NCBI GenBank assembly: GCA_045643885.1
Contig: JAZRFY010000027.1
Location: 8,230 to 72,229 of the forward strand
Direction of reading: 5' to 3'
Length of the DNA: 64,000 bases
From: Eubacteriales bacterium
Lineage (GTDB): Bacteria; Bacillota; Clostridia; Oscillospirales; CAG-272
Position 1 is the first letter of the stretch, and every line of letters starts with the position of its first letter. A program made the position numbers and the translations under genes. Shown here one piece after another: positions 1 through 64,000 of the stretch. The notes below the pieces were generated by a model that was given only the letters and a program-made list of their open reading frames with translations, was not told where the DNA came from and made no database searches.

Positions 1-591
1 GGACTTTTCCCCGAGCAGGCAACAAACTGGGATTGGTTTTCCGACCTTATCAGGAACGCAGGCAGACCCATCAAGGTTCTCAACCTCTTTGCATACACAG
101 GTGGAGCTACAGTAGCAGCAGCCAAGGCAGGAGCATCAGTGTGCCACGTTGACGCGGCAAAGGGAATGGTTGCTCAGGCAAAGGAGAATGCAAAGCTCTC
201 AGGTCTTGAAAGCGCACCCATTCGTTATATCGTTGACGACTGCAAAAAGTTTGTTGAGCGCGAGATAAGACGCGGCAATAAATACGATGCGATAATTATG
301 GACCCTCCCTCATACGGAAGAGGCCCCTCGGGTGAAATCTGGAAGATAGAGGATAGCATCGACGACCTCGTTGCCCTTACTGCACAGGTGCTTTCCGATA
401 AGCCCTTGTTCTTCCTTATCAACTCCTATACAACAGGACTTTCTCCCTTGACGATGAGCTACATCGTTGACCTTCGCATCTCCAAAGTACACGGAGGCAA
501 GTGCGAGGCAAGTGAGATTGCCCTTCCCGTAAAGTATACGGGTGGCTTTATGCCTTGTGGCGCAAGCGCAAGATGGCAGGAAAGCAAATAA
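1..591 (+). CDS. class I SAM-dependent methyltransferase (COG1092/RlmI-like); 5' end lies outside the window
   Basis: Frame 1 is open from nt 1 (GLFPEQ...). It has a SAM-binding-type LNLFAYTGG motif and an MDPPSYGRG motif. Stop codon at 589-591. Confidence 0.75.
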   Translation, partial: GLFPEQATNWDWFSDLIRNAGRPIKVLNLFAYTGGATVAAAKAGASVCHVDAAKGMVAQAKENAKLSGLESAPIRYIVDDCKKFVEREIRRGNKYDAIIMDPPSYGRGPSGEIWKIEDSIDDLVALTAQVLSDKPLFFLINSYTTGLSPLTMSYIVDLRISKVHGGKCEASEIALPVKYTGGFMPCGASARWQESK

Positions 592-628
592 ATAAGAAAT
601 TCAGTTAAAAGAAAGGAAAGTCACAAAG

Positions 629-1495
629 GTGAATTCTGATTCTTACATCAAAATAGAAAATATCAGTATCTCCTATGAGGAGGATGACGGCGGCAGAACG
701 TCGGTGCTTAAAAACATCAACCTTGACGTTAAAAAGGGCGAATATCTTGCCGTGCTCGGTCACAACGGCTCGGGAAAATCAACCCTTGCCAAGCTCCTCA
801 ATATGATACTTGAGCCCGATGAGGGAAAAATATATATAGACGGCAAGGATATTACGAATCCCGATATGACGGAGGAGGATGTTTTCGAGCTTAGAAAAAA
901 GGTGGGAATGGTTTTCCAAAATCCCGACAATCAGCTCGTTGCCACCATCGTTGAGGATGACGTTGCATTCGGACCTGAAAATCTTGGAGTTGAGCCTGCA
1001 GAAATCAGAAGAAGAGTTGACGATGCTCTCTCTGTCGTAGGTATGACAGAGCATGCAAAAAGCGAGCCTGCAAGACTTTCGGGTGGACAAAAGCAAAGGA
1101 TCGCTATTGCGGGCATTCTTGCAATGAAGCCCGACTGTATGATTTTTGACGAATCAACTGCAATGCTTGACCCCCTTGGTCGTCGCGATATTATGAATAC
1201 CATTGAAAAGCTCAACAAGGAGCACGGTATCACCATAATTATGATCACACACTATATGGACGAAGCGGCAAGAGCCAACAGAATCGTGGTTATTGACGAC
1301 GGAGTCGTTCTCATGGACGGAACACCGAAGGAGGTATTCTCCGAGCCCGAAAAGCTTGCAAAATGCGGTCTTGACGTGCCCCAATGCGTGTCCCTTGTCC
1401 ACTCGCTTAAAAAGCAAGGAATCAATGTCGAAGGAGAGTGCCACACTCCGTCTGCCTGTGCAGATGCGATAGCAAGGGCACTTAATAGAGGATAA
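629..1495 (+). CDS. ecfA1: energy-coupling factor (ECF) transporter ATPase subunit A1
   Basis: GTG start 9 nt after GAAAGGAAAG. Walker A GHNGSGKST, signature LSGGQKQR and Walker B IFDEST. First gene of the conserved ecfA-ecfA'-ecfT-truA order. Confidence 0.9.
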   Translation: MNSDSYIKIENISISYEEDDGGRTSVLKNINLDVKKGEYLAVLGHNGSGKSTLAKLLNMILEPDEGKIYIDGKDITNPDMTEEDVFELRKKVGMVFQNPDNQLVATIVEDDVAFGPENLGVEPAEIRRRVDDALSVVGMTEHAKSEPARLSGGQKQRIAIAGILAMKPDCMIFDESTAMLDPLGRRDIMNTIEKLNKEHGITIIMITHYMDEAARANRIVVIDDGVVLMDGTPKEVFSEPEKLAKCGLDVPQCVSLVHSLKKQGINVEGECHTPSACADAIARALNRG

Positions 1496-2352
1496 TGGAA
1501 AAGATAAGGCTTGAAAACGTCTCTTTCTTTTACGGAAAGGGAACGGCTTACAGTAAAGAAGCACTTAAAAATGTAAATATTGAAATTAAAAAAGGCTCCA
1601 TTACAGGACTTATCGGTCATACGGGAAGTGGAAAATCAACCATGCTTCAGCTCCTTAACGGTCTTGCAACACCTACTGAAGGTAAGGTGTATCTTGACGG
1701 AGTTGACATTTGGGAAAAGCCGAAGGAAATTGGAAAGGTCCGTTTTCACGTAGGACTTGTAATGCAGTATCCCGAATATCAGCTCTTTGAAGAGACTGTT
1801 GAAAAGGACATCGCATTCGGACCTAAGAATATGGGACTTGACGAAGCCGAGATATCAAAGAGAATAAGAGAAGCGATCGATTTTGTCGGACTTGATCCTG
1901 AGGTGCTTTCAAAAAATCCCTTTGATCTTTCAGGCGGTCAAAAGAGAAGAGTTGCTATTGCAGGAGTAATCGCGATGCGCCCCGAGGTGCTCGTTCTTGA
2001 CGAGCCTGCAGCAGGTCTTGACCCCAAGGGAAGGGACGCGATTTTGGACGGTGTTTTCAAATACCGCGAAAAGACGGGAGCAACTGTTATCATAGTAAGT
2101 CACAGTATGGAGGATATGGCAAGACTTTGTGACGATATCATCGTGCTTTCGCGCGGTGAGGTAGTGCTCAGTGGCACACGCGACGAGGTGTTTAAGGAAT
2201 CACAAATGCTTGAAAGCATCGGACTTGCCGTTCCACAGATAACACTCCTTATGCACGAGCTTAATGCCCGTGGCATAGAGGTAAATAACGGAATTTATAC
2301 TGAGGATGCCGCAGTGGAAGAAATTGCGCGTCTTTTGAAAGGTAAAAAATGA
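1495..2352 (+). CDS. ecfA2: ECF transporter ATPase subunit A2
   Basis: Overlaps the ecfA1 stop by 1 nt. Walker A GHTGSGKST, signature LSGGQKRR and Walker B VLDEPAAGLD. Confidence 0.9.
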   Translation: MEKIRLENVSFFYGKGTAYSKEALKNVNIEIKKGSITGLIGHTGSGKSTMLQLLNGLATPTEGKVYLDGVDIWEKPKEIGKVRFHVGLVMQYPEYQLFEETVEKDIAFGPKNMGLDEAEISKRIREAIDFVGLDPEVLSKNPFDLSGGQKRRVAIAGVIAMRPEVLVLDEPAAGLDPKGRDAILDGVFKYREKTGATVIIVSHSMEDMARLCDDIIVLSRGEVVLSGTRDEVFKESQMLESIGLAVPQITLLMHELNARGIEVNNGIYTEDAAVEEIARLLKGKK

Positions 2353-3170
2353 AGAATATAACTCTTGGACAGTACTATGCTGTCGATTCAATCATACACA
2401 GACTTGATCCGAGAATCAAGATAGTCATTGCGATACTTTATATCGTCACAGTATTTTTAAGTGAGAACGTTGTATCCATGGCAATCATTCTTCTCTCGGC
2501 ATTTGCCTTGATATTCATGTCAAGGATACCTGTAAAAATCGTATTGCGATCGATAAAAATGCTGGTGTTCATCATCGCGTTCACTGCAATCGTAAACATC
2601 TTTATGGGTGGAGAGGGAGAGCCTCTTTTCGAGCTTGGATTTATTAAGATATATCTTTCCGGCATCGTTAATGCGATCTTTCTTATCGTAAGAATATTCG
2701 TTTTGATAATCGGAAGCAGTATTTTGCTCACCTATACAACAACTCCCATCGCGTTGACGGACGGCATTGAAAGACTTCTTTCTCCCCTTAAGGTGATAGG
2801 ACTTCCCGTGCACGATTTTGCAATGATTATGACCATTGCGCTTAGATTTATTCCAACACTTATGGACGAGGCAGATAAGATAATCAACGCGCAAAAGGCA
2901 AGGGGAGCAGATTTTACAAACGGCAGCCTTACGCAAAAGGCAAAGGCGCTCATTCCGATTCTCATCCCCCTCTTCTCATCATCCATTCGTCACGCGCTCG
3001 ACCTTGCAACTGCAATGGAGTGCCGTTGCTATAAGGGTGGAGAGGGAAGAACGAGAATGAAGGTGCTCAAGTGTCGCGCAAGTGATATTCTGGCACTGTG
3101 CGTCGTTATTTCCTTTGGCGCACTCATAGTGCTTGTAAATTACTATACAAAGACGCTTCTCCCATTTTAA
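2349..3170 (+). CDS. ecfT: ECF transporter transmembrane subunit T
   Basis: ATGA overlap with ecfA2. Polytopic membrane protein with the EcfT-type ARG motif region (INAQKARGADF). Confidence 0.9.
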   Translation: MKNITLGQYYAVDSIIHRLDPRIKIVIAILYIVTVFLSENVVSMAIILLSAFALIFMSRIPVKIVLRSIKMLVFIIAFTAIVNIFMGGEGEPLFELGFIKIYLSGIVNAIFLIVRIFVLIIGSSILLTYTTTPIALTDGIERLLSPLKVIGLPVHDFAMIMTIALRFIPTLMDEADKIINAQKARGADFTNGSLTQKAKALIPILIPLFSSSIRHALDLATAMECRCYKGGEGRTRMKVLKCRASDILALCVVISFGALIVLVNYYTKTLLPF

Positions 3171-3181
3171 AGGAGCATAAT

Positions 3182-3940
3182 ATGAAATTATTGCTTAAAA
3201 TAAGCTTTCTTGGAACGAATTATAACGGATATCAAGTTCAGCCCGATAAGCCCACCGTTCAACAAAAGATGAACGAGGCATCCTATAGAATTTTCGGCTT
3301 CGACTGCGACATTGTCGGTTGCAGTAGAACGGATAGTGGCGTTCACGCAAACGAGTTTTTCGTGTGCGTTTCTAAAAAAGGTGAAAACGAGCTTGAATGC
3401 ACCATCCCTATGGAGAGCATTCCGCTTGCCTTCAACTCCGTTTTGCCCGACGATATCTCCGTGCTTGAGGCAAGGATGGTCGAAAGCGATTTTCATCCAA
3501 GATATGCAGTAAAATATAAGGAATATACCTATAGAATTTGGAATAACCCCATAAAAAATCCCTTTGAGGCAAATAGGGCATACCATATTCCAAGCGTTTA
3601 TTCCGATGAGACTATCGAAAAAATGAATGAGGCAGCATCTTATTTTTGTGGCAAGCACGATTTTGCCTCCTATATGGCACAGGGCTCAAAAATTGTGGAC
3701 ACAGTAAGAGAAATTAAATATGCCTCCGTTAAAAAAGAGGGCGACTTAGTGGTGTTCACAGTTGCCGCTGACGGATTTTTATACAACATGGTCAGAATTA
3801 TGACAGGAACTCTTCTGCTCGTTGCCAAGGGCAAAATCGAGCCTTGTCAGATTGCTGATATAACAAACAGTAAATGCCGTAAGAATGCAGGATCGACAGT
3901 ACCTGCCTGCGGTCTCTATCTCAACAAAGTAGAGTATTGA
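3182..3940 (+). CDS. truA: tRNA pseudouridine(38-40) synthase TruA
   Basis: MKLLLKISFLGTNYNGYQVQ... with catalytic GCSRTDSGVHA. I chose the ATG at 3182 after AAGGAG, because the upstream extension from 3098 overlaps ecfT. Confidence 0.9.
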   Translation: MKLLLKISFLGTNYNGYQVQPDKPTVQQKMNEASYRIFGFDCDIVGCSRTDSGVHANEFFVCVSKKGENELECTIPMESIPLAFNSVLPDDISVLEARMVESDFHPRYAVKYKEYTYRIWNNPIKNPFEANRAYHIPSVYSDETIEKMNEAASYFCGKHDFASYMAQGSKIVDTVREIKYASVKKEGDLVVFTVAADGFLYNMVRIMTGTLLLVAKGKIEPCQIADITNSKCRKNAGSTVPACGLYLNKVEY

Positions 3941-3964
3941 TTTTTTTTGAAAGGAGTTGGGAAA

Positions 3965-5185
3965 ATGCAATTCGATTTCGATAAAATAATTGAAAAATTC
4001 AAATACGATCCCAATTCCGTAAAAAAGGATTATGACGGAAGGACGGACGTATATCTTGCAAAGGTCAGCTACCGTTATGCATACGTCAAACGAATCATTT
4101 CGGTGCTTATAATCCTTGTGCTTATTGCCTTTGTTTTGTCGGGCAATATCGCGTATAGCAAGTTTTATTATCTTGCCAAGGATATAAGACTTGCATCGGA
4201 TTTCGTGAATTCAAGTCACGATACGATAACCTATAACGTGGGCAATTCACAAAGCTTTGTTGCATTCAGATCGGGAATTGCCGTTGCAAGTAGAGAAAGG
4301 CTTTCCATCTTCTCAGCCGGTGGCAAGGAGCTGTTTTCTGCAAACCACAGCTTTGGAAATCCCTCACTCAAGGCAAACGATAAATACGTTTTGCTCTATG
4401 ACGTGGGTGGCAAGCAATATGCGCTTTATAACTCATTTTCAAAGACCAATGAGGGAACACTCAATAACGTAATATACGGGGCAAGCGTTTCCGAAAGCGG
4501 TACATTTGCCTTGATAACAAAAACCGATAAATACGATTCAGTTGTCAGCGTTTATCAGCAAAATGGTACGAAATATGATTATAATTTTGCTAATGGAAGA
4601 GTGTATTCCGTTTCGCTCTCCGAAAACGGATTGCAATTTGCCGTGCTCCTCGTTTTTTCAGATGGAGCTGATATAAGGACTGAAATAAGAGTCTATAAGC
4701 TCGGAAGCAATGACTATTCCGCAAAGGATCTTACCTTCAAGGGCATTCCTTATGAGGTGAAAATATTGAATAACGGCAACATTTTAGCCGTTGGAGCAAA
4801 GGGAGTCAATGCCTTCTCCTCAAGCCTTTCCTTGCTTGGAGAATATTTGACCGACAAGGAAATATACGCCTATGCTTTTGGGGATGATAATATTGCAATA
4901 AGTCACGTTTCCGATAATGAGGGCAAGACTGATGTTGTTATCCTTAACCAACGAGGCAAGATTGAAAAGAGATTTTTACATAGTGACAGAGTTATAGACG
5001 TTGCCGTTTATAAGGACTATCTCTTCGTGCAAAAGATAAGTGGCTTTGAAAGAACCAATATCGCACTTGGCACTACTGAAAAGATCGAGCTTATCGGAAC
5101 TGATTTCAAAATGATAGCCAGTGACAAGGATACGCTTATAATTTGCAACGATTCCTATGCAAACTTTTTGAATTTTGGAAGATAA
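3965..5185 (+). CDS. hypothetical single-pass membrane protein with a beta-rich ectodomain
   Basis: Long ORF whose ATG follows GGAG. N-terminal TM segment IISVLIILVLIAFVLSGNIAY. No catalytic motif recognised. Confidence 0.6.
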   Translation: MQFDFDKIIEKFKYDPNSVKKDYDGRTDVYLAKVSYRYAYVKRIISVLIILVLIAFVLSGNIAYSKFYYLAKDIRLASDFVNSSHDTITYNVGNSQSFVAFRSGIAVASRERLSIFSAGGKELFSANHSFGNPSLKANDKYVLLYDVGGKQYALYNSFSKTNEGTLNNVIYGASVSESGTFALITKTDKYDSVVSVYQQNGTKYDYNFANGRVYSVSLSENGLQFAVLLVFSDGADIRTEIRVYKLGSNDYSAKDLTFKGIPYEVKILNNGNILAVGAKGVNAFSSSLSLLGEYLTDKEIYAYAFGDDNIAISHVSDNEGKTDVVILNQRGKIEKRFLHSDRVIDVAVYKDYLFVQKISGFERTNIALGTTEKIELIGTDFKMIASDKDTLIICNDSYANFLNFGR

Positions 5186-5210
5186 AGCATTTTGAAAAAG
5201 GAGATTTTAT

Positions 5211-5897
5211 ATGTATAATTGGGATATAATAATTGATGTTCTTATAGTTGTGTTGATAATCTTCACAATAATAACAAATGCGAAAAAAGGATTTATAAAG
5301 ACTGCGTTAAATGCAATTAAGGGCATACTTGTTTTGCTTTTGGCACTTGCCTTGACACCCATGACCTCCGACATTGCAAAGGACAATTTTGTTAATGGTT
5401 GGTTTGAGGGAACGATAACCACTCCCTTTGTTGAAACTGCACTTGAGGCAGGGGAAAATTTCAATTTTGAAACTATTTCCGAAAACCTTCCCGACGTGGC
5501 AGATGGAGTTATCTCCTTGATCGACGTTGACGGAGCGCTCAGTCAATTTGAGGGTACGGGCGTTGATTTTGCCATGGAATTCGGCGGCAGATTAGAGGGA
5601 CTTGTGATAAACGTGGTTTCCAATATCATAACGTACGTTTTCTGGTGGATAATACTTTCTATCGTGCTTACGATCATAGTTAAGTTGCTTGAAAAAACAG
5701 TTGAATTGCCCGTTCTCAAGCAGGGCGACCATATACTCGGAGGCATTTGGGGCGTAGTTAGTGCCTATGTTGAAATCAGCCTTTGCGTAGTAGTGTTAGC
5801 ATTTTTCGGAGGATTCGAATTCATTGAAAATACCGTGGTTGCAAGATTCTTCTATGAAAACGGATTGTTCTCAACCTTGTTTAATACTATCCTTTAA
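5211..5897 (+). CDS. CvpA-family (colicin V production-like) membrane protein
   Basis: AGGAG ribosome-binding site. N-terminal WDIIIDVLIVVLIIFTIITNAKKGFIK helix pattern and C-terminal TM helices typical of CvpA-like proteins. Confidence 0.65.
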   Translation: MYNWDIIIDVLIVVLIIFTIITNAKKGFIKTALNAIKGILVLLLALALTPMTSDIAKDNFVNGWFEGTITTPFVETALEAGENFNFETISENLPDVADGVISLIDVDGALSQFEGTGVDFAMEFGGRLEGLVINVVSNIITYVFWWIILSIVLTIIVKLLEKTVELPVLKQGDHILGGIWGVVSAYVEISLCVVVLAFFGGFEFIENTVVARFFYENGLFSTLFNTIL

Positions 5898-5907
5898 GGA
5901 GTAAAAT

Positions 5908-8211
5908 ATGATAATGTGTTCAAGATGCCATAAGAGAATGGCAGTTGTTTTCATCACCAAGCTTGAAAACGGTGAGAAGAAGAACGAGGGCGTTTGCATG
6001 ACGTGTGCAAAGGAGCTTGGACTTCCTCTTGACAACATGCTTGGCGACGTAATAAATAAATTCGGAATCACACCCGAGGAGCTTTCGGGTATGGAGGACG
6101 AAATGACAAGAATGATGGAAAACGGGGGAGAGCTTCCTGCAATGATGGATGAAGAAGGCTCTGACGACGAGGCAAGAGCACCCGCTATCGATCTTCAAAA
6201 GCTTTTTGGCGGCAATAGCTCAAACGCGCCAAACGTTGAGGGGGGCAAGGCAAATGCCGACGAAAAAAATAAAGAGAAAAAGAGAAAATTCCTTGATGCA
6301 TATTGTAAGGACCTTACAAGAGATGCAAGGGAGGGCAAGCTCGATGCCATCGTTGGCAGAGAAAAGGAGCTTGCAAGAGTAATACAAATTCTTTCAAGAA
6401 GACAAAAAAATAACCCCTGCCTTATAGGTGAGCCCGGTGTCGGTAAGACAGCCATCGCCGAGGCATTGGCACAAAAGATTGTCAGAGGGGACGTCCCCTA
6501 TAAGCTCAAAAATAAAGAGCTCCACCTTCTCGACCTCACTGCACTTGTTGCAGGCACACAGTTCAGAGGTCAGTACGAAAGCCGACTTTTGGGCCTTTTG
6601 AAGGAGGTAAAGGACGCAGGCAATATCATCCTCGTTATCGATGAGGTGCATAACATCGTTGGTGCAGGTAACAGTGAGGGAAGCATGAGCACTGCAAACA
6701 TGCTCAAGCCAGCCCTTTCTCGCGGTGAAATACAGGTTATCGGTGCAACAACACTCAGTGAATACAGAAAGTATATTGAAAAGGATTCCGCCCTTGAAAG
6801 ACGCTTCCAACCCGTTAAGGTTGAAGAGCCTTCAATCGATGAAACTCTTGAGATGCTCAAGGGGATCAAGCATTATTACGAATCCTTCCACCAGATAAAG
6901 ATACCTGAATCCGTTTTGAGAAGCGCAGTTGTGCTTTCCGAAAGATATATCACGGACAGATATCTTCCCGATAAAGCTATCGACCTTCTTGACGAGGCAG
7001 CTGCAACTCTTTCTTTAAGCTCAGCTTCTCTTAACAGAAGCATAGAGATAAGAGAAAACCTTCTTTCTATTAAGAAGGATAGAGAAGCGCTCGAGGCAAT
7101 GCCTCTCGATTCTCCCGACAATGCGGATGCTTATGAAAAGATCGCAAAGCTTAAATCCAAGGAGATCAAGCTTGCAGAGGAGCTTAAATCCCTTGAGGGT
7201 GAGTGCGAAAACATCATCCTTGATACTGAATGTCTTGCCGACGTTGTAGAGATGTGGACGGGTGTTCCTGCACTTACTGTAAGTGCAAATGAATACGAGC
7301 AGATCGATAAGCTTGAGGAAAGACTTAAAACTCATATCATCGGTCAGGATAAGGCAGTAAAATCCATTTGCCGTGCTATAAAGAGAAATAGAGCAGGCAT
7401 TTCATATAAGAGAAAGCCCGTCTCCTTTATCTTTGCAGGACCTACGGGTGTTGGTAAGACCGAGCTTGTTAAACAGCTTGCAAACGATCTTTTCCATTCT
7501 CCCGAAACGCTCATTCGCCTTGATATGAGTGAGTTTATGGAAAAGCACTCCGTTTCAAAGATTATCGGAGCGCCTCCCGGATACGTTGGATACGACGAGG
7601 CAGGTCAGCTTACTGAAAAGATAAGAAGAAGACCTTATTCCGTAATCCTTTTTGACGAGATTGAAAAGGCACATCCCGACGTGCTTAACGTTCTTTTGCA
7701 GATTCTTGACGACGGTCGCGTGACCGACGCGCAGGGAAGAACTATAAACTTTGAAAATACCATTTTGGTAATGACCACAAATGCAGGCTCAACCAATTCT
7801 TCCGGCAGAGCAGGATTTTCAATGTCCGATAATCTTTCAGCCGAGGACGCGCGCACTATGAAGGCGCTTGAGGGCTTCCTCCGTCCTGAATTTATCAACC
7901 GTGTTGACGAGATTATCACCTTCAATTCTCTTACTGAAGAGAACTTTGAAAGGATTGCAGAAATTATGCTTACCGAGCTTAAGATTGCACTCAATGAAAA
8001 GGGAATCGACCTTTCCTACAGTGAGGATGCACTTAAATTCGTTGGCAAGAAATCATACTCTGCAAAATTCGGTGCAAGAAATATGAGAAGATTTATTCAG
8101 ACTCATATCGAGGATGCTATTGCCGAAAAGGTGATCGCTGATTATAATCGCACAATTTCAAAGGTTTATATTTCAGTCGATAATGACGAGATAATTGTGA
8201 CCTGTATGTAA
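5908..8211 (+). CDS. clpE: ClpE-like Clp/Hsp100 AAA+ ATPase (two NBDs, N-terminal CxxC...CxxC zinc ribbon)
   Basis: N-terminus [10 protein letters not shown]...[12 protein letters not shown]1 has [12 protein letters not shown] and NBD2 has [11 protein letters not shown] ClpP-docking-type loop ([10 protein letters not shown]) is present. There is no Clp_N repeat domain. Confidence 0.8.
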
Positions 8212-8216
8212 AAAAT

Positions 8217-8250
8217 GCAGAACCGAGTGTTTGCTCGGTTCTGCATTTTT
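8217..8250 (+). terminator. Rho-independent terminator of the clpE-like gene
   Basis: 11-bp stem gcagaaccgag/ctcggttctgc with a 6-nt loop, followed by ATTTTT. Confidence 0.8.
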
Positions 8251-8474
8251 GTTCGGCAAATTGGGATTTATCGGTGAGTTCGCACAGCACCCATCGATTG
8301 TTTTGTCCACTTTTTCAAAAGTGGCTCTCCACGAGTAGTGGCGCCCGCCGCGTAGGCGACTCGCCGTTTCTTTTGTTAGCTTTTCTTTGCGGCTCTACTT
8401 GCAAAGAAAAGCGGCTAAACCCTTTTGCTATCAATACTTGATAGACGCTTTTTTCTTTGAGGATAAAACAACTA

Positions 8475-8502
8475 TTGACACGATTTTTTTCTGTGATATA
8501 AT
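8475..8502 (+). promoter_or_regulatory. sigmaA-type promoter (TTGACA-16-TGTGATATAAT)
   Basis: Consensus -35 at 8475-8480 and extended -10 at 8492-8502, about 25 nt upstream of the 8527 gene. Confidence 0.5.
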
Positions 8503-8526
8503 GAACTCAAGAAAGGGTGGGATATT

Positions 8527-8952
8527 ATGAAAAAACTTCAAAAGTCAGATAAGATTTCTATATTTGCATATGCTTTGTTATTTGTATGGAGCTTGTTGTA
8601 TTTTTGGGTTTTGGCAGGCCCTACAGGGCTTCTTGACATGTTGGTATGGCAATATATCTTGCTCTTTGTGTTATGCCCATCGATTATATTGATTGTCCAC
8701 ACTGCAAAAAACGGAATGGGCATAAAATCCTTTGCCTTGATACTCGTCTTTTGGTTTTTGAATAGCTTGAATTTCTGGCTTACGTGGAATATTTTATGGT
8801 TTGTCAACAGCAAAGATCCCGGCAGCCTCTTGGGTGAGATAGGAACAGTGGGACATTTAACGATTCCTGCATCACTTGTCGGAATCCTTATGGGTATTAT
8901 TATAAGAGCCATAGTTAAAAGATTCAAAAAAGCAAAAGCAGAACAAGAATAA
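8527..8952 (+). CDS. hypothetical polytopic membrane protein
   Basis: GGGTGG ribosome-binding site. About four hydrophobic helices. No recognisable family motif. Confidence 0.6.
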   Translation: MKKLQKSDKISIFAYALLFVWSLLYFWVLAGPTGLLDMLVWQYILLFVLCPSIILIVHTAKNGMGIKSFALILVFWFLNSLNFWLTWNILWFVNSKDPGSLLGEIGTVGHLTIPASLVGILMGIIIRAIVKRFKKAKAEQE

Positions 8953-8956
8953 TAAA

Positions 8957-8983
8957 AGCTCCCTTTAAAGGGAGCTTTTTTTG
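8957..8983. terminator. bidirectional terminator between convergent genes
   Basis: Stem agctccc-tttaaa-gggagct, flanked by an A-run and a T-run. Confidence 0.7.
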
Positions 8984-9757
8984 TTATTTTTCTTCGTTTT
9001 CTTCGTCCTCGTATTCCTTGATGCCGTTCATCGTGCTTGCAACCTTAAATCCGTCGATTTCACCGCGTTGCATTGCACCGAAGATGCGATATCTGAGTCC
9101 CTTGTGCTTGATGTCAAGCTCGCGAAGGAGCTGCTTCATCTCCTCGCGCTCGGTATTTCCATCGGCAGGACAGGTTGACTTTACAACGGGCAATTCTGCC
9201 TTGTCTGCAAACTGACGAACACTCTTTTCAGCTGCATAAAGCAAGGGACGGATCATAGTAAGATCGATTCTTGAAAGGTATGTAACTGGTGAAAAGCAAC
9301 CGATTCTTCCTTCAAAGAAAAGATTGAGCATAAAGGTTTCAATAGCATCGTCAAAATGGTGACCGAGAGCAACCTTGTTGCATCCAAGCTCCTTGGCAGT
9401 ATTGTAAAGAACACCTCTTCTCATTTTAGCACAAAGAGAGCAGGGGCTCTTTTCCTTTCTTTCCTCAAAGATGATCTGATATATCTGTGTGGGGGCAATG
9501 TGATATTTTACGTCAAGCTTTTCGCAAAGAGCCTTGATGCCGTCAAAGCTCGTATTTGGGAAGCCCATATCAACTGTAATCGCAATAAGCTCAAACTTTT
9601 TGGGATAAAATCTGCGCATCTCGGCAAGTGCATAGAGAAGGGCAAGTGAGTCCTTGCCGGCAGAAACACCAACGGCAATCCTATCACCCTCTTCTATCAT
9701 TGCATAGTCGTCGACTGCGCGTCTTGTATAGCTTAAAATTCGTTTTAATTCTTTCAT
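8984..9757 (-). CDS. ttcA: TtcA-family PP-loop tRNA thiolation ATPase
   Basis: PP-loop VGVSAGKDS and the CSLCAKMRRG and TCPADG cysteine motifs typical of TtcA. Confidence 0.8.
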   Translation of the reverse strand: MKELKRILSYTRRAVDDYAMIEEGDRIAVGVSAGKDSLALLYALAEMRRFYPKKFELIAITVDMGFPNTSFDGIKALCEKLDVKYHIAPTQIYQIIFEERKEKSPCSLCAKMRRGVLYNTAKELGCNKVALGHHFDDAIETFMLNLFFEGRIGCFSPVTYLSRIDLTMIRPLLYAAEKSVRQFADKAELPVVKSTCPADGNTEREEMKQLLRELDIKHKGLRYRIFGAMQRGEIDGFKVASTMNGIKEYEDEENEEK

Positions 9758-10506
9758 CAGAAGTTACATTCCTCGTATATCTTTTTTGCTCTTTCCGTAA
9801 GAGTCTTTGCATCATCGTCAAGATTTAAGAAAAGCGGTTCATACACCTTTACTGAGGGAGAAGCACCTTTTTTTGCACGAACAAGCACCATAGAAGGAGC
9901 TGCTTGGGTGTTCGCGTGAACAAAGCACATTTCCTTTGGCTCAAGATTGTTTTCTCTCATGGCACACAAAAGGTCGATAAGTCTATCAGGACGCCACACG
10001 CAATATAATGAGCCACCGTGCTTTAAAACGCGTTTGGCACACGCGCAAAAATCACCTATGTCACCAAATACCTCGTGACGCGCGATGAATTTTTCATCGT
10101 GCTCGTTTCGCTTTCCACTATCCACCTTCATGTAAGGAGGATTGGAAAATACCGCGTCAACCTCGCAACCGATAGTAGTGCTTTTGATATTTCTTATATC
10201 GTCGCAAACCGTTACGATTTTTTCGGAAAGTCCGTTAAGAGAGGCATTTCTTGTGATTATATCGGCAAAATCCTCTTGAATCTCTGCACAGTATACGGTT
10301 TTGAATTTTTCGCGACTCGCACAAAGGAGAGAGATTATCCCCGTGCCACCACCAAGCTCAAGAGCCACTCCGCTTTTTTGCGCCTTGATAAAGGATGCAA
10401 GCAAAAAAGCATCGGTACCAAAGGTCAAGCCATTCTTCTTTTGAATGAGCTTTATATTCTCGTTAACGCTTGTCAGCTTTTCGTTTTCAAGTATGATATT
10501 ATTCAC
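9757..10506 (-). CDS. tRNA (adenine-N6)-methyltransferase, TrmN6/YfiC-like
   Basis: GTG start after GGAGG. SAM motif LELGGGTGIISL and catalytic FSNPPYM. Its stop overlaps the ttcA start by 1 nt. Confidence 0.75.
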   Translation of the reverse strand: MNNIILENEKLTSVNENIKLIQKKNGLTFGTDAFLLASFIKAQKSGVALELGGGTGIISLLCASREKFKTVYCAEIQEDFADIITRNASLNGLSEKIVTVCDDIRNIKSTTIGCEVDAVFSNPPYMKVDSGKRNEHDEKFIARHEVFGDIGDFCACAKRVLKHGGSLYCVWRPDRLIDLLCAMRENNLEPKEMCFVHANTQAAPSMVLVRAKKGASPSVKVYEPLFLNLDDDAKTLTERAKKIYEECNF

Positions 10507-10574
10507 AACTTACCTCCAAAATTAAAAAACACGGAGCAAATCGATGCTCCGTATTTTTTCAAAATGCAATCGGA

Positions 10575-10745
10575 TTATTCCTGAACGGGAGCTCCTACAG
10601 GGCAAACGTCAGCGCAAGCACCGCAATCAGCGCATGCATCAGGATCAATTACATAAATACCGTCACCTTCTGTGATAGCACCACAGGGGCAAGCGTCACA
10701 GCAAGCACCACAAGCGATGCAAGCGTCAGTAATCTTATAAGCCAT
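10575..10745 (-). CDS. 2x[4Fe-4S] ferredoxin
   Basis: MAYKITDACIACGACCDACP...CADCGACADVCP. I chose the ATG at 10745, which lies 8 nt after GGAGG. Confidence 0.85.
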   Translation of the reverse strand: MAYKITDACIACGACCDACPCGAITEGDGIYVIDPDACADCGACADVCPVGAPVQE

Positions 10746-10831
10746 GATAAATACCTCCAATTAGTATTGATGATACATTATAACACAACCCCTTGCTAAA
10801 AACAAGGGGTTATTTGAAATTTTTTATTTTT

Positions 10832-11929
10832 TTATTCTTTCTCTGTTTTTTTGTGGGAATTAAGCACCTTCACGTTATCTCTGTGATGGATTTTGATCGT
10901 TTGCTCATCCTTGTCACCTATTCTCACCTTAAGCATACCGGAAAGGGGATGACTTTCGATTACCACGCCGATTCCGTCGGGAGTTTTAACTGTTGAATCA
11001 ACCGAGGGAGTGCGCGCGATCTCGTATTCATAGGTATCCTGCTCATATCTTAAGCAACACATAAGTCTGCCACAAGTACCTGAAATCTTTGAGGAGTTTA
11101 AGAAGAGTCCCTGTTCCTTTGCCATCTTGATAGATACCTGAGCAAAGTCGGAAAGGAAGGTTGCGCAACAAAGGGGACGTCCACAAGCACCAAGACCGCC
11201 AATAAGCTTGGCCTCGTCGCGAATACCTATCTGTCTTAACTCGATTCTCGTTCTGAAAACGGATGCAAGATCCTTAACAAGCTCTCTGAAGTCAACTCTG
11301 CCTGCAGATGTGAAGTAGAAGAGAAGCTTGCTGTTGTCAAAGGTGTACTGAGCATCCACAAGCTTCATGTCAAGCTCGTGCTTTGCGATCTGCTCAAGGC
11401 AAATGCCGAATGCTTCTTTTTCCTTCTTTGTGTTTTCTTCGTTCTTAATAACGTCCTCGGGGGTTGCAATGCGAATAACTGAACGAAGAGGAGGAACGGT
11501 CTCGGACACTCCGACAAATTTATTGGGAGTGAAAACCTCACCGAATTCAGGTCCTCTTGCCGTGTCAACGATGGCAAAATCACCCTTTTGTGCAGTAACA
11601 CCCTCGGGAGCAAAGTAATAAACCTTGCCAACCTTTTTAAAGCGAACGCCGATAACCTCGACCTGCTCCTCATCCTCCTTGGAGTCCGTAGTGGGCTTTG
11701 CTTCATCAAAAGCCTCCTCCGGGAACATATCCTCAAGGAATTCAAGGCTTTCTTCTTCGTTTAAAGGCATATCCTTATCTGTCACAGTCTCTTCAAGCTC
11801 TTCAGCGGAAAGCTCCTCTGCAAGCTCAACGGCTTTGTTTTCCTTTTTGGGCTTGTGCTTGTTGAAGCGACGGTGATGTCTTTTTTTATTGTGATTTTTT
11901 TGCTGATTGTTTTGATTATTATTTTCCAT
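10832..11929 (-). CDS. yaaT: PSP1-domain protein (YaaT/RicT-like) with a charged low-complexity N-terminal extension
   Basis: PSP1 core (GVRFKKVGKVYYF...CCATFL...GTCGRLMCCLRYE). Conserved yaaT position downstream of holB. I preferred the ATG at 11929 (GGAGA 6 nt upstream) over 11941. Confidence 0.8.
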   Translation of the reverse strand: MENNNQNNQQKNHNKKRHHRRFNKHKPKKENKAVELAEELSAEELEETVTDKDMPLNEEESLEFLEDMFPEEAFDEAKPTTDSKEDEEQVEVIGVRFKKVGKVYYFAPEGVTAQKGDFAIVDTARGPEFGEVFTPNKFVGVSETVPPLRSVIRIATPEDVIKNEENTKKEKEAFGICLEQIAKHELDMKLVDAQYTFDNSKLLFYFTSAGRVDFRELVKDLASVFRTRIELRQIGIRDEAKLIGGLGACGRPLCCATFLSDFAQVSIKMAKEQGLFLNSSKISGTCGRLMCCLRYEQDTYEYEIARTPSVDSTVKTPDGIGVVIESHPLSGMLKVRIGDKDEQTIKIHHRDNVKVLNSHKKTEKE

Positions 11930-11941
11930 ATTGATCTCCAT

Positions 11942-12979
11942 TTATATTAAACCACTGAGAAAATTTGCTACAGTCAATTTCACGTTTGCATTTCTCAAAA
12001 GAGAGAGTCTTGCTTGCTCTGCGCTTTTCATTATGTCAGAAATCTTTTGCATAGAGAAGCTGTAAGAAAGCTCTTCAGCATATTTTACGTCGGTGAAGAA
12101 TACCATTTTCGGCTCGTCAGCTTTCTTGATCACCATCAGGTCGCGAAGGGCACATTGGATTTCCGAAAGCATGGAAACGACCTTTTCTCTCTCGTCCTTT
12201 TTTTGAGAAAACATAGCGCTTATCTCGGCAAAATCCGAGGAAAGAGAGTGATTTGCAAGTGACTCGATAAATCTTTGCACCACCTCACGGTTTTGAAGAA
12301 TATGCTTTCTTTCACTTGAATCGATAAGCTCAAGGATTCTACCGATACTGCCACCCGACGCCATATAGATCTGCTCAAATTCTTCGGGGGAATTATTGAT
12401 AAAAATACGCGCCGAGGAATCGTTTTCTTTGATATATGAAATCGCCTCCTCCTTGTCGGGAGTTCTCATTCTGAGAATGGGAGCACGGCTTTTTATGGTT
12501 TCAAGTATCGTTTCAGTATTCTCGCAAAGAAGGATGAAAACCGCATATGAGGGAGGCTCTTCAAGAGTAAGAAGAAACGCATTTTGCGCCTGAACGGTCA
12601 TGGTGTGAGCATCCTCGATTATATAGACCTTGAAATCACCGTCGTTGGGGTAATAAACAACGTCCTCCTTGATGAATCGGATGGGATCGACACCGAGCGT
12701 AGCTCTGTCATCTTCCTTTGAAATGTAAATCACGTCAGCAGAATTATTTTGCAAAATTTTTCTGCACGAATTACACTCGCAGCAAGGGAGAGGAAGGGAA
12801 TCGTTGCCCTTTGCCTCACAGTTTAACGACGCTGCAACAAGACGCGCAAGCGTGTGCTTTCCAATGCCCTTAGCACCCAAAAGAATGAATGCGTGGGGAA
12901 GTATATTTTTTCTTATGGAGGAAGCAAAATATGTGCAGATATCATCGTTTGCAATGATGGATGAAAAGTCTTTTTTCAT
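11942..12979 (-). CDS. holB: DNA polymerase III subunit delta'
   Basis: HAFILLGAKGIGKHTLAR P-loop-like motif, zinc module CCECNSCRK and the SRAP sensor motif (IKSRAPILR). Confidence 0.85.
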   Translation of the reverse strand: MKKDFSSIIANDDICTYFASSIRKNILPHAFILLGAKGIGKHTLARLVAASLNCEAKGNDSLPLPCCECNSCRKILQNNSADVIYISKEDDRATLGVDPIRFIKEDVVYYPNDGDFKVYIIEDAHTMTVQAQNAFLLTLEEPPSYAVFILLCENTETILETIKSRAPILRMRTPDKEEAISYIKENDSSARIFINNSPEEFEQIYMASGGSIGRILELIDSSERKHILQNREVVQRFIESLANHSLSSDFAEISAMFSQKKDEREKVVSMLSEIQCALRDLMVIKKADEPKMVFFTDVKYAEELSYSFSMQKISDIMKSAEQARLSLLRNANVKLTVANFLSGLI

Positions 12980-13154
12980 ATATCTCCTCCTTTTTAACAA
13001 TACAAAGTAATTATATCAAATAATTAAACGTATGTCAATAGGTGCAAAGGTCATAAAAACATCCAAAAAATAATGGTAAAAATGGCATAAATCGAGCCAA
13101 AAACGAAGCATTTTGTGTAATATTAACAAAAAGGCAAAAATATTAAAAAAACAC

Positions 13155-13183
13155 TTGAAAAATAAGGCGTTTAGTACTATAAT
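13155..13183 (+). promoter_or_regulatory. sigmaA-type promoter of the glg operon (TTGAAA-17-TATAAT)
   Basis: -35 at 13155-13160 and -10 at 13178-13183, in a 250-nt AT-rich gap upstream of glgC. Confidence 0.45.
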
Positions 13184-13254
13184 AACAATGTATGACTATG
13201 CCTATATTATATATAGATTTAGCTTAACAAAAATGAAGGGAGAATCTTGATATC

Positions 13255-14436
13255 ATGTTTAAGAAAAAAGAATGTGTTGCTATGCTCCTCGCTGGCGGAC
13301 AAGGCTCAAGACTTTACGCACTCACCAAGAAAACCGCAAAACCCGCTGTTTCATTTGGAGGAAAGTTCCGAATCATCGACTTTCCGCTTTCCAACTGTAT
13401 CAACTCAGGAGTGGACACCGTTGGTGTTCTCACTCAATATCAGCCCCTCGTGCTTAATGAATACATAGGAAACGGTCTCCCCTGGGACCTTGACAGAACC
13501 TTTGGCGGCGTTTCCATTCTCCCCCCATATCAGGGCTTCAGTGGCTCTGACTGGTATAAGGGAACAGCAAATGCCATCTATCAGAACCTTGAGTTCATCA
13601 AGAGATACCAGGCAGAATACGTTCTCATTCTGTCAGGTGACCATATCTACACTATGGACTATAACAAGATGCTCCAGTACCACAAGGCTCAGGGTGCAGA
13701 CTGCACGATCGCAGTTTTGCAGGTCCCCATGGAAGAGGCCAGCCGCTTTGGTATCATGAGCGTTAACCCCGATAACTCCATCTATAAGTTCTCCGAAAAG
13801 CCCAAGAATCCCGATAGCAATCTTGCTTCTATGGGTATCTACATCTTCTCGGCAGAAAAGCTTTATAAATACCTCATCGAGGACGAAGCTGATCCCAACT
13901 CCAGCAACGACTTCGGTAAGAATATCATTCCCAATATGCTTGCAAACGGAGAAAAGATGTTTGCTTACGGCTTTGAGGGATATTGGAAGGACGTTGGAAC
14001 GATTTCTTCTCTTTGGGAAGCAAATATGGACCTTCTCGGCGAAAAGCCCGTTCTTGCATTTGATGAAAAGACAAGAGTATTCTCTCGTCACGAAAATGAA
14101 GCTCCTCAGTATATCGGCAACGAAGCGATCGTTGAGAATTCCTCCATCACAGAGGGATGTGAGATATACGGAACGGTTATCAACTCCGTGCTTGGCTACG
14201 GCGTAGTGGTTGAAAAGGGCGCAGTTGTTCGCGACTCCGTTCTTATGCACCACGTGCACGTTGGCGAAGGTGCAACCGTTGAATACTCCATCCTCGACTC
14301 TGACGTTTCTGTTGGTAAGGGTGCAAGAGTAGGCAGACCTAAGGAAGAGGCCGAGGGCATTACTGTTATCGGCGCAGAAAACGCAGTGGCTGACGGTGAG
14401 GATATTGCCGACAACCAGATGATCTATTCTGAATAA
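13255..14436 (+). CDS. glgC: glucose-1-phosphate adenylyltransferase
   Basis: LAGGQGSRL...[15 protein letters not shown], and EKP...ASMGIYIF motifs. Confidence 0.95.
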
Positions 14437-14448
14437 TGAGGTGACGAT

Positions 14449-15585
14449 ATGAAAGCAGCTGGACTTATATTTTCTAATATACACGACGCATCCATTCCCG
14501 AGCTTACAAAGCCTCGTACTATGGCGAGCATTCCCTTTGGAGGCAGATACCGTCTTATCGACTTCGCGCTCTCCAATATGGTTAACTCGGATATCACAAC
14601 AGTAGGTCTTATCACACACGACAACTATCAGTCCCTCCTTGACCATATCGGTACAGGTAAGGACTGGGATTTGGCTCGTCGTTCCGGTGGTATCAGAATC
14701 CTTCCGCCCTTTATCACAAGCAGCTCACGCGGAGACGCTAAGCTCTACCAGACAAGACTTGAGGCTCTTGTTGGCGTTAGAAACTTCGTTGAAAACTGTG
14801 GCGCGGATAACGTTATCATCTCCGATTGCAATATGATTTGTAATATCGACTTTACAGATGCACTTGACAACCATATCGCAAACGACGCAGACATCACAAT
14901 AATTACAAAGCTCGTTAATACAACTGAGCTTAAGTTCCCCCTCGATAAATACATCAAGGTGGTTGAATATAACGAAAACGGCGAGATCACAGATTATTGC
15001 ACATACGATAATCAGCAGGGTGAGCTTCACATCAACACAAACATGATGATTCTCAAGCGCTCCTATCTTCTCTCCGTTATCAATGAGGCAGAATCAAGAG
15101 GCTATGATAGCTTCTCAAGAGACGTTATGAGAAGAAATCTTGGCAAGCATAAGTTCTTTGCTTATGAATACGACGGCTACTTTAACTATATCGACTCTAT
15201 GCAGAAATACTTCTTCTGCAACATGAAGATGCTCGATTCCGGCAAGAGAAAGCTCGTGTTCCACGTTAAGAACAGACCTGTTTACACAAAGGTTAGAAAC
15301 TCTGCCCCCACAAGATATACAGAAAGCGCTAAGGTTACAAACTCCATCATCGCTGACGGATGCGTAATCGAGGGCGTTGTTGAGAATTCCATCCTTTTCA
15401 GAGGCGTAAAGGTTGGCAAGGGAACAGTTATCAAAAACTGCATCCTTTTGCAGAACACTTACACTGGTGAAGACGTTTACCTTAACTGCGTTGTTACCGA
15501 TAAGGACGTAACAATCAAGAACGGTAAGATGCTCTCCGGTCACGAAACACTTCCTTTCTACATTGGAAAGGGCACAACAGTTTGA
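14449..15585 (+). CDS. glgD: glucose-1-phosphate adenylyltransferase regulatory subunit GlgD
   Basis: GlgC paralogue lacking the GGxGxRL motif (FGGRYRLIDFALSNMVNS). Lies immediately after glgC, as in Firmicutes. Confidence 0.9.
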   Translation: MKAAGLIFSNIHDASIPELTKPRTMASIPFGGRYRLIDFALSNMVNSDITTVGLITHDNYQSLLDHIGTGKDWDLARRSGGIRILPPFITSSSRGDAKLYQTRLEALVGVRNFVENCGADNVIISDCNMICNIDFTDALDNHIANDADITIITKLVNTTELKFPLDKYIKVVEYNENGEITDYCTYDNQQGELHINTNMMILKRSYLLSVINEAESRGYDSFSRDVMRRNLGKHKFFAYEYDGYFNYIDSMQKYFFCNMKMLDSGKRKLVFHVKNRPVYTKVRNSAPTRYTESAKVTNSIIADGCVIEGVVENSILFRGVKVGKGTVIKNCILLQNTYTGEDVYLNCVVTDKDVTIKNGKMLSGHETLPFYIGKGTTV

Positions 15586-15624
15586 TCCCACACCGAAAAA
15601 TTATTATTGAAAAGGAACTTACAA

Positions 15625-17058
15625 ATGAGAAAAATATTGTTTGTTGGTGCTGAGGTAATGCCCTTTGCGGCAACAGGCGGTCTTGGTGACGTGCTTGGTT
15701 CATTGCCCGCAGCCCTAAAAAAAGAATATGAAGACGATATCGACGTAAGAGTAGTTATGCCCCTTTACGACGCGATCAAGCAGGAGTGGAGAGAGCAGAT
15801 GAAGCTTGAGGCAGTATTCAACCTTCAGCTTTCCTGGAGAAACCTCTACTGTGGCATCCACAGTCTTGTTAAAGACGGTGTTACTTACTATTTCGTGGAT
15901 AACGAATATTATTTCAAGAGAGGTAGTCTTTACGGCTTCATGGACGAGGCTGAAAGATACGCGTTCTTCTGCAAGGCAGCAGTTGAGATGCTCGGTGTCG
16001 TAGGCTTCTATCCCGACGTTCTCCATGCTCATGACTGGCAGGCGGCGCTCACCATTCCATATCTCAACTTCCAATACCGTTGGAGAAGAGAATATCAAAA
16101 TATCAAAACCGTCTTCACGATCCACAACATCGAATATCAGGGACAGTTCCCGATGGACGTTTTGGGATACGTTTTCGGCTTTGACTATTCCGACTATCTT
16201 GAATATAATGGATGTGTTAACCTTATGAAGGGTGCTATCGAAATGGCAAACGTTGTTACAACCGTAAGCCCAAGATATTCCGAGGAGATCAGAGGAGATG
16301 AATACTCCCATGGTCTTGCGCCCATACTTAACAATAACGCCCACAAGCTCACAGGTATCCTTAACGGTATCGACTATAAGTATTATAACCCCGAAGGCGA
16401 TAAGGAAATCTATCAGAACTTTGGCTCAGGCGAGCTTGATAAGAAGGTTAAGAACAAAACAGAGCTTCAAAAGGCTCTCGGACTCCCCGTAAGAGAGGAC
16501 GTTCCGCTCGTTGCTATTATCTCAAGACTTGCATCCCATAAGGGACTTGACCTCATCCGTGAGGTAGCATACGGCCTTGTTGATAATAACGATATGCAGC
16601 TCATCGTTCTCGGTAAGGGTGAGGCACAGTACGAAAATTTCTTTGTTGACCTTGAGAGAAACAGAAACGATAAGGTTCGCGCTCTTATTATGTACGACAG
16701 AGATCTTTCCAAGCGCATTTATGCAGCTTGTGATATATTCCTTATGCCCTCAAAGAGTGAGCCATGCGGTCTTTCACAGATGATTGCATCCCGTTACGGA
16801 GCGATCCCTGTAGTAAGAGAAACAGGCGGACTTTATGACTCTATTAAGGGATATTGGTTGCTTAACGGCACCATTCTTGGCAACGGATTTACTTTTGCCA
16901 ACTATTATGCAGGAGAGCTTTATGAGCGCACGTGTGCAGCTCTTGAGCTTTATCATGATAAAGAATTGTATCCTAAATTTGCAAAGAAGATTATGGATAC
17001 AGACTTTTCTTGGGGCATTTCCGCAAGAAAATACTATATGCTTTACGAAAGAATGTAA
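15625..17058 (+). CDS. glgA: glycogen synthase (ADP-glucose type)
   Basis: MRKILFVGAEVMPFAATGGLGDV and a C-terminal GT5 domain (SKSEPCGLSQM). Confidence 0.95.
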   Translation: MRKILFVGAEVMPFAATGGLGDVLGSLPAALKKEYEDDIDVRVVMPLYDAIKQEWREQMKLEAVFNLQLSWRNLYCGIHSLVKDGVTYYFVDNEYYFKRGSLYGFMDEAERYAFFCKAAVEMLGVVGFYPDVLHAHDWQAALTIPYLNFQYRWRREYQNIKTVFTIHNIEYQGQFPMDVLGYVFGFDYSDYLEYNGCVNLMKGAIEMANVVTTVSPRYSEEIRGDEYSHGLAPILNNNAHKLTGILNGIDYKYYNPEGDKEIYQNFGSGELDKKVKNKTELQKALGLPVREDVPLVAIISRLASHKGLDLIREVAYGLVDNNDMQLIVLGKGEAQYENFFVDLERNRNDKVRALIMYDRDLSKRIYAACDIFLMPSKSEPCGLSQMIASRYGAIPVVRETGGLYDSIKGYWLLNGTILGNGFTFANYYAGELYERTCAALELYHDKELYPKFAKKIMDTDFSWGISARKYYMLYERM

Positions 17059-17097
17059 AGCGACATCGCAAATACCTATTTCAATTTTGGAGGACAC

Positions 17098-19530
17098 ATG
17101 AATTACCAACCCACAGTGAACGAAATCACAGAAAATTTAGAAGGCAAGCTGGCCAGATACTTCGGCTGTACGTCTAAGGATGCTACAAGAGAGCAGATGT
17201 ATAAGGCAGCTGCCATGACAGTAAAGGATATTCTCACAGCGAAAAGAGGAGAATATAAAAAGCACGTGAACGAACAGCAGGGAAAGAGAGTGTACTATAT
17301 GTGCATGGAATTCTTGCTTGGCAGATCACTTAAAACAAACCTTTGCAACCTTGGACTTGCAGAAAACTATAAGGAATCTCTCAAGGCACTTGGCTTTGAT
17401 CTTGACGATCTTTACGAATGCGAGCCCGATGCAGGTCTTGGAAACGGCGGTCTTGGTCGTCTTGCGGCTTGCTTTGTTGACTCTCTCTCATCACTTGATT
17501 ATCCCGCAACAGGATTTTCGCTTTGCTATGAGTACGGTTTGTTCAAGCAGATGATCGTTGACGGAACACAGATCGAGCTTCCCGACGTATGGCTTCCCGG
17601 TGGCGAGGTTTGGCTCACACCCAGAACTGACCGCGTATTCAAGGTTAGACTTGGCGGTAGAGTTCGCGAGGAATGGCGCGAGGATCACATGGAGGTTATC
17701 TATGAGAACTGTGAAGAATATGAGGCAGTTCCTTACGATATGATGATTTCCGGTGCGGATTCCGAGGCAGTTTCTCAGCTTCGTCTTTGGAAGGCAAGAG
17801 ATATCCACAACTTCAACATGCACCTTTTCTCTCAGGGCGAATATGCAAGAGCTCTTGAGGAAAGCACAAATGCTGATATTCTTACAAAGGTTCTTTATCC
17901 CTCTGATAACCATACACAGGGTAAGATTCTTCGTCTTACACAGCAGTACTTCCTTGTTTCTGCTTCTATTCAGAGCATTATCCGTGACCACATGGCTGTT
18001 TACGGTAACATCAACAATATCGCAGACAAGGTTGCTATCCACATCAACGATACACACCCTGCTCTCTGTATCCCCGAGCTTATGAGAATCTTCTTGGATG
18101 ACTACCACTTCTCATGGGAAAAGTCTTGGGATATGGTTCAGAAGATCGTGTCCTATACAAACCACACAGTATTGCCCGAGGCTCTTGAAACATGGAACGA
18201 GGATATCTTCCAGCTCAAGCTCCCCAGAATCCACCAGATCATCAAAGAGATCAACGAAAGATTCTGCAAGGAAGCATGGACAGTATTCCCCGGCAACTGG
18301 GAAAAGATTTCCAAGCTCAGTGTTATCGGCTACGGCCAGGTAAGAATGGCTAACCTTTCCGTTATCGGTTCTCACTCCATCAACGGTGTATCCAAGCTTC
18401 ACTCCGAAATCCTTAAGGAAACAACGTTTAAGGACTTCTATAAGATGTATCCCGATAGATTCGAGAACGTTACAAACGGTATCGCACATAGAAGATGGCT
18501 TTGCTATTCTAACCCCAAGCTTTCAGGACTCCTTGACGAGTGCATCGGCACAGGCTACAGACACGAGCCCGAGCAGCTTGCAAACTTTGCAAAGTATGCT
18601 GACGATAAGGCAGTACTTGACCAGGTAAGAAACATTAAGCACGAAAACAAGAAGGCATTTGCTGATCTTCTTTATAAGAAGACAGGCGTTGCACTTGATA
18701 CACACTCTGTATTCGACGTACAGATCAAGCGTTTGCACGAATATAAGCGTCAGCTTCTTAACGCGCTTAATATCATCAACCTTTACCTTGATATTAAGGA
18801 AAATCCCAACCTTGACATTCAGCCCCAGACGTTCATCTTTGGCGCTAAGGCAGCAGCAGGCTACCAGATGGCTAAGGAAATCATCAAGCTCATTTGCTTT
18901 ATCAGCCGTGAGATTGAAAACGATCCCGTTGTTCGTGGCAAGATTAAGGTAGTATTCCTTGAAAACTATAACGTAAGTATGGCAGAGGCTCTTATTCCTT
19001 CAGCTGAAATCAGTGAACAGATTTCTCTTGCAGGTAAGGAAGCGAGTGGTACAGGCTGTATGAAGCTCATGATGAACGGTGCTCTTACAATCGGTACTCT
19101 TGACGGCGCAAATATCGAAATGCTCGCAGCTGCAGGCAAGGATAATATGTATATCTTCGGTCTCACAGCTAAAGAGGTTGAAGAGATCTGGGCAAGAGGC
19201 TACCACTCCAACGAGTTCTATACAAACAACAACAGACTTATCAGAATCATCGACTGTCTCAACCGTGGCTTTGCAGGTCAGTCCTTTGCTCATATTTCAA
19301 GATACCTTCTTACAGGCATGGGCGTAGCAGACCCCTTCATGTGCCTTGCAGACTTCGAGTCCTATAGAACAACTCATGAAAAGATGATTGCAGACTATGC
19401 GGATAAGCAGAAGTGGAATAAGATGTCCCTTATGAACATTGCATCCTCCGGCTACTTCGCAGCTGACAGAAGCATCGAGGAATACGCAGAGAAGTTCTGG
19501 AATCTTAAGAAAATCACAGGAAACAAATAA
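17098..19530 (+). CDS. glgP: glycogen/maltodextrin phosphorylase
   Basis: GLGNGGLGRLAACF and the PLP-lysine motif EASGTGCMK. 810 aa. Confidence 0.95.
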   Translation: MNYQPTVNEITENLEGKLARYFGCTSKDATREQMYKAAAMTVKDILTAKRGEYKKHVNEQQGKRVYYMCMEFLLGRSLKTNLCNLGLAENYKESLKALGFDLDDLYECEPDAGLGNGGLGRLAACFVDSLSSLDYPATGFSLCYEYGLFKQMIVDGTQIELPDVWLPGGEVWLTPRTDRVFKVRLGGRVREEWREDHMEVIYENCEEYEAVPYDMMISGADSEAVSQLRLWKARDIHNFNMHLFSQGEYARALEESTNADILTKVLYPSDNHTQGKILRLTQQYFLVSASIQSIIRDHMAVYGNINNIADKVAIHINDTHPALCIPELMRIFLDDYHFSWEKSWDMVQKIVSYTNHTVLPEALETWNEDIFQLKLPRIHQIIKEINERFCKEAWTVFPGNWEKISKLSVIGYGQVRMANLSVIGSHSINGVSKLHSEILKETTFKDFYKMYPDRFENVTNGIAHRRWLCYSNPKLSGLLDECIGTGYRHEPEQLANFAKYADDKAVLDQVRNIKHENKKAFADLLYKKTGVALDTHSVFDVQIKRLHEYKRQLLNALNIINLYLDIKENPNLDIQPQTFIFGAKAAAGYQMAKEIIKLICFISREIENDPVVRGKIKVVFLENYNVSMAEALIPSAEISEQISLAGKEASGTGCMKLMMNGALTIGTLDGANIEMLAAAGKDNMYIFGLTAKEVEEIWARGYHSNEFYTNNNRLIRIIDCLNRGFAGQSFAHISRYLLTGMGVADPFMCLADFESYRTTHEKMIADYADKQKWNKMSLMNIASSGYFAADRSIEEYAEKFWNLKKITGNK

Positions 19531-19533
19531 TAA

Positions 19534-21447
19534 ATGTACAATCAACATCCCGAAAATGCCTCAACGAATAACGTTGAGATCATTAAAGAAAGAAAAGTTG
19601 GTTCGTCATGGGAAAACGCCTCGTATAGCGGGGCGTTTTCTGTAAATGATGACATCCGATTCAGAATAAGTGTTCCAACAAGTATGGGAACACAGGGAAT
19701 AGTGTTGAGAATAAACCGCGACGGTGAAAACTATTGGGATGTTCCTTTGACTCTTTCAAGCTTTGAACTTGGACGCGAGGAATACGTTCTCGAGCTTAAT
19801 CTCCGTCATCTTTGCGGACCTGTTCCCGCACTCTTCTTCTACGAATTTTTGTTCCTCCGTGGAACGAGAACACTTTTTACCGTCAGTGTAAATAACTATG
19901 ACTTTGAGCTTGCATATCACTCCGAGTCAAAATTCTCCTTGCTCGTTTACGAGGATTATTTTGAGGCTAAGGAATGGTTTGGTAAGGGAATTATGTACCA
20001 CGTATTCGTTGATCGCTTTGCAAAGGGTGAAATTGCGCCTTGGCATAGAGATGATTATATCATCAACGAGGATTGGTATAACGGAGTCCCCCAATATGCA
20101 AAAAATCAAGGTGATAGACTCAAAAACAACATGTTCTTTGGAGGAAATCTCAAGGGAATTGAGGATAAGCTCGACTATCTTGAGAGCCTTGGCACAAAGG
20201 TCATCTATTTAAGCCCCATCTTCAAGGCGTATTCAAACCATAAATACGACACGGGTGATTATATGACCGTCGACGAAATGTTTGGCGGTGAGGAAGCGTT
20301 CTGCTCCTTGCTTAACAAGGCTAAGGAGAAGGGAATGAGCATCATTCTTGACGGCGTTTTCAATCATACGGGTGACGATAGCCTTTACTTTAATAAATAC
20401 AGAAAATATGACTCCGTCGGTGCTTGCAACGATCTCAATTCTCCCTATAAGGATTGGTTCAATTTCAAGTGCTATCCCTGTGACTATGATTCTTGGTGGG
20501 GAATAGATATCCTCCCCAAGCTCAATCAAAATAATGAAAGATGCCGTAACTACTTTGTTGGTGAAGGTGGAGTTATTGAAAAGTATACAAGGATGGGTAT
20601 CGGTGGATGGAGACTTGACGTTGCCGACGAGCTTCCCGACGAATTTTTGTATCAGCTTCGCGAGAGCGTTCATAAGAATTCTAACGGTCAGGGCATCGTT
20701 ATCGGTGAGGTCTGGGAAAATGCGGCGGTAAAGAGCGCCTACGGCAAGAGAAGAAACTACTTCCACGGCCGTCAGCTCGATAGCGTTATGAACTATCCCT
20801 TAAGAAACGGGATCATCGATTTCGTTACCTACGGACTTGCTGAAATGCTCTATAATGTTCTTGTTGAGCTTTATTCCTCATATCCAAGATGCGTTTGCGA
20901 TTCTCTTATGAATATACTCGGTACACACGATACTGAAAGAATACTTACAGTGCTTGGCGAAAATTACCGTCCCGATGCTCCCAACGACCATCTCGCAGTT
21001 ATGAGAATGACGGCACAGGAAAGAGACGTAGCTATAAAAAGACTTAAGATGGCAGCCATTCTTCAGTATACTGTTTACGGTATTCCGTCCGTGTTCTACG
21101 GTGACGAGGCCGGAATGGAGGGATATCACGATCCCTTCTGCAGAAGACCTTTCCCGTGGGGACGCGAAAACGAAGAGCTTCTTGCACATTACAGAAAGCT
21201 TGGTGAGCTAAGAGTTATTGAAAAAGCATTTGATAGGGGCTCATTCAGAGTGCTCGATCACGGCAAGGAAACTCTTACGTATGAAAGATGTAAGGAAGAT
21301 TCACGAGTTGTAGTTATTGCCAACGGAGGAGAGAACATCTTCAGAACAAGACTTGACGGAAAATGGATAGATATGCTCACCTATGAGAGCTTTGAAAATT
21401 ACATTTCCGTTCTCCCTAATTCCGCAAGAATCTTAAAGCAAATATAA
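19534..21447 (+). CDS. cytoplasmic GH13 alpha-glycosidase (neopullulanase/maltodextrin glucosidase-like)
   Basis: GH13 regions DGVFNHTG, GGWRLDVADE, GEVWE and LGTHDTER. No signal peptide. Confidence 0.85.
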   Translation: MYNQHPENASTNNVEIIKERKVGSSWENASYSGAFSVNDDIRFRISVPTSMGTQGIVLRINRDGENYWDVPLTLSSFELGREEYVLELNLRHLCGPVPALFFYEFLFLRGTRTLFTVSVNNYDFELAYHSESKFSLLVYEDYFEAKEWFGKGIMYHVFVDRFAKGEIAPWHRDDYIINEDWYNGVPQYAKNQGDRLKNNMFFGGNLKGIEDKLDYLESLGTKVIYLSPIFKAYSNHKYDTGDYMTVDEMFGGEEAFCSLLNKAKEKGMSIILDGVFNHTGDDSLYFNKYRKYDSVGACNDLNSPYKDWFNFKCYPCDYDSWWGIDILPKLNQNNERCRNYFVGEGGVIEKYTRMGIGGWRLDVADELPDEFLYQLRESVHKNSNGQGIVIGEVWENAAVKSAYGKRRNYFHGRQLDSVMNYPLRNGIIDFVTYGLAEMLYNVLVELYSSYPRCVCDSLMNILGTHDTERILTVLGENYRPDAPNDHLAVMRMTAQERDVAIKRLKMAAILQYTVYGIPSVFYGDEAGMEGYHDPFCRRPFPWGRENEELLAHYRKLGELRVIEKAFDRGSFRVLDHGKETLTYERCKEDSRVVVIANGGENIFRTRLDGKWIDMLTYESFENYISVLPNSARILKQI

Positions 21448-21450
21448 AAT

Positions 21451-21486
21451 AAAGGTATCGCTTTTTGCGATACCTTTAAATTTTTT
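21451..21486 (+). terminator. Rho-independent terminator of the glg operon
   Basis: 11-bp stem aaaggtatcgc/gcgataccttt followed by a T-run. Confidence 0.75.
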
Positions 21487-21572
21487 AAATAAAAAACGAA
21501 AAAGTATTGATATATGCTTTTTTTTGTGTTAATATTATCATAGGTAATTATATTTATATATGAAGGATGCTT

Positions 21573-22088
21573 ATGAAAGCCTTGAAAATATTGATATTTT
21601 TCACACTTTTAGCCATTTGTCTTTCAGCCTGTGCCTATTCGGACGGCACCGATAAAAAAGATGGTATTCTTCTTGACGGTGACGTTCTTTCATCCATAAT
21701 CAAGGACGCACAGGATAAAGAAAACTCTCTTACAGCAAACGAGGGTGACGTGTTTTGGACATCGTCGGGAAAGATATGGCATAAAAGCGCAGATTGCTCA
21801 TATCTTTCAAATTCAAAGGAAATCTATCATGGAACAGTTGACGAAGCAATGCTTGAGGGCAAGGAAAGAGCCTGTGACAGATGCTTTGCAACAGAAGAGG
21901 ATAAGATTTATCTTGAGATTGAAAATGAGCCGATAAAGAACGGAGACGTCTTTTTCACAAGGGACGGAGCTTCCTGGCACAGTGACATAAACTGCAGTGC
22001 TATATGTGGAGCAGAAAAGATATATAACGCAAGTCCTGAAAAGGCCTCAGCGCTTGGAAAGGACAATTCTTGCGAATGTAATAAATAA
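21573..22088 (+). CDS. small lipoprotein with two copies of a His/Cys-rich module
   Basis: Lipobox LSAC. The duplicated pattern is GDVF[WF]T..G..WH....C...Y...GK..C..C. Confidence 0.65.
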   Translation: MKALKILIFFTLLAICLSACAYSDGTDKKDGILLDGDVLSSIIKDAQDKENSLTANEGDVFWTSSGKIWHKSADCSYLSNSKEIYHGTVDEAMLEGKERACDRCFATEEDKIYLEIENEPIKNGDVFFTRDGASWHSDINCSAICGAEKIYNASPEKASALGKDNSCECNK

Positions 22089-22119
22089 TTCATCTATGGT
22101 ATTAACCGAAGGAGTATTT

Positions 22120-22623
22120 ATGACGATCAGACTTGCAGAAAAAAAGGATATCGACAGAATTATGCATATTATTTCCGACGCACGCTCAAGCATCGGAAGA
22201 CTTGGCATTGACCAGTGGCAATACGGATATCCCACAAGAGATATAGTTAAAGAAGACGTCGCACTTGAGCGTAGCTTCGTGGTGTGCGACGGTGAAAATA
22301 TCTATGCAACCTTTGCCCTTATGATGAACGGTGAGCCGACGTATAAAAAGATTTACTGTGGCTCATGGCTTGGTGACGGTGAATACCTTGCATTACATAG
22401 AATCGCAATCGATTCAGCACATAGAGGACAGGGCATTGCCGAAGAGATTATTGAATTTCTCAAAAGATTTGCGTCCGAAAACGGATACGTAAGCGTTCGC
22501 GTTGATACACACGAGGGCAATATTCCCATGAGAAAAATGCTCGAAAAGAACGGTTTTGAATACTGTGGCACGATCCATCTTTTAGACGGTCAGTCCAGAG
22601 TGGCATACGAAAAATTGGTATAA
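22120..22623 (+). CDS. GNAT-family N-acetyltransferase
   Basis: ATG after GAAGGAG. Acetyl-CoA motif [13 protein letters not shown] and a C-terminal [13 protein letters not shown] motif. Confidence 0.85.
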
Positions 22624-22630
22624 GGAAATT

Positions 22631-23101
22631 ATGGCAGAAAATAAAAGTAACGTTAAGATAATATCTCAAAATAAAAAGGCGTATCACGACTATTTTATCG
22701 ATGAGAGATACGAGGCAGGCATTGAGCTTTTCGGCACAGAGGTCAAAAGCATTCGTGCAGGCAGAGTAAATTTAAAGGAATCCTATTGCGACATCAAGGA
22801 CGGTGAGGTTTTTGCCGTTGGTATGCACATAAGCCCCTATGAACAGGGCAACGTGTTCAATAAGGATCCCCTTCGTCCCAAAAAGCTCCTCCTTCATAAG
22901 AGGGAGATACTCAAGCTTTTCGGCTTGGTATCACAAAAGGGATACACACTTGTTCCGCTTCAGATATATCTTTCCAATTCGCGTGTAAAAATGGAGATAG
23001 GACTTTGCCGAGGCAAAAAGCTCTATGATAAGCGCGAGGATATGGCGCGCAATGATGCAAAGCGCGATATGGAAAGAGCATTCAAATCACACAACGATTA
23101 A
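22631..23101 (+). CDS. smpB: SsrA-binding protein SmpB
   Basis: [10 protein letters not shown]...GTEVKSIR...LLLHKREI. 156 aa. Confidence 0.95.
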
Positions 23102-23116
23102 AATTGGAGAACTGAA

Positions 23117-24610
23117 ATGAACCAAAGCTTCGATAATCAAAGATATATTGAATTACAATCAAAGCACATCAACGATAGGATCGAACAGTTTGGAGGCAAG
23201 CTCTATCTTGAGTTTGGCGGCAAGCTTTTTGACGATTATCACGCATCCCGAGTGCTTCCCGGCTTTATGCCCGACTCCAAGCTCCATATGCTTTTGGCGC
23301 TTAAGGATAAGGCAGAGATTGTCATCGTTGTAAATACCGACGATATCGAGAAAAACAAAATAAGAGGTGACCTTGGAATCACCTATGACCTTGACGTGCT
23401 TCGTCTTATAGACGCGTTCAAAAACGTTGGACTCTATGTTGGAAGCGTTGTGCTTACCCGATTCGAGTCCGTGCACCCTGCAGTTGCCAAATTCGAGCGT
23501 AAGCTTGAAAAATTAGGCATTAAGGTGTACCACCACTATACGATCCCCGGCTATCCCTCCAACGTAGCAAAGATTGTCAGTGATGACGGCTTTGGCAAAA
23601 ACGAATATGTTGAAACTCAAAGAGAGCTTGTTATCGTAACAGGTCCCGGTCCCGGTAGCGGTAAGATGGCTGTGTGCCTCTCCCAGCTCTATAACGATAA
23701 TAAGCAGGGAATTAAGGCAGGATATGCAAAGTTTGAAACCTTCCCCATATGGAATAAGCCCCTCCGTCACCCTGTAAACCTCGCTTATGAGGCTGCAACG
23801 GCTGACCTTAACGACGTAAATATGATTGACCCCTATCACCTTGAAAAATATGGTGAAATGGCAGTAAACTATAATAGAGACGTTGAAATTTTCCCCGTCC
23901 TCGATGCGATATTCAAGGGGATCTACGGTGATAAATCCCCCTATTTCTCACCCACTGATATGGGTGTAAATATGGTCGGAAATTGTATCATCGACGATGA
24001 GGAGGTAATAGACGCGTCAAAGAGAGAGATCGTTCGTAGATATTATGACGCACTTTGTGCCTATAGGGATGATGATACCGAGAGAAATAAGAATTCCGTT
24101 CAAAAGATAGAGCTTCTTATGCAGCAGGCAGGCATCACAAAGAATTATCGTAAGGTAATTGCTGCGGCAAAGGCAAAGAGTGAAGAAACCGGTGTTCCCA
24201 CGGCGGCAATCGAGCTTGCTGACGGACGAATCATCACGGGTAAAGCAACCGACCTTCTTGAAAGCGTTTCTGCAATGCTCCTCAATGCATTGAAGGAGAT
24301 AACAGGCATTCCCGACGAGATACACCTTCTCGCACCCGAGGTAATCGAGCCCGTTCAAAAGCTCAAATGTCAGTATCTTTCAAGAACCTATAAGAAGTTG
24401 AACGTAAATGAGATTCTCATCGCACTTTCAATTTCAGCACATACCTCTGCAACGGCGGCGCACGTGCTTAAGCACCTTCCCAAGCTTGCAGGATGCGATA
24501 TCCACTCAACCGTAATGCTCCCAAGTGCCGACGTCGAGGTCCTCAAAAAGCTCGGACTCAACGTCACCTGCGAGCCCAAATATCAAATCAAAGAAATCTT
24601 CATTGGATGA
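23117..24610 (+). CDS. UPF0371/DUF1846-family protein
   Basis: N-terminus FDNQRYIELQSKHINDRIEQFGGKLYLEFGGKLFDDYHASRVLPGF matches my memory of this conserved Firmicute family. Confidence 0.8.
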   Translation: MNQSFDNQRYIELQSKHINDRIEQFGGKLYLEFGGKLFDDYHASRVLPGFMPDSKLHMLLALKDKAEIVIVVNTDDIEKNKIRGDLGITYDLDVLRLIDAFKNVGLYVGSVVLTRFESVHPAVAKFERKLEKLGIKVYHHYTIPGYPSNVAKIVSDDGFGKNEYVETQRELVIVTGPGPGSGKMAVCLSQLYNDNKQGIKAGYAKFETFPIWNKPLRHPVNLAYEAATADLNDVNMIDPYHLEKYGEMAVNYNRDVEIFPVLDAIFKGIYGDKSPYFSPTDMGVNMVGNCIIDDEEVIDASKREIVRRYYDALCAYRDDDTERNKNSVQKIELLMQQAGITKNYRKVIAAAKAKSEETGVPTAAIELADGRIITGKATDLLESVSAMLLNALKEITGIPDEIHLLAPEVIEPVQKLKCQYLSRTYKKLNVNEILIALSISAHTSATAAHVLKHLPKLAGCDIHSTVMLPSADVEVLKKLGLNVTCEPKYQIKEIFIG

Positions 24611-24620
24611 TATAATAAAA

Positions 24621-24650
24621 GCACTTGCAAATGCAAGTGCTTTTGTTGTT
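24621..24650 (+). terminator. terminator of the DUF1846 gene
   Basis: Inverted repeat gcacttgca/tgcaagtgc followed by TTTTGTTGTT. Confidence 0.65.
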
Positions 24651-24672
24651 TTACTTGTTTTTTCTCGTGAAA

Positions 24673-24713
24673 TCTTCGGTCACCGTTCAAAAACAACACA
24701 CTGTGTTGTTTTT
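24673..24713. repeat. left copy of a 41-nt direct repeat (16-nt box plus terminator-like hairpin)
   Basis: tcttcggtcaccgttc + aaaaacaacaca-c-tgtgttgttttt. It matches 38/41 nt of 27530-27570. On the minus strand it is placed to terminate the islet operon. Confidence 0.8.
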
Positions 24714-24810
24714 ATCCTTGCTTTCCTAGCCCAAAACGAGTAGGCATCTCTCCAAAAAAGCGATTTCCGAGGAGCTGGTCGAGACAAGCTCGGCAGACTT
24801 CGGAAGCATC

Positions 24811-24898
24811 TCGGAAAGTTGGTTGCGATATGGAGACAGTCCTCGAAAAGAAGTTCGGAAACTTGGTTGCGATATGGTAACAATCCTCGGAAATGTTT
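24811..24898. repeat. non-coding tandem repeat, 2 x 44 nt, with a degenerate third unit at 24767-24810
   Basis: Unit 1 is 24811-24854 and unit 2 is 24855-24898. They share TCGGAAA-n-TTGGTTGCGATATGG-nn-ACA-n-TCCTCGrAAA. No plausible ORF covers them. Confidence 0.8.
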
Positions 24899-24923
24899 AG
24901 GATATGTTAACTATTGTTCATTA

Positions 24924-25487
24924 TCAAATGTATTCGATAGGCAAATGACCATAAATAATCTTATATTCTGCGGATTTATAGTATTCTTTTACTTTTTCTT
25001 GATTTTGAGAAATGTAATCATTTGCTCCTGCTATTAAAGCATCTATTAATCCAATTACATTTATGGAAACACTAGTATCACCAACAAAATTTTCTGCCAC
25101 ATTGCATAAATAGGAGTCGCCACAATGAGCAGAACAGTCTGACACACATAAAGAAAATGTATCTATAATACCATTTTTGTTATTACTATTCGATTTCAAA
25201 TCGTTATTTCCAGCATGCAATACAGAACATCTTAAAGCATAGCAATTATTCCCGTCGAATTTGCTATTTTCCATCCCTTTGTTTATTAGTTCATTTTGAG
25301 ATTTAGAAAATTCATAATATGGATATATCCATTTGTTAAACCATTCAACATACTCTTCGCGATGGGTTTTTCTATTATGTTCTATATTACTTAAAATATT
25401 AGGGAGTGTTAACGCCAATGCTAAAGCTGACACATATGCTTTGCTGTTTTTTGCAACTGTGATATCATTGATTATATCTTCTACCAT
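24924..25487 (-). CDS. hypothetical 187-aa protein with an Rx4H motif (possible HEPN-like RNase)
   Basis: AT-rich ORF 7 nt downstream of the zinc-ribbon nuclease gene. Motif YALRCSVLHAGN (R86-x4-H91). Composition suggests a predominantly helical protein. Confidence 0.65.
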   Translation of the reverse strand: MVEDIINDITVAKNSKAYVSALALALTLPNILSNIEHNRKTHREEYVEWFNKWIYPYYEFSKSQNELINKGMENSKFDGNNCYALRCSVLHAGNNDLKSNSNNKNGIIDTFSLCVSDCSAHCGDSYLCNVAENFVGDTSVSINVIGLIDALIAGANDYISQNQEKVKEYYKSAEYKIIYGHLPIEYI

Positions 25488-25494
25488 AGACTAG

Positions 25495-26739
25495 TTATAC
25501 CTTTGCTTTTTTCTTGTTTTTGGCACATATGGGACATCCAGTTCCATTATTTCTATGACTTATGGTTGCCTGCCATTCATGTTTGTTACTACATATCCAC
25601 CATACTTTTTGGCTGCTATTAGGCATAACTTCAGTTGGTAATAATTCATTGTTTTTTTCATAATTCCATTCGTTAGCTAAAATTGGATTAACTGTTTGTA
25701 AATCGTTTTCACCTTTAACTGCATATCTGCCTGAACAATATGGACATCCTCTTCCTTTATTTCGGTTTTTAATCATCGCTTGCCATTCATGTCCTTTATT
25801 ACATTTCCACCAAACCTTTTTGTGACTATTAGGAGTTACATCTTCTGGCATTAAATTTCCGTTCTTTTCATAATTCCATTCATTGGCTAATAGAGGATGA
25901 ATTGTATTTAATTCGTTGTAACCTTTTAATATTTTTTTGTTTGAGCAAATTGGACATCCATAACCATTATTTCTATTAGCGATAGCTGCTTGCCATTCAT
26001 GTCCTTTATTACATTTCCACCAAACTTTTTTATGACTATTAGGAGTTACATCTTCTGGCATTAAATTTCCGTTCTTTTCATAATTCCACTCATTGGCTAA
26101 AGTAGGATTAATTGTATGTAAATCATTATAACCTCTCAATATTTGTTTGCTTGAGCAAATTGGACATCCGCGCCCATTATTTCTATTGTATATTGTTGCT
26201 TTCCACTCGTGACCTTTGTTACACTTCCACCAAGCATTATATCCACTATTGGCGGTAAAGTGATATGGTTTGGATTCTCCGTTTTTTTCATAATTCCATT
26301 CGTTAGCTAAAATTGGATTAATCGTTTGTAAGTCATTATAACCTTTTAATACATTTTTACCTATACAATAAGGACATCCAACCCCACTATTTCGACTGCC
26401 TATTGTAGCTTGCCATTCATGTCCATTACTACATTGCCACCAAACTTTTTGTTTACTATTCGCAGTAAAATTTTCAGGTTTTAAAGTTTGATTTTTTATA
26501 TAATTCCATTCATTTGCCAAAAATGGATTCGTAGTTTGCAAATCATTATAGCCTTTTAATACTTTTTTGTTTGAACAGTATGGACAGCCGTATCCCTTAT
26601 TTCTATTATCTACTGTGGATTGCCACTCGTGACCTTTGCTACATATCCACCATACTCTTTTTCCACTATTAGCTGTTAAATGTTCTGGGATTAAACGACC
26701 GTTTTTTTCGTAATTCCATTCTTTTGCAATTTCAGGATT
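25495..26739 (-). repeat. six tandem 210-nt (70-aa) coding repeats inside the zinc-ribbon gene
   Basis: The WNY motif recurs at residues 221/291/361/431/501/571 of the ORF-track protein. Blocks 25778-25890 and 25988-26100 differ at only 3 positions. Confidence 0.9.
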
Positions 26740-27369
26740 TACAATATACAAAGACCTATCCTTTTCAATGTAATCTCTCAAATTTTCGATTTCTATGGAA
26801 TCTCTTTCAAGATCAATGTCAACATTTTCTCCGATTATTTCTTTTAAAATCATCTGAAGTATTGCCGAAAAGTTTTTTTCTACAACGTAGTCAATAGAAC
26901 TATCGTTTAGGGGGGGCAATTTTTCTCTTATTCGGTACAGTTTAATTCCATCTTTTTGACACTTTCGATTTTTTGCTAAATCCTTTTGCTGTTTATTTTT
27001 ATGCCAAAAATACCCATCATATTCAATTGCAATGTTTTTGGATGGGATATAGATATCTAATTCATAGCCTCTATCATTATATGAATGTATTACATCCAAA
27101 CCATATTTTTGTAGATAATACACAAGTGAATATTCAGGAAGAGAGGTTCTACGTTCAGAATTGCACAATGGACAACCGCTCCCTGTGTGTCGACTATTTA
27201 TTACTGCTTGCCACTCGTGTCTTTTATGACATTTCCACCAAACTTTTTTACCACTACCGCAAGTAAGTTTTGTGGGATCGAATCCAAGTTCATTATTCTT
27301 CTCCCAATCCCATTCTGCCATAAGTTGAGCATTATCGCTCACGTATTTCTTTTCTTTCTTTTCTGCCAT
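25495..27369 (-). CDS. multi-zinc-ribbon (DUF4379-like treble-clef repeats x7) protein with an embedded Vsr/DUF559-like PD-(D/E)xK endonuclease domain
   Basis: Seven repeats of the pattern L(A)xEW(N/D)YEKN...P...NS..KVWW(K/I/Q)C..GHEWQA.I..RN.G.GCP(Y/I/L)C. The nuclease core is YELDIYIPSKNIAIEYDGYFWH...KLYRIRE (26923-27147). Start taken at ATG 27369; an in-frame GTG at 27378 is an alternative. Confidence 0.85.
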   Translation of the reverse strand: MAEKKEKKYVSDNAQLMAEWDWEKNNELGFDPTKLTCGSGKKVWWKCHKRHEWQAVINSRHTGSGCPLCNSERRTSLPEYSLVYYLQKYGLDVIHSYNDRGYELDIYIPSKNIAIEYDGYFWHKNKQQKDLAKNRKCQKDGIKLYRIREKLPPLNDSSIDYVVEKNFSAILQMILKEIIGENVDIDLERDSIEIENLRDYIEKDRSLYIVNPEIAKEWNYEKNGRLIPEHLTANSGKRVWWICSKGHEWQSTVDNRNKGYGCPYCSNKKVLKGYNDLQTTNPFLANEWNYIKNQTLKPENFTANSKQKVWWQCSNGHEWQATIGSRNSGVGCPYCIGKNVLKGYNDLQTINPILANEWNYEKNGESKPYHFTANSGYNAWWKCNKGHEWKATIYNRNNGRGCPICSSKQILRGYNDLHTINPTLANEWNYEKNGNLMPEDVTPNSHKKVWWKCNKGHEWQAAIANRNNGYGCPICSNKKILKGYNELNTIHPLLANEWNYEKNGNLMPEDVTPNSHKKVWWKCNKGHEWQAMIKNRNKGRGCPYCSGRYAVKGENDLQTVNPILANEWNYEKNNELLPTEVMPNSSQKVWWICSNKHEWQATISHRNNGTGCPICAKNKKKAKV

Positions 27370-27407
27370 AATGCTCACTCACTTTCTTGAATTTTGTTTA
27401 TAGATTA

Positions 27408-27436
27408 ATTATATCACGAATTATTAGTGAATGCAA
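27408..27436 (-). promoter_or_regulatory. sigmaA-type promoter of the islet operon (TTGCAT-17-TATAAT)
   Basis: On the minus strand: ttgcat tcactaataattcgtga tataat, with TG at -14/-15 relative to the -10. It lies about 40 nt upstream of the ATG at 27369. Confidence 0.55.
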
Positions 27437-27529
27437 CGAATTTTGCAAATGTTTGGAATTTTAGGGGAATTCGCTCTTGAATTTTGTGAGGCAATGAGCA
27501 AAAGAGGTAAGGTTTATGCCTCGCAAAAT

Positions 27530-27570
27530 TCTTCGGTCACCGTTCAAAAACAGCGCACTGTGCTGTTTTT
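27530..27570. repeat. right copy of the 41-nt direct repeat; probable ssrA terminator
   Basis: tcttcggtcaccgttc + aaaaacagcgca-c-tgtgctgttttt. On the minus strand the hairpin plus T-run lies about 80 nt after the tmRNA CCA end. Confidence 0.8.
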
Positions 27571-27651
27571 TCACTGCGTTCGATTCCCCTCATTTTATGC
27601 AACGAAAAAATAACAAGGGAGCACTCTAAAGAGCACCCCCTTATTATTTTT

Positions 27652-28044
27652 TGGTGGACTCGAGGGGAATCGAACCCCTGTCCGAAAACCTCTTGATATG
27701 ACCTTCTCCGTGGGCAGTCAGTTTTTATTACTTCCCACTAAGAACCGCCAACTGACAGGCAATTCTTAGTCCGTAGCACCTTTGTGCTTGATCGGTTCAG
27801 GTGCGACCACCGATGCAAGTTCACCACTACGATCACGCTCAGTCCGCAGTCGTGGTCCTCTGCGGAGGAACGGGTAGCCCACAGGCTACAGCACCGCCAA
27901 TTGAAGCGCCCTAAGGCGCGTCAATTAGGCAGCCATTGCAACAGTATTGTTGTCGTTTAATTTAAAGTTTGAGCAGTTATCGGGATTACTCAGCCCGCCA
28001 CGCTTATCATACCTCAAAATCCCCGTCGAAACCATTACGAGCCC
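27652..28044 (-). ncRNA. ssrA: transfer-messenger RNA (tmRNA)
   Basis: The minus strand reads 5' GGGCUCGUAAUGGUUUCGACGGGG ... GGGGUUCGAUUCCCCUCGAGUCCACCA 3'. The acceptor stem has a G3:U pair. An internal tag frame ends ...ACU GUU GCA AUG GCU GCC UAA (..TVAMAA*), at 27925-27957. Confidence 0.92.
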
Positions 28045-28058
28045 ATGTATGATGCTAT

Positions 28059-28087
28059 ATTATACACTATTTTCTTTAAATAATCAA
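28059..28087 (-). promoter_or_regulatory. ssrA promoter (TTGATT-17-TATAAT)
   Basis: On the minus strand: ttgatt atttaaagaaaatagtg tataat. The -10 lies 14 nt upstream of the mature 5' end. Confidence 0.55.
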
Positions 28088-28163
28088 TAGATTTTTGACG
28101 AAAACAAATTTTTCTTGCTATTTTTATCAAAATATGTTATTATGAACACAGTGAGGTGAATTT

Positions 28164-28400
28164 ATGTTTTTTGATATATTTAAGAAGAAAGAAAAGAAGA
28201 GTGACTGGCCCGAAAAAGCCATTTACAAGCCGCGCGATTTCGTTCGATTCAGACATCGTGGAGAGCTTCATTTCGGCTTCACTCACGAGGCTCATCTTGA
28301 CGAAGAAGGAAACGTTCTTTACACAATTCAGATGGGTGGGGAATGTCCCACGTTCGTTTATAACTATAAAGAAGAAAATATCGTTGGAAAGGTGAATTGA
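28164..28400 (+). CDS. small hypothetical protein (78 aa)
   Basis: Good ribosome-binding site (GAGGTG, 7-nt spacing). Its stop lies 1 nt before the start of the next gene. No family recognised. Confidence 0.55.
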   Translation: MFFDIFKKKEKKSDWPEKAIYKPRDFVRFRHRGELHFGFTHEAHLDEEGNVLYTIQMGGECPTFVYNYKEENIVGKVN

Positions 28401-28401
28401 T

Positions 28402-30204
28402 ATGAAAAAAATCGTTTTATTAATGCTCGTGCTTGCGCTTGCTTTGTCAACTGTTGCGTGCTTTGATGCAGGTGTAACAAATACTACAAGCAATAAAGCA
28501 ACTAATACAACGTCTACTTCCGTGACCACAAACGGAAATGGTGAAAACCCTCCAAGTGAAGACTTGTTGCCAGATTTCTGCAAATCCGTTGAGGGTTCTA
28601 ATGAGATGATAGCTGTGACACTCGATGATACTTATAATTATGACGTGTATTATAAGAAAACATCGGATGACGATTATTCAAAGCTTGATAATCAGCTTAT
28701 TATTGAAGCAAATGGTGAAACCAAGTGTTATATTCTTGGAATTTCAGCAGGTAAATATGAGGTTAAGATTGATTTCATGGGTAAAGCAACCGAGGATATG
28801 GGTCATTTTGTTGCTCATAATATTTCAGTTTCTGCCCAGGATAGAAGCGGATATGCTCATTTTAACGCGAACGAGGGCGTTGGCGCTTACAATAGCGACG
28901 GCACTGTAAAAGAGGGCGCAAAGATAATCTACGTTACCAACGAAACTAAAAATACTGTTACATGTGAAATTAATGGTGAAACATATACCGGTCTTGTAAA
29001 CATTTTGCAGGCACAGTATAAATCAAGCACACCTATGCTTGTTCGTATCATCGGCAAGATTACAACCAACCAGTGGAATTATAAAAATGTTGAACCCCGC
29101 CTTGCAGATAACTCAAATGCGACAAGTGATTTCTTTGAAAACACCTTCTCAAATGAATACGGTGAAAACCTTGCAAATCTTATAGTTAAGGTAAATTGCA
29201 AGGGTGGAGATCCTAAAACATATAATTACAAGACCACACCCACAGGGCTTACCGATGCAAGAATAACAGGAACAAGCTCATCAACAACTACTTATAAGGG
29301 AAGTGATTTCTCCTCTCTTAAGGGCAAAACAGTATACGATGACGATTCCTATTACAATATGCTCGAGGTAAAGGGCTCAAGCAATATCACTATCGAGGGT
29401 GTTGGCACTGATGCAGAGATTTTCCAATTTGGAATCAGCTTTGAAGAGTGCAACAATATCGAGATAAAGAATCTTACCTTCACAGACTATCCAGAGGATG
29501 CTCTCAACTTCCTTGGTGGTGACAGAAGTGACCTTGGAAGCTTCAACAGATATTGGGTGCATAGCTGTACCTTCAACCGTGGCTATAATGCCTGGGATAT
29601 TTCAGGTGAACGCGATAAGTATGCAGGTGACGGAACAATTGACTTTAATAACGTGTCATACGTAACCGTGGCATATAACAAGTTTGACAACCCCAAAAAG
29701 ACCATGCTCTTTGGCAGCAGTGACTCTCAGGCTTGTATGAATATGACCGTCCATCATAACTATTTCTACAAGGTTGAATCACGCTTGCCCCTTGGCCGTC
29801 ATACAAACGTCCACGCGTATAATAACTACTATGAAGAGTGTGGCAACTGTGCAGACCTCAGAGCAGGCTCATACATCTTTAGTGAGAACAATTATTTCGA
29901 TTCCACGTCCAAGCCCTTCATTCTTTCATCGAGCTATGCAAAGTCCTTTGGTGATATCTTTGTGGACGGTGGAAATCCCAATGCAAATATTGTTTCCTCA
30001 AGAGCTGAAACTGTGACAAGCACCTGCAAGCCCGACGGCTCAACGGATATGTCCAATTTCGATACGAAAGCTTCAGTTTTCTATTACGACAGTACAAACA
30101 AGAAGAGTGACGTTTCACTTATGCTTGATGCCGAGGACGTTCCTGCCTTCGTTAAGGATCATGCAGGCGCAGGTATGTTCAATTTAATTGAAACAGAAGA
30201 GTAA
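28402..30204 (+). CDS. secreted lipoprotein with a PL1-type pectate-lyase-fold domain
   Basis: Lipobox LSTVAC. Motifs WVHSCTF...DGTIDF...VTVAYNKF...KTMLFGSSDS...MTVHHNYF...SRLPLGRHTNVHAYNNYY parallel the PL1 signature (vWiDH / hhN.f / R.P..R / H.yNN.y). Confidence 0.75.
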   Translation: MKKIVLLMLVLALALSTVACFDAGVTNTTSNKATNTTSTSVTTNGNGENPPSEDLLPDFCKSVEGSNEMIAVTLDDTYNYDVYYKKTSDDDYSKLDNQLIIEANGETKCYILGISAGKYEVKIDFMGKATEDMGHFVAHNISVSAQDRSGYAHFNANEGVGAYNSDGTVKEGAKIIYVTNETKNTVTCEINGETYTGLVNILQAQYKSSTPMLVRIIGKITTNQWNYKNVEPRLADNSNATSDFFENTFSNEYGENLANLIVKVNCKGGDPKTYNYKTTPTGLTDARITGTSSSTTTYKGSDFSSLKGKTVYDDDSYYNMLEVKGSSNITIEGVGTDAEIFQFGISFEECNNIEIKNLTFTDYPEDALNFLGGDRSDLGSFNRYWVHSCTFNRGYNAWDISGERDKYAGDGTIDFNNVSYVTVAYNKFDNPKKTMLFGSSDSQACMNMTVHHNYFYKVESRLPLGRHTNVHAYNNYYEECGNCADLRAGSYIFSENNYFDSTSKPFILSSSYAKSFGDIFVDGGNPNANIVSSRAETVTSTCKPDGSTDMSNFDTKASVFYYDSTNKKSDVSLMLDAEDVPAFVKDHAGAGMFNLIETEE

Positions 30205-30295
30205 AATTAATATTTTAACGGGAAAATGCGCTTGTATTTTCCCGTTTTCTATGGTATAATAATATAAAATCAATTAAGAAAAGAGGTACTTTTAT

Positions 30296-31399
30296 ATGAG
30301 CAGAAGATTCAGAATGACAACGGCTCTTGACGTTGATGACGTTTTGCTTGAATGTGTGCCTTACGCGATAAAGCTGGCAAATGAAAAATATAAATTCGAT
30401 CCTCCGCTTACTATCCACGAGGTTGACCGTTGGGGTAAGCTTGGAACACGCGCCGACGTAATATTCGAATTCTTTACCGAGGAATTTTTTAGAACGCAGC
30501 CCGTAATTGAGGGTGCTAAGGAATTCATTCGCAAGCTCTCACAGATGACCGAGGTGTTTATCTGCACGTCAGTTTACCCTCAGTTTATGAGCATTAGAGC
30601 TGAGATGATTATGCGCGAATTTCCCGAGATACCTCCCGAAAATATCTATATGGCGTCGAGAAAGGATAAGCTCAACGTTGATATCCTCCTTGACGACGGT
30701 ATGCACAACGTATTCAAGTCCAATGCAGCGTATCCCATTCTTATGCGCCGTCCTTGGAACCAAAGTGCAACGGGCATGCTTGCAGTAAATAACTATGACG
30801 AATTCTTAAAGCTTGTTGAGGTTATCAGCTCAAGCTATTCAATGATGAAGGACGATTATAAAAATCCCTCAATCGTTGCATTGGTAGGACCTTCCGGCTC
30901 GGGCAAAACAAAGATTGCAGCAGAGCTTCTTGAAAAAGAATCAAGATTTGAAAAGCTTCAAAGCTACACTACGATAGATCCCACGTCAATCACAAGCAAC
31001 GAGTGGTATAACTACATTGACAAGGCTGAATTTTTCAGTATGCTTGACAAGAAGGAGCTTTTTGAATCCACCATGTATGCAGGTCACGGCTTCGGCTCTA
31101 AGAAGAGTGACGTTGATGCCATTATCGGTGAAGGAAAGATTGTTCTTGCGATTATGGATATCTGTGGTGCGATGTCACTTAAAACTCACTATAAGGACGT
31201 TGTTACAGTTTATATCAAGCGAGATAAACGCGACCTGCTCAATTCCATTCTTGAAAAGAACAGCACCAACGAGGACAAGGTCAATAGAATAATCTCTATC
31301 GACGATGAAAGACGAAACGAGGAGATTTGCGACTATGTCGTTGAAAGTGATGGAAACTCAGTTGCTGCTGCGGAAAAGATTCTTGAGCTTTTGTTTTAA
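30296..31399 (+). CDS. fusion protein: NT5C-type 5'(3')-deoxyribonucleotidase (HAD) domain plus guanylate-kinase-like P-loop domain
   Basis: N-terminal half has ALDVDDVLLE (DxDxV) ... ILLDDGMHN. C-terminal half has VGPSGSGKT and SYTTIDPT...YNYI...GFGSK...AIMDICGA, with GK-like topology. Confidence 0.75.
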   Translation: MSRRFRMTTALDVDDVLLECVPYAIKLANEKYKFDPPLTIHEVDRWGKLGTRADVIFEFFTEEFFRTQPVIEGAKEFIRKLSQMTEVFICTSVYPQFMSIRAEMIMREFPEIPPENIYMASRKDKLNVDILLDDGMHNVFKSNAAYPILMRRPWNQSATGMLAVNNYDEFLKLVEVISSSYSMMKDDYKNPSIVALVGPSGSGKTKIAAELLEKESRFEKLQSYTTIDPTSITSNEWYNYIDKAEFFSMLDKKELFESTMYAGHGFGSKKSDVDAIIGEGKIVLAIMDICGAMSLKTHYKDVVTVYIKRDKRDLLNSILEKNSTNEDKVNRIISIDDERRNEEICDYVVESDGNSVAAAEKILELLF

Positions 31400-31407
31400 A
31401 TAAAAAA

Positions 31408-31434
31408 ACCTGACCGTATGGGTCAGGTTTTTTA
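31408..31434. terminator. bidirectional terminator
   Basis: Stem acctgacc-gtatg-ggtcaggt, flanked by A7 and T6 between convergent genes. Confidence 0.75.
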
Positions 31435-31435
31435 T

Positions 31436-32068
31436 TTATGCTTTTTTCTTTAAAAGGCTCATGATTTTGGGAGTAAGTATCTTTTCCATTTTGTAAACGA
31501 AGTATGCAATACCTGCTGCCACAACGATGCCACCGTAAATATCGGTGGGGAAATGAACGAAAACGTAAAGTCTTGTAAATGCCATAATAGCAGCCATTAC
31601 CAAAATAACCTTGCCAAGCTTTTTGTGCTGTGAATTGATTGTAAAGGCCACTGCAAAGGCAGAGGTTGTGTGACCGGAGGGGAATGAGAATGATGATGGA
31701 ACCTTAACGAGGCCGTCAACAAACACTGCATAATCACCTGCACAAGGACGAGGTCTTGCGATGAGGTTTTTAAGGATGATATTGTTAACAACAAGCATTA
31801 CAAGGAGTGCTGCAAGAACCATGATGCCACATTTTCTTGTCTTTTTGGGAATTAGCATCAACACACCAAGTGCAATCCAGATTATTCCGTCCTCACCAAG
31901 AGAGGTGTAAAAGGGAACGGCAACATTTAAAAAGTCATTTCTTATATAGTTGCGAATAAAGAATAAGATGTCATAGTCGAATCTGAATAAGAGAAGTCCG
32001 ATTTCAACAATGAGCAATCCGTATAGAAATATAAGAATATATTTCTGCTTTTTGTTTTGATCAAGCAT
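31436..32068 (-). CDS. PAP2-family lipid phosphatase (BcrC/undecaprenyl-diphosphatase-like)
   Basis: Motifs KNLIARPRP, PSGHT and TRLYVFVHFPTD (the KxxxxxxRP / PSGH / SRxxxxxHxxxD pattern). Confidence 0.85.
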   Translation of the reverse strand: MLDQNKKQKYILIFLYGLLIVEIGLLLFRFDYDILFFIRNYIRNDFLNVAVPFYTSLGEDGIIWIALGVLMLIPKKTRKCGIMVLAALLVMLVVNNIILKNLIARPRPCAGDYAVFVDGLVKVPSSFSFPSGHTTSAFAVAFTINSQHKKLGKVILVMAAIMAFTRLYVFVHFPTDIYGGIVVAAGIAYFVYKMEKILTPKIMSLLKKKA

Positions 32069-32084
32069 AGTGTTTTTTCCTTTC

Positions 32085-32747
32085 TCAATTAAAATATTCT
32101 AAAAGCTCGGTCGGTGAGTCGATTACGTGTGTAGCGCCGCTATCGTAAAGCTTGTCCTTGGAAAGATATCCCCAAGAGACAGAAAGGCTTTCAAATCCTG
32201 CATTTTTAGCAGTGAGGATATCGATATTACTGTCACCTATAAGAATGCATTCTTCGGGCAAAAATCCAAGCTCGTCGGCTAATTTAAGGGCAACTGTAGG
32301 CTCAGGCTTTGCAGGCAGTCCGCTGACTGTTCCGTAAGCAGCTTTACACAAGCCCTCTGGTAAAAGCTGCTTTATAAGTGCCTTTACGTATTCATCCTGC
32401 TTGTTTGATAAAACGGCTATCGTATAGCGCTCTGAGAGGGATATGACAGCCTCTGAAATGCCATCGTAAAGCTTGTCTGTGTGCATATATGTTTTTTCAT
32501 ATGTTTTATCGTATGTAGCAAGTGCTAAGTCAACTATATCGGGATTACCCTCAGCCACACCGTCAGGAAGAGCTCTTGACATAAGATAACGTGGACCTCG
32601 TCCTATAAAGCTTTCTATCTCAGCATTTGTGCGAGGTGGAAGCTCTAATTGCAAAAGAGCCATATTGACTGCTTCGGTAATTGCAGGTATGGTGTCGGCA
32701 AGTGTCCCATCAAGATCAAAGATGAGTGCCTTTAAACAAGATTTCAT
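32085..32747 (-). CDS. HAD-superfamily phosphatase (phosphoglycolate phosphatase-like)
   Basis: LIFDLDGTLADT, SNK and IGDSNIDILTAKNAG. I chose the ATG at 32747 after GAAGGAAA. Confidence 0.85.
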   Translation of the reverse strand: MKSCLKALIFDLDGTLADTIPAITEAVNMALLQLELPPRTNAEIESFIGRGPRYLMSRALPDGVAEGNPDIVDLALATYDKTYEKTYMHTDKLYDGISEAVISLSERYTIAVLSNKQDEYVKALIKQLLPEGLCKAAYGTVSGLPAKPEPTVALKLADELGFLPEECILIGDSNIDILTAKNAGFESLSVSWGYLSKDKLYDSGATHVIDSPTELLEYFN

Positions 32748-32940
32748 AAAATTTCCTTCAAAGTAAGAATATATAAATATTATATCATAGATTTTTTCGT
32801 GTGTCAAATGTATTTGTTGTCAAATAACACAAAAAAACATCTAAAAAAATCAAAAATTCCGTAATAATTGCTATATGATATTTAATAAAAAAGTGTTATA
32901 ATAGATTGGTGAATTTTTTATTATTATATGGAGGCATAAA

Positions 32941-34782
32941 GTGGTAAGAGAAGATTTAAGAAATGTTGCAATTATAGCACACGTTGACCACGGTAAGACA
33001 ACTCTCGTTGACCAGCTTTTGAAGCAGGGTGGTATCTATAGAGAGAATCAGGCTACTGAAGAAAGAGTAATGGACTCTAATGACCTTGAGCGTGAAAGAG
33101 GCATTACCATTCTTGCAAAGAATACCGCAGTTAATTACAACGGCGTAAAGATCAATATTATCGATACTCCCGGACACGCCGACTTCGGTGGTGAGGTTGA
33201 GCGTATACTTAAGATGGTAAACGGCGTTATCTTGCTTGTTGACGCAGCAGAGGGTCCCATGCCCCAGACTCGTTTCGTTTTGCAGAGAGCGCTTGAGCTT
33301 AATCATAGAGTTATCGTAGTAGTAAATAAAATAGATAAGCCCGATGCACGTATTTCCGAGGTTATCGACGAGGTTCTTGAGCTTCTTATCGACCTTGGCG
33401 CAAATGACGAGCAGCTTGACAGCCCCATGCTTTTCTGCTCAGGTAGAGCAGGTACTGCAAGTGAGGATATGGATAAACAGGGAACAGACCTTAAGCCCTT
33501 GTTTGAGAAGATTCTTGATTATATTCCAGCTCCCGAGGGTGACGATGAGGGCGACCTTCAGCTCCTTATCTCCTCAATCGACTATAACGATTTTGTTGGT
33601 CGTATCGGTATCGGTAGAGTAGAGCGCGGTACAATAAAGCAGGGACAGGAGGTTATGATTTCCAACTTCCACTCTAAAGCAGCTCCCAAGAGAGCAAAGA
33701 TCATTTCTCTTTACCAGATAAACGGTCTTGGAAGAGTTCAGGTTGAAAATGCAAAGATCGGTGATATCGTTTGCTTCTCAGGAGCTGAAAATATCACTAT
33801 CGGTGATACTATCACATCCACAACATGCATCGAGCCCCTTGAATTCGTTAAGGTAAGTGAGCCTACAATGGAAATGACGTTTGCTGTTAACGATAGCCCC
33901 TTGGCAGGCCAGGAGGGTAAGTTCGTAACGTCCCGTCAGATTCGTGACAGACTCTATCGCGAGCTTCTTAAGGACGTATCTCTTCGTGTAAACGACGGTG
34001 ACACAACCGACTCCTTCAAGGTAGCGGGCAGAGGTGAAATGCACCTCTCAATCCTCATCGAAAACATGAGAAGAGAGGGCTTTGAGCTTATGTGCTCCAA
34101 CCCCCGAGTTCTTTATAAGGAAATCGACGGCGTTAAGTGCGAGCCCATGGAAAGAGTTACTCTTGACGTGCCCTGCGATTACGTTGGTTCAGTTATTGAA
34201 AAGCTTGGCAGACGTAAGGGTGACCTTATCGAGATGGTTCCTATCGGAAACAGAATGAGAGTTGAATACTCCATCCCCTCACGTTGTCTTTTCGGATACC
34301 GTTCTGAATTCTTGACCGACACAAGAGGTGAAGGTCTTATAAATACACTCTTTGACGGATATCAGCCCTATAAGGGTGAGGTAACTATGAGATTTACAGG
34401 TTGCCTTATCGCGTCCGAAAACGGTGAAACAACAAGATACGGTCTTTATAATACACAGGAAAGAGGACGCCTCTTCGTTGGTCCTCAGACAAAGGTTTAT
34501 GAGGGTATGATCATCGGTGAAAACCCCAAGAATGATGATATCGCAGTTAATCCCTGTAAGGAAAAGCACCTCACAGCCATCCGTTCAACAGGCGCTGATG
34601 AAAAGCTCCTTTTGACACCTCCTCAGATATTCACACTTGAGGAAGCAATTGAGTATATCAATGACGACGAGCTTATCGAGGTAACACCCAAGTCCATCAG
34701 ACTTCGCAAGAAGATTCTTAATACTGAGCTTCGTATGAAGGCACAGATGAGAGCAAGACGTGGAATCATTGACATTAAATAA
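32941..34782 (+). CDS. typA: translational GTPase TypA/BipA
   Basis: GTG start 8 nt after [23 protein letters not shown] and NKID motifs. 613 aa. Confidence 0.95.
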
Positions 34783-34792
34783 TTAATAAAAA

Positions 34793-34820
34793 GAAGCACG
34801 GAAAATTCCGTGCTTCTTTT
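34793..34820. terminator. bidirectional terminator between typA and addA
   Basis: 10-bp stem gaagcacgga/tccgtgcttc with a 4-nt loop, flanked by an A-run and a T-run. Confidence 0.8.
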
Positions 34821-37800
34821 TTATAATTTGATTTCCACTGCTTCACCAAACGGAAGCGAGTAGATAAGAATACTGTCAGGTCGTTTGCCAAGAAATCTTT
34901 CAATTGCCATTGAATAGTATTCAAGCTGACGTCCGTGACGCTCAGTCATCTTTTTAATAACGAGAGGTTCGTTGCCTGCTTCTTCGGGAGTGAGATAATC
35001 GGTCTTGTAGTCGCAAAGGATAATATTGCCGTTTTTATCCTCAAAGAAGAGGTCGATAACACCTTGAACAAGAATTTCTTCATCCTTGATATCATCCTTA
35101 AAATCAGCATCCTGAGTAAAATGCGATGCAGGGAGCAAGATATTAAATCTTTGCTCGCGATACGTTTTCTTTGCATTTTTAAGGAGCTTATAGAAATCAC
35201 TTTCAAAGAATTTTGCTATTTGATTCTTGTTGATAAGCTCAGCCACCTGAGGTGAAATGAAGGCCTTGCTTACAAGTCTTGCAAGCTCGTTTTCAACGCC
35301 GTTTTTTTCGGCATTTTCGAAATTGCAAAACTGCAGGAAAAGGTGTGTTGCAGTACCTCTGTCGGCACTTGTGGACTTTGACTTGCTTTCGAAAAATTCC
35401 TCAATTTCAAGGATTTTTGCCTCGTCAAAGCTTTCAAGAGTTGCCGCATCGTTGTCAATATCGTCAAGTACTGTGGGAGTGAGCTTTGAAACGGAAAGCT
35501 TGGCAGGTAACTTGCTAAGATGTGCATATGAGTAGGAGAAATCAAGTCTTCTGCGAATGGTTTCCATCTCCTCGTTTGTCAGACCTGCACTCGTTTTTAC
35601 CACTTTTTCGGTGCTGTTGTCTTGCTCAAAGTAATCAATAAGGTCGTCCTTTTCGATTTCGGTGAAATTATAGCTTATTCCGTCCTTTAAGGGATAGATA
35701 GCGCCAAGAATCATAGAGAGCCAGGAATTGCATCTTCTGATATTGAAATCGTTTGCAAAGGTTGACGTCATATACGCCTTTTCATTTAGCGTATTGAGAT
35801 ATGACTGAGTATGAGCACTTATATAAAGTCTTTCTCTTGCTCTTGTTAAAGCAACGTAGAGAATTCTCATTTCCTCGTCAATTTGTGCATTGTATAACTC
35901 AATGGCAACTGCCTCTCTTATGGGGGTGTTAAGACAAGCCATGCCGCCCTCATAGGCAAGCTTTAAGCCGATACCCACACGGGGATGATAGAGAAGATTT
36001 TCACTCAAATCGTCCATATTAAAGCGATGATGTGTATTGCACACAAAGCAAACGGGGAATTCAAGTCCCTTGGATTTGTGAGCCGTTACCATTTGCACGG
36101 CATTGGAGTCGGCGTCGCTTAGAGTGAACGAAGGCACCTTTTTGTTTGCAATAAGCTCGTTGATATAGGAGATAAAGTTGTTAAGTCCTTTGAAGGAGCC
36201 GGATTCGAAAAGTCTTGCCATCTCATAAAGTCTTGTCAGATTTTTAGAGTTTGCATTTTCATAAGAGCTCATGGAAAGATCTCTGTAAATATAACTCAAA
36301 AGCTTGTCTATCGGCATAGAGGTCGCCTTGCTTCTATATTCGGTGAGCTTTGAAATGAAATACTCGTTTTTTGCTTTTATCGTTTCGTTGCTTCCACTGT
36401 ATTCCTTCAATGCCTCAAAGATCGAAAGAGAAGGGTCGGCGCTCTTTCTTATCTCGATAAGCTCGTCCATCGTGTAAGAGAAGATGGGTGAGTATAATGA
36501 TGCCGCACAGGGGATATCTCTGTGGGGATTATCTATGGTTGAAAGTAATGAAAGCACCAAAAGAACGTCGGGTGTTTCAAAAAGATCGAATTTAGTGTTG
36601 TCAGCACAGGGGATATTGTAAAGTGCCAATGCCCTTGCAATATCACTTGCAGGAGTAACCGTTCTCATGATGATCGCGATATCACGGGGCTCGATCTTTG
36701 TATCGTCGGCTTTTCTTTCGTACTTGATGAGTCGGTCTATCTCCTTGGCGATCCAAAGAGCTTCACCGTTGATATCTATGCTTTCTTCCTTGTCGGATTC
36801 TTCGTCCTTTGGTTGCTTTGGAAATACGGCAACGTTTACTTTGGGTGAAGGAAGTGTTCTGCCCGGCTCATCCTTTGAGAAGATGAGATCGTCGCTTGGA
36901 GTATATTCGATGCTTTCTCCACAGTTTCCGAAAAGGAAAGAGAAGATTTTGTTTGTGAACTTGATTACGTTGTCATCGCAACGGAAGTTGTTAGACATGA
37001 ATATAAGTCCACAATCATCGTCACTGCTTTCATCATAGAGAGGAAAGCTCTTTTTATAGCTTGCGAAAACGTCGGAATCCGCACCTCTGAAGCCATAGAT
37101 GCTTTGCTTGATATCACCAACCATAAATCGGTTGTTTCCTCTTGAAATGAGTGTGAATATCTTATCCTGCAGCATATCAACGTCCTGATATTCGTCGATA
37201 TAGATTTCGTCATATTGCTCCTTATATGCAAGAGCTATGTCACTTGGAGAGCCGTCCTCGTTTGTGAGAAGCTCGTATGCAAAGTGACTGATATCGGCAA
37301 AAGCAAAAGCCTTTCTCTTGATTTTTTCTTTAAGACCTTCCTCTTCAAATTCTGCCAGGACGTTGTAAAGAGAACGAAGGATTTTTGCAGTTTCCCTCAT
37401 CGTCTGCTTAATGCTGTCCTCATCTAAGGAGAAGTATTTTGGAGCTATGCCTTCGATAAACTTCTTTTCTTCTTCTCTGAAGGAAAGACAAGCAACGATT
37501 TCGTCCGTCTTGTACTCCTTTGAAAGATTTTTGAGATTTTGAGGCTTGAATGAAAGCACAAGATCTCTTGATTTGTTGTAGTCGTTTTCTTCAAGCGCCA
37601 AAACAAGATTTTCAAAGAACTTCTTGTCACTTGAAAATGCGGCAAGATAAGCAGTCGACGCATGCTCTTCTTCTAAAATTATGCTGCAGCAATGCTCAAG
37701 TGTTTTGTAATAGCTTTTCGCACCACTGAGAAGATATGAATAAATAACCTTTCCTTGACGCGAATCAAAGAAAAATCCGTCAGCCTCGGTTTCAAGCTCG

Positions 37801-38399
37801 TTGGCTAATGAAAGGAGGATGGAAATACCTTCAAGCTTTGAAGCCAATTTCTCGTGCAAGTTAAGGAATACTTCGGAAAGAGCATCGCTTTGCTTGGCAC
37901 TTGTAAAGTTTTCAACAAAGCTCAAAAATCCGTCATCGTTTTCGGAAGAAGCATCGTAATGCTTTTCTATGATGCTGTCCATAACCTCCTTGCGAAGAAG
38001 AGCCATTTCACCCTCGTCCGCGAGTCTGAAATTAGAGGGAAGTCCAAGTCTTTGGAAATTGGAGCGGACCAAATCGAGATAAAATGAGTCGATTGTGCAT
38101 ATTCTGGCACTTTCAAGCATAACAAGCTGCTTTGAGAGATGCTTGCTTGTGGGATTTTTTATAAGCTCTTCGGAAATAGCCGAAGAGATTTTTCTTTTAA
38201 GATCGGCTGCAGAAAGACGTGTGAAGGTAACTATCAGCATCCTTGAGATAGAGGCGGGTGCCTCTTCGTCGGTGAGCTTTCTTACTATTCTTTCGGTAAG
38301 TGTTGCAGTCTTGCCTGAGCCTGCCGCGGCAGAAATGAGCAAGGTCTTGTTTCTTGCATCAATTGCCTGTCTTTGCATTGGTGTCCAATTCTTACCCAT
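34821..38399 (-). CDS. addA: ATP-dependent helicase/nuclease subunit A
   Basis: UvrD-type motifs (AAAGSGKTATL, DEYQD) and a C-terminal RecB-type nuclease (GVIDLFF...DYKTD). 1192 aa. Lies downstream of addB. Confidence 0.9.
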   Translation of the reverse strand: MGKNWTPMQRQAIDARNKTLLISAAAGSGKTATLTERIVRKLTDEEAPASISRMLIVTFTRLSAADLKRKISSAISEELIKNPTSKHLSKQLVMLESARICTIDSFYLDLVRSNFQRLGLPSNFRLADEGEMALLRKEVMDSIIEKHYDASSENDDGFLSFVENFTSAKQSDALSEVFLNLHEKLASKLEGISILLSLANELETEADGFFFDSRQGKVIYSYLLSGAKSYYKTLEHCCSIILEEEHASTAYLAAFSSDKKFFENLVLALEENDYNKSRDLVLSFKPQNLKNLSKEYKTDEIVACLSFREEEKKFIEGIAPKYFSLDEDSIKQTMRETAKILRSLYNVLAEFEEEGLKEKIKRKAFAFADISHFAYELLTNEDGSPSDIALAYKEQYDEIYIDEYQDVDMLQDKIFTLISRGNNRFMVGDIKQSIYGFRGADSDVFASYKKSFPLYDESSDDDCGLIFMSNNFRCDDNVIKFTNKIFSFLFGNCGESIEYTPSDDLIFSKDEPGRTLPSPKVNVAVFPKQPKDEESDKEESIDINGEALWIAKEIDRLIKYERKADDTKIEPRDIAIIMRTVTPASDIARALALYNIPCADNTKFDLFETPDVLLVLSLLSTIDNPHRDIPCAASLYSPIFSYTMDELIEIRKSADPSLSIFEALKEYSGSNETIKAKNEYFISKLTEYRSKATSMPIDKLLSYIYRDLSMSSYENANSKNLTRLYEMARLFESGSFKGLNNFISYINELIANKKVPSFTLSDADSNAVQMVTAHKSKGLEFPVCFVCNTHHRFNMDDLSENLLYHPRVGIGLKLAYEGGMACLNTPIREAVAIELYNAQIDEEMRILYVALTRARERLYISAHTQSYLNTLNEKAYMTSTFANDFNIRRCNSWLSMILGAIYPLKDGISYNFTEIEKDDLIDYFEQDNSTEKVVKTSAGLTNEEMETIRRRLDFSYSYAHLSKLPAKLSVSKLTPTVLDDIDNDAATLESFDEAKILEIEEFFESKSKSTSADRGTATHLFLQFCNFENAEKNGVENELARLVSKAFISPQVAELINKNQIAKFFESDFYKLLKNAKKTYREQRFNILLPASHFTQDADFKDDIKDEEILVQGVIDLFFEDKNGNIILCDYKTDYLTPEEAGNEPLVIKKMTERHGRQLEYYSMAIERFLGKRPDSILIYSLPFGEAVEIKL

Positions 38400-41300
38400 T
38401 ATTTGCCTCCTTTACCGGTGTTTTTGAAAGTAGATGCCCTACATATTGACTTCATTCTGCAATATCTGCAGGGACTGTTATCTCCTTCACGAAGGGGAAT
38501 AGCATCAGCTTTGCCGTCCTTCAAGCTTTCGGCAACGCTTACGATTGTTTCTGAAAGCAAATCGTAGATTTCATCAAAGCTTTCTTCACTTGCAAGTCCC
38601 TTGCCGTAAATAGTGCCATCCTTTTTCTTTTTAGTGTGAGTGATAATATTTGTGTCAAGATCGTGATTTATAGCATAAAGAACGTCGGGATCATCGTTTA
38701 ATAAGCCACTTCTTGAAAATTCATTTTGAATAAGCTTTTCAATCTCATCACCGTCACAGAACTTGTCCACTGATACAACGGGAGCATTTGACGAGAGATA
38801 CTGTATGCCACCGGGCAAAATCTCGGTCGACTCATCTGCGCCAAACATTGCTCTTTGCTTGGGATTTTTAAGCTTGCAGATGGAGAAAAGATAAATAAGA
38901 AGCTGAGTGTTAAGACCGTTTTTGAGCTCCTCGAGTGAGAACTCCTTACTGCCTGTCTTATAGTCAACTATTCTGATATAAACCTTGTCATCCTTTTTAT
39001 ATGTGTCAACGCGGTCAGCGATTCCACGAAGAGTCAAAATACTGCCGTCGGCAAGATTGAATTCAAGAGCATCGATGCTGCCTTCGCCCATGCCCACCTT
39101 CAATTCAAAATGAGCAGGATAAAAGTCACTTGCCTTAAATTCGTTTATCAGATTCTTGACAATCATGAATGAAAGCTTGTTAAGACGGATAAAGAGATGC
39201 TTTGTTCTGTTTGAAAGGGCATAGTCCTCTCCAAGAAGCTCCGAAAGATATTTGCGAACCGTCTTTTTGAGAATCTCATCTATCTCGTCGTCGCTAAGCG
39301 TAAGGTTTAATGTGTTGGAGGAAGTAATCTCCTTCATAAACATCTCAAGGATATAGTGGATAAACGTTCCTATATCGTTGAGCTGGAAAGCAGCCTTTTT
39401 GGTTTCTCTGAGCTGCAAAACATAGGTGCAGTAGTAATCAAATCCACAAAGAACGTACTTTTCAAGTCTTGACTGAGTAAGAGAAAGTCTGCTTCCGAAA
39501 AGCTTTGTTGCAATATCCTTGTCGATGGAGCATTCCTTTTGAGAAACGGGGATTTCAAGACTTTTGATAAATCTTTGATTGTCGGTTGCAAGAATATCCT
39601 TGATAAATTTTGAGCCGTCCGCATTCTTGATTTGAGGATATAATGCTTTAGCGCTCTCTATATTCCATATCTTGTCTACGTATGAAAGCTTGTCCTCTTT
39701 GATTTCGTGCATGGTGGGGAAGAGCGCGTGAATTCTTTCGATAGCAATTGAATTTCTTTGCTCCTGACCGTCAGCGCGAAGTGAGGAATGTGTGATGATG
39801 AGCTTTGACTGTGGAGTTGCAAGGGCTCTGTACAAGTAGAAAAGCTCCTCGCTTGTTTTTACGTTTGCATTTGAAGAAAGCTCGATGTCAAGCCCCTCTA
39901 AAAGCTCCTTGTCACTGTCCGTAAAAATGCCGTTGTCCTTGACTGAGGCAGGGAATTCTCCCTCGTTAAGTCCCATAATGATGGCGGTTTTAACGTTTCC
40001 CGTTCTGAGCATTGAAGCCGAACCTATGGTCACCTCATCAGCAGACGTTGGGATCGTTCCAATATCACTTTCGGAGAACATAAGATTAAGTGCAGCAGCA
40101 AATTCTTCAATTTTTAGAGAACAGTCACCGACGGTTGAGGAAAGGTCATAGAGGATATTCAAAGTAAGAGAATAAAGCTTCATATCCTCGTCAGCAGCCT
40201 TTTTATTGCCCTCGGCAAGATGACTTGCACAGGATTGGCGAACCTTTTCGGTAATGCTTGAGCTTTTTAAAAATTCAAGTGTAGCCTGGCACATCTCCTT
40301 TACTGAGCTTGATGCATCAAGTCTTGTAAAGTAAAGTGAGAGGGCAGAGATTACCTTATCCTTTACGGAGTTTGCAATAGAAAGGATTCTTTCACCCCTA
40401 TGCGTCATATTCGCAGAATAGCCGTCAGGGTTCATGGTCCATTTTTCTTCAAAAAATTTATTTCCGTTAATATTCCATGTTGTAACGTAATCCTCAAAAA
40501 TATCAATATCAAAGGGATCAATGTCACAAAATCCCGATTTTAAGTGAGCAATAAGGTTTGATCCTTTAAAATTGCTTTCCTTTACCTTAAGGGCACTGAA
40601 AATAAACTTTGAAAGTGCCTTTGACATAAGGTCGGTTTTTTCACTCATAAAAAATGGGATTTCATATTTATCAAGTGAAACGTCAAGAATTCCTCTGTAT
40701 TTTTCACTGTCTCTTAAAATGATTGCAATGTCGTTATATCTTGCACCGTTTTCAATTTCCTTGCATATCAAGGTAGCAACGGTATCAGCCTCGGAATATG
40801 GAGTGTCGCAAAGATATAGCGAGATATCCTCACCGATTTCGTCATTGAACGGCTCAGCTTCAAAATTCCATACGTTGTTTTGAAGGTGCTTTATCGCCAT
40901 TGAATCGGTTCTTTGAATTTCATCAAGAAAAACCTCGTCATATTTTGCTGAGCTGATGCTCTTTTTAAGCTTTGACACAGTTTGTCTAAGGCTTTCAAGA
41001 TGGATGGATTTATCTCTTGGCGTTTTGATGGGAAGCGTAATATACAATTCATCGCAAAGCTCCGAGATCCTTACGATAAAATCAAGCTCTTGCTTGGTAA
41101 AGCCGGCAAATGAATCGAGATATACGTTCATGCCCTCAAAAATATTGTGCTCTTTAAGTATCTCAAGTGCCTTTGAGATATCGTCAGCCGAGTCGGAAAA
41201 TTTATCCGAAACCAAGGAGCAATAAGCCGAATATATAAGAGAAATATCTCTGAATTTCGAATACGCAGCACTGTCCGTATCCATTTTTGAGCAAGCAAGC

Positions 41301-41713
41301 TCAAGCTTTTTTGGGGATACGTTGTAGGCCTTAAGCTCCTGCACCGCAGAGAGCATTTTTGGTGTGAGTGAAAAATCACTCGGCTCACCCGTCTTGTATT
41401 CTTCGAGCATGGGAGCAAGCTCTCTTATCGTATTCCACATAAGGAGTGCCTTTGCTTGCTTTGTCGCAGTGTTGTAGGAAAGTCCACCGTAGGTTCTGAA
41501 GATTCTGTTGCAAAGACGTGAGAAGTTAAGCACCTCAATGTCAAGCTGAGCACTTGCGGGAAGGCTTGAAACGATAACGCGCTCCACTGCAACGGTTTCT
41601 TGCTCGGGCACTATAAAAAATGCTTTTTTGCCTTGCTTTACGTCTGATTCAAGGTATTTATAAAGTACGGTTGTTTTTCCCGAGCCACAAGGTCCGTAAA
41701 TAAAATGGATCAT
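38399..41713 (-). CDS. addB: ATP-dependent helicase/nuclease subunit B
   Basis: N-terminal GPCGSGKT. C-terminal nuclease VDYKTG plus Fe-S cysteines (CRYCRMKSIC). Overlaps the addA start by 1 nt. Confidence 0.9.
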   Translation of the reverse strand: MIHFIYGPCGSGKTTVLYKYLESDVKQGKKAFFIVPEQETVAVERVIVSSLPASAQLDIEVLNFSRLCNRIFRTYGGLSYNTATKQAKALLMWNTIRELAPMLEEYKTGEPSDFSLTPKMLSAVQELKAYNVSPKKLELACSKMDTDSAAYSKFRDISLIYSAYCSLVSDKFSDSADDISKALEILKEHNIFEGMNVYLDSFAGFTKQELDFIVRISELCDELYITLPIKTPRDKSIHLESLRQTVSKLKKSISSAKYDEVFLDEIQRTDSMAIKHLQNNVWNFEAEPFNDEIGEDISLYLCDTPYSEADTVATLICKEIENGARYNDIAIILRDSEKYRGILDVSLDKYEIPFFMSEKTDLMSKALSKFIFSALKVKESNFKGSNLIAHLKSGFCDIDPFDIDIFEDYVTTWNINGNKFFEEKWTMNPDGYSANMTHRGERILSIANSVKDKVISALSLYFTRLDASSSVKEMCQATLEFLKSSSITEKVRQSCASHLAEGNKKAADEDMKLYSLTLNILYDLSSTVGDCSLKIEEFAAALNLMFSESDIGTIPTSADEVTIGSASMLRTGNVKTAIIMGLNEGEFPASVKDNGIFTDSDKELLEGLDIELSSNANVKTSEELFYLYRALATPQSKLIITHSSLRADGQEQRNSIAIERIHALFPTMHEIKEDKLSYVDKIWNIESAKALYPQIKNADGSKFIKDILATDNQRFIKSLEIPVSQKECSIDKDIATKLFGSRLSLTQSRLEKYVLCGFDYYCTYVLQLRETKKAAFQLNDIGTFIHYILEMFMKEITSSNTLNLTLSDDEIDEILKKTVRKYLSELLGEDYALSNRTKHLFIRLNKLSFMIVKNLINEFKASDFYPAHFELKVGMGEGSIDALEFNLADGSILTLRGIADRVDTYKKDDKVYIRIVDYKTGSKEFSLEELKNGLNTQLLIYLFSICKLKNPKQRAMFGADESTEILPGGIQYLSSNAPVVSVDKFCDGDEIEKLIQNEFSRSGLLNDDPDVLYAINHDLDTNIITHTKKKKDGTIYGKGLASEESFDEIYDLLSETIVSVAESLKDGKADAIPLREGDNSPCRYCRMKSICRASTFKNTGKGGK

Positions 41714-41714
41714 A

Positions 41715-42533
41715 TCAGCTCTCCTTTCCTTCGATTATTCTGAGATTTCGCGATATTACCGACTTCCCACGCCATGAGTAAGCTCTTTTTGAAAATTGCT
41801 CGTCACTCATAGCCTCTATTTCGTGGCTATTTAAGGAGGTGGTAAGATCGTTTTTAAAAAATTCAATGCTTGTAAATATTGTGTTGTTTTTGATAGCGCT
41901 CTCGGTATAAGGACATACCTCCTGGCAAATGTCACATCCCCAAGCACATTTGCTTTCCTTTATCCTTCTTGCTTCTTCTTTATTAAGCTCTCCCTTTTTC
42001 TGAGTAAGGGATGAAAGACAAAGATCGATATCCGTCTTAACAGGACAAGATGAAATGCATTTTTTACAATCCATACAATGCTTGATTTCACTTGCCATTG
42101 AGGGAAGAGAAGCATCGGTGATTATCTCACCTAAGAAGACGTAAGAGGAATGCTTTTTGGTTATAAGTAAGTGATTTGTGCCGATAACGCCAAGACCTGC
42201 CTTGGCAGCAGCGTTTATTTCGTTGATGGGGGAGTGATCTGAAAATCCAGCAAAGGCATTTTCGGGATATTCCTTTTTCAGTGTTGAAATGACGTCTTCA
42301 AACAGTGATTTGAAAAAGAGATGATAATCCTTGCTCACGGCATAGGATGAAATATTGCGATTTTCCAAGGAGTCACGAGTGAGGTAGGGAACGGCAAAAA
42401 TTATGACCGAGCCGCTTGAAATACCGCATCTTTGCAAAAGGTGTGGACGCGTTATCTCACACTCTCCAAGCGAGAGAGAAGAAACAAGATCTATATTCAA
42501 TTTACCAAGCTCTTGCTTAACAAGGTTAATCAC
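41715..42533 (-). CDS. epoxyqueuosine reductase QueG-like protein (short form)
   Basis: SSYAVSKDYH...FSDHSPINEINAAAKAGLGVIGTNHLLI plus two 4Fe-4S motifs (CMDCKKCISSCP, CDICQEVCPY). GTG start at 42533, 6 nt after GAGGTGA. Confidence 0.6.
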   Translation of the reverse strand: MINLVKQELGKLNIDLVSSLSLGECEITRPHLLQRCGISSGSVIIFAVPYLTRDSLENRNISSYAVSKDYHLFFKSLFEDVISTLKKEYPENAFAGFSDHSPINEINAAAKAGLGVIGTNHLLITKKHSSYVFLGEIITDASLPSMASEIKHCMDCKKCISSCPVKTDIDLCLSSLTQKKGELNKEEARRIKESKCAWGCDICQEVCPYTESAIKNNTIFTSIEFFKNDLTTSLNSHEIEAMSDEQFSKRAYSWRGKSVISRNLRIIEGKES

Positions 42534-42612
42534 AAATATCACCTCAATCCAAGTATTTATACCCCTATTATAAACCAAAATCATAAAATTCTCAATAGAT
42601 TTTAGCAAAAAA

Positions 42613-42646
42613 TTTTAATATTTTTTATATATAAAAAATATTAAAA
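42613..42646. repeat. perfect 34-bp AT palindrome in a divergent promoter region
   Basis: ttttaatattttttata|tataaaaaatattaaaa. The 17-nt arms pair without mismatch. Confidence 0.85.
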
Positions 42647-42744
42647 AATATTCTAATGGATTTTTGGCATTTTTTTGTTCAAAAAAAATTCATATTTAAG
42701 GTATAAAATGGTTGGTAATTAATTTATATCTACGGAGACGTAAA

Positions 42745-43575
42745 ATGAACGATAGAAATATACTCGCATGCCCCGTGTGCAAGGCAGAGCTTGTCAAGGA
42801 AGAAAAAAGCTATTTTTGTAATGGTGCAAAGCGTCATTGCTTTGATATTTCCGCCTCAGGACACGCAAATCTTTGCCCCGGCAGATCAACGGGTGGTGAC
42901 GATAAACGCGCGGTAAGATCAAGAACCGATTTTTTGAATCTCGGATACTACGCGCCGATTTCAGATAAGATATGCGACATCCTCTCCGACCTTTCGGGAG
43001 AGTCATTCATTATAGATGCAGGATGTGGAGAAGGATACTATTCAAACAATATTGCAAGTAAGACAGGTGCTTGTGTGCTTGGCTTTGATCTTTCAAAGGA
43101 GGCAATTATTTCCGCCTCAAAAAGCGCACGCAGGAGTTGCCTTGACAATGCAAGATTTTTCGTGGGTGGTATATATGACCTTCCCGTAATTGACGGCGGT
43201 GCGGATGCCATTACAAATATCTTCGCTCCTTGCTCCGAGGAGGAGTTTTCAAGAGCCTTGAAAATTGACGGAAGACTTGTGGTTGTAACTGCGGGAAAGA
43301 ATCATCTTTTGGGGCTTAAAAAGGCTATCTACGACAACGTATACACAAACGACGAGCGTGCTGATATGCCAAAGAATATGCAGCTTGAAGAGAAGCATAC
43401 CGTTTCGTACGTTGCGACTATCGAGGGTGCAGATGCGGTAAGAAATCTCTTTTCCATGACGCCCTATAGCTATAGAACAAGCGAAAAGGATATGCAAAAG
43501 CTCAATGCTCTTACGTCGGTGACAACTGAAATAGAGGTTGACATTTTCGTTTACAGAAAGGTGGAGAAGGAATGA
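42745..43575 (+). CDS. RlmA-family 23S rRNA (guanine-N1)-methyltransferase
   Basis: N-terminal zinc motif CPVC...C...HC, then the SAM motif IIDAGCGEGYY. ATG follows GGAGA. Confidence 0.8.
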   Translation: MNDRNILACPVCKAELVKEEKSYFCNGAKRHCFDISASGHANLCPGRSTGGDDKRAVRSRTDFLNLGYYAPISDKICDILSDLSGESFIIDAGCGEGYYSNNIASKTGACVLGFDLSKEAIISASKSARRSCLDNARFFVGGIYDLPVIDGGADAITNIFAPCSEEEFSRALKIDGRLVVVTAGKNHLLGLKKAIYDNVYTNDERADMPKNMQLEEKHTVSYVATIEGADAVRNLFSMTPYSYRTSEKDMQKLNALTSVTTEIEVDIFVYRKVEKE

Positions 43576-44282
43576 TATCTATCTGTGTTCCAATGTATAA
43601 CGAAAGCTCCATCATCGAAAATACTGCAAGAGTACTTTTTGACTACATGTCAAAGCATTTCGGTGAGGATTTTGAAATAGTATTTTCCGACGATGGCAGC
43701 AGTGACGGCTCTGCTGATATAGTTAAAGCGTTGTCATTGCCCCGTGTCAGAGTTGTGGGCTATGAAAAAAATCAAGGCAAGGGATGTGCAGTCCGTCATG
43801 GAGTGCTTTCGACTGTCGGTGATATAGTCATCTTTACCGATGCCGACCTTGCTTACGGTGTTGAAGTGATTGAAAGTGCCATTTCTGAGATGAGAAGTGG
43901 CAAGTGCGACGTTTTGGTTGCATCCCGTGCCTCTCATCCGAGAGGATATGAGGGATATACTCCCATAAGAAAGCTTGCCTCAAGGGTGTATATAAAGATT
44001 CTCAATCTCTTTGGAGGCATTAAAATTTCGGACGCGCAATGTGGCTTTAAAGCATTTGACGGAGAAAAGGGAAGAAGAATCTTCTCCCTTTGCAAGACAA
44101 ATAACTTTGCCTTTGACCTTGAAGTGATTCTCTTTGCTCAAAAAATGGGATTTAAAATATACGAAATGCCAGCAATGATCGTCAATCATAGAGAGTCAAA
44201 GGTCAATGTTTTAAGAGATGCACCCAGAATGCTTAAAGAGGCAATGAGCATCAAAAAACGAGTAAAAAACACAAAAATCTGA
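43572..44282 (+). CDS. family 2 glycosyltransferase (polyprenyl-phosphate glycosyltransferase-like)
   Basis: ISICVPMYNE...SDDGSSDGS...TDADL. ATGA overlap with the upstream gene. Confidence 0.85.
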   Translation: MISICVPMYNESSIIENTARVLFDYMSKHFGEDFEIVFSDDGSSDGSADIVKALSLPRVRVVGYEKNQGKGCAVRHGVLSTVGDIVIFTDADLAYGVEVIESAISEMRSGKCDVLVASRASHPRGYEGYTPIRKLASRVYIKILNLFGGIKISDAQCGFKAFDGEKGRRIFSLCKTNNFAFDLEVILFAQKMGFKIYEMPAMIVNHRESKVNVLRDAPRMLKEAMSIKKRVKNTKI

Positions 44283-44419
44283 TTTTTTCTTGTCAAATAA
44301 TAGCACAAAACCGAAAATAACTTTATTATTTATTAATAAAATATAAAATTGCTATTGCAATTTAAAATGTTTTGTGGTAAAATCAGTTAAGAATATAAAA
44401 ATTTAACTTGGAGGCATAT

Positions 44420-47377
44420 ATGAATTTACAATGGATTCTCTTGGCGTTCTTCTTGGCTCATATGATCTGGGAGATCTTCATGGCTCTCACAAGACCGATG
44501 CATAGGAACGTTTTGAATCTTATAAGTATACCGGTCGCGTTTTTAATAGCATTTACCTTGCAGGTAATGGGCTTGTTCCAGGCTGGCGCAAACTGGTTGC
44601 TTGGCTTAGTTGAGCTTGAAAGCTATGTAGGACCTGAGCTCAGTGAATTTGCTGCAGCATATCTCAGCACAATACTCAGTCCCGCTCTCTTTGTCCTTGT
44701 TTACTGGATTATTATCTGGCTTGTAAGATTGATACACGTAAACCTCATTTCTAAATTTATCGAAAACAGACAGATCAAAAAGGAAAAGCGTTTGCTTAAG
44801 ATGGCAATCAAAGAGGAAAAGGTTCTTGTTAAAGAACTTGTTCGTGCCAATGAAGAAGAAGCAATGGCTCTCAGAGAGACACTCGAGCAGAATGGCTTCA
44901 ATCCCGATTTGATGGATGATTACGATATTCTCGATGAAGACGATATCGAGGATATGGTAGAGGATAGAGTAAAGCGTGAAAAGAGAGCAATCAAGAGACT
45001 TGGTTGGTTCAAGGAAAGTAAGGAAAAGAAATCAGTATCCATTATCGCAGGTGCTGTCAGCGGCTTCCTTGCATTTGCAATTGCTTTCATGCCCGTGTTC
45101 TACACGATGGGTGTGTTGTCAGACATCACTAAGTCCATAGATCACGAACATCCCGAGGATAACTACAATAAGATTTATCTTGCAATCGATTTCGTAGATG
45201 ACAATCTTGTCATTCCTTACGAATCAAGCTTTGTTTATCAGATATACGATAGCATGGGTCTTGTGGACCTCATGAACGGCACTGTAATGCTTGGCGGTCA
45301 GCTCATCGTTGACGGAGAAGTACAGTATGCTGATACGATTGGTAGAGACGTTCTTACAAACACCATTAAGGTTGTTACTCAGGTAATGTCCAATAATCCC
45401 AATCCCGAGGTTCTCAGAAATGCGTTGAACGGAATCATTACCGAGCCACTCCTTTTCTCATTCATCTACGATGCAATCGAGAAGATCATGGCTGATCAGG
45501 AGGTTCCTGACGATTATGACGAGTCCGACATCCTTTCAACTATCAAATATCAAATCATAGCAAACTACAAGGCTCCCACAGAGCCCACAATGCCTACACA
45601 GGATATGTTTGCTACTGAAGAAGAATATCAGGCAGCGCTTTTGCAGTATGAAAAGGATCTTGCTGATTATACAGCCAAAGCAGCAGCTTATAAGGAAATG
45701 CTTACAGGTGATATCGAGGCTTTGACAGACGTCATCGTTACCTTGGTTGAAAAGAAGCTTATTGCTGACCTTATCTCAGGAGCTAATGATTTCGACGCAT
45801 TGCTTTCTGATAAGGATAACATTAAGGACCTTCTTGGAACAATGTCCGGTCTTTCCGTTTATAACGTAGTAATGACTGGCGCATTTGATAGCGGTATCAA
45901 CATGATCGGTCCTATGCTTGGCGTTCCTGCTGATAAGCAGGCCGGTACTGATGCATTCATTTCGCAAATTATAAATGCTTCCAATAATGTTAGTGATATG
46001 AGCGCTGAGGACTTGGCAAGTCTTAAGACATTGTTTATTAACGCTGCAAGCGCAACGTATGCAGATAACAACACACTTCCTGCAGGTAGTATTTTGGCTT
46101 ATGTAGCCGATCCTCTTTACTCTGCAGAAAAGATTAAGGACGAGCTTAAGGAGTTGAAGGATCAGTTTGATTCCTACGATGCTCTTGCAACTGAATTGAA
46201 GGGATTGCAGGATAAGCTTGCATCCGGAACATCTCTTACAGCTGAAGAGCAGGCAAGACTTACTGAATTGCTTGAAATGCAGGATGAGCTTGGTTCACTT
46301 GCTTCCAAGGCGGATGAATTCAGTGCTTTGGTAGAAACCAAGGCTGACGAGGTAGAAGGCTTCATCTCTCAGTTTGAAGATAGACTTAAGGGCTTTACTC
46401 CTTTTGTAAACTACTTCCTCAACTGGATGAACGTTCAGAAACCCTTCATGCTTTCCGGTGTTGATACAACAAACGCTCCTCTCAGCATCATTGCCGGCGG
46501 ATCGGTTTACGTATGTAATACAGATAGCCTTAGCATCGACACATTGCTTGACTTTGCTTTAGGCGATGATTCCACTGAAGGTGATTCCACTAAAGGTGGC
46601 TCCACAGAAGGTGGCTCCACAGAAGGTGGATCAGATAGTGTAGATGATCTTTTGAATACAAAGGTTGATGATTTCCTTGACAAGATTCCTATGAGATCAT
46701 TGCTTGAATCCTTGACAATTAAAGAAAAGACTGAAGATGACGGCGTTGAGCTTTCACCCGTTGCAGACCTTATCAATTTCTTGATTGAAAAGTATGCAGA
46801 TTCAACAACCGGCAATATGTCACATGAAAACTTCACAACAGTTCTTTCCGGATTCGTTGCGATGAACGCTGAAAACGATTCTTATTCCGAAACGTTGGCA
46901 GCATCACTTATCTCCGGAGAATTCGAATATAACGGTGTTACTGTTGAAGAAATGAAGAGCTCCATGAAGTTCGGCGATGACTGGACAGAAGAGCTTAAGA
47001 AGAACGACAGTGAAAAGCTTGTTGATATTATCTTTACAATTATTGACCTTATGGGTGGTTTAGGCGGCTCTGAAGAAGAGGTTGCAGTTGCTTCTGAAGA
47101 TGAATTGGGAGCAATGATGGATATGCTTTCAATCCTTGGAAAGACACTCGATATCATGGCAGATACTTACTGTCTTGAAGAGCTTCCTCAGCTTATGCTT
47201 GAAGGTCTTTTGAAGAATGAAATGCTTAGCACAGTAATGACACCCACAATGCTCAACGATTATATGAGCCAGATGGAAGCTGAGGATTTCTCATACGAAA
47301 CATTTATGAACGACTTGGTTGAGAAGTTCACAGGCTTGCTTGACAAAGTGAACGGTGAGGGAGGTATCGAAGGATGA
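44420..47377 (+). CDS. large acidic membrane-anchored protein of unknown function
   Basis: ATG after GGAGG. N-terminal TM helices, coiled-coil-like charged segments, and an internal (D/G)ST(E/K)G x4 repeat. No enzymatic motif recognised. Confidence 0.7.
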   Translation: MNLQWILLAFFLAHMIWEIFMALTRPMHRNVLNLISIPVAFLIAFTLQVMGLFQAGANWLLGLVELESYVGPELSEFAAAYLSTILSPALFVLVYWIIIWLVRLIHVNLISKFIENRQIKKEKRLLKMAIKEEKVLVKELVRANEEEAMALRETLEQNGFNPDLMDDYDILDEDDIEDMVEDRVKREKRAIKRLGWFKESKEKKSVSIIAGAVSGFLAFAIAFMPVFYTMGVLSDITKSIDHEHPEDNYNKIYLAIDFVDDNLVIPYESSFVYQIYDSMGLVDLMNGTVMLGGQLIVDGEVQYADTIGRDVLTNTIKVVTQVMSNNPNPEVLRNALNGIITEPLLFSFIYDAIEKIMADQEVPDDYDESDILSTIKYQIIANYKAPTEPTMPTQDMFATEEEYQAALLQYEKDLADYTAKAAAYKEMLTGDIEALTDVIVTLVEKKLIADLISGANDFDALLSDKDNIKDLLGTMSGLSVYNVVMTGAFDSGINMIGPMLGVPADKQAGTDAFISQIINASNNVSDMSAEDLASLKTLFINAASATYADNNTLPAGSILAYVADPLYSAEKIKDELKELKDQFDSYDALATELKGLQDKLASGTSLTAEEQARLTELLEMQDELGSLASKADEFSALVETKADEVEGFISQFEDRLKGFTPFVNYFLNWMNVQKPFMLSGVDTTNAPLSIIAGGSVYVCNTDSLSIDTLLDFALGDDSTEGDSTKGGSTEGGSTEGGSDSVDDLLNTKVDDFLDKIPMRSLLESLTIKEKTEDDGVELSPVADLINFLIEKYADSTTGNMSHENFTTVLSGFVAMNAENDSYSETLAASLISGEFEYNGVTVEEMKSSMKFGDDWTEELKKNDSEKLVDIIFTIIDLMGGLGGSEEEVAVASEDELGAMMDMLSILGKTLDIMADTYCLEELPQLMLEGLLKNEMLSTVMTPTMLNDYMSQMEAEDFSYETFMNDLVEKFTGLLDKVNGEGGIEG

Positions 47378-47676
47378 AAAAGCTTTTGTGGAAATTGTTT
47401 ACCTTGATACTTTGCATCGGCATTTTGGCAGGTGGTGCTTATTTGAGCTACTATATGACTGACTTTGATGCTATCGTTAGTGACTTCAATGAGGTTATGG
47501 CAGCTCCTTGGATTTCCAATTTGGATATTGATTTCGGTGGTGAAGAAACACCTGATAGCGGTGAAGAAACACCCGACAACGGTGAAGAAACACCCGATAA
47601 CGGTGAAGAAACCCCCGATAGCGGTGAGGAAACACCTGATAATAGTGAGCAGAATCCCGAAGGATCTCAGGAATAA
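47374..47676 (+). CDS. small membrane-anchored protein with a GEETPD(S/N) x5 repeat tail
   Basis: ATGA overlap with the upstream gene. N-terminal TM segment LFTLILCIGILAGGAYLSYY. Confidence 0.65.
   Translation: MKKLLWKLFTLILCIGILAGGAYLSYYMTDFDAIVSDFNEVMAAPWISNLDIDFGGEETPDSGEETPDNGEETPDNGEETPDSGEETPDNSEQNPEGSQE
47539..47643 (+). repeat. 5 x 21-nt in-frame tandem repeat
   Basis: ggtgaagaaacacc(t/c)ga(t/c)a(g/a)c repeated head-to-tail. Confidence 0.9.
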
Positions 47677-47695
47677 ATCAAATAACAATAAAAAA

Positions 47696-47728
47696 GAACC
47701 GAGAAAATTCTCGGTTCTTTTGTTTTTT
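47696..47728. terminator. bidirectional terminator
   Basis: Stem gaaccgag-aaaatt-ctcggttc followed by a T-run, between convergent genes. Confidence 0.75.
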
Positions 47729-47734
47729 ATTTAA

Positions 47735-49660
47735 TTAAATTTCAAGAGCATCAACGCGTCTTAACCATTCTTCACTGGACGTGTCACTGGGCATCTTGAG
47801 GTCGCCTCTTGGTGAAAGGCTAATGCCGAATACCTTGGGACCGTCGGGCATGCAAGAACGTTTGAATTGCTGCGCAAAGAAACGCTTAATAAATACTCTC
47901 ATGCAAGAGATGATAAAGCTGTTTTCATACTTATCACCAAATGCAATTTGTGCGATTCTGTAAAGCTTTTCAGGAGAGTAGTGATAAGTGAGCATATAAT
48001 ATAGGAAGAAATCGTGAAGCTCATAAGGTCCGATAATGTCCTCAGTAATTTGAGAAATCGTGCCGTTTTCAGTAGAAATAAGCTCGGGACTTATAGGAGT
48101 TTCAATGATATCCTTTACAGTGCGTTTGAACTCAACACTATCTGATTCGTTTGCATAAAAGTTAAGTACGTGTGCAATCAATGTCTTGGGAATGCCTGCA
48201 TTCAAAGCATACATTGACATGTGATCTCCGCCGTAGGTGGTAAATCCAAGTGCAAGCTCGGAAAGGTCACCCGTACCAATAACTAGTGCGTTTTCACCGT
48301 TTGCAATGTCCATAAGTATCTGAGATCTTTCTCTTGCCTGAGCATTTTCATATACGGTGTCATAAACCTCAGTGCTGTGACCGATGCTTGTAAGATGAGA
48401 TGCAACGGCATTTCTTATGTCGATTTCACGAAGATCAACGCCAAGCTCGTTTGCGATTGAACAAGCATTATTTTTTGTTCTCTCGGACGTAGCAAAGCAG
48501 GGCATAGTAACTGCGATAATGTCCTTAAGATTTCTTCCCATGATCTTGAATGTGTGAGCCGTAGAAAGAAGAGCCAAGGTGGAGTCAAGTCCACCTGAAA
48601 TGCCGATAACGCATTTTTTAGCACAGGAGCTTTCAAGTCTTTGCTTAAGACCGTAAGCCTGGATAGAACGAACGGCCTTTATATTGCGAGCAAGCTGCTC
48701 AGCATCGTCTGAAACGAAGGGAGTGGGGTCGATATATCTTGATATTTCAGTTTCTTCAATCTCGAGGTCGAAGGGAACGTTAACGATATTTTTAGCAGCA
48801 TTTGTGGTTACTGTGTTTCTTCTGCGGCGCTCGAGAGATATCTTCTCAAGGTCAACGTCAGCTGTGATGAATTTATCATTTGAAAAATCAAAGGGAATTC
48901 TTTCGGAAATAACACTTCCGTTCTCAGCAATGATGCTATGACCGGAATAAACTACGTCGGACGTGGATTCACCCTCGCCACAGTTTGCATAGATGTATGC
49001 AGAAACAGTCTTTGCTGATTGACTTGCAACCAAAGTTCTGCGATATTCATCCTTTGCAACCACCTCGTTAGAGGCTGAAAGGTTGGCAAGTAATGTAGCA
49101 CCTGCAATGGAAAGCATATTGGAGGGGGGAGTATTCACCCATATATCCTCACAAATTTCAATGCCGAGCTTAAGCAAGGGCATGGTTCTGCAAGAGAAGA
49201 GGATGTTTCTGCCAAAGGGAACGTCCTTGCCGTTGAAGTGATATGAGAAATTCTCTTCGGGACAGGGAACGAAGTATCTGCCCTCGTAAAACTCACCGTA
49301 GGTGGGAAGATTACTCTTAGCAACAACACCAAGAAGCTCACCACCCTTAACCACTGCAGCGCAGTTGTATATTTTATTTTCATAGGACATAGGAAGTCCC
49401 ACGATGCTAAGCATGTCATAATCCTTAGTTTCGTCGATATATTTTCTAAGAGCCTTGTCCGCACTATCGAGGAGGACGTTTGAGAAGAACATATCGGCGC
49501 AAGTATATGCAGTTATACAAAGCTCAGGGAAAACAAGCACCTTAACGTGCTTTAAGCTTGCTTCCTTTGCTATGCTTATCATTTCGTTTGCGTTATAAGT
49601 GCAGTCTGCAACCTTTAGCTTGGGAGTCGCACACGCAACCTTTAAAAAACCGTGTTTCAT
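47735..49660 (-). CDS. nadE: glutamine-dependent NAD+ synthetase
   Basis: N-terminal CN-hydrolase domain (FPEL...EICED) and C-terminal NAD synthetase PP-loop (GISGGLDS). 641 aa. Confidence 0.9.
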   Translation of the reverse strand: MKHGFLKVACATPKLKVADCTYNANEMISIAKEASLKHVKVLVFPELCITAYTCADMFFSNVLLDSADKALRKYIDETKDYDMLSIVGLPMSYENKIYNCAAVVKGGELLGVVAKSNLPTYGEFYEGRYFVPCPEENFSYHFNGKDVPFGRNILFSCRTMPLLKLGIEICEDIWVNTPPSNMLSIAGATLLANLSASNEVVAKDEYRRTLVASQSAKTVSAYIYANCGEGESTSDVVYSGHSIIAENGSVISERIPFDFSNDKFITADVDLEKISLERRRRNTVTTNAAKNIVNVPFDLEIEETEISRYIDPTPFVSDDAEQLARNIKAVRSIQAYGLKQRLESSCAKKCVIGISGGLDSTLALLSTAHTFKIMGRNLKDIIAVTMPCFATSERTKNNACSIANELGVDLREIDIRNAVASHLTSIGHSTEVYDTVYENAQARERSQILMDIANGENALVIGTGDLSELALGFTTYGGDHMSMYALNAGIPKTLIAHVLNFYANESDSVEFKRTVKDIIETPISPELISTENGTISQITEDIIGPYELHDFFLYYMLTYHYSPEKLYRIAQIAFGDKYENSFIISCMRVFIKRFFAQQFKRSCMPDGPKVFGISLSPRGDLKMPSDTSSEEWLRRVDALEI

Positions 49661-49815
49661 TGGATAGCATATCCTTTCAAAAATTATATCACCTTATATT
49701 ATAAATAAAAATTTATAAAATTACAATACAAAAATGAAATTTTATTGACAAAATTCTTGAATAAAAGCAAAAAATGTTGTATAATTGTATCAATAGAACC
49801 CGAAAGGATAGAAAA

Positions 49816-50460
49816 ATGGTTAAATTAATTATAGTTAGACACGGAAATAGCATTGGAAATTTCAAAAGAATATTTATCGGACAAACTGACTGGGGACTTT
49901 CCGAAATAGGAGAGGAGCAGGTAAAAAGATTGACCGAATACCTCAAGGAATTTCATATAGATAAAATTTATTCAAGCGACCTTTGCAGAGCATATAACAC
50001 AGTTTTGCCCACTGCAGAGCGCCTTGGAATGGAGATTCACAAAAGAGAAGGGCTTCGCGAGATTTACGCAGGTGAGTGGGAGCAAACGACCTTTACCGAG
50101 CTTGCCGAAAAATTTCCCGAAACCTATTGGACATTCCAGAATGATATTGGAAATGCCCATCCCGACGGCGGAGAGAGCATCAAAGATGTGTTCTATAGAA
50201 TCAAGAATACTATCGAGCAGATTCTTGCAGAAAACGATGGAAAAACAGTTCTTATCGGTACGCACGCTACGGTTATTCGCGTTATGAATTGCCTTTGGCA
50301 CGGTGACACTCTTGAGAACCTTCAAAAGTATGATTGGGTGACTAATGCAGCAGTTTGCCACATAGAATACGAGGACGGCAAATACAACGTTGTTGAGTAC
50401 GGTCACGATGATCACCTTGAGGGAATAATCACTCACGTCGGTGTAAAAAAGCAGGATTGA
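49816..50460 (+). CDS. histidine phosphatase family protein (GpmB/CobC-like)
   Basis: LIIVRHGNS (RHG motif) and a later GTHATVIR histidine motif. Confidence 0.85.
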   Translation: MVKLIIVRHGNSIGNFKRIFIGQTDWGLSEIGEEQVKRLTEYLKEFHIDKIYSSDLCRAYNTVLPTAERLGMEIHKREGLREIYAGEWEQTTFTELAEKFPETYWTFQNDIGNAHPDGGESIKDVFYRIKNTIEQILAENDGKTVLIGTHATVIRVMNCLWHGDTLENLQKYDWVTNAAVCHIEYEDGKYNVVEYGHDDHLEGIITHVGVKKQD

Positions 50461-50539
50461 TCAAACAAAAAATGTCGATTTTTCGTTGTGCATATTGCAC
50501 AAAATTAACGAAAGGTCGATATTTTTATATATAAACTAT

Positions 50540-50567
50540 TTACAACTAAAATTAGTTGTGATATAAT
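50540..50567 (+). promoter_or_regulatory. sigmaA-type promoter of hpf (TTACAA-16-TGTGATATAAT)
   Basis: -35 at 50540-50545 and extended -10 at 50557-50567. Confidence 0.5.
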
Positions 50568-50621
50568 AAAACCAGAAAGAGAAATCTCTTTCTTTAAATA
50601 CAACTCGAAAGGAATGATACT

Positions 50622-51149
50622 ATGAAGATTACTATTGTTGGTAGACAGATGAATGTTTGGGATTCAACCAAAGAAATGGCTGAAAAGAAACTTGAAAAGC
50701 TGAACAAATATTTTGGTTCAGAGGCCACCGCAACAGTAACATTCAGTTGCAAGCGCGAGCGTGATAACGTTGAAATCACTATTCACGGCGCTAACACAAT
50801 CTTTCGTGCTGAGGTCGATGACACGACCTTCCAAAACGCAATGGATCGTTGCGTAGAAGCTATCGACCGCCAGATCAGAAAGAACAAGACAAGACTTGAA
50901 AGAAGAACAAAAGAGGGTGAATTCTACGTTCCCGATTTCAGTGAATATCTTGATGAAGATCCTGAATTTATCGTAAGAACAAAGGAATTTGAGCTTACTC
51001 CCATGTCCGTTGAAGAGGCGATCATGCAGATGAACCTTATCGGTCACCAGTTCTTTGTTTTCTTTAATGACGAAACAGGAAACGTTTCTGTAATTTACAC
51101 AAGAAAAGACGGAACGTACGGACTTATCAACCCCATTATTTACAAATAA
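50622..51149 (+). CDS. hpf: ribosome hibernation promoting factor (long form)
   Basis: MKITIVGRQMNV... N-terminal domain plus the C-terminal dimerisation domain (KEFELTPMSVEEAIMQMNLIGHQFFVFFN). Confidence 0.9.
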   Translation: MKITIVGRQMNVWDSTKEMAEKKLEKLNKYFGSEATATVTFSCKRERDNVEITIHGANTIFRAEVDDTTFQNAMDRCVEAIDRQIRKNKTRLERRTKEGEFYVPDFSEYLDEDPEFIVRTKEFELTPMSVEEAIMQMNLIGHQFFVFFNDETGNVSVIYTRKDGTYGLINPIIYK

Positions 51150-51161
51150 TATTGATTTTCA

Positions 51162-51187
51162 CCCACCGCGCAAGCGGTGGGTTTTTT
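51162..51187 (+). terminator. hpf terminator
   Basis: Stem cccaccgc-gcaa-gcggtggg followed by T6. Confidence 0.8.
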
Positions 51188-51273
51188 GTTTGCAAAATAT
51201 TCAAAAATCCGTTGACTGAGATGTGATGTTGTGATATAATAATTAAGTTGATTTCAGTAAAGGAGGTATGAAA

Positions 51274-52686
51274 ATGGATAAGTATAAAAGACTGTTATCA
51301 AATACGCTCATTTTGTCAATAGGCACGTTTGCATCAAAGCTTTTGGTCTATTTTTTGATGCCTCTTTATACCTATATTCTTTCAACCGAGCAATACGGAA
51401 CAGCCGACCTTATAACCAACGCAGCAAATTTGCTCATCCCGTTTTGCTGCATCGGTATAACGCATGGAGTTTTTCGATTTGCCGCAGATGAAAAAGAGAA
51501 TAACAAGGTAGTTTTCTCATCGGGAGCATGCGTGCTTTTGATTTCGAGCGCAGTATTTTTGCTCGTATCTCCGCTTATAGCATTAGTACCATTGATCGAG
51601 GATTTTGCTTGGCTCATCGTTCTTTATGTATTATGCTCTAATTTTCATACTCTTGCTAAGGAATATATAAGAGCAAAGGGAATGTTAAAGCTCTATGCAG
51701 CACAAAGCATACTTGGAACGGCTCTTGTTATAGTCTTCAACCTTATCTTCTTGATTCCACTTAAGCTTGGAGTGACAGGATATGTTTTGTCCGTTGCCGT
51801 TGCAGATGCGCTTGGAACTTTATTCTTGGTCGTATATGCAAAGCTTTATAAGGATTTCTCCTTTAAGCTTGTTTCAAATGCAAAAATCAAGGAGATGCTT
51901 AAATACAGTCTTCCCATGATGCCAACAACCGTTATCTGGTGGATAACGAACGTGTCTGATAGATTTATTGTCGCGTATATATGTGGTGAGGGTGAGAACG
52001 GACTCTATTCAGCAGCATATAAGATACCTACAATCATCGCGTTGGTTGCAGGAATATTCAACGAAGCATGGCAAATATCCGCAATATCCGAAAACGAGGA
52101 CAGGGAGGGAATAAGCAAATTCTTCTCCGAGGTTTTTGAAAGATATCAAGCCATCTTGTTTCTTGGATGCTCAATGCTTATTCCGTTTACGCCACTTGCA
52201 ACAATCATATTGCTTGACGCTAAATATTTTACTGCGTGGAGCTTTATGCCCGTTCTTCTTTTGGCAACGGTTTTCTCATCACTCGTTACCTTTATAGGCA
52301 CAATATATACCGTTAAAAAGAGAACGGTCATGTCACTTGTGACCGCAGCATTCGGTGCTATACTCAATATCGTTTTAAATATTATTTTGATACCCCCAAT
52401 GGGTGCTCAGGGAGCCGGAATTGCAACAGCAATAAGCTATTTTGCAGTGTTTGTTTTCAGAGCTATTCACTCAAAATCCTTTATGCCGTTCGATCTTAAA
52501 TCGATTAAAATATTTGCCAATACTGCAATAGCATTGGCTCAGATCATTTTGATGTTCACGCTCCAATATGATGGATTGTACAATATTTTGGCACAAGCCG
52601 TGCTTGTGATCTTGGTGTGCATAATCAACGCGAAATCGATAATTTCGGCATTGAAAAAAGTGCTGAAAAAATTTATAAAAATTTAG
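51274..52686 (+). CDS. MOP-superfamily oligosaccharide/lipid-linked glycan flippase (Wzx/MurJ/SpoVB-like)
   Basis: About 14 predicted TM helices. N-terminus KYKRLLSNTLILSIGTFASKLLVYFLMPLYT is typical of polysaccharide biosynthesis flippases. Confidence 0.75.
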   Translation: MDKYKRLLSNTLILSIGTFASKLLVYFLMPLYTYILSTEQYGTADLITNAANLLIPFCCIGITHGVFRFAADEKENNKVVFSSGACVLLISSAVFLLVSPLIALVPLIEDFAWLIVLYVLCSNFHTLAKEYIRAKGMLKLYAAQSILGTALVIVFNLIFLIPLKLGVTGYVLSVAVADALGTLFLVVYAKLYKDFSFKLVSNAKIKEMLKYSLPMMPTTVIWWITNVSDRFIVAYICGEGENGLYSAAYKIPTIIALVAGIFNEAWQISAISENEDREGISKFFSEVFERYQAILFLGCSMLIPFTPLATIILLDAKYFTAWSFMPVLLLATVFSSLVTFIGTIYTVKKRTVMSLVTAAFGAILNIVLNIILIPPMGAQGAGIATAISYFAVFVFRAIHSKSFMPFDLKSIKIFANTAIALAQIILMFTLQYDGLYNILAQAVLVILVCIINAKSIISALKKVLKKFIKI

Positions 52687-52818
52687 CAAAATCTATTGCA
52701 TTTTAGAGAAATGTGTGCTATAATACACGATGTATGTGTATGTCACATAGATTTATCAAGGAATAGTCCGCTGCGACGCTCTGCATGAATATTCCGATTA
52801 TTTAAGGAGGGCCACAAA

Positions 52819-53160
52819 ATGGATTTGATCAAGGCTTTTACAAACGAGCAGCTTAAGAAGGAACTCCCCGAGGTTAACGTTGGTGACACAATCCGTGTTC
52901 ACAACAAGATCAAAGAGGGCACACGTGAAAGAGTTCAGCTTTTCGAGGGAACTGTTATCGCTAAACACGGCGGCGGTATCTCCGAAACATTTACCGTAAG
53001 AAGAGTAGCATATGGTGTAGGTGTTGAAAAGACATTCCCCATCCACTCTCCCAATGTTGAAAAGGTAGACATTATCAGACGCGGTAAGGTTAGACGTGCT
53101 AAGCTTTACTATCTTCGTGATAGAGTGGGCAAGGCATCCAAGGTTAAGGAAAAAATGTAA
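52819..53160 (+). CDS. rplS: 50S ribosomal protein L19
   Basis: [41 protein letters not shown]... Confidence 0.95.
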
Positions 53161-53179
53161 TTTAATACTTAACAAAGAG

Positions 53180-53207
53180 ATAGAGTGCTTCGGCACTCTA
53201 TTTTTTT
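53180..53207 (+). terminator. rplS terminator
   Basis: Stem tagagtgc-ttcg-gcactcta followed by T7. Confidence 0.8.
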
Positions 53208-53363
53208 GTCTTTCCACTTGAAAAAGCATAAAATATGGTGTATAATGTTATTTGCAACCAATAGTTGCACGATTTTTTGCATTTGAAATCTAAAATGTAT
53301 AGCAAAAAAGTGTTGCTTTTGATATGATTTAATCACAAACTTCAAACGAAAGGAAATCGAAAT

Positions 53364-54200
53364 ATGACTATTGAAACTGCAAATAGATTGTATGAATTAA
53401 GAAAAAAGCATAACCTTTCTCAAGAGGAGCTTGCAGAAAAGCTTGGCGTTTCACGTCAGGCAGTTTCCAAGTGGGAAAGAAGCGAGGCGTCCCCCGACAC
53501 CGATAATATCATTGCCTTGGCAAAGATATACGGACTTTCCCTTGACGAGCTTATCTACGGAGAAAAGGAGGGCCTTGATAATAAAGAAAATACCGAGAGT
53601 GAAAATCAACAGGACGAAGCTGATAGCTCTGCCGGTGAAGAGAAAATTTTTGTAAATATCAAAGACCGTGGTGACACTGTAAAGATAGGATCCAATGGTA
53701 TTGTAGTTGAAGAGAAAAACGGAGATACCGTTCATATCAGCTTCAAGGGTATAAAGATAGATTCGTCCGATTTCGATGATGACGATGACGACGATGACGA
53801 TGAGAATGACGAAGGCGCAAGGGTGTATCAAAGTGGCGACGGAAAGGTAAACATCAAGGTTAATACCAATTTTCCCAAGCCCAATACAGCTGCATTCTGG
53901 TTGTCTGTTCCGTATCCGATAATTTGCACAATTCTATACCTCTACCTTGGATTTACTTTCGGCACTTGGGGAATACATTGGGTATTGTTTTTAACGATTC
54001 CTTTGTATTATTCATTGATTGAGGCTATCAGAAAGAGAAAATTCTCGGAATTTTCCTATCCTGTTTTGGTGTCCTGCGCGTTTTTCTATATTGGATTATA
54101 CACAGGTGATTGGCATCCTGCATGGCTTTTGTTTTTGACAATTCCCGTGTACTATCCTATAGCGTCTATTTTGGATAGCGGAATCAAGAGGATTAGTTAA
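53364..54200 (+). CDS. XRE-family HTH protein with an acidic linker and a C-terminal membrane domain
   Basis: N-terminal LYELRKKHNLSQEELAEKLGVSRQAVSKWE, a poly-Asp run, and about four C-terminal TM helices. Confidence 0.8.
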   Translation: MTIETANRLYELRKKHNLSQEELAEKLGVSRQAVSKWERSEASPDTDNIIALAKIYGLSLDELIYGEKEGLDNKENTESENQQDEADSSAGEEKIFVNIKDRGDTVKIGSNGIVVEEKNGDTVHISFKGIKIDSSDFDDDDDDDDDENDEGARVYQSGDGKVNIKVNTNFPKPNTAAFWLSVPYPIICTILYLYLGFTFGTWGIHWVLFLTIPLYYSLIEAIRKRKFSEFSYPVLVSCAFFYIGLYTGDWHPAWLLFLTIPVYYPIASILDSGIKRIS

Positions 54201-54297
54201 GTTTAATTAGAAAATATTACCTGAACTTTGTTAAAAAGCACCGAAAAACCTCGGTGCTTTTTGTGTACTATTTTTGACTGAAATATAGTATAAATGA

Positions 54298-54326
54298 TTG
54301 ACAATTTTTTGTATAAATGTTATAAT
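54298..54326 (+). promoter_or_regulatory. sigmaA-type promoter of the malQ-pullulanase unit (TTGACA-17-TATAAT)
   Basis: Consensus hexamers at 54298-54303 and 54321-54326. An 8-bp inverted repeat gaaatatt/aatatttc follows at about 54335-54353. Confidence 0.5.
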
Positions 54327-54379
54327 ATCAGGTGGAAATATTAAAAATATTTCTTTAATTTCACGAAAGGAGAAATGTT

Positions 54380-55870
54380 TTGAATAATACAAAGAACAAC
54401 TTTGGATTTACTCACAAAAGCGGAATTCTTATGCCGGTCAGCTCATTGCCTGCAATTTACGGTATAGGAGACTTTGGAAAATGTGCTTTTGACTTCATTG
54501 ATTTCTTGGATGATACCAAGCAGAAATGCTGGCAGGTTTTGCCCTTGAATCCTACTTCGTACGGAGATAGCCCATATCAGTCACCTGCTGCTTGTGCAGG
54601 AAATCCTTATTTTATTGCACCTGAGCTTCTTTATAAGCAGGGCTTGCTTACTAAGGAGGAGCTTGACTCAAACGAGCATGCTCAGGGAAAGGTTGACTAC
54701 GGTTGGCTCTTTACAACAAGATACGATATGCTTAGAAAGGCATATGCGCGCTTCGTTCCCGATGAGGGATATGCAGAATTTTGCAAGTCACAGGAGTGGC
54801 TTGAGGATTATGCACTGTTTATGGCACTCAAGGTGCACTATAACTACTGCCAGTGGACTCTTTGGAACGATGAACATAGAAATATCGCAACTGCTCGTGC
54901 TTGCAAGGGTAACTTTGAAGCCGAAATGAACTTCTGGAAATGGATTCAGTACGAATTTATGAAGGAATGGAAGGCAGTTGTTGAATACGCTCACTCAAAG
55001 GATATCACAATAATTGGTGATATGCCCATCTACGTTGCACACGACAGTGTTGACGTTTGGAGCGCTCCCGAGCAGTTCTTGCTCGATAGAAATTACAATC
55101 CTACAATCGTTGCAGGATGTCCCCCCGACGGATTTTCACCCGACGGTCAGCTTTGGGGCAATCCCATCTACAACTATGAGCTCATGGCAGCTCAGGATTA
55201 TGCTTGGTGGGTAAAACGCGCTAAAGCTAATTTCGATCTTTACGATATCATCAGAATCGACCACTTCCGCGGATTTGCAAGTTACTATGCAATTCCTGCT
55301 CATCACGATACAGCTCGTCACGGCACATGGGAAATCGGTCCTCGTCTCCCTCTCTTCGAGGCAATCGACAAGGCACTTCCTGATTCCAAGATTATTGCCG
55401 AGGACCTTGGTCTTATCACCGAGGACGTTATCGAGCTTCTCAATGATACAGGCTTCCCCGGAATGAAGATGCTCCACTTTGCTTTCTATGATGAGGAAAG
55501 TGAATATCTTCCCAGAAACTATGAAAATTCCAACTGTATAGTTTATGCTTCTTCTCACGATAGCGACTGTACAGCTACTTGGTACGAAAATCTTCAAGGC
55601 GAAGCACTTGAAAGATTTGAAGAAGAATGCCCAAGAAGAGAAGACCAGAATCCCATTGAAGCTCTTATCGAGTTTGCAATGACAAGTCCTGCAAATCTTG
55701 CAATGGTACCTCTTCAGGATTACCTTGAGCTTCCTAATAGTGAGGGTAGAATCAATACTCCCGCTGTTGCAGAGGGCAACTGGGCATATCGCACAACTCC
55801 TGATTATGCTTCCGAGGCACTCAAGGCAAAGATCCTTGACGTTACGGTAAGAACAGGACGTGCAAAATAA
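54380..55870 (+). CDS. malQ: 4-alpha-glucanotransferase (amylomaltase, GH77)
   Basis: TTG start after AGGAGA. GILMPVSSLP...GDFG, SPYQS, RIDHFRGF and GDMPIYV motifs. Confidence 0.9.
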   Translation: MNNTKNNFGFTHKSGILMPVSSLPAIYGIGDFGKCAFDFIDFLDDTKQKCWQVLPLNPTSYGDSPYQSPAACAGNPYFIAPELLYKQGLLTKEELDSNEHAQGKVDYGWLFTTRYDMLRKAYARFVPDEGYAEFCKSQEWLEDYALFMALKVHYNYCQWTLWNDEHRNIATARACKGNFEAEMNFWKWIQYEFMKEWKAVVEYAHSKDITIIGDMPIYVAHDSVDVWSAPEQFLLDRNYNPTIVAGCPPDGFSPDGQLWGNPIYNYELMAAQDYAWWVKRAKANFDLYDIIRIDHFRGFASYYAIPAHHDTARHGTWEIGPRLPLFEAIDKALPDSKIIAEDLGLITEDVIELLNDTGFPGMKMLHFAFYDEESEYLPRNYENSNCIVYASSHDSDCTATWYENLQGEALERFEEECPRREDQNPIEALIEFAMTSPANLAMVPLQDYLELPNSEGRINTPAVAEGNWAYRTTPDYASEALKAKILDVTVRTGRAK

Positions 55871-55911
55871 AGCTGTAATAACAAAAAAATATATATCGAA
55901 AGGAATTTGTT

Positions 55912-58713
55912 ATGAAAAAATCTTTTATCAAACATTTGTCCCTCGTGTTGTTGATCTGTATGATCATTGGTATGGTTGGAACATCCTGTGGTGTTGCTTC
56001 TGATCCTATCGTTGAAACAGTCATCGAGGGCATCGATTCAAAGGATACTTCCGGTGAGGTAGACAACGGTGGTATCATGGGTACATATCAGCCTCCCGAG
56101 GGTGAGTATGATATCGAAACTCCCGAAGGTTACAATAAGCTTACATTCTACTGGGTATGGCCCGGCAAGACATGGGAAGATTACAAGAATTGTGACATTT
56201 GGATTTGGTATGATGACGTAGACGGTAAGGGCTACTTGATGACAGAATGCGAATACGGTGTTAAGGTTGTTATCAACGTTCCCGAAACAGTTACAGAGGT
56301 TGGCTTTATCGTTCGTAAGGACTGTTCTGAGCCCGGTGGCACAAGCTGGGGTACAGCTAACAAGGACGGTGGCGATGACCGTTTCGCTATTATTACAGGC
56401 AAGGAAACATATATCTTCCTTCAGAATGGCGACACAAACCAATATGCAAGTGATGATGGAGTGAATTTAGTGCAGATTAAGAAGTTTAACGTAGCTGGAA
56501 TGAAAGACTTCCACACAATTACTTATAACATTACACCTGCTAAGAAGCTTGAAAGCTATCAGCAGGTAAGCGTATGGGATGGCGACAAGCAGCTTACAGT
56601 TACAAGAGTTAACATGATGGGTAAGTCTTCTAATGCTGGTCAGATCACAGTTGAAGAAGAGCTTGATCTTAACAAGATTTATGAGGTAAGAATCGAAGGA
56701 TACGATCCTCTTAACGTTGTTCCCATGGGTATCTTCGACACAGAAGAATTCGGCGAGATGTATAACTACGACGGAAATGACCTCGGTTCTACAATCAACG
56801 CTGACGGCAGCACAACATTTAAGGTTTGGGCTCCCACAGCTTCCGAAGTAATCCTTGACCTTTACAATAAGGGTAATGAATTTGATGCTGATAATGCACC
56901 TATCGTAGGTACAAATCAGGATGCTTATGATCGCGTTCCTATGACACTTGGTGAAAAGGGTGTTTGGACAGCTACAGTTTCCGACGCAGGTCACGGCACA
57001 TATTACACATACACTGTAACAACAGCAGCAGGCACAGAGACAGCTACTGACCCCTACTGCAGAGCTACAGGTCTTAACGGTAACAGATCAATGGTAGTTG
57101 ATCTTGATAAGACAAACCCCGAAGGTTGGACAGACGTTGATTTCGATCCTACACTCGGTGGAACAAAGAACTTTGACTCTTACTCCGATGCTTTCATCTG
57201 GGAAATTCACATCCGTGACTTCTCCAACCTCATCGAAAGCTCTCAGTACAAGGGCAAGTATCTTGCATTCACAGAAACAGGTCTTACGAATAAGAACGGT
57301 ATTTCTGTTGGTGTTGATTACCTTGTAAATCTTGGTGTAACTCACGTTCACCTTCTTCCTTCCTACGACTATGCAACAGTTAAGGAAGAGAACCCCGATA
57401 GCGGATTCAACTGGGGTTATGACCCCAAGAACTACAACGTTCCCGAAGGTAGCTATTCTACTGACCCCTACAACGGTGAAGTAAGAATCAACGAATACAA
57501 GCAGATGGTTCAGGCTCTTCATGGCCAGGGCATCGGCGTAATCATGGACGTTGTTTATAACCATACATTCAGTGGAACAGACAGCTGCTTCCACAAGATC
57601 GTTCCTTATTACTACTATAGATATAATGCTAACGGTAGCAATATGAACGCTTCCGGTTGCGGTAACGATACAGCTTCTGAGCGCTACATGTTCAGAAAGT
57701 ATATGGTAGACAGTATCACATACTGGCTCGAAGAATATAACCTTGACGGTTTCCGTTTCGACCTTATGGGTCTTCACGACCTCGAAACAATGAGACAGAT
57801 CGAGGCTGCAGTTCATGCAATCAACCCTAAGGCAATCATCTACGGTGAAGGTTGGACAATGGGTAGCACAACAGACGGTAGCGAACAGGCTAACCAGACA
57901 AACATCGGTAAGATCATTCCTACAAACGGTGCTATCGGTTCTGTAGCAGTATTTAACGATGCTATCAGAAACGGTCTTAAGGGTAACAGTGGATTTGGTG
58001 AAATCACATCCGGTATCCTTAACGGTAACGCAAATGCTGATAACTTGAACAAGGTATTGTTCGGTATCATGGGTGGTAACACAAGTGGCGCAGGTTGGAG
58101 AGTTTCTAACTCTATGGTAATTAACTATATGAGTGCTCACGATAACCTTGCTCTTTGGGACCAGCTCACATTGACAATGGGCGGCACAACAGCTGCTAAG
58201 GCTAAGGCAAACCGCCTTGGTGCAGCGATCCTCTTCGTTTCTAAGGGTACACCTTTCGTTCAGGCAGGTGAAGAAATGCTTCGTACAAAGCCTTACTACA
58301 ACAAGGCAGGCGAGCTTGTTCCCGGTGAATACGATGAAAACAGCTACAGCTCTTGTGACGCAACAAACAACCTTAAGTGGGATACACTTAAGGCAGGATC
58401 TGAAGAGTACAAGATGGTTCAGTACTATGCAGGTCTTGTAGCTATGAGAAAGGCATATCCTATCTTCTCTGACGTTGCAACTAACGTTCAGTCCACTGCT
58501 CTCGGCAACGCAGGCTTTGCAATTTCTTACAAGCTCGGTGATAGCCAGGCTATGGTTCTTATCAACGCTTCTTCCAGCTCTGTAAACTACACATTGAGCG
58601 GTTCTTGGAAGCTCGTTGCTACAGTAGACCAGGCAAGCGCAACAGCTATTGCTACACATAACGGTGGTAACGTATCCGTTCCCGCAGGCGGTATTCTCGT
58701 ATACGTTAAATAA
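55912..58713 (+). CDS. pulA: type I pullulanase, lipoprotein (GH13 with N-terminal carbohydrate-binding modules)
   Basis: Lipobox GTSCG. Pullulanase signature FNWGYDP, plus DVVYNHT, GFRFDLMG, GEGW and MSAHDN. Confidence 0.9.
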   Translation: MKKSFIKHLSLVLLICMIIGMVGTSCGVASDPIVETVIEGIDSKDTSGEVDNGGIMGTYQPPEGEYDIETPEGYNKLTFYWVWPGKTWEDYKNCDIWIWYDDVDGKGYLMTECEYGVKVVINVPETVTEVGFIVRKDCSEPGGTSWGTANKDGGDDRFAIITGKETYIFLQNGDTNQYASDDGVNLVQIKKFNVAGMKDFHTITYNITPAKKLESYQQVSVWDGDKQLTVTRVNMMGKSSNAGQITVEEELDLNKIYEVRIEGYDPLNVVPMGIFDTEEFGEMYNYDGNDLGSTINADGSTTFKVWAPTASEVILDLYNKGNEFDADNAPIVGTNQDAYDRVPMTLGEKGVWTATVSDAGHGTYYTYTVTTAAGTETATDPYCRATGLNGNRSMVVDLDKTNPEGWTDVDFDPTLGGTKNFDSYSDAFIWEIHIRDFSNLIESSQYKGKYLAFTETGLTNKNGISVGVDYLVNLGVTHVHLLPSYDYATVKEENPDSGFNWGYDPKNYNVPEGSYSTDPYNGEVRINEYKQMVQALHGQGIGVIMDVVYNHTFSGTDSCFHKIVPYYYYRYNANGSNMNASGCGNDTASERYMFRKYMVDSITYWLEEYNLDGFRFDLMGLHDLETMRQIEAAVHAINPKAIIYGEGWTMGSTTDGSEQANQTNIGKIIPTNGAIGSVAVFNDAIRNGLKGNSGFGEITSGILNGNANADNLNKVLFGIMGGNTSGAGWRVSNSMVINYMSAHDNLALWDQLTLTMGGTTAAKAKANRLGAAILFVSKGTPFVQAGEEMLRTKPYYNKAGELVPGEYDENSYSSCDATNNLKWDTLKAGSEEYKMVQYYAGLVAMRKAYPIFSDVATNVQSTALGNAGFAISYKLGDSQAMVLINASSSSVNYTLSGSWKLVATVDQASATAIATHNGGNVSVPAGGILVYVK

Positions 58714-58755
58714 TTGGCCTATTGACTCGTAATTATTGTTAATAAGGAGAATAAT

Positions 58756-60822
58756 ATGAAAAACATAATGAAAATAGTATCTCTTCTTATGGCTCTTGTT
58801 CTTACAGCATCTTTGTTTATTGGATGTGGAACCCTCGAACCTGAGATTCAGGTAAAAGAGATGGTTACCATTCAGTGGGTGCAGGGACAGAAGCTTTTGA
58901 AAGAAGAAATAGTTGAAAAAGGCTCAACACTTGAATCTTGGACTCCTGAAGTTGAAGGAATGGAATTCCAGGGTTGGTATGAGAGACCTTATATTAAGAG
59001 ATTCGACTTTACAAAGCCCGTTACAAAGAGCATGAGAATTTATGCTTCCTTCAAGAGCCTTAACGGTGGTGACGGCGGTGAAACCGAATACGAAGTACCC
59101 GACTGGTACCTCATCGGTGCAGGTAAGGGTGACCTTTCCAAGGCAAACAACTGGAACCATGAAGATGCTGCTAGACACCTTGGCTTGTTTGCCGGTGAGG
59201 ACGGTATCTACAAGGTTACATTGAACCTCTATGCGGGCGACCAGTTCAAGATGACTAAGGACTTTGGTTGGGATGCAGAAATGGCTATCGATAAGATGGC
59301 AGGCTATGCTAATGGTTCTGTTAAGGACGCAAACGGCAACGTAGTATTTACAGCGGGTGAAAACAACAACTTTGTTGTTGCTGAAGGCATGGACGGTAAG
59401 TACGAGATCACATACGATCCTAACTCCGGCTTGATGGGCTTCAACTTCCTTGAAGCACTCGAAGGTATGCCCGACGATATCCGTTTGATCGGTGATGCTA
59501 ACGGTTGGGGAACAACATACGGCGAAGAAGACTTCAAGTTCACAACTACAGATAATGAAAACTGGACTTACACTTGGGAAGTAACTTCTCCCACAACATT
59601 TAAGGTATATAACAACCTCTCCGGTGTATACTATCCCGGTGGTGTTGGCAATGACCTTCACATTGACGTGGCTGGTACATACGTAGTTCACTTCAATAGC
59701 AAGACAAGAGATATCGTTGTTACTGATGAAAACGGTAACACAGTTGACGTTGGATTCACATCCGGCGGCGGTGATAACGGTGGCAACTCCGGTACTACAG
59801 TAACTCCCAACGCTAACCCCGTTGATAAGGTTTACGTAGTTCTTAACTCCACTTGGGACGACGCTTCCTTGATGGGTGCTTGGGTATGGCCCGGTGACCA
59901 GTGGGTAGCTCTTAATCCTACAGCTGATCCTTTGGTATACGAAGTAAGCATTCCCGCAGGTGCTAACATGATCATCTTCGTTGACTTCAACTCCGACACA
60001 TCCGATTATAACTGGGATGCTAAGAGAGAGCAGACAGGTGACCTTGCAGTTCCCGATAAGTCTGACGATAAGATCTATTACCACGTAGCAACAGCTTCCT
60101 GGTCCAATAGCTCCGAATCCACAGGCGGCGGCAATACAGGTAGCGGAACAGGTTCTGAATCTACAGAATCCGTGACAATCTTCTTCCGTAACGACTGGTT
60201 GTGGACAAACGTTTCTTGCTACTACTGGGGTTCAACAACATCTCCCGAGTGGCCCGGTGCAGCAATGAATAAGGTTGGTTCTTCCGACGGTTATGACGTT
60301 TACTCTATCGAGATTCCTGCAGGTGTTACAGGACTTATTTTCAACGGTGTTAAGAACGATGGTTCAGGCGCTGTTGACCAGTCTCCTGACATTGCTACAG
60401 AAGGTCTTGTAAGTGGACAGGGCTTCAAGATGATTTGGAACGGTACTAATGCAGTTGATAGCTTTACATACGATCCTTCCGCATGTGTTCACTCCTACGT
60501 TGGTGGTGTTTGCAGCAGCTGTGGTGCAAGAATTGCTTACACAGTAGCAGGTACCGATACTCTTTGTGGTACAGGTTGGGATACAAACAACACAGCAAAC
60601 GATATGGAATGGGACGAAGCAGCTGGCGTTTATAAGAAGGTTTATACAGGCTTGGCAGAAGGTTCATACGAATTCAAGATCGTTCAGGACCACTCTTGGG
60701 GTGTAAACTGGGGCCAGGGTGGCCAAGGTGGCGGCAACTTCGTTGTTGAAGTAACAGCTAGCGGTTCAACACTTACAATTATCTTTGACGGTTCTACAGT
60801 AACTTTCGAAGTAACACAGTAA
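58756..60822 (+). CDS. surface lipoprotein with multiple starch-binding-type modules (CBM25/26- and X25-like)
   Basis: Lipobox FIGCG. Repeated W/Y-rich beta-sandwich modules such as VTIFFRNDWLWTNVSCYYWG...WPGAAM...IPAGVTGLIFN. Sits between the pullulanase and amylase genes. Confidence 0.7.
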   Translation: MKNIMKIVSLLMALVLTASLFIGCGTLEPEIQVKEMVTIQWVQGQKLLKEEIVEKGSTLESWTPEVEGMEFQGWYERPYIKRFDFTKPVTKSMRIYASFKSLNGGDGGETEYEVPDWYLIGAGKGDLSKANNWNHEDAARHLGLFAGEDGIYKVTLNLYAGDQFKMTKDFGWDAEMAIDKMAGYANGSVKDANGNVVFTAGENNNFVVAEGMDGKYEITYDPNSGLMGFNFLEALEGMPDDIRLIGDANGWGTTYGEEDFKFTTTDNENWTYTWEVTSPTTFKVYNNLSGVYYPGGVGNDLHIDVAGTYVVHFNSKTRDIVVTDENGNTVDVGFTSGGGDNGGNSGTTVTPNANPVDKVYVVLNSTWDDASLMGAWVWPGDQWVALNPTADPLVYEVSIPAGANMIIFVDFNSDTSDYNWDAKREQTGDLAVPDKSDDKIYYHVATASWSNSSESTGGGNTGSGTGSESTESVTIFFRNDWLWTNVSCYYWGSTTSPEWPGAAMNKVGSSDGYDVYSIEIPAGVTGLIFNGVKNDGSGAVDQSPDIATEGLVSGQGFKMIWNGTNAVDSFTYDPSACVHSYVGGVCSSCGARIAYTVAGTDTLCGTGWDTNNTANDMEWDEAAGVYKKVYTGLAEGSYEFKIVQDHSWGVNWGQGGQGGGNFVVEVTASGSTLTIIFDGSTVTFEVTQ

Positions 60823-60833
60823 TATAAAAATCC

Positions 60834-60866
60834 CCCCGCGCTCAAACGAGCGCGGGGTTCTTTTTT
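60834..60866 (+). terminator. Rho-independent terminator
   Basis: 10-bp GC stem ccccgcgctc/gagcgcgggg with loop aaac, followed by a T-run. Confidence 0.85.
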
Positions 60867-60925
60867 GCTTTGATTATGGATATTATAAACAAATAAAAGG
60901 GAAGCTTTTTGTGTATTATTTATCG

Positions 60926-60954
60926 TTGAAATTTGAAATAAATAATGATATAAT
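60926..60954 (+). promoter_or_regulatory. sigmaA-type promoter of the amylase gene (TTGAAA-17-TATAAT)
   Basis: Hexamers at 60926-60931 and 60949-60954. Confidence 0.45.
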
Positions 60955-61030
60955 ATAAAATGATAGAGTATGCGACTAATGTATATTTCGAAAGATGTTT
61001 TAACCGCTGAATGGCGGGGAAGGAGAATTA

Positions 61031-62686
61031 ATGAACAATTTCAGAAGAATTCGTTGCCTTGTGTCTATGTTGATACTTGCTGCAATGATTATGTCAACAT
61101 TTGTAGGATGTGACTTCAGTTGGATTTTAGATAATGTTGGAATCACAGACTCCAATAAGACACCGGGCTCTAATCACACACCTGTGGTTGACCCCATCGA
61201 TGATAACTACAGAACCTTGTACCAAATCTACGTAAGATCCTTTGCTGACTCCGACGGAGACGGCGTTGGTGATATCAGAGGTATTATCGAAACGTTTGAT
61301 TATCTTAATGATGGCGATATTACGTCAGGCAACGACCTTGGCGTTCAGGCGATTTGGCTCACACCCGTATTCAACGGTAACTCATCTCATAAATACGATG
61401 CTATCGATTTTTATGATATCGACCCCGAATTCGGTACTAAAGAAGACCTTATCGAGCTTGCAGAGCTTTGTGAATCAAGAAACGTTAAGCTTATTCTTGA
61501 CTTGGCACTTAACCACACATCCACGTCTAACGATTGGTTCAAGCAGTCCAAAAAGGCTCGCCAGAATGGTGATACGTCCAATAAATATTATAACTGGTAT
61601 AACTGGAGCACAACTCAAAAAAGCGGATATGTTCAGGTCAAGGGATATAACTTGTGGTATGAATCCTGGTTTGATACCGAGGGTGGTAGCATGCCCGAGC
61701 TTAACTACGATAACCAGGCTGTAAGAAATGAGATGCTCAATGTTGCAAAATATTGGCTCGATCTTGGTGTTGACGGCTTCCGTTTTGATGCAGTTAAGTA
61801 TATCTACTATAACGATCATACAAGATCTTCTTCTTTCTACGATTGGTACACATCCGAGCTTAGAAAGATCGATCCCGATATTTATCTTATTGGTGAGTGT
61901 TGGGATAGTGAAACCAATATGCTTAAGTACTATAAGGGCATGAACTGCTTTAACTTCTCAACTGCAGGAAACGGCGTAATTGCATCTGCAGCAAAGGGAA
62001 GTGGCGCTATCAGCACATTTGTGGATAATATCGTTTCTATTCAGAAAAAGATCAGCAATACAAACCCCAACGGTATGCTTTCTACATTCCTTTCTAACCA
62101 CGACCAGGATAGAAGTGCAGGATATCTTCCTAACGATAACCAGAAGAAGATGGCTGCAAGCCTCTACCTTCTCACACCCGGTACACCCGTAATCTACTAC
62201 GGTGAAGAAATTGGTATCAAGGGCTCAGGAGATTCTCCTGAGGACGCTAACCGCCGTCTTCCTATGAAATGGGGAGATGTTTGGACATGTGAGGTTTCCC
62301 GTCATGCAACGTACACAAACTATGACGCTTGGACAAATACTGTAGACGACCAGATCAGAGATGAAGATAGCTTGCTCAGACACTACGTTAACGTTTTGAA
62401 CGTTCGTCATAACTATCCCGCTATCGCGCGTGGTACTTATAGCGCTATTTACGGTGGCAAGGCATCATTTGGCGGTTTCTTTATCAAGTATAATGGCGAC
62501 CACCTTATCATCCTTCACAATACGTCTGCAACTGAAACTGTTACAGTAAATCTTAATTCACTTACAGGTCTTAAGGATAAGAACTTGAGTGAATATGAAG
62601 TGCTTGATTACATCGGTGTAAACGATGCAAGCATTGATGGAACAACTCTCACTCTTGGTCCTCAGACAACTGTAATTATTCACTAA
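61031..62686 (+). CDS. GH13 alpha-amylase family lipoprotein
   Basis: Lipobox FVGCD. GH13 regions LDLALNHTS, GVDGFRFDAVKY, GECW and FLSNHDQDR. Confidence 0.9.
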   Translation: MNNFRRIRCLVSMLILAAMIMSTFVGCDFSWILDNVGITDSNKTPGSNHTPVVDPIDDNYRTLYQIYVRSFADSDGDGVGDIRGIIETFDYLNDGDITSGNDLGVQAIWLTPVFNGNSSHKYDAIDFYDIDPEFGTKEDLIELAELCESRNVKLILDLALNHTSTSNDWFKQSKKARQNGDTSNKYYNWYNWSTTQKSGYVQVKGYNLWYESWFDTEGGSMPELNYDNQAVRNEMLNVAKYWLDLGVDGFRFDAVKYIYYNDHTRSSSFYDWYTSELRKIDPDIYLIGECWDSETNMLKYYKGMNCFNFSTAGNGVIASAAKGSGAISTFVDNIVSIQKKISNTNPNGMLSTFLSNHDQDRSAGYLPNDNQKKMAASLYLLTPGTPVIYYGEEIGIKGSGDSPEDANRRLPMKWGDVWTCEVSRHATYTNYDAWTNTVDDQIRDEDSLLRHYVNVLNVRHNYPAIARGTYSAIYGGKASFGGFFIKYNGDHLIILHNTSATETVTVNLNSLTGLKDKNLSEYEVLDYIGVNDASIDGTTLTLGPQTTVIIH

Positions 62687-62849
62687 TAATCACATAATAA
62701 AATTATAAAATCAATGCGTTTTTTTGTCGTCTTTTGGGGCACATAAAACGCATTGATATTTTTTGGAAAAATCTATTCGCAATTTGTTAAAAAATAAGCA
62801 AATCAATTTGTTAATAGTGCCAAAAATTTAGTAACTAGTAACAATGATA

Positions 62850-62878
62850 TTGACAAAATAGCATATAAGTATTATAAT
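62850..62878 (+). promoter_or_regulatory. sigmaA-type promoter of the binding-protein gene (TTGACA-17-TATAAT)
   Basis: Hexamers at 62850-62855 and 62873-62878. Confidence 0.5.
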
Positions 62879-62930
62879 ATTCAATGCACTAATAGTGTAA
62901 ATAAAATCTTTTTTAGGAGGAGAATCAGTT

Positions 62931-64000
62931 ATGAAAATAACTAGAATCTTATCATTCGTATTTGCAATCCTTATGCTTGCATCTTGCTTCGTTGCTTGTG
63001 AAGATCCCAAGCCCGAAGAAAAAGTTTATGACATCACATTGTGGGTTTCTACTACTGCAGGTGTTAAGGAATTCACACTTGAACAGGTTGAAGCATTCAA
63101 GGCTGCTCATCCTGAATACAAGTTCAACATCACAGTTGAAACAGTAGGTGAAGGCGATGCTGCTGCTGAAGTTCTTAAGGACGTTGCTACAGCTCCCGAT
63201 ATGTACTGCTTTGCACAGGACCAGATCTCTCGTCTTGTACAGGGTGGCGCTCTTGCACCTCTTGGCGTAAAGGCTACAGAAACAGTTAAGGCTAACAACG
63301 ACTCCGGTTCTGTTGGCGCTGCAACAGTTGGTGGCACAGTTTATGCATACCCCTTGACAGCTGATAACGGCTACTATCTCTACTACGACTCAAGCGTAGT
63401 TTCTGACGAACAGGCTAAGACACTTGAAGGCATTATCGAAGCTTGCGCAGCTAAGAACAAGAAGTTCGGTTACAACTTGACAAATGCTTGGATCATGGCT
63501 GGTTTCTTCTTCGCACAGCCCGTAGGTGGTGGCGATGCTCTTTGCTCATCCACATGGACATACTCCGAAGACGGTAAGAACGCAATCGCAGTTGACGATA
63601 ACTTCAACTCTGCAAACGGTCTCGTTGCTATGAAGGCTATGAACGCACTTGCTAACTCTGGTGTTTGGGTTGACTCTGCTGATAACTTCGGCGGCACAGG
63701 CGCTATCGTTACAGGTATCTGGAACGCAAACGCAGCAGAAGCTGAATACGGCGACAACATGAAGGCTACAAAGCTTCCCACATACACAGTAGACGGTAAG
63801 ACATACCAGATGGGTTCATTCTCCGGTTACAAGCTTATCGGTTGCAAGCCTCAGACAGACGATACAAAGGCTAAGATCTGTTCTGACCTTGCTCTTTACC
63901 TCACAAGTGGTGAGGCTCAGCTTGAGAGATACTACGAATTCCAGTGGGGTCCCTCTAACAAGGAAGCTCAGGCAAACGAAGACGTTCAGGGTAACGTACT
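62931..64000 (+). CDS. ABC transporter sugar (maltodextrin-type) substrate-binding lipoprotein; 3' end lies outside the window
   Basis: ATG 7 nt after AGGAGGAG. Lipobox LASCFVAC. Frame 3 is open to nt 64000. MalE-like pattern ...DMYCFAQDQISRLVQGGALAP... The ORF track missed it because it has no stop in the window. Confidence 0.8.
   Translation, partial: MKITRILSFVFAILMLASCFVACEDPKPEEKVYDITLWVSTTAGVKEFTLEQVEAFKAAHPEYKFNITVETVGEGDAAAEVLKDVATAPDMYCFAQDQISRLVQGGALAPLGVKATETVKANNDSGSVGAATVGGTVYAYPLTADNGYYLYYDSSVVSDEQAKTLEGIIEACAAKNKKFGYNLTNAWIMAGFFFAQPVGGGDALCSSTWTYSEDGKNAIAVDDNFNSANGLVAMKAMNALANSGVWVDSADNFGGTGAIVTGIWNANAAEAEYGDNMKATKLPTYTVDGKTYQMGSFSGYKLIGCKPQTDDTKAKICSDLALYLTSGEAQLERYYEFQWGPSNKEAQANEDVQGNV

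Follow-up and report, generated by a model that had tools for sequence, protein, structure and literature searches.

The locus described here raises the question of how two neighboring genes, ORF-A and ORF-B, came to lie beside the 3′ end of a tmRNA gene and which function they may have there. All coordinates are positions in the whole 64,000-nt stretch of DNA that was analyzed, referred to as the window, and the islet block corresponds to positions 24645–27646.

Architecture of the islet

On its left, the islet is bordered by a DUF1846 gene (23117–24610, plus strand), whose terminator hairpin (24612–24649, plus strand) forms the chromosomal flank. On its right, it adjoins the tmRNA gene ssrA (27652–28044, minus strand; tag DNNTVAMAA), the 3′ end of which is the integration hotspot; a terminator hairpin downstream of the tmRNA (27602–27655, minus strand) is common to the module-bearing relatives described below. 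The GC content is 0.30–0.345 within the islet (24800–27200) as opposed to 0.42–0.49 in the flanking genes. ORF-A (25495–27378, minus strand) comprises 627 aa when read from its GTG; its true start is likely ATG 27369, which gives 624 aa. It is separated by 7 nt from the co-oriented ORF-B (24924–25487, minus strand), which comprises 187 aa. The ORF list of the block (24645–27646) contains no recombinase. In these respects—an AT-rich block between DUF1846 and the tmRNA 3′ end, two genes 7 nt apart, and neither integrase nor transposase—the initial annotation is borne out.

Some of its other claims hold in part. A promoter-like site for the operon, read directly from the sequence, is present at 27408–27436 on the minus strand (TTGCAT-17-TGaTATAAT). 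Its extended −10 box is perfect, whereas the −35 box of the claimed consensus promoter matches at only 3/6 positions, which is why the site is absent from the consensus scan list. Downstream of ORF-B lies the 44-nt tandem duplication that had been described (24804–24891, plus strand), consisting of two units that are 82% identical and score below the TRF threshold. The hairpin terminator said to follow ORF-B also exists, but it is the hairpin of the direct repeat itself. The tandem units contain CCATATC...CTTTCCGAGA and resemble the att-proximal boundary of ssrA-integrating serine-recombinase elements in the relatives L002, L006, L081, and L084, a likeness that is suggestive only. The direct repeats that bracket the genes (24670–24713 and 27527–27570) span 44 nt and are 91% identical; the window contains the 22-mer TCTTCGGTCACCGTTCAAAAAC exactly two times, compared with 0 expected occurrences. 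The two annotated copies are real, but their length is 44–52 nt instead of 41 nt.

The ssrA hotspot in related genomes

In two relatives, L003 and L001, the site is empty, meaning that the tmRNA 3′ end comes directly after the DUF1846 terminator and that positions 24645–27646 have no counterpart. At least 10 relatives contain unrelated cargo at the same spot, and the gap between DUF1846 and ssrA ranges from 39 nt to >10 kb. Examples of such cargo include a type I restriction–modification (R-M) system, GIY-YIG, DUF2971, a DEDDh-NUMOD protein, and serine-recombinase islands. These comparisons of genome sequences support the view, already taken in the initial annotation, that the block of ORF-A and ORF-B reached the ssrA 3′ end as cargo by horizontal transfer.

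Relative L004 represents an empty site with a single structured module, on either side of which lies a 19-nt copy of the tmRNA 3′ end. Repeats of this 3′ end mark the boundaries clearly in L004, L008, L015, and L084. In the window, the copy between the elements termed E1 and E2 below is degenerate (27452–27473, about 15/22), and the copy after ORF-B is barely recognizable. L084, which belongs to another lineage, shows the order tmRNA, module, Mrr_cat gene, ORF-B homolog (56% identity), partial copy of the tmRNA 3′ end, and second module. The closest homolog of ORF-B (68% identity) is found in L081 as the end cargo of an element with DUF927 and a serine recombinase; this element and the L006 ssrA island are collinear. 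Large serine recombinases are carried by the related full elements in L006, L081, and L093.

A structured module at tRNA and tmRNA genes

The most novel item of the locus is a folded module of ~150–190 nt that is located 3′ of tmRNA and several tRNA genes in many genomes. Its full core, element E1, is matched by a covariance model at 27451–27601 (plus strand, 160 bits) and holds the right direct repeat. E1 is composed of a degenerate antisense tmRNA 3′ end (27452–27473), hairpin 1, an invariant 21-mer, hairpin 2, and TCACTGC. At 27578–27591, it also repeats 14 nt of the tmRNA T-loop and T-stem in inverted orientation. A truncated second module, element E3 (24629–24745, plus strand; 54 bits, E = 5e-13), holds the left direct repeat and retains half of hairpin 1, the invariant CTTCGGTCACCGTTCAAAAAC, and hairpin 2. 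The covariance model detects modules in 11 related loci and, in addition, two modules in L084. The module exhibits strong covariation and target-matched inverted copies, and outside the one 21-mer its structure is better conserved than its sequence. It adjoins the tmRNA in relatives that have neither ORF-A nor ORF-B (L004, L015, L002, L010, L013, and L008), and in other genomes it flanks tRNA-Ser and tRNA-Trp genes and is found near tRNA-Arg genes. In an Rfam search over 24000–28600, tmRNA is the sole family passing at E ≤ 1, and the module matches no curated model; a weak tmRNA_permuted match at 27578–27679 arises because of the inverted T-arm copy. Judged from these alignments, the right direct repeat is part of the conserved structured module, and the left one is a truncated second module.

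The initial annotation had taken the repeats for insertion scars of the islet, i.e., for a 41–44-nt target that was duplicated by a single two-gene element inserting beside ssrA. Two copies of the 44-nt sequence do bracket the genes, and the low GC content of the block and the empty sites in relatives are in line with such an event. However, the right copy occurs at the same position with 87–92% identity in relatives without these genes, which contradicts a target duplication, and the module is also present at tRNA genes elsewhere. The left copy belongs to a truncated module and not to a duplicated target. Moreover, the copies carry different hairpin variants, the left one matching L008b and the right one L004/L015, and three of their four mismatches sit in one hairpin stem as a compensatory pair and a G-T wobble; therefore, they are diverged paralogs and no fresh duplication. 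Taken together, a single insertion is a very improbable origin.

Instead, 24645–27646 very probably represents a short array in which decayed integrative elements without a recombinase follow one another in tandem at the T-loop/3′ end of ssrA. Going in the sense of the tmRNA, the order would be tmRNA, E1, E2, E3, and the DUF1846 terminator. Herein, E1 would be a 190-nt solo module next to the tmRNA, and E2 a 2.7-kb cargo unit made up of the promoter, ORF-A, ORF-B, and boundary remnants, with the two 44-nt repeats being the cores of E1 and E3. We infer the borders of these elements from L084 and L004, the att copies that flank E2 in the window being degenerate. Because the block contains no recombinase ORF, the islet fits only the recombinase-less class that resembles cis-mobilizable elements (CIMEs), which arise by accretion (PMC3146451; PMC5704250). 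E2 is probably the stripped, CIME-like cargo end of an ssrA-targeting element of the type that, in L006 and L081, encodes a large serine recombinase along with a DUF927 primase.

ORF-A: a predicted Vsr/EDxHD endonuclease with DUF4379 fingers

ORF-A consists of one DUF4379 finger, a Vsr/EDxHD-like endonuclease domain (aa ~75–160), and six further DUF4379 fingers. Pfam assigns all seven repeats to DUF4379 (E = 1e-146); the nuclease core matches NCBIfam Vsr and Pfam MTES_1575, both below cut-offs, and the PHROG matches 559, 681, and 3339 are endonuclease or homing-endonuclease families. For the AF2 model of the nuclease domain (pLDDT 86), Foldseek returns 1vsr (Vsr) as the top match with a probability of 1.00 and 3r3p (I-Bth0305I) with a probability of 1.00 and an rmsd of 3.1, followed by 3hrl. 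E106, D108, E119, D121, and H126 are nearly invariant among 31 homologs, and ORF-A has kept all seven CHCC zinc-ligand sets as well as the acidic and His residues of the nuclease. By predicted fold and by family, it is a DNA endonuclease that reads sequence, built from a Vsr/EDxHD fold and seven zinc fingers of the treble-clef type. The zinc-ribbon repeats and PD-(D/E)xK core of the initial annotation are thus recovered as seven DUF4379 repeats and a Vsr-fold, PD-(D/E)xK-related domain in AF2 and Foldseek.

Homologs of ORF-A are solitary and free-standing between housekeeping genes in all three sampled cases, two of which are located ~340 nt downstream of a tRNA gene. In phages of Listeria, Campylobacter, and Klebsiella, homologs are free-standing DUF4379-nuclease genes of ~190 aa. 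Proteins combining DUF4379/CapR-like fingers with an EDxHD/Vsr domain have been described as a large unrecognized outgroup of homing endonucleases (PMC12350094), and a purely selfish nature as such an endonuclease is conceivable for ORF-A. The Rfam search over 24000–28600 gives no intron signal, and ORF-A stands free between the module and ORF-B. In PADLOC-DB v2, the sole match of ORF-A is a spurious one between a zinc finger and a DruE segment (E = 3e-6).

ORF-B: a HEPN-like protein of an unannotated family

ORF-B belongs to the unannotated family PHROG 18591. As stated in the initial annotation, it contains an Rx4H motif, RCSVLH, whose R86 and H91 do not vary among 22 close homologs or among 51 distant ones (22–41% identity); some family members read RNxxxH. 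HEPN domains are defined by an Rx4-6H motif at the end of a helix that enters a loop (PMC3710099). The AF2 model of ORF-B (pLDDT 83) contains a helix of residues 79–90, with H91 opening a long loop and further helices before and after, and thus agrees with the HEPN-type signature that had been proposed. In Foldseek searches against the PDB, the recurrent matches are solely HEPN proteins, namely AbiV (9bj7, 9bj5, and 9bj6) and AF_0298 (2hsb), all of them weak (E 0.9–4, TM 0.3–0.45). At 50% identity, the family falls into about 1,950 clusters; it has no Pfam model. ORF-B itself matches nothing in Pfam, NCBIfam, or PADLOC, and a profile search against PDB sequences returns nothing; Pfam likewise gives no match among the 51 members scanned, and no precomputed domain is found among the 120 relatives listed. 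The ORF-B domain is also found as tandem copies and in fusions with other Rx4H-bearing segments, and the N-terminal fusion partner domain of P0048 weakly matches the HEPN protein pEK499_p136 (E = 0.005). Based on motif and model, ORF-B is best described as HEPN-like, the HEPN assignment being statistically unsecured.

Four type I R-M operons carry a family member between hsdS and hsdR, beside Pycsar-like and Gabija-like genes. Other homologs occupy the ends of integrative elements or of prophages, in the latter at generic accessory positions. Secreted trypsin-like proteases, membrane proteins, and lipoproteins are also encoded next to ORF-B homologs. An MNT gene is found neither in the islet nor around the sampled homologs.

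Possible function of the gene pair

Neither protein matches a named antiphage defense system in PADLOC-DB v2, consistent with the earlier claim of an unnamed system. That ORF-A and ORF-B form a two-component system is weakly supported: their pairing is seen only once and is not conserved, ORF-A homologs are solitary, and the neighbors of ORF-B homologs are heterogeneous, but ORF-B–family genes recur beside DNA-restriction nucleases, i.e., in the four type I R-M operons and next to one Mrr gene in the parallel ssrA islet. HEPN RNases are known from R-M loci, such as PrrC in the EcoprrI type I R-M system and the ApeA, EC042_2821, and pEK499_p136 families (PMC3710099). By analogy, a defense role that combines a DNA nuclease with a PrrC-like latent RNase is plausible. 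In such a small cassette, ORF-A would cleave incoming DNA, and ORF-B would be a latent, metal-independent RNase with R86 and H91 at a dimer interface, acting as a second-line abortive-infection effector once the DNA nuclease is countered, which is the logic of PrrC in EcoprrI. We put a joint defense mechanism at somewhat below an even chance; the tandem array together with this cassette is, as a whole, the best explanation of the locus, and it is held with even confidence.

Alternatively, ORF-A and ORF-B may have nothing to do with each other and may have reached one hotspot separately as selfish or solo genes. ORF-A would then be a free-standing EDxHD/Vsr homing endonuclease that spreads by cleaving alleles devoid of it in the vicinity of conserved tRNA/tmRNA genes, and ORF-B an independent single-gene HEPN toxin or Abi protein. 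The solitary insertions of ORF-A homologs, close to a tRNA gene in two of three sampled cases, the free-standing phage genes, the published description of its class as homing endonucleases (PMC12350094), and the lack of a fixed partner for ORF-B homologs all speak for this. Set against it are the 7-nt spacing under one common promoter, the parallel arrangement of nuclease and ORF-B homolog at ssrA in L084, the recurrence of the ORF-B family inside R-M operons, and an islet with no intron or intein context and no recognizable homing site, so that this reading is unlikely but deserves appreciable weight. HEPN domains are common as toxins (PMC3710099), and the terminal position of ORF-B homologs in integrative elements and prophages would also suit an addiction or stabilization (toxin–antitoxin-like) module that holds the array or a former mobile element. 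Yet no MNT or other recognizable antitoxin gene is present, ORF-A as a 624-aa nuclease is unlike an antitoxin, and many family members inside R-M operons are not paired with a small partner, which makes a HEPN toxin of this kind a poor candidate. An inert remnant with nonfunctional genes would account for the degenerate att copies, the truncated module, the missing recombinase, and the occurrence of these exact proteins in only one contig of the collection; it is extremely improbable given two intact ORFs, the retention of all CHCC sets, nuclease residues, and R86/H91, and a good extended −10 promoter.

Should the cassette serve in phage defense, an unannotated HEPN-like family would join the defense catalog and be linked to zinc-finger Vsr nucleases, which are now regarded as selfish endonucleases only. 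Independently, the locus documents a hypervariable ssrA hotspot that collects nuclease and defense genes in uncultured ruminant-gut Clostridia. The larger prize is the module, which is covarying, target-matched, and present at many tRNA/tmRNA 3′ ends with no recombinase nearby; it could account for the small cargo units that accumulate at tRNA/tmRNA genes. A more far-reaching proposal, to which we assign a low probability, is that the module is an undescribed structure-dependent attachment element for tRNA/tmRNA T-loops. Its two inversely oriented, target-matched segments would pair to mimic the target in folded single-stranded DNA or RNA, and recombinase-less cassettes would be captured and stacked by an enzyme in trans, as for integron attC and CTX-phage attP. 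ORF-B would herein represent a new HEPN clade guarding several types of DNA-restriction nucleases (type I R-M, Mrr, and Vsr–zinc finger).

Comparison with known systems

ORF-A shares the Vsr-like fold, the conserved acidic and His residues, the arrays of ~60-aa DNA-binding zinc fingers, and the presence of homologs in lytic phages with EDxHD/Vsr homing endonucleases (I-Bth0305I, PDB 3R3P) and the DUF4379/CapR-like outgroup (PMC12350094). In contrast to these, it is free-standing in a bacterial chromosome outside an intron or intein, and its nuclease domain is located near the N terminus, after one finger and before six.

With AbiV and the HEPN RNases of R-M loci, ORF-B has in common a small, α-rich protein with Rx4H at a helix end, and its relatives, like those RNases, occur between hsdS and hsdR, in prophages, and in defense islands; its best, weak structural resemblance is to AbiV and AF_0298. 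It differs from the known families in matching no HEPN model of Pfam, NCBIfam, or PADLOC, in a β-sheet insert (aa 110–143) between the motif helix and the last helices, and in the Cys that follows the Arg in the close family. Unlike PrrC and RloC, which are fused to ABC-type ATPases, ORF-B contains no ATPase domain, and only the R-M–embedded position of family members is shared.

The array most closely recalls the ssrA islands of Dehalococcoides, which are inserted in tandem into the T-loop by a serine recombinase, some being CIME-like without a recombinase (PMC3146451; PMC5704250). Both comprise tandem low-GC islands downstream of ssrA with the insertion point in the T-loop. Repeats of the ssrA 3′ end delimit the units, clearly so in L004, L008, L015, and L084 and in degenerate form in the window. 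In both, related full elements carry large serine recombinases, and some members have no integration module. The units described here, however, measure only 190 nt and 2.7 kb. They alternate with a conserved structured module that has an extra inverted, target-matched T-arm copy and is found at ordinary tRNA genes as well, and the att copies around the cargo unit are degenerate. In conserving structure over sequence, and in having two inversely oriented target copies that could pair and mimic a duplex target, the module may be likened to integron attC and the folded single-strand attP of CTX phage. A further parallel is that the cargo beside it has a promoter and no recombinase. The likeness is no more than an analogy; the islet has no integron integrase or attI, and the targets of the module are the T-loops of tRNA and tmRNA genes.

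Organization of the islet beside ssrA

The islet at 24645-27646 lies between the DUF1846 gene (23117-24610, plus strand), whose terminator spans 24612-24649, and the tmRNA gene ssrA (27652-28044, minus strand). It contains two minus-strand genes: ORF-A (25495-27378; 627 aa), coding for a zinc-finger Vsr-type nuclease, and, with a spacing of 7 nt, ORF-B (24924-25487; 187 aa), coding for a HEPN-like protein. A tandem duplication of 2 × 44 nt is located at 24804-24891, and a 44-nt direct repeat with 91% identity occurs at 24670-24713 and 27527-27570. A 22-mer from the 44-nt repeat is found twice in the window and not once in shuffled sequences, which is far beyond chance. Across 24800-27200 the GC fraction drops to 0.30-0.345, from 0.42-0.49 for the flanking genes and 0.50 for ssrA. 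The AT-rich two-gene block next to ssrA described in the initial annotation is herein borne out, with small corrections. The gene smpB (22631-23101) is situated just upstream of DUF1846; both genes (22631-24610) converge on ssrA, and this synteny is kept throughout the clade of loci L001-L017. A prophage reading was rejected, since the surroundings of the islet contain smpB, DUF1846, and a pectate-lyase-like gene but no phage structural genes.

The mechanically assigned start of ORF-A is GTG 27378. The true start is probably ATG 27369 (MAE(K/D); MAEKK... here), giving 624 aa, because the public protein P0176 (624 aa) and homologues begin there. Direct reading of the minus strand at 27436-27408 gives TTGCAT-17 nt-TGATATAAT, which had been taken for a consensus promoter; this holds for the extended −10 box, which is perfect, but not for the −35 box, which is weak, so that a consensus scan omits the site.

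A hypervariable hotspot in related genomes

The syntenic comparison set comprised 17 loci from related uncultured ruminant-gut Clostridia, with DUF1846 proteins 88-92% identical to that of the window. The gap that separates the DUF1846 stop codon and the tmRNA 3′ end varies widely: it is 39 nt in L003, 56 nt in L001, 249 nt in L004, 457-617 nt in three further loci, 2.4-4.6 kb in five further loci, and more than 10 kb in L006. An empty site, which the initial annotation had proposed to seek by blastn, is present in L003, where window segments 20005-24644 and 27647-28448 abut. No relatives of ORF-A or ORF-B are encoded in 80 DUF1846-linked loci (tblastn). The islet is an insertion in a hypervariable hotspot, the cargo of which differs genome by genome: HsdM and HsdS in L002, a GIY-YIG protein in L010, a DUF2971 protein with a DnaJ-domain membrane protein in L013, a DEDDh exonuclease with NUMOD modules in L014, an alcohol dehydrogenase with a 23S-IVS protein in L011, large surface proteins in L008 and L016, and islands with large serine recombinases and a DUF927 primase in L006 and L007. 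A second small repeat, GTCATTCTGGAGCGCAGCGATAGAATCTCGTGGCGA..., is nested within the L006 modules (11530-11900) and recurs in other hotspot inserts (gap regions of L010 and L013).

The direct repeats are copies of a structured module

The right repeat falls within a segment of about 190 nt (27462-27651) that adjoins the tmRNA 3′ end. This segment is present at the same position, with 87-92% identity, in L002, L004, L008 (two in tandem), L010, L013, and L015, all of which lack ORF-A and ORF-B; L006 also has it, but at a distance from any detected tmRNA. L004 corresponds exactly to the empty site with a single segment of this kind added between two copies of TGGTGGACTCGAGGGGAAT, which is the signature of T-loop integration. 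The left repeat is a truncated module in which hairpin 2, the invariant core, and half of hairpin 1 survive. It has the CAACACA/TGTGTTG hairpin variant of one L008 copy (L008b), and the variant of the right copy, CAGCGCAC/GTGCTG, is shared with L004 and L015. With a covariance model derived from 16 modules, the right copy reaches 160 bits and the left one 54 bits (E = 5e-13); the model also detects modules in 11 related loci as well as two in L084. The view of the repeats as insertion scars is not sustained: the right copy sits in relatives without the genes, and the left one is a truncated module. A 44-nt target-site duplication was likewise rejected, both repeats being cores of the conserved module. 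The conserved module, about 150 nt long, was noted at window positions 27451-27601 and 24629-24745, in L004, L008, L084, and L100-L111; it follows the 3′ end of tmRNA as well as of tRNA genes of several kinds.

In a metagenome contig scan, 12 contigs contain the module 20-mer. Among these, tRNA-Ser(tga), tRNA-Ser(gga), and tRNA-Trp genes have their 3′ ends 91-93 nt away from the motif; in L101, L105, and L107, where ARAGORN called no tRNA, it adjoins sequence resembling another tRNA 3′ end. It also occurs in arrays near tRNA-Arg genes. No integrase or recombinase gene lies near solo modules in the metagenome contigs, and the 20-mer was not found in IMG/VR viral contigs.

Read antisense to the tRNA, the module consists of an antisense copy of that tRNA's 3′ end, hairpin 1, the invariant CTTCGGTCACCGTTCAAAAAC, hairpin 2 followed by a T-run, TCACTGC, and a 14-nt segment that repeats, in opposite orientation, the T-loop and 3′ T-stem strand of this tRNA plus two more of its nucleotides. 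About 60 nt including a terminator follow before the real tRNA end. The invariant 21-mer contains the palindrome CGGTnACCG. In the window, 27578-27591 (plus strand) repeats the tmRNA T-loop and T-stem (27662-27675) in inverted orientation over 14 nt without mismatch, 70 nt from the tmRNA 3′ end. All modules examined have an equivalent inverted copy that agrees with their local tRNA. The direct copy of the target is accounted for by T-loop integration.

RNAalifold predicted 37 pairs, 17 of them with compensatory changes; 97.3% of cells in the alignment were paired, versus 84.5% in column shuffles and 36-50% with partners slid. Covariation of the outer helix stems from its two strands, each a copy of the local tRNA, and that of hairpins 1 and 2 is independent of the target. 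G-U counts did not discriminate the functional strand, and no Rfam family was matched. An sRNA with its own promoter was rejected, since neither strand has a conserved −10 box upstream. An analogy to the bridge RNA of IS110 was rejected because both target-matched segments copy one target segment in opposite orientations, not left and right flanks, and there is no DEDD transposase. The module is the part of the locus furthest from anything matched.

A parallel islet and the tandem-array reading

The locus L084, from a different lineage (tmRNA tag DNNQVALAA), has the architecture of the window with a different nuclease. In tmRNA sense, it contains the tmRNA, a terminator, a module, a full copy of the tmRNA 3′ end, a promoter region, a 433-aa Mrr_cat nuclease, a gap of 54 nt, an ORF-B homologue (56% identity), a boundary sequence ending in GGGTCGGGTCCACCA, a terminator, and another module. 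The boundary preceding the tmRNA copy is also found after the closest ORF-B homologue (68% identity, L081) and resembles the second boundary type of L002, L006, L009, L013, and L015. L081 is the cargo end of an element with DUF927 and a large serine recombinase, collinear with the L006 ssrA island (38-48% protein identity over four genes). The 44-nt tandem units of the window share CCATATC...CTTTCCGAGA with the L081/L084 boundary, a similarity that is no more than suggestive.

From the architecture of L084 and the comparison of the L081 and L006 elements, we read the islet as a solo module by the tmRNA (E1), a cargo unit that is a stripped element end (E2), and a truncated module by the DUF1846 terminator (E3). 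An ssrA hotspot holding a tandem, decayed array, with the repeats as module cores, is well supported.

ORF-A, a zinc-finger Vsr-fold nuclease

ORF-A matches seven DUF4379 treble-clef zinc fingers in Pfam (E = 1e-146), with all seven C-H-C-C ligand sets intact; it also matches the Pfam MTES_1575 REase (E = 1.6e-5, below cut-off) and Vsr in NCBIfam (E = 0.008). The AF2 model of residues 60-205 (pLDDT 86) has E. coli Vsr and the catalytic domain of I-Bth0305I as top solved-structure matches (probability 1.0 each), with NGO0050 next; the PD-(D/E)xK-type nuclease first proposed is supported as Vsr-fold. E106, D108, E119, D121, and H126 are nearly invariant in homologues. The family exceeds 8,000 proteins, in which one to about six fingers precede the nuclease domain, and versions of about 190 aa occur in Listeria P100-like, Campylobacter, and Klebsiella phages. 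Repeats 5 and 6 (25700-26150) are adjacent zinc fingers with an identical 37-aa stretch, ANEWNYEKNGNLMPEDVTPNSHKKVWWKCNKGHEWQA, which suggests recent duplication or conversion.

ORF-B, a HEPN-like protein

No match to ORF-B was obtained in Pfam, NCBIfam, or PADLOC, and the profiles A1 and A2 retrieved nothing from PDB sequences. It matches PHROG 18591 (E = 1e-19), to which no function is assigned there, and a profile search recovered 1,951 cluster representatives at E ≤ 1e-3. Pfam gave no match to this domain in any of 51 members scanned, and the 120 relatives listed have no precomputed Pfam domain. Across 51 diverse members, L26, P29, Y46, W49, Y83, R86, and H91 do not vary, and some family members read RNxxxH. 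In the AF2 model (pLDDT 83, pTM 0.81), R86...H91 lies at a helix end, opening a loop, and is thereby predicted to occupy the HEPN motif position, which is defined as a helix end entering a loop (PMC3710099). The only recurrent solved-structure matches are the HEPN proteins AbiV and AF_0298 (Foldseek, PDB; E~1, TM 0.3-0.45). Of the HEPN-like assignment made initially, the Rx4H motif stands; the fold assignment is tentative, with weak structural matches and none in Pfam, NCBIfam, or PADLOC. Two phage proteins in BFVD match the model well (E = 3e-9 and 3e-6). Tandem copies of the domain occur, as do fusions to other Rx4H-bearing segments and to DUF2971. A DUF2971 protein fills the ssrA hotspot in L013 (11493-12446), and DUF2971 is fused to an ORF-B-type domain in the protein P0089, which hints at a functional link between the two domains.

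Proposed function and comparison with known systems

The two genes can be regarded as partners or as independent passengers. ORF-A matches three PHROGs annotated as endonuclease/homing endonuclease, namely 559 (E = 5e-60), 681 (E = 3e-48), and 3339 (E = 2e-15). The three bacterial homologues sampled each stand alone as an insertion among housekeeping genes, and in two cases a tRNA gene precedes the homologue by about 340 nt, which suggests tRNA 3′ regions as a general landing zone for this nuclease family. These two, in L094 (4445-5001) and L098 (4580-5001), have the same orientation as the tRNA-Ser and tRNA-Leu genes upstream of them and lack a module core; the 240-aa gene after the L094 homologue has no likeness to ORF-B (hhalign). 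The main rival explanation, a selfish homing-type endonuclease next to an independent HEPN gene, is given a somewhat lower probability than the defence cassette proposed below.

Members of the ORF-B family occur in four independent type I R-M operons, in three of them between hsdS and hsdR (L112-116, L117-119, L149) and in L172 3′ of hsdM-hsdS at the contig end. Two of the four have Pycsar-like or Gabija-like neighbors on an integrase island: a Pycsar-like cyclase and PycTM follow the operon in L112, and OLD-TOPRIM and UvrD (Gabija-like) genes follow that in L117 on an integrase island. The operon in L149 is also interrupted by a DUF4238 gene. One member is located 3′ of the Mrr nuclease (L084), and others follow trypsin-like proteases, membrane proteins, or nothing recognizable; save for two trypsin-like proteins, the neighbors of ORF-B homologues have no common domain. 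In 27 representative IMG/VR loci, integrases, repressors, and lysis genes surround the family members, a setting typical of accessory genes. ORF-A and ORF-B may form a small defence cassette, a tentative proposal to which we give somewhat less than an even chance. Herein, ORF-A would act as a zinc-finger Vsr-fold DNase, backed by ORF-B as a latent HEPN-type RNase, and this backup would follow the logic of PrrC with EcoprrI.

For the array, the closest published precedent is given by the tandem ssrA islands of Dehalococcoides, which exhibit T-loop insertion, a 20-bp ssrA repeat, and a CcrB-like serine recombinase, and whose recombinase-less forms have been interpreted as cis-mobilizable elements (CIMEs) (PMC3146451; PMC5704250).

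Follow-up and report, generated by a model that had tools for sequence, protein, structure and literature searches.

A zinc-module-array protein with a predicted Vsr-like nuclease core, encoded as optional cargo at the ssrA 3' flank

Gene content and variability of the ssrA 3' flank

The stretch of DNA analysed here, 64 kb long and referred to below as the window, contains on its minus strand a gene for a candidate zinc-ribbon-array endonuclease of 624 aa (25495..27369). According to the ORF list, it runs from an ATG at 27369 to a stop codon at 25495-25497, matching to the codon the coordinates originally predicted; a longer form of the ORF (25495..27378, minus strand, 627 aa) starts from an alternative GTG at 27378. 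From N to C terminus, the protein comprises one DUF4379 unit, a nuclease core of ~138 aa and six exact 70-aa DUF4379 units. It is listed as a singleton cluster (P0005), and the zinc-repeat and nuclease-core motifs were found in no other ORF of the 64-kb window. A promoter-like site (TTGCAA-17-AATAAT; 27420..27449, minus strand), recognised by consensus scan only, lies ~50 bp 5' of the ATG, and 8 bp 3' of the nuclease gene is a co-oriented gene for a 187-aa protein from a small phage-linked family (24924..25487, minus strand). Upstream, on the same strand, the tmRNA gene ssrA (27652..28044, minus strand; tag DNNTVAMAA) was identified with ARAGORN and by Rfam RF00023 (151 bits), its 3' end lying 283 bp from the nuclease start.

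Adjoining ssrA is an ssrA-proximal unit of ~190 bp (27463..27651, plus strand), kept in 6 related genomes and tandem in two. Within it lie the right direct repeat (27522-27570) and, at 27578-27591, 14 nt of the tmRNA T-arm in inverted orientation. A partial copy of this unit, with a bidirectional terminator-like hairpin inside, forms the left direct repeat at the distal cargo edge (24664..24725, plus strand), and the cassette is bracketed in this way by 44-62 bp direct repeats of the ssrA-proximal flank. Since homing creates no such repeats, they point to recombinational insertion. GC content is 0.37-0.38 at the cassette against ~0.42 nearby. No integrase gene was found within 24.6-27.7 kb and no intron at 22-30 kb, where Rfam gives only the tmRNA; the gene is inside neither an intron nor an intein. 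A classical att duplication was considered for the 3' end of ssrA and rejected, the window holding no second copy at up to 6 mismatches of 24 nt. Another tandem repeat, two copies of 44 bp at 24804-24891, has no copies in 257 loci and an unremarkable RNA fold (z=-0.67).

In the stretches fetched from 17 related genomes, ssrA is kept in eleven; two of these have an empty site (39-56 bp) and the rest other cargo. The distance from the flanking gene to ssrA varies among relatives between 39 bp and 4.6 kb, and the contents are unrelated. Among the cargo encountered there are a GIY-YIG protein, a DUF2971 protein and an N6_Mtase protein next to a 357-aa ORF. The nuclease gene is absent from all 17 genomes. 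The free-standing insert of the window carries a second gene besides the nuclease, and alleles with the gene, empty alleles and otherwise occupied ones all exist among relatives. At this variable spot 3' of ssrA the nuclease gene counts as optional cargo, and in the source lineage the flank is recognisable as a hotspot for accessory genes. The original prediction did not mention this genomic setting.

Genes of the same family are enriched just 3' of tRNA/tmRNA genes (6/64, P ~7e-6, for one sample and an assumed background), and the loci adjacent to such genes involve five different tRNA types and tmRNA. At one of them, L216, a repeat of 83 bp that starts in the 3' end of tRNA-Ala encloses the nuclease gene and nothing else. 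Among the other tRNA-linked loci no flanking direct repeats were seen, and they are therefore not a general signature.

Zinc-module array and nuclease core

The N-terminal zinc module (aa 15-70; 27160..27327, minus strand), located by Pfam, motif regex and unit alignment, has C47, H51, C66 and C69 as its ligands. The remaining six modules follow the core head to tail (aa 208-624; 25498..26748, minus strand, with boundaries at 26539, 26329, 26119, 25909 and 25699) at an exact period of 70 aa (210 nt) by regex and translation. By the same means, a W-x-[WY]-x-K-N motif is found at aa 20, 218, 288, 358, 428, 498 and 568, and GCPxC at aa 65, 261, 331, 401, 471, 541 and 611. In an alignment of the seven units, 18 columns are invariant, among them four Trp and the ligands C-x3-H...C-P-x-C; the six C-terminal units share 55-84% identity as protein and 66-83% as DNA. 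In Pfam, PF14311 (DUF4379) covers seven stretches with E=1.1e-146 and 477.5 bits against a gathering threshold of 24.5 bits. Both the layout of one N-terminal and six head-to-tail C-terminal 70-aa units and the likeness to DUF4379, suggested earlier from the letters of the sequence, are thus borne out by regex, translation and a sevenfold Pfam match.

In relatives, the CapR model of Pfam covers the same residues as the DUF4379 model, and by analogy with the DNA-binding CapR module an array that positions its nuclease on nucleic acid is a plausible idea. Solved structures of DUF4379 domains are confined to trypanosomatid mitoribosomal proteins, namely the assembly factor mt-SAF33 (6sga, E=7e-7) and mS66, and since these sit in mitoribosomal RNPs, the array could conceivably also contact RNA.

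The nuclease core (aa 69-206; 26752..27165, minus strand) is modelled as a beta-sheet core with a C-terminal helical extension. Its motifs ELD (aa 103-105), IEYDG (115-119), H123 and YRIRE (145-149) all lie inside 26923-27147, where they had been placed before, and its key residues are E79, E103, D105, E116, D118, G119, H123, D130 and K133. In alignment A1, the E, D, E, D, G, H and K of the core are invariant; the EDxHD equivalents E79, D105, D118, H123 and D130 are likewise invariant, or in the case of D130 conserved in at least 90%, and the core motif is present in 117 of 120 homologues.

A core profile run against PDB has I-Bth0305I (3r3p) as its best match (E=1e-4) and aligns D105/D118/H123/D130/K133 with D196/N208/H213/D222/K225 of that enzyme, E79 being equated with E170 by helix position only, as it falls outside the HMMER-aligned range. 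A profile was required for this result: a single-sequence PDB search with the core gave only a chance match, ScpA (E=0.44). The AF2 model of the core has a pLDDT of 90.4, and Foldseek matches it to 3r3p with probability 1.00 and TMt 0.64-0.68, followed as second-best by the Vsr structures 1vsr/1cw0, also with probability 1.00, at modest E-values (1.5e-3). Compared with PHROG, the core alone matches phrog_3339, 'homing endonuclease', with E=9.8e-16. Per-member Pfam matches all fall in REase-fold families, namely MTES_1575 (21/24), DUF2726 (13), DUF559 (12), PvuRts1I_N (8) and Vsr (6), and every one of these nuclease-family matches falls under its gathering score. For MTES_1575 the threshold is 38.2 bits and the scores are 25.4-29.2; for DUF2726 the threshold is 24.7 and the scores are 13.9-17.1; the NCBIfam Vsr model, with a cut-off of 97.85, gives 16.5. 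Such sub-threshold scores for MTES_1575, DUF559, Vsr and DUF2726 indicate kinship at the level of fold or clan and not membership of any one model.

Judged by profile searches and the structural model, the core is a Vsr-like PD-(D/E)xK domain. PDB profile, Foldseek, Pfam and PHROG agree with the original prediction in assigning 26923-27147 to the Vsr/DUF559-type restriction-endonuclease-like fold, and structure prediction, which it proposed as a check, leads to the same place. The two weak points that it named for itself, a segment lying outside this fold and catalytic residues lacking conservation, were not encountered. Of the two Pfam families it expected, DUF4379 is confirmed, and DUF559, matched in 12 members below the gathering score, is related at the level of fold or clan.

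The second rank of Vsr among the structural matches might suggest a Vsr-like mismatch-repair nickase serving the host, and CapR provides a precedent for a related zinc module in a domesticated, non-cleaving DNA-binding regulator (PMC8096241). We consider either form of domestication extremely doubtful. The catalytic residues are intact and invariant, which makes a loss of cleavage unlikely; the absence of the gene from all 17 close relatives argues that it is not a housekeeping gene; and the NCBIfam Vsr score stays far under its cut-off. An RNA-directed protein, whose zinc modules would bind structured RNA while the Vsr-like domain would act in the manner of RAP/FASTK, possibly on tRNA or tmRNA, is a very unlikely reading as well. 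The mitoribosomal origin of the solved DUF4379 domains and the position of family genes just 3' of tRNA/tmRNA genes speak for it, as do T. gondii mitoribosomal proteins, which Foldseek returns among the core matches with probability up to 0.99. However, the nearest relatives in sequence and fold, I-Bth0305I and Vsr, are DNA enzymes, the full set of DNA-cleavage residues is conserved, and CapR binds DNA (PMC8096241); five tRNA types plus tmRNA are more readily explained by an insertion hotspot than by a link to the substrate. DNA would seem the probable substrate.

Family distribution, neighbours and possible roles

The core family counts 26,658 representative clusters. By approximate, regex-based unit counts, close homologues have ~6-13 zinc units, the position of the core shifts within the array from an N:C split of (1,6) to one of (9,3), and zinc ribbons stand on both sides of the core in 111 of 149 diverse representatives. 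In relatives, the core is joined to DUF4379, DUF723/CapR or HA arrays. Matches to the core occur in 302 cultured-phage records at 631 places, with at most three places per genome and several annotated 'homing endonuclease', and relatives are encoded on at least 331 viral-contig stretches. In its architecture, tandem zinc modules with an EDxHD/Vsr-like nuclease, the present protein matches the viral relatives L094, L105 and L117. Within this very large and mostly phage-linked family, the present nuclease is genuine but unexceptional. To our knowledge, none of the DUF4379-array members of this huge family has been characterised biochemically; for a 'hypothetical protein' common in gut Clostridia, the gain is an annotation as a predicted DUF4379-array EDxHD/Vsr-type (homing-type) endonuclease with a defined active site.

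Tandem CapR/DUF4379/DUF723 modules of ~60 aa with an EDxHD/Vsr nuclease were described in 2025 as a large homing-endonuclease outgroup, phage intron-encoded members being presented as HEGs (PMC12350094), and both the domain pairing and the architecture are already in the literature (PMC12350094, PMC5513546). The suggestion that seven copies in one nuclease are unusual was therefore mistaken, as homologues carry ~6-13 units and the embedded layout is that of the majority.

In the 187-aa neighbour, R86-x4-H91 is invariant across 17 homologues. The protein matches phrog_18591 and has significant matches only to uncharacterised phage proteins (including those in BFVD); exact-sequence look-up found neither it nor the window's 497-aa protein on record. 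A HEPN fold, in which an R-x4-6-H motif would be expected, was considered for it; the Foldseek PDB matches to AbiV, Csx1 and AF_0298 are all non-significant (E 0.47-4). Elsewhere, its family is found directly 3' of effector-like genes for an Mrr_cat nuclease and a trypsin-like protease. Some homologues of the nuclease adjoin defence-type genes, either for an AAA_15/21 ATPase (the AAA_15/AAA_21 gene starts 18 bp after P0117) or for a SLFN-like helicase and a kinase.

Such neighbourhoods raise the question of whether the protein serves defence or exclusion and not homing, as island cargo that would cut invading phage or plasmid DNA at array-read sequences, possibly together with the 187-aa protein. 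In keeping with this are the effector-like genes that the 187-aa family follows, its invariant R-x4-H and weak fold matches to the HEPN protein AbiV, the ATPase gene beside P0117, the N6_Mtase protein with its adjacent ORF, GIY-YIG and DUF2971 proteins at the ssrA hotspot of relatives, and the retention of catalytic residues in 117/120 homologues, unlike in decaying HEGs. We treat it as a possible but less probable explanation, since PADLOC-DB v2 yields only DruE3 (E=3e-6), a spurious match on the zinc repeats, with nothing for the 187-aa protein, the cassette has no methylase or self-protection gene, and the HEPN assignment is non-significant (Foldseek E >= 0.47). Clustering of 125 flanking ORFs from 80 loci gave 108 singletons and no recurrent partner gene. 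The two genes also fail to pair elsewhere: the neighbour of the best nuclease homologue, P0042, is unrelated, and no nuclease is encoded beside the closest homologue of the 187-aa protein, so a conserved two-gene system was rejected.

The interpretation we lean towards, with modest confidence and on the strength of sequence comparison and modelling, is that this free-standing gene, of a selfish or conflict type, codes for a site-specific DNA endonuclease from the EDxHD/Vsr-like homing-endonuclease lineage. Its catalytic domain (aa ~69-206) would bind metal and act through E79, D105, D118, H123 and D130, with E103, E116 and K133 also invariant. The one N-terminal and six C-terminal DUF4379 treble-clef modules may form a modular DNA-recognition array, comparable to the NUMOD/CapR modules of phage homing endonucleases, which would confer specificity and keep the nuclease on a long target. 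Cleavage would probably be dimeric, as for I-Bth0305I, and double-stranded. As accessory cargo of a hypervariable hotspot for insertions 3' of ssrA, the gene behaves as self-sufficient, without an obligate partner, and its role would be homing or exclusion. Counted against this interpretation are the absence of an intron or intein, the direct repeats, the second cargo gene and the defence-type neighbours of homologues, along with the sub-threshold Pfam nuclease scores, the modest Foldseek E-values and the restriction of DUF4379 structures to mitoribosomal RNPs.

It is tempting to speculate, though we hold it unlikely, that the bacterial chromosomal members are a behavioural class apart, zinc-array endonucleases targeting tRNA/tmRNA 3' flanks and thereby making or keeping small integrase-less islets. 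Each 70-aa unit would read a few bp, and the number of units and the movable nuclease would set target and cut site in a TALE- or zinc-finger-like fashion. This idea draws on the 83-bp repeat of L216 and on the 44-62-bp ssrA-flank repeat of the window. If true, the association with tRNA/tmRNA flanks would bear on the origin of integrase-less islets, and arrays that read DNA modularly would be of interest to nuclease engineers.

Comparison with known systems

The homing-lineage reading finds its closest counterpart in I-Bth0305I, the EDxHD-family homing endonuclease of Bacillus phage 0305phi8-36 (PDB 3R3P, PMC3239194), the best match in profile and fold, whose catalytic residues E170, D196, N208, H213 and D222 (PMC3239194) correspond one to one with the EDxHD set at an identity of ~20%, with D in the present protein and N in I-Bth0305I at the 'x' position. 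It too is multidomain, a separate region providing long-range DNA contacts over a footprint of ~60 bp (PMC3239194). I-Bth0305I, however, has a C-terminal nuclease, lacks a DUF4379 array and is encoded in a group I intron in recA, whereas the present protein has an embedded core (one unit before, six after) with an extra C-terminal helical extension and comes from a free-standing bacterial chromosomal gene. The very-short-patch repair endonuclease Vsr of E. coli (1VSR/1CW0) shares the fold class (Foldseek 1.00) and the catalytic Asp/His positions (residues per PMC3239194), but is a single-domain T:G mismatch nickase without a zinc-ribbon array.

The same two building blocks make up the phage group I/II-intron HEGs (PMC12350094), in which 3-5 CapR/DUF4379/DUF723-like modules accompany an EDxHD/Vsr-like domain; among the viral relatives, L094, L118 and L145 are of this type. 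Those HEGs are intron-encoded, with fewer modules and a C-terminal nuclease, whereas the present gene is chromosomal and intergenic and combines seven canonical DUF4379 units with an embedded nuclease; both are known in silico only. A Marseilleviridae 'putative restriction endonuclease' (Lausannevirus/Insectomime ISTM_159, PMC5513546), compared by description, shows the same pairing, with four DUF4379 units and an REase domain against seven units here, in a protein encoded by a eukaryotic virus.

For the array, an experimental parallel comes from the PLE satellite of Vibrio cholerae: CapR is a related zinc module based on Cys, whose sequence-specific DNA binding needs 4 Cys (EMSA; PMC8096241). 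It is a single 15.5-kDa module without a nuclease, derived from T5orf172 (GIY-YIG-superfamily) HEGs (PMC8096241), and its ligand pattern is CxxC...CxC compared with Cx3H...CPxC in the present array. Finally, phage T4 SegB, although a phage and not a chromosomal gene product, with a GIY-YIG fold unrelated to the present core and a known target, is a free-standing HEG located in a tRNA gene region that it also cuts (PMC2330249), and so parallels the tRNA/tmRNA adjacency seen here.

Nuclease core and zinc-module array

The nuclease ORF, on the minus strand at 25495..27378, encodes 627 aa from a GTG codon or 624 aa from the ATG at 27369. In its translation the W-x-[WY]-x-K-N motif recurs at aa 20, 218, 288, 358, 428, 498 and 568 and GCPxC at aa 65, 261, 331, 401, 471, 541 and 611, and its DNA carries a 210-nt period in six copies plus one distant copy. 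A Pfam scan assigns seven stretches to PF14311 (DUF4379, "probable treble clef zinc finger"; E=1.1e-146), and ELD (aa 103-105), IEYDG (115-119), H123 and YRIRE (145-149) lie between units 1 and 2, so that tandem zinc modules stand on both sides of the core. A check of all other window ORFs found neither the repeat motif nor the core motif. Motif positions, periodicity, Pfam matches and the restriction of the motifs to this ORF together confirm the original prediction in its description and coordinates of repeats and core and in its naming of the repeat as DUF4379. The seven units share 18 invariant columns, among them the C-x3-H...C-P-x-C ligand set and four tryptophans, with variable positions clustering in the loops between these columns. 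Among the six C-terminal units, protein identity is 55-84% and DNA identity 66-83%, with units 5 and 6 closest to each other.

Searched as a single sequence, the core stayed below threshold for MTES_1575 (25.4 bits vs 38.2) and NCBIfam Vsr (16.5 vs 97.85) and gave no useful PDB match. Cores were excised from 117 homologues and 24 diverse ones were aligned; S76, E79, E103, D105, I115, E116, D118, G119, H123 and K133 are invariant, and D130, R146 and E149 are conserved in at least 90%. Individual members of this alignment match only restriction-endonuclease-fold families: MTES_1575 (21/24), DUF2726 (13), DUF559 (12), PvuRts1I_N (8) and Vsr (6). The alignment profile finds 3r3p as its top PDB match (E=1e-4); this structure shows the catalytic domain of the homing endonuclease I-Bth0305I as a D196A/H213A mutant (PMC3239194). 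A confident AlphaFold2 core model (pLDDT 90.4, pTM 0.84) likewise retrieves 3r3p first in Foldseek (TM 0.64-0.68 on the target, probability 1.00), followed by E. coli Vsr (1vsr/1cw0, probability 1.00) and, at lower rank, Bax1, PvuRts1I and a DUF559-like protein. The strongest sequence statistic is that of the core alone against phrog_3339, "homing endonuclease" (9.8e-16, PHROGs).

The EDxHD family is defined by I-Bth0305I residues E170, D196, (N208), H213 and D222, equivalent to Vsr E25, D51, H64, H69 and D97 (PMC3239194). In the profile-PDB alignment D105, D118, H123 and D130 correspond to I-Bth0305I D196, N208, H213 and D222; E79, outside the aligned range and equated by position only, would be the upstream helix glutamate. 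Sequence profiles and the predicted structure thus agree on a Vsr/EDxHD-type nuclease fold with a complete, conserved putative active site. Failed fold placement and unconserved catalytic residues had been set beforehand as grounds for giving up the Vsr/DUF559-type PD-(D/E)xK assignment; both were tested, and the fold was placed and the residues proved conserved.

The full-length search returned at least 7995 homologues at E<1e-5. The best 120, mostly from Clostridia MAGs and all unnamed or "hypothetical", span 594-1089 aa in length steps of ~70 aa; 117 of them carry the core motif, whose position shifts by ~70-aa steps from aa 103 to ~aa 680. By approximate, regex-based counts, the numbers of zinc units before and after the core run from (1,6) to (9,3), the commonest values lying near (3,5) and (4,4). 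The (1,6) split was found only in the window protein among the homologues counted, and seven units lie at the low end of the totals, which overturns the earlier idea that seven copies are unusual. Against 1.84 billion representative proteins, the core profile matches 26,658 clusters at E<=1e-3, 5,290 at <=1e-10 and 302 at <=1e-30. Ribbons flank the core on both sides in 111 of the best 149 representatives, and are N-terminal only in 21, C-terminal only in 8 and absent in 8; the embedded layout is the rule for the family.

Phage relatives and a proposed mode of action

The family is very large, rich in phage members and prone to architectural shuffling. In cultured phages the core matches 302 records at 631 places, including three per genome in PA5oct-like Pseudomonas jumbo phages, where they are annotated "homing endonuclease", and Listeria Pecentumvirus genes annotated "DUF4379 containing protein". 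At least 331 IMG/VR stretches encode core relatives, one 255-kb contig having three. Viral relatives place the core between four and two DUF4379 units (L094) or with DUF723/CapR/DUF4379 arrays (L145, L118), and on the viral contig L092 (3960-5828) a 623-aa protein embeds the same core in seven helicase-associated (HA, PF03457) repeats without zinc ribbons. These architectures indicate that the core is a module joined repeatedly to different tandem arrays. At another locus, L180, the nuclease ORF (4630-7236) is preceded at a distance of 19 bp by a 413-aa ORF, and the two form a tandem of paralogous zinc-module nucleases; the upstream paralogue has CapR/DUF4379 modules and a degenerate core in which IEPGN replaces IEYDG, suggesting decay of one copy.

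CapR is a zinc module related to DUF4379, and the two Pfam models overlap on the same residues in relatives of the nuclease. Sequence-specific DNA binding is a feature of CapR, which binds a specific site in EMSA and loses binding on mutation of its four cysteines (PMC8096241). By analogy with this experiment, its one and indirect experimental support, the zinc array may be a DNA-recognition device. The array would bind a long DNA site to either side of the scissile bonds and position the nuclease there, and cleavage would probably be carried out by a dimer, as in I-Bth0305I, a homodimer with a ~60-bp footprint (PMC3239194). The biological role may be selfish propagation or exclusion of competing DNA. 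We regard this package as a whole, from EDxHD nuclease in a zinc array to selfish or exclusionary role, as somewhat probable.

Solved DUF4379 domains come solely from trypanosomatid mitoribosomal proteins (assembly factor mt-SAF33 and mS66; PDB 6sga_Fd, 7ane_at), which makes RNA contacts by the array conceivable and lends an RNA-directed function a small weight beside the DNA binding known for CapR. The nuclease core in turn matches T. gondii mitoribosomal proteins (9i05 chains) by fold, so both building blocks have organellar RNP relatives. A similarly small weight is given to a domesticated function.

A cargo hotspot at the ssrA flank

The tmRNA gene ssrA (27652-28044, minus strand) lies directly upstream of the nuclease gene on the same strand, 283 bp from its start codon. 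The 187-aa gene (24924-25487, minus strand) follows 8 bp after the nuclease gene, and a conserved 497-aa gene (23117-24610) occupies the far side of this two-gene cassette. GC content is 0.37-0.38 across the region vs ~0.42 around it. A direct repeat of 44 nt, which can be lengthened to some 50-62 nt, has exactly two copies in the window, bracketing both cassette genes: 24664-24725, a partial copy of the ssrA-proximal unit, and 27522-27570.

Seventeen genomes were fetched through 88-92% identical orthologues of the 497-aa gene, and 11 retain ssrA within the stretch fetched. In two of these the gap between the genes is 39 bp (L014) or 56 bp (L012), with a bidirectional terminator common to both genes; it is 249-617 bp in four and 2.4-4.6 kb in five, where the cargo is unrelated (an N6_Mtase protein beside a 357-aa ORF, a GIY-YIG protein, DUF2971 and a further ORF, a 1327-aa ORF, and an ORF similar to iron-type alcohol dehydrogenase; Pfam identified the N6_Mtase, GIY-YIG and DUF2971 proteins). 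Homologues of the nuclease or the 187-aa gene were found in none of the 17. Homology with the relatives restarts on the ssrA side at 27463, where a ~190-bp unit (27463-27651) conserved in six relatives begins; it occurs in two to three tandem copies at L017 7544-8042 and L019 11666-12150. The interval 24611-27651, compared across related species (loci L012-L028), is a hypervariable hotspot for cargo: empty sites measure 39-56 bp and filled ones reach 4.6 kb. Given the variable gap, the cargo of the relatives and the boundary unit, the cassette (about 24726-27462) is accessory cargo at the ssrA 3' flank. It contains no integrase, and the ssrA 3' end occurs only once in the window.

Within the ~190-bp unit lies a hairpin resembling a bidirectional terminator, in which a compensatory change distinguishes the two copies present in the window, and L015 also carries part of the ssrA 3' end as a direct copy. 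The unit copies and the L015 copy resemble traces left by repeated integration or accretion. At 27578-27591 the tmRNA T-arm (GTTCGATTCCCCTC) recurs as a perfect inverted copy of 14 nt, 70 nt from the real arm at 27662-27675, and L015 conserves this copy as well. In the region 3' of the 187-aa gene a 44-bp sequence stands twice in tandem (24804-24891; 82% identity between the copies); no copies were found in 257 other loci, and the RNA fold is ordinary (z=-0.67).

Neighbouring genes and known counterparts

The 187-aa protein belongs to a family of 25 without Pfam or PADLOC match, in which R86, H91 and the motif LRCxxLHxGN are invariant. It matches phrog_18591 (1e-19), a phage family of unannotated function, and its significant fold matches are uncharacterised phage proteins; HEPN matches such as AbiV are non-significant, so that a HEPN-like fold is at most weakly suggested. 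In other genomes (the family's loci being L006, L008-L011 and L256) it lies directly downstream of different effector-like genes, encoding an Mrr_cat nuclease, a trypsin-like protease and an unannotated 203-aa protein, and its closest homologue sits beside a serine recombinase with no nuclease nearby. Conversely, P0042, 69% identical to the nuclease, has an unrelated downstream gene, the homologue P0083 stands alone between housekeeping operons, and an AAA_15/21 ATPase comes after P0117. Of the 125 ORFs flanking the gene in 80 metagenomic loci, 108 are singletons, and no partner family recurs; sampled neighbours are KilA-N, a protein kinase, a serine recombinase, a relaxase, an SLFN-type helicase and a degenerate paralogue. 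A conserved pair of nuclease and 187-aa gene was accordingly rejected: the nuclease gene is accessory and autonomous, and its pairing in the window is local.

At L175 (6893-8533) an AAA_15/AAA_21 ATPase gene begins 18 bp after the nuclease gene and is accompanied by an 85-aa ORF. This pair is reminiscent of defence systems and would favour a non-homing role in defence or exclusion, to which we assign most of the weight not given to the selfish or exclusionary long-site nuclease.

Six of 64 informative loci (L001, L175, L190, L191, L216, L236) have a same-strand tRNA gene upstream, its 3' end 70-539 bp from the start of the nuclease gene, and no tRNA gene lies within 600 bp downstream in 53 loci; with 60 tRNA genes per 2.5 Mb taken as the background, the upstream enrichment has P about 7e-6. 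The tRNAs (Ser in three loci, Pro, Ala, Trp) represent five types, plus tmRNA in the window, whose arrangement (27369-27652) is a seventh case. At L216 a direct repeat of 83 bp (4777-4859 and 7217-7299, 90% identical), whose first bases are the final 8 nt of tRNA-Ala, flanks an insert of 2.4 kb that holds only the DUF4379-nuclease gene and no integrase; comparable repeats were absent from the other tRNA-linked loci. The L216 repeat itself contains a degenerate tRNA-3'-end-like sequence. The enrichment fits cargo of tRNA/tmRNA-flank hotspots, an association for which no earlier report on this family was found in the literature searched.

The literature searched likewise held no biochemical characterisation of DUF4379-array members. 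The kind itself is already known from Pfam domains, from PHROG families annotated as (homing) endonucleases and from an explicit 2025 description of phage group II introns, whose intron-encoded homing endonuclease genes (HEGs) combine 3-5 domains of ~60 aa, related to CapR, DUF4379 and DUF723, with an EDxHD/Vsr-like nuclease (PMC12350094). Marseilleviruses encode a protein with four DUF4379 units and a restriction endonuclease (PMC5513546). The window protein is a chromosomal member of this kind with an uncommon (1,6) split, and the position of family genes beside tRNA and tmRNA genes recalls T4 SegB, the precedent of a free-standing HEG whose own location and cleavage site both fall in a tRNA gene region (PMC2330249).
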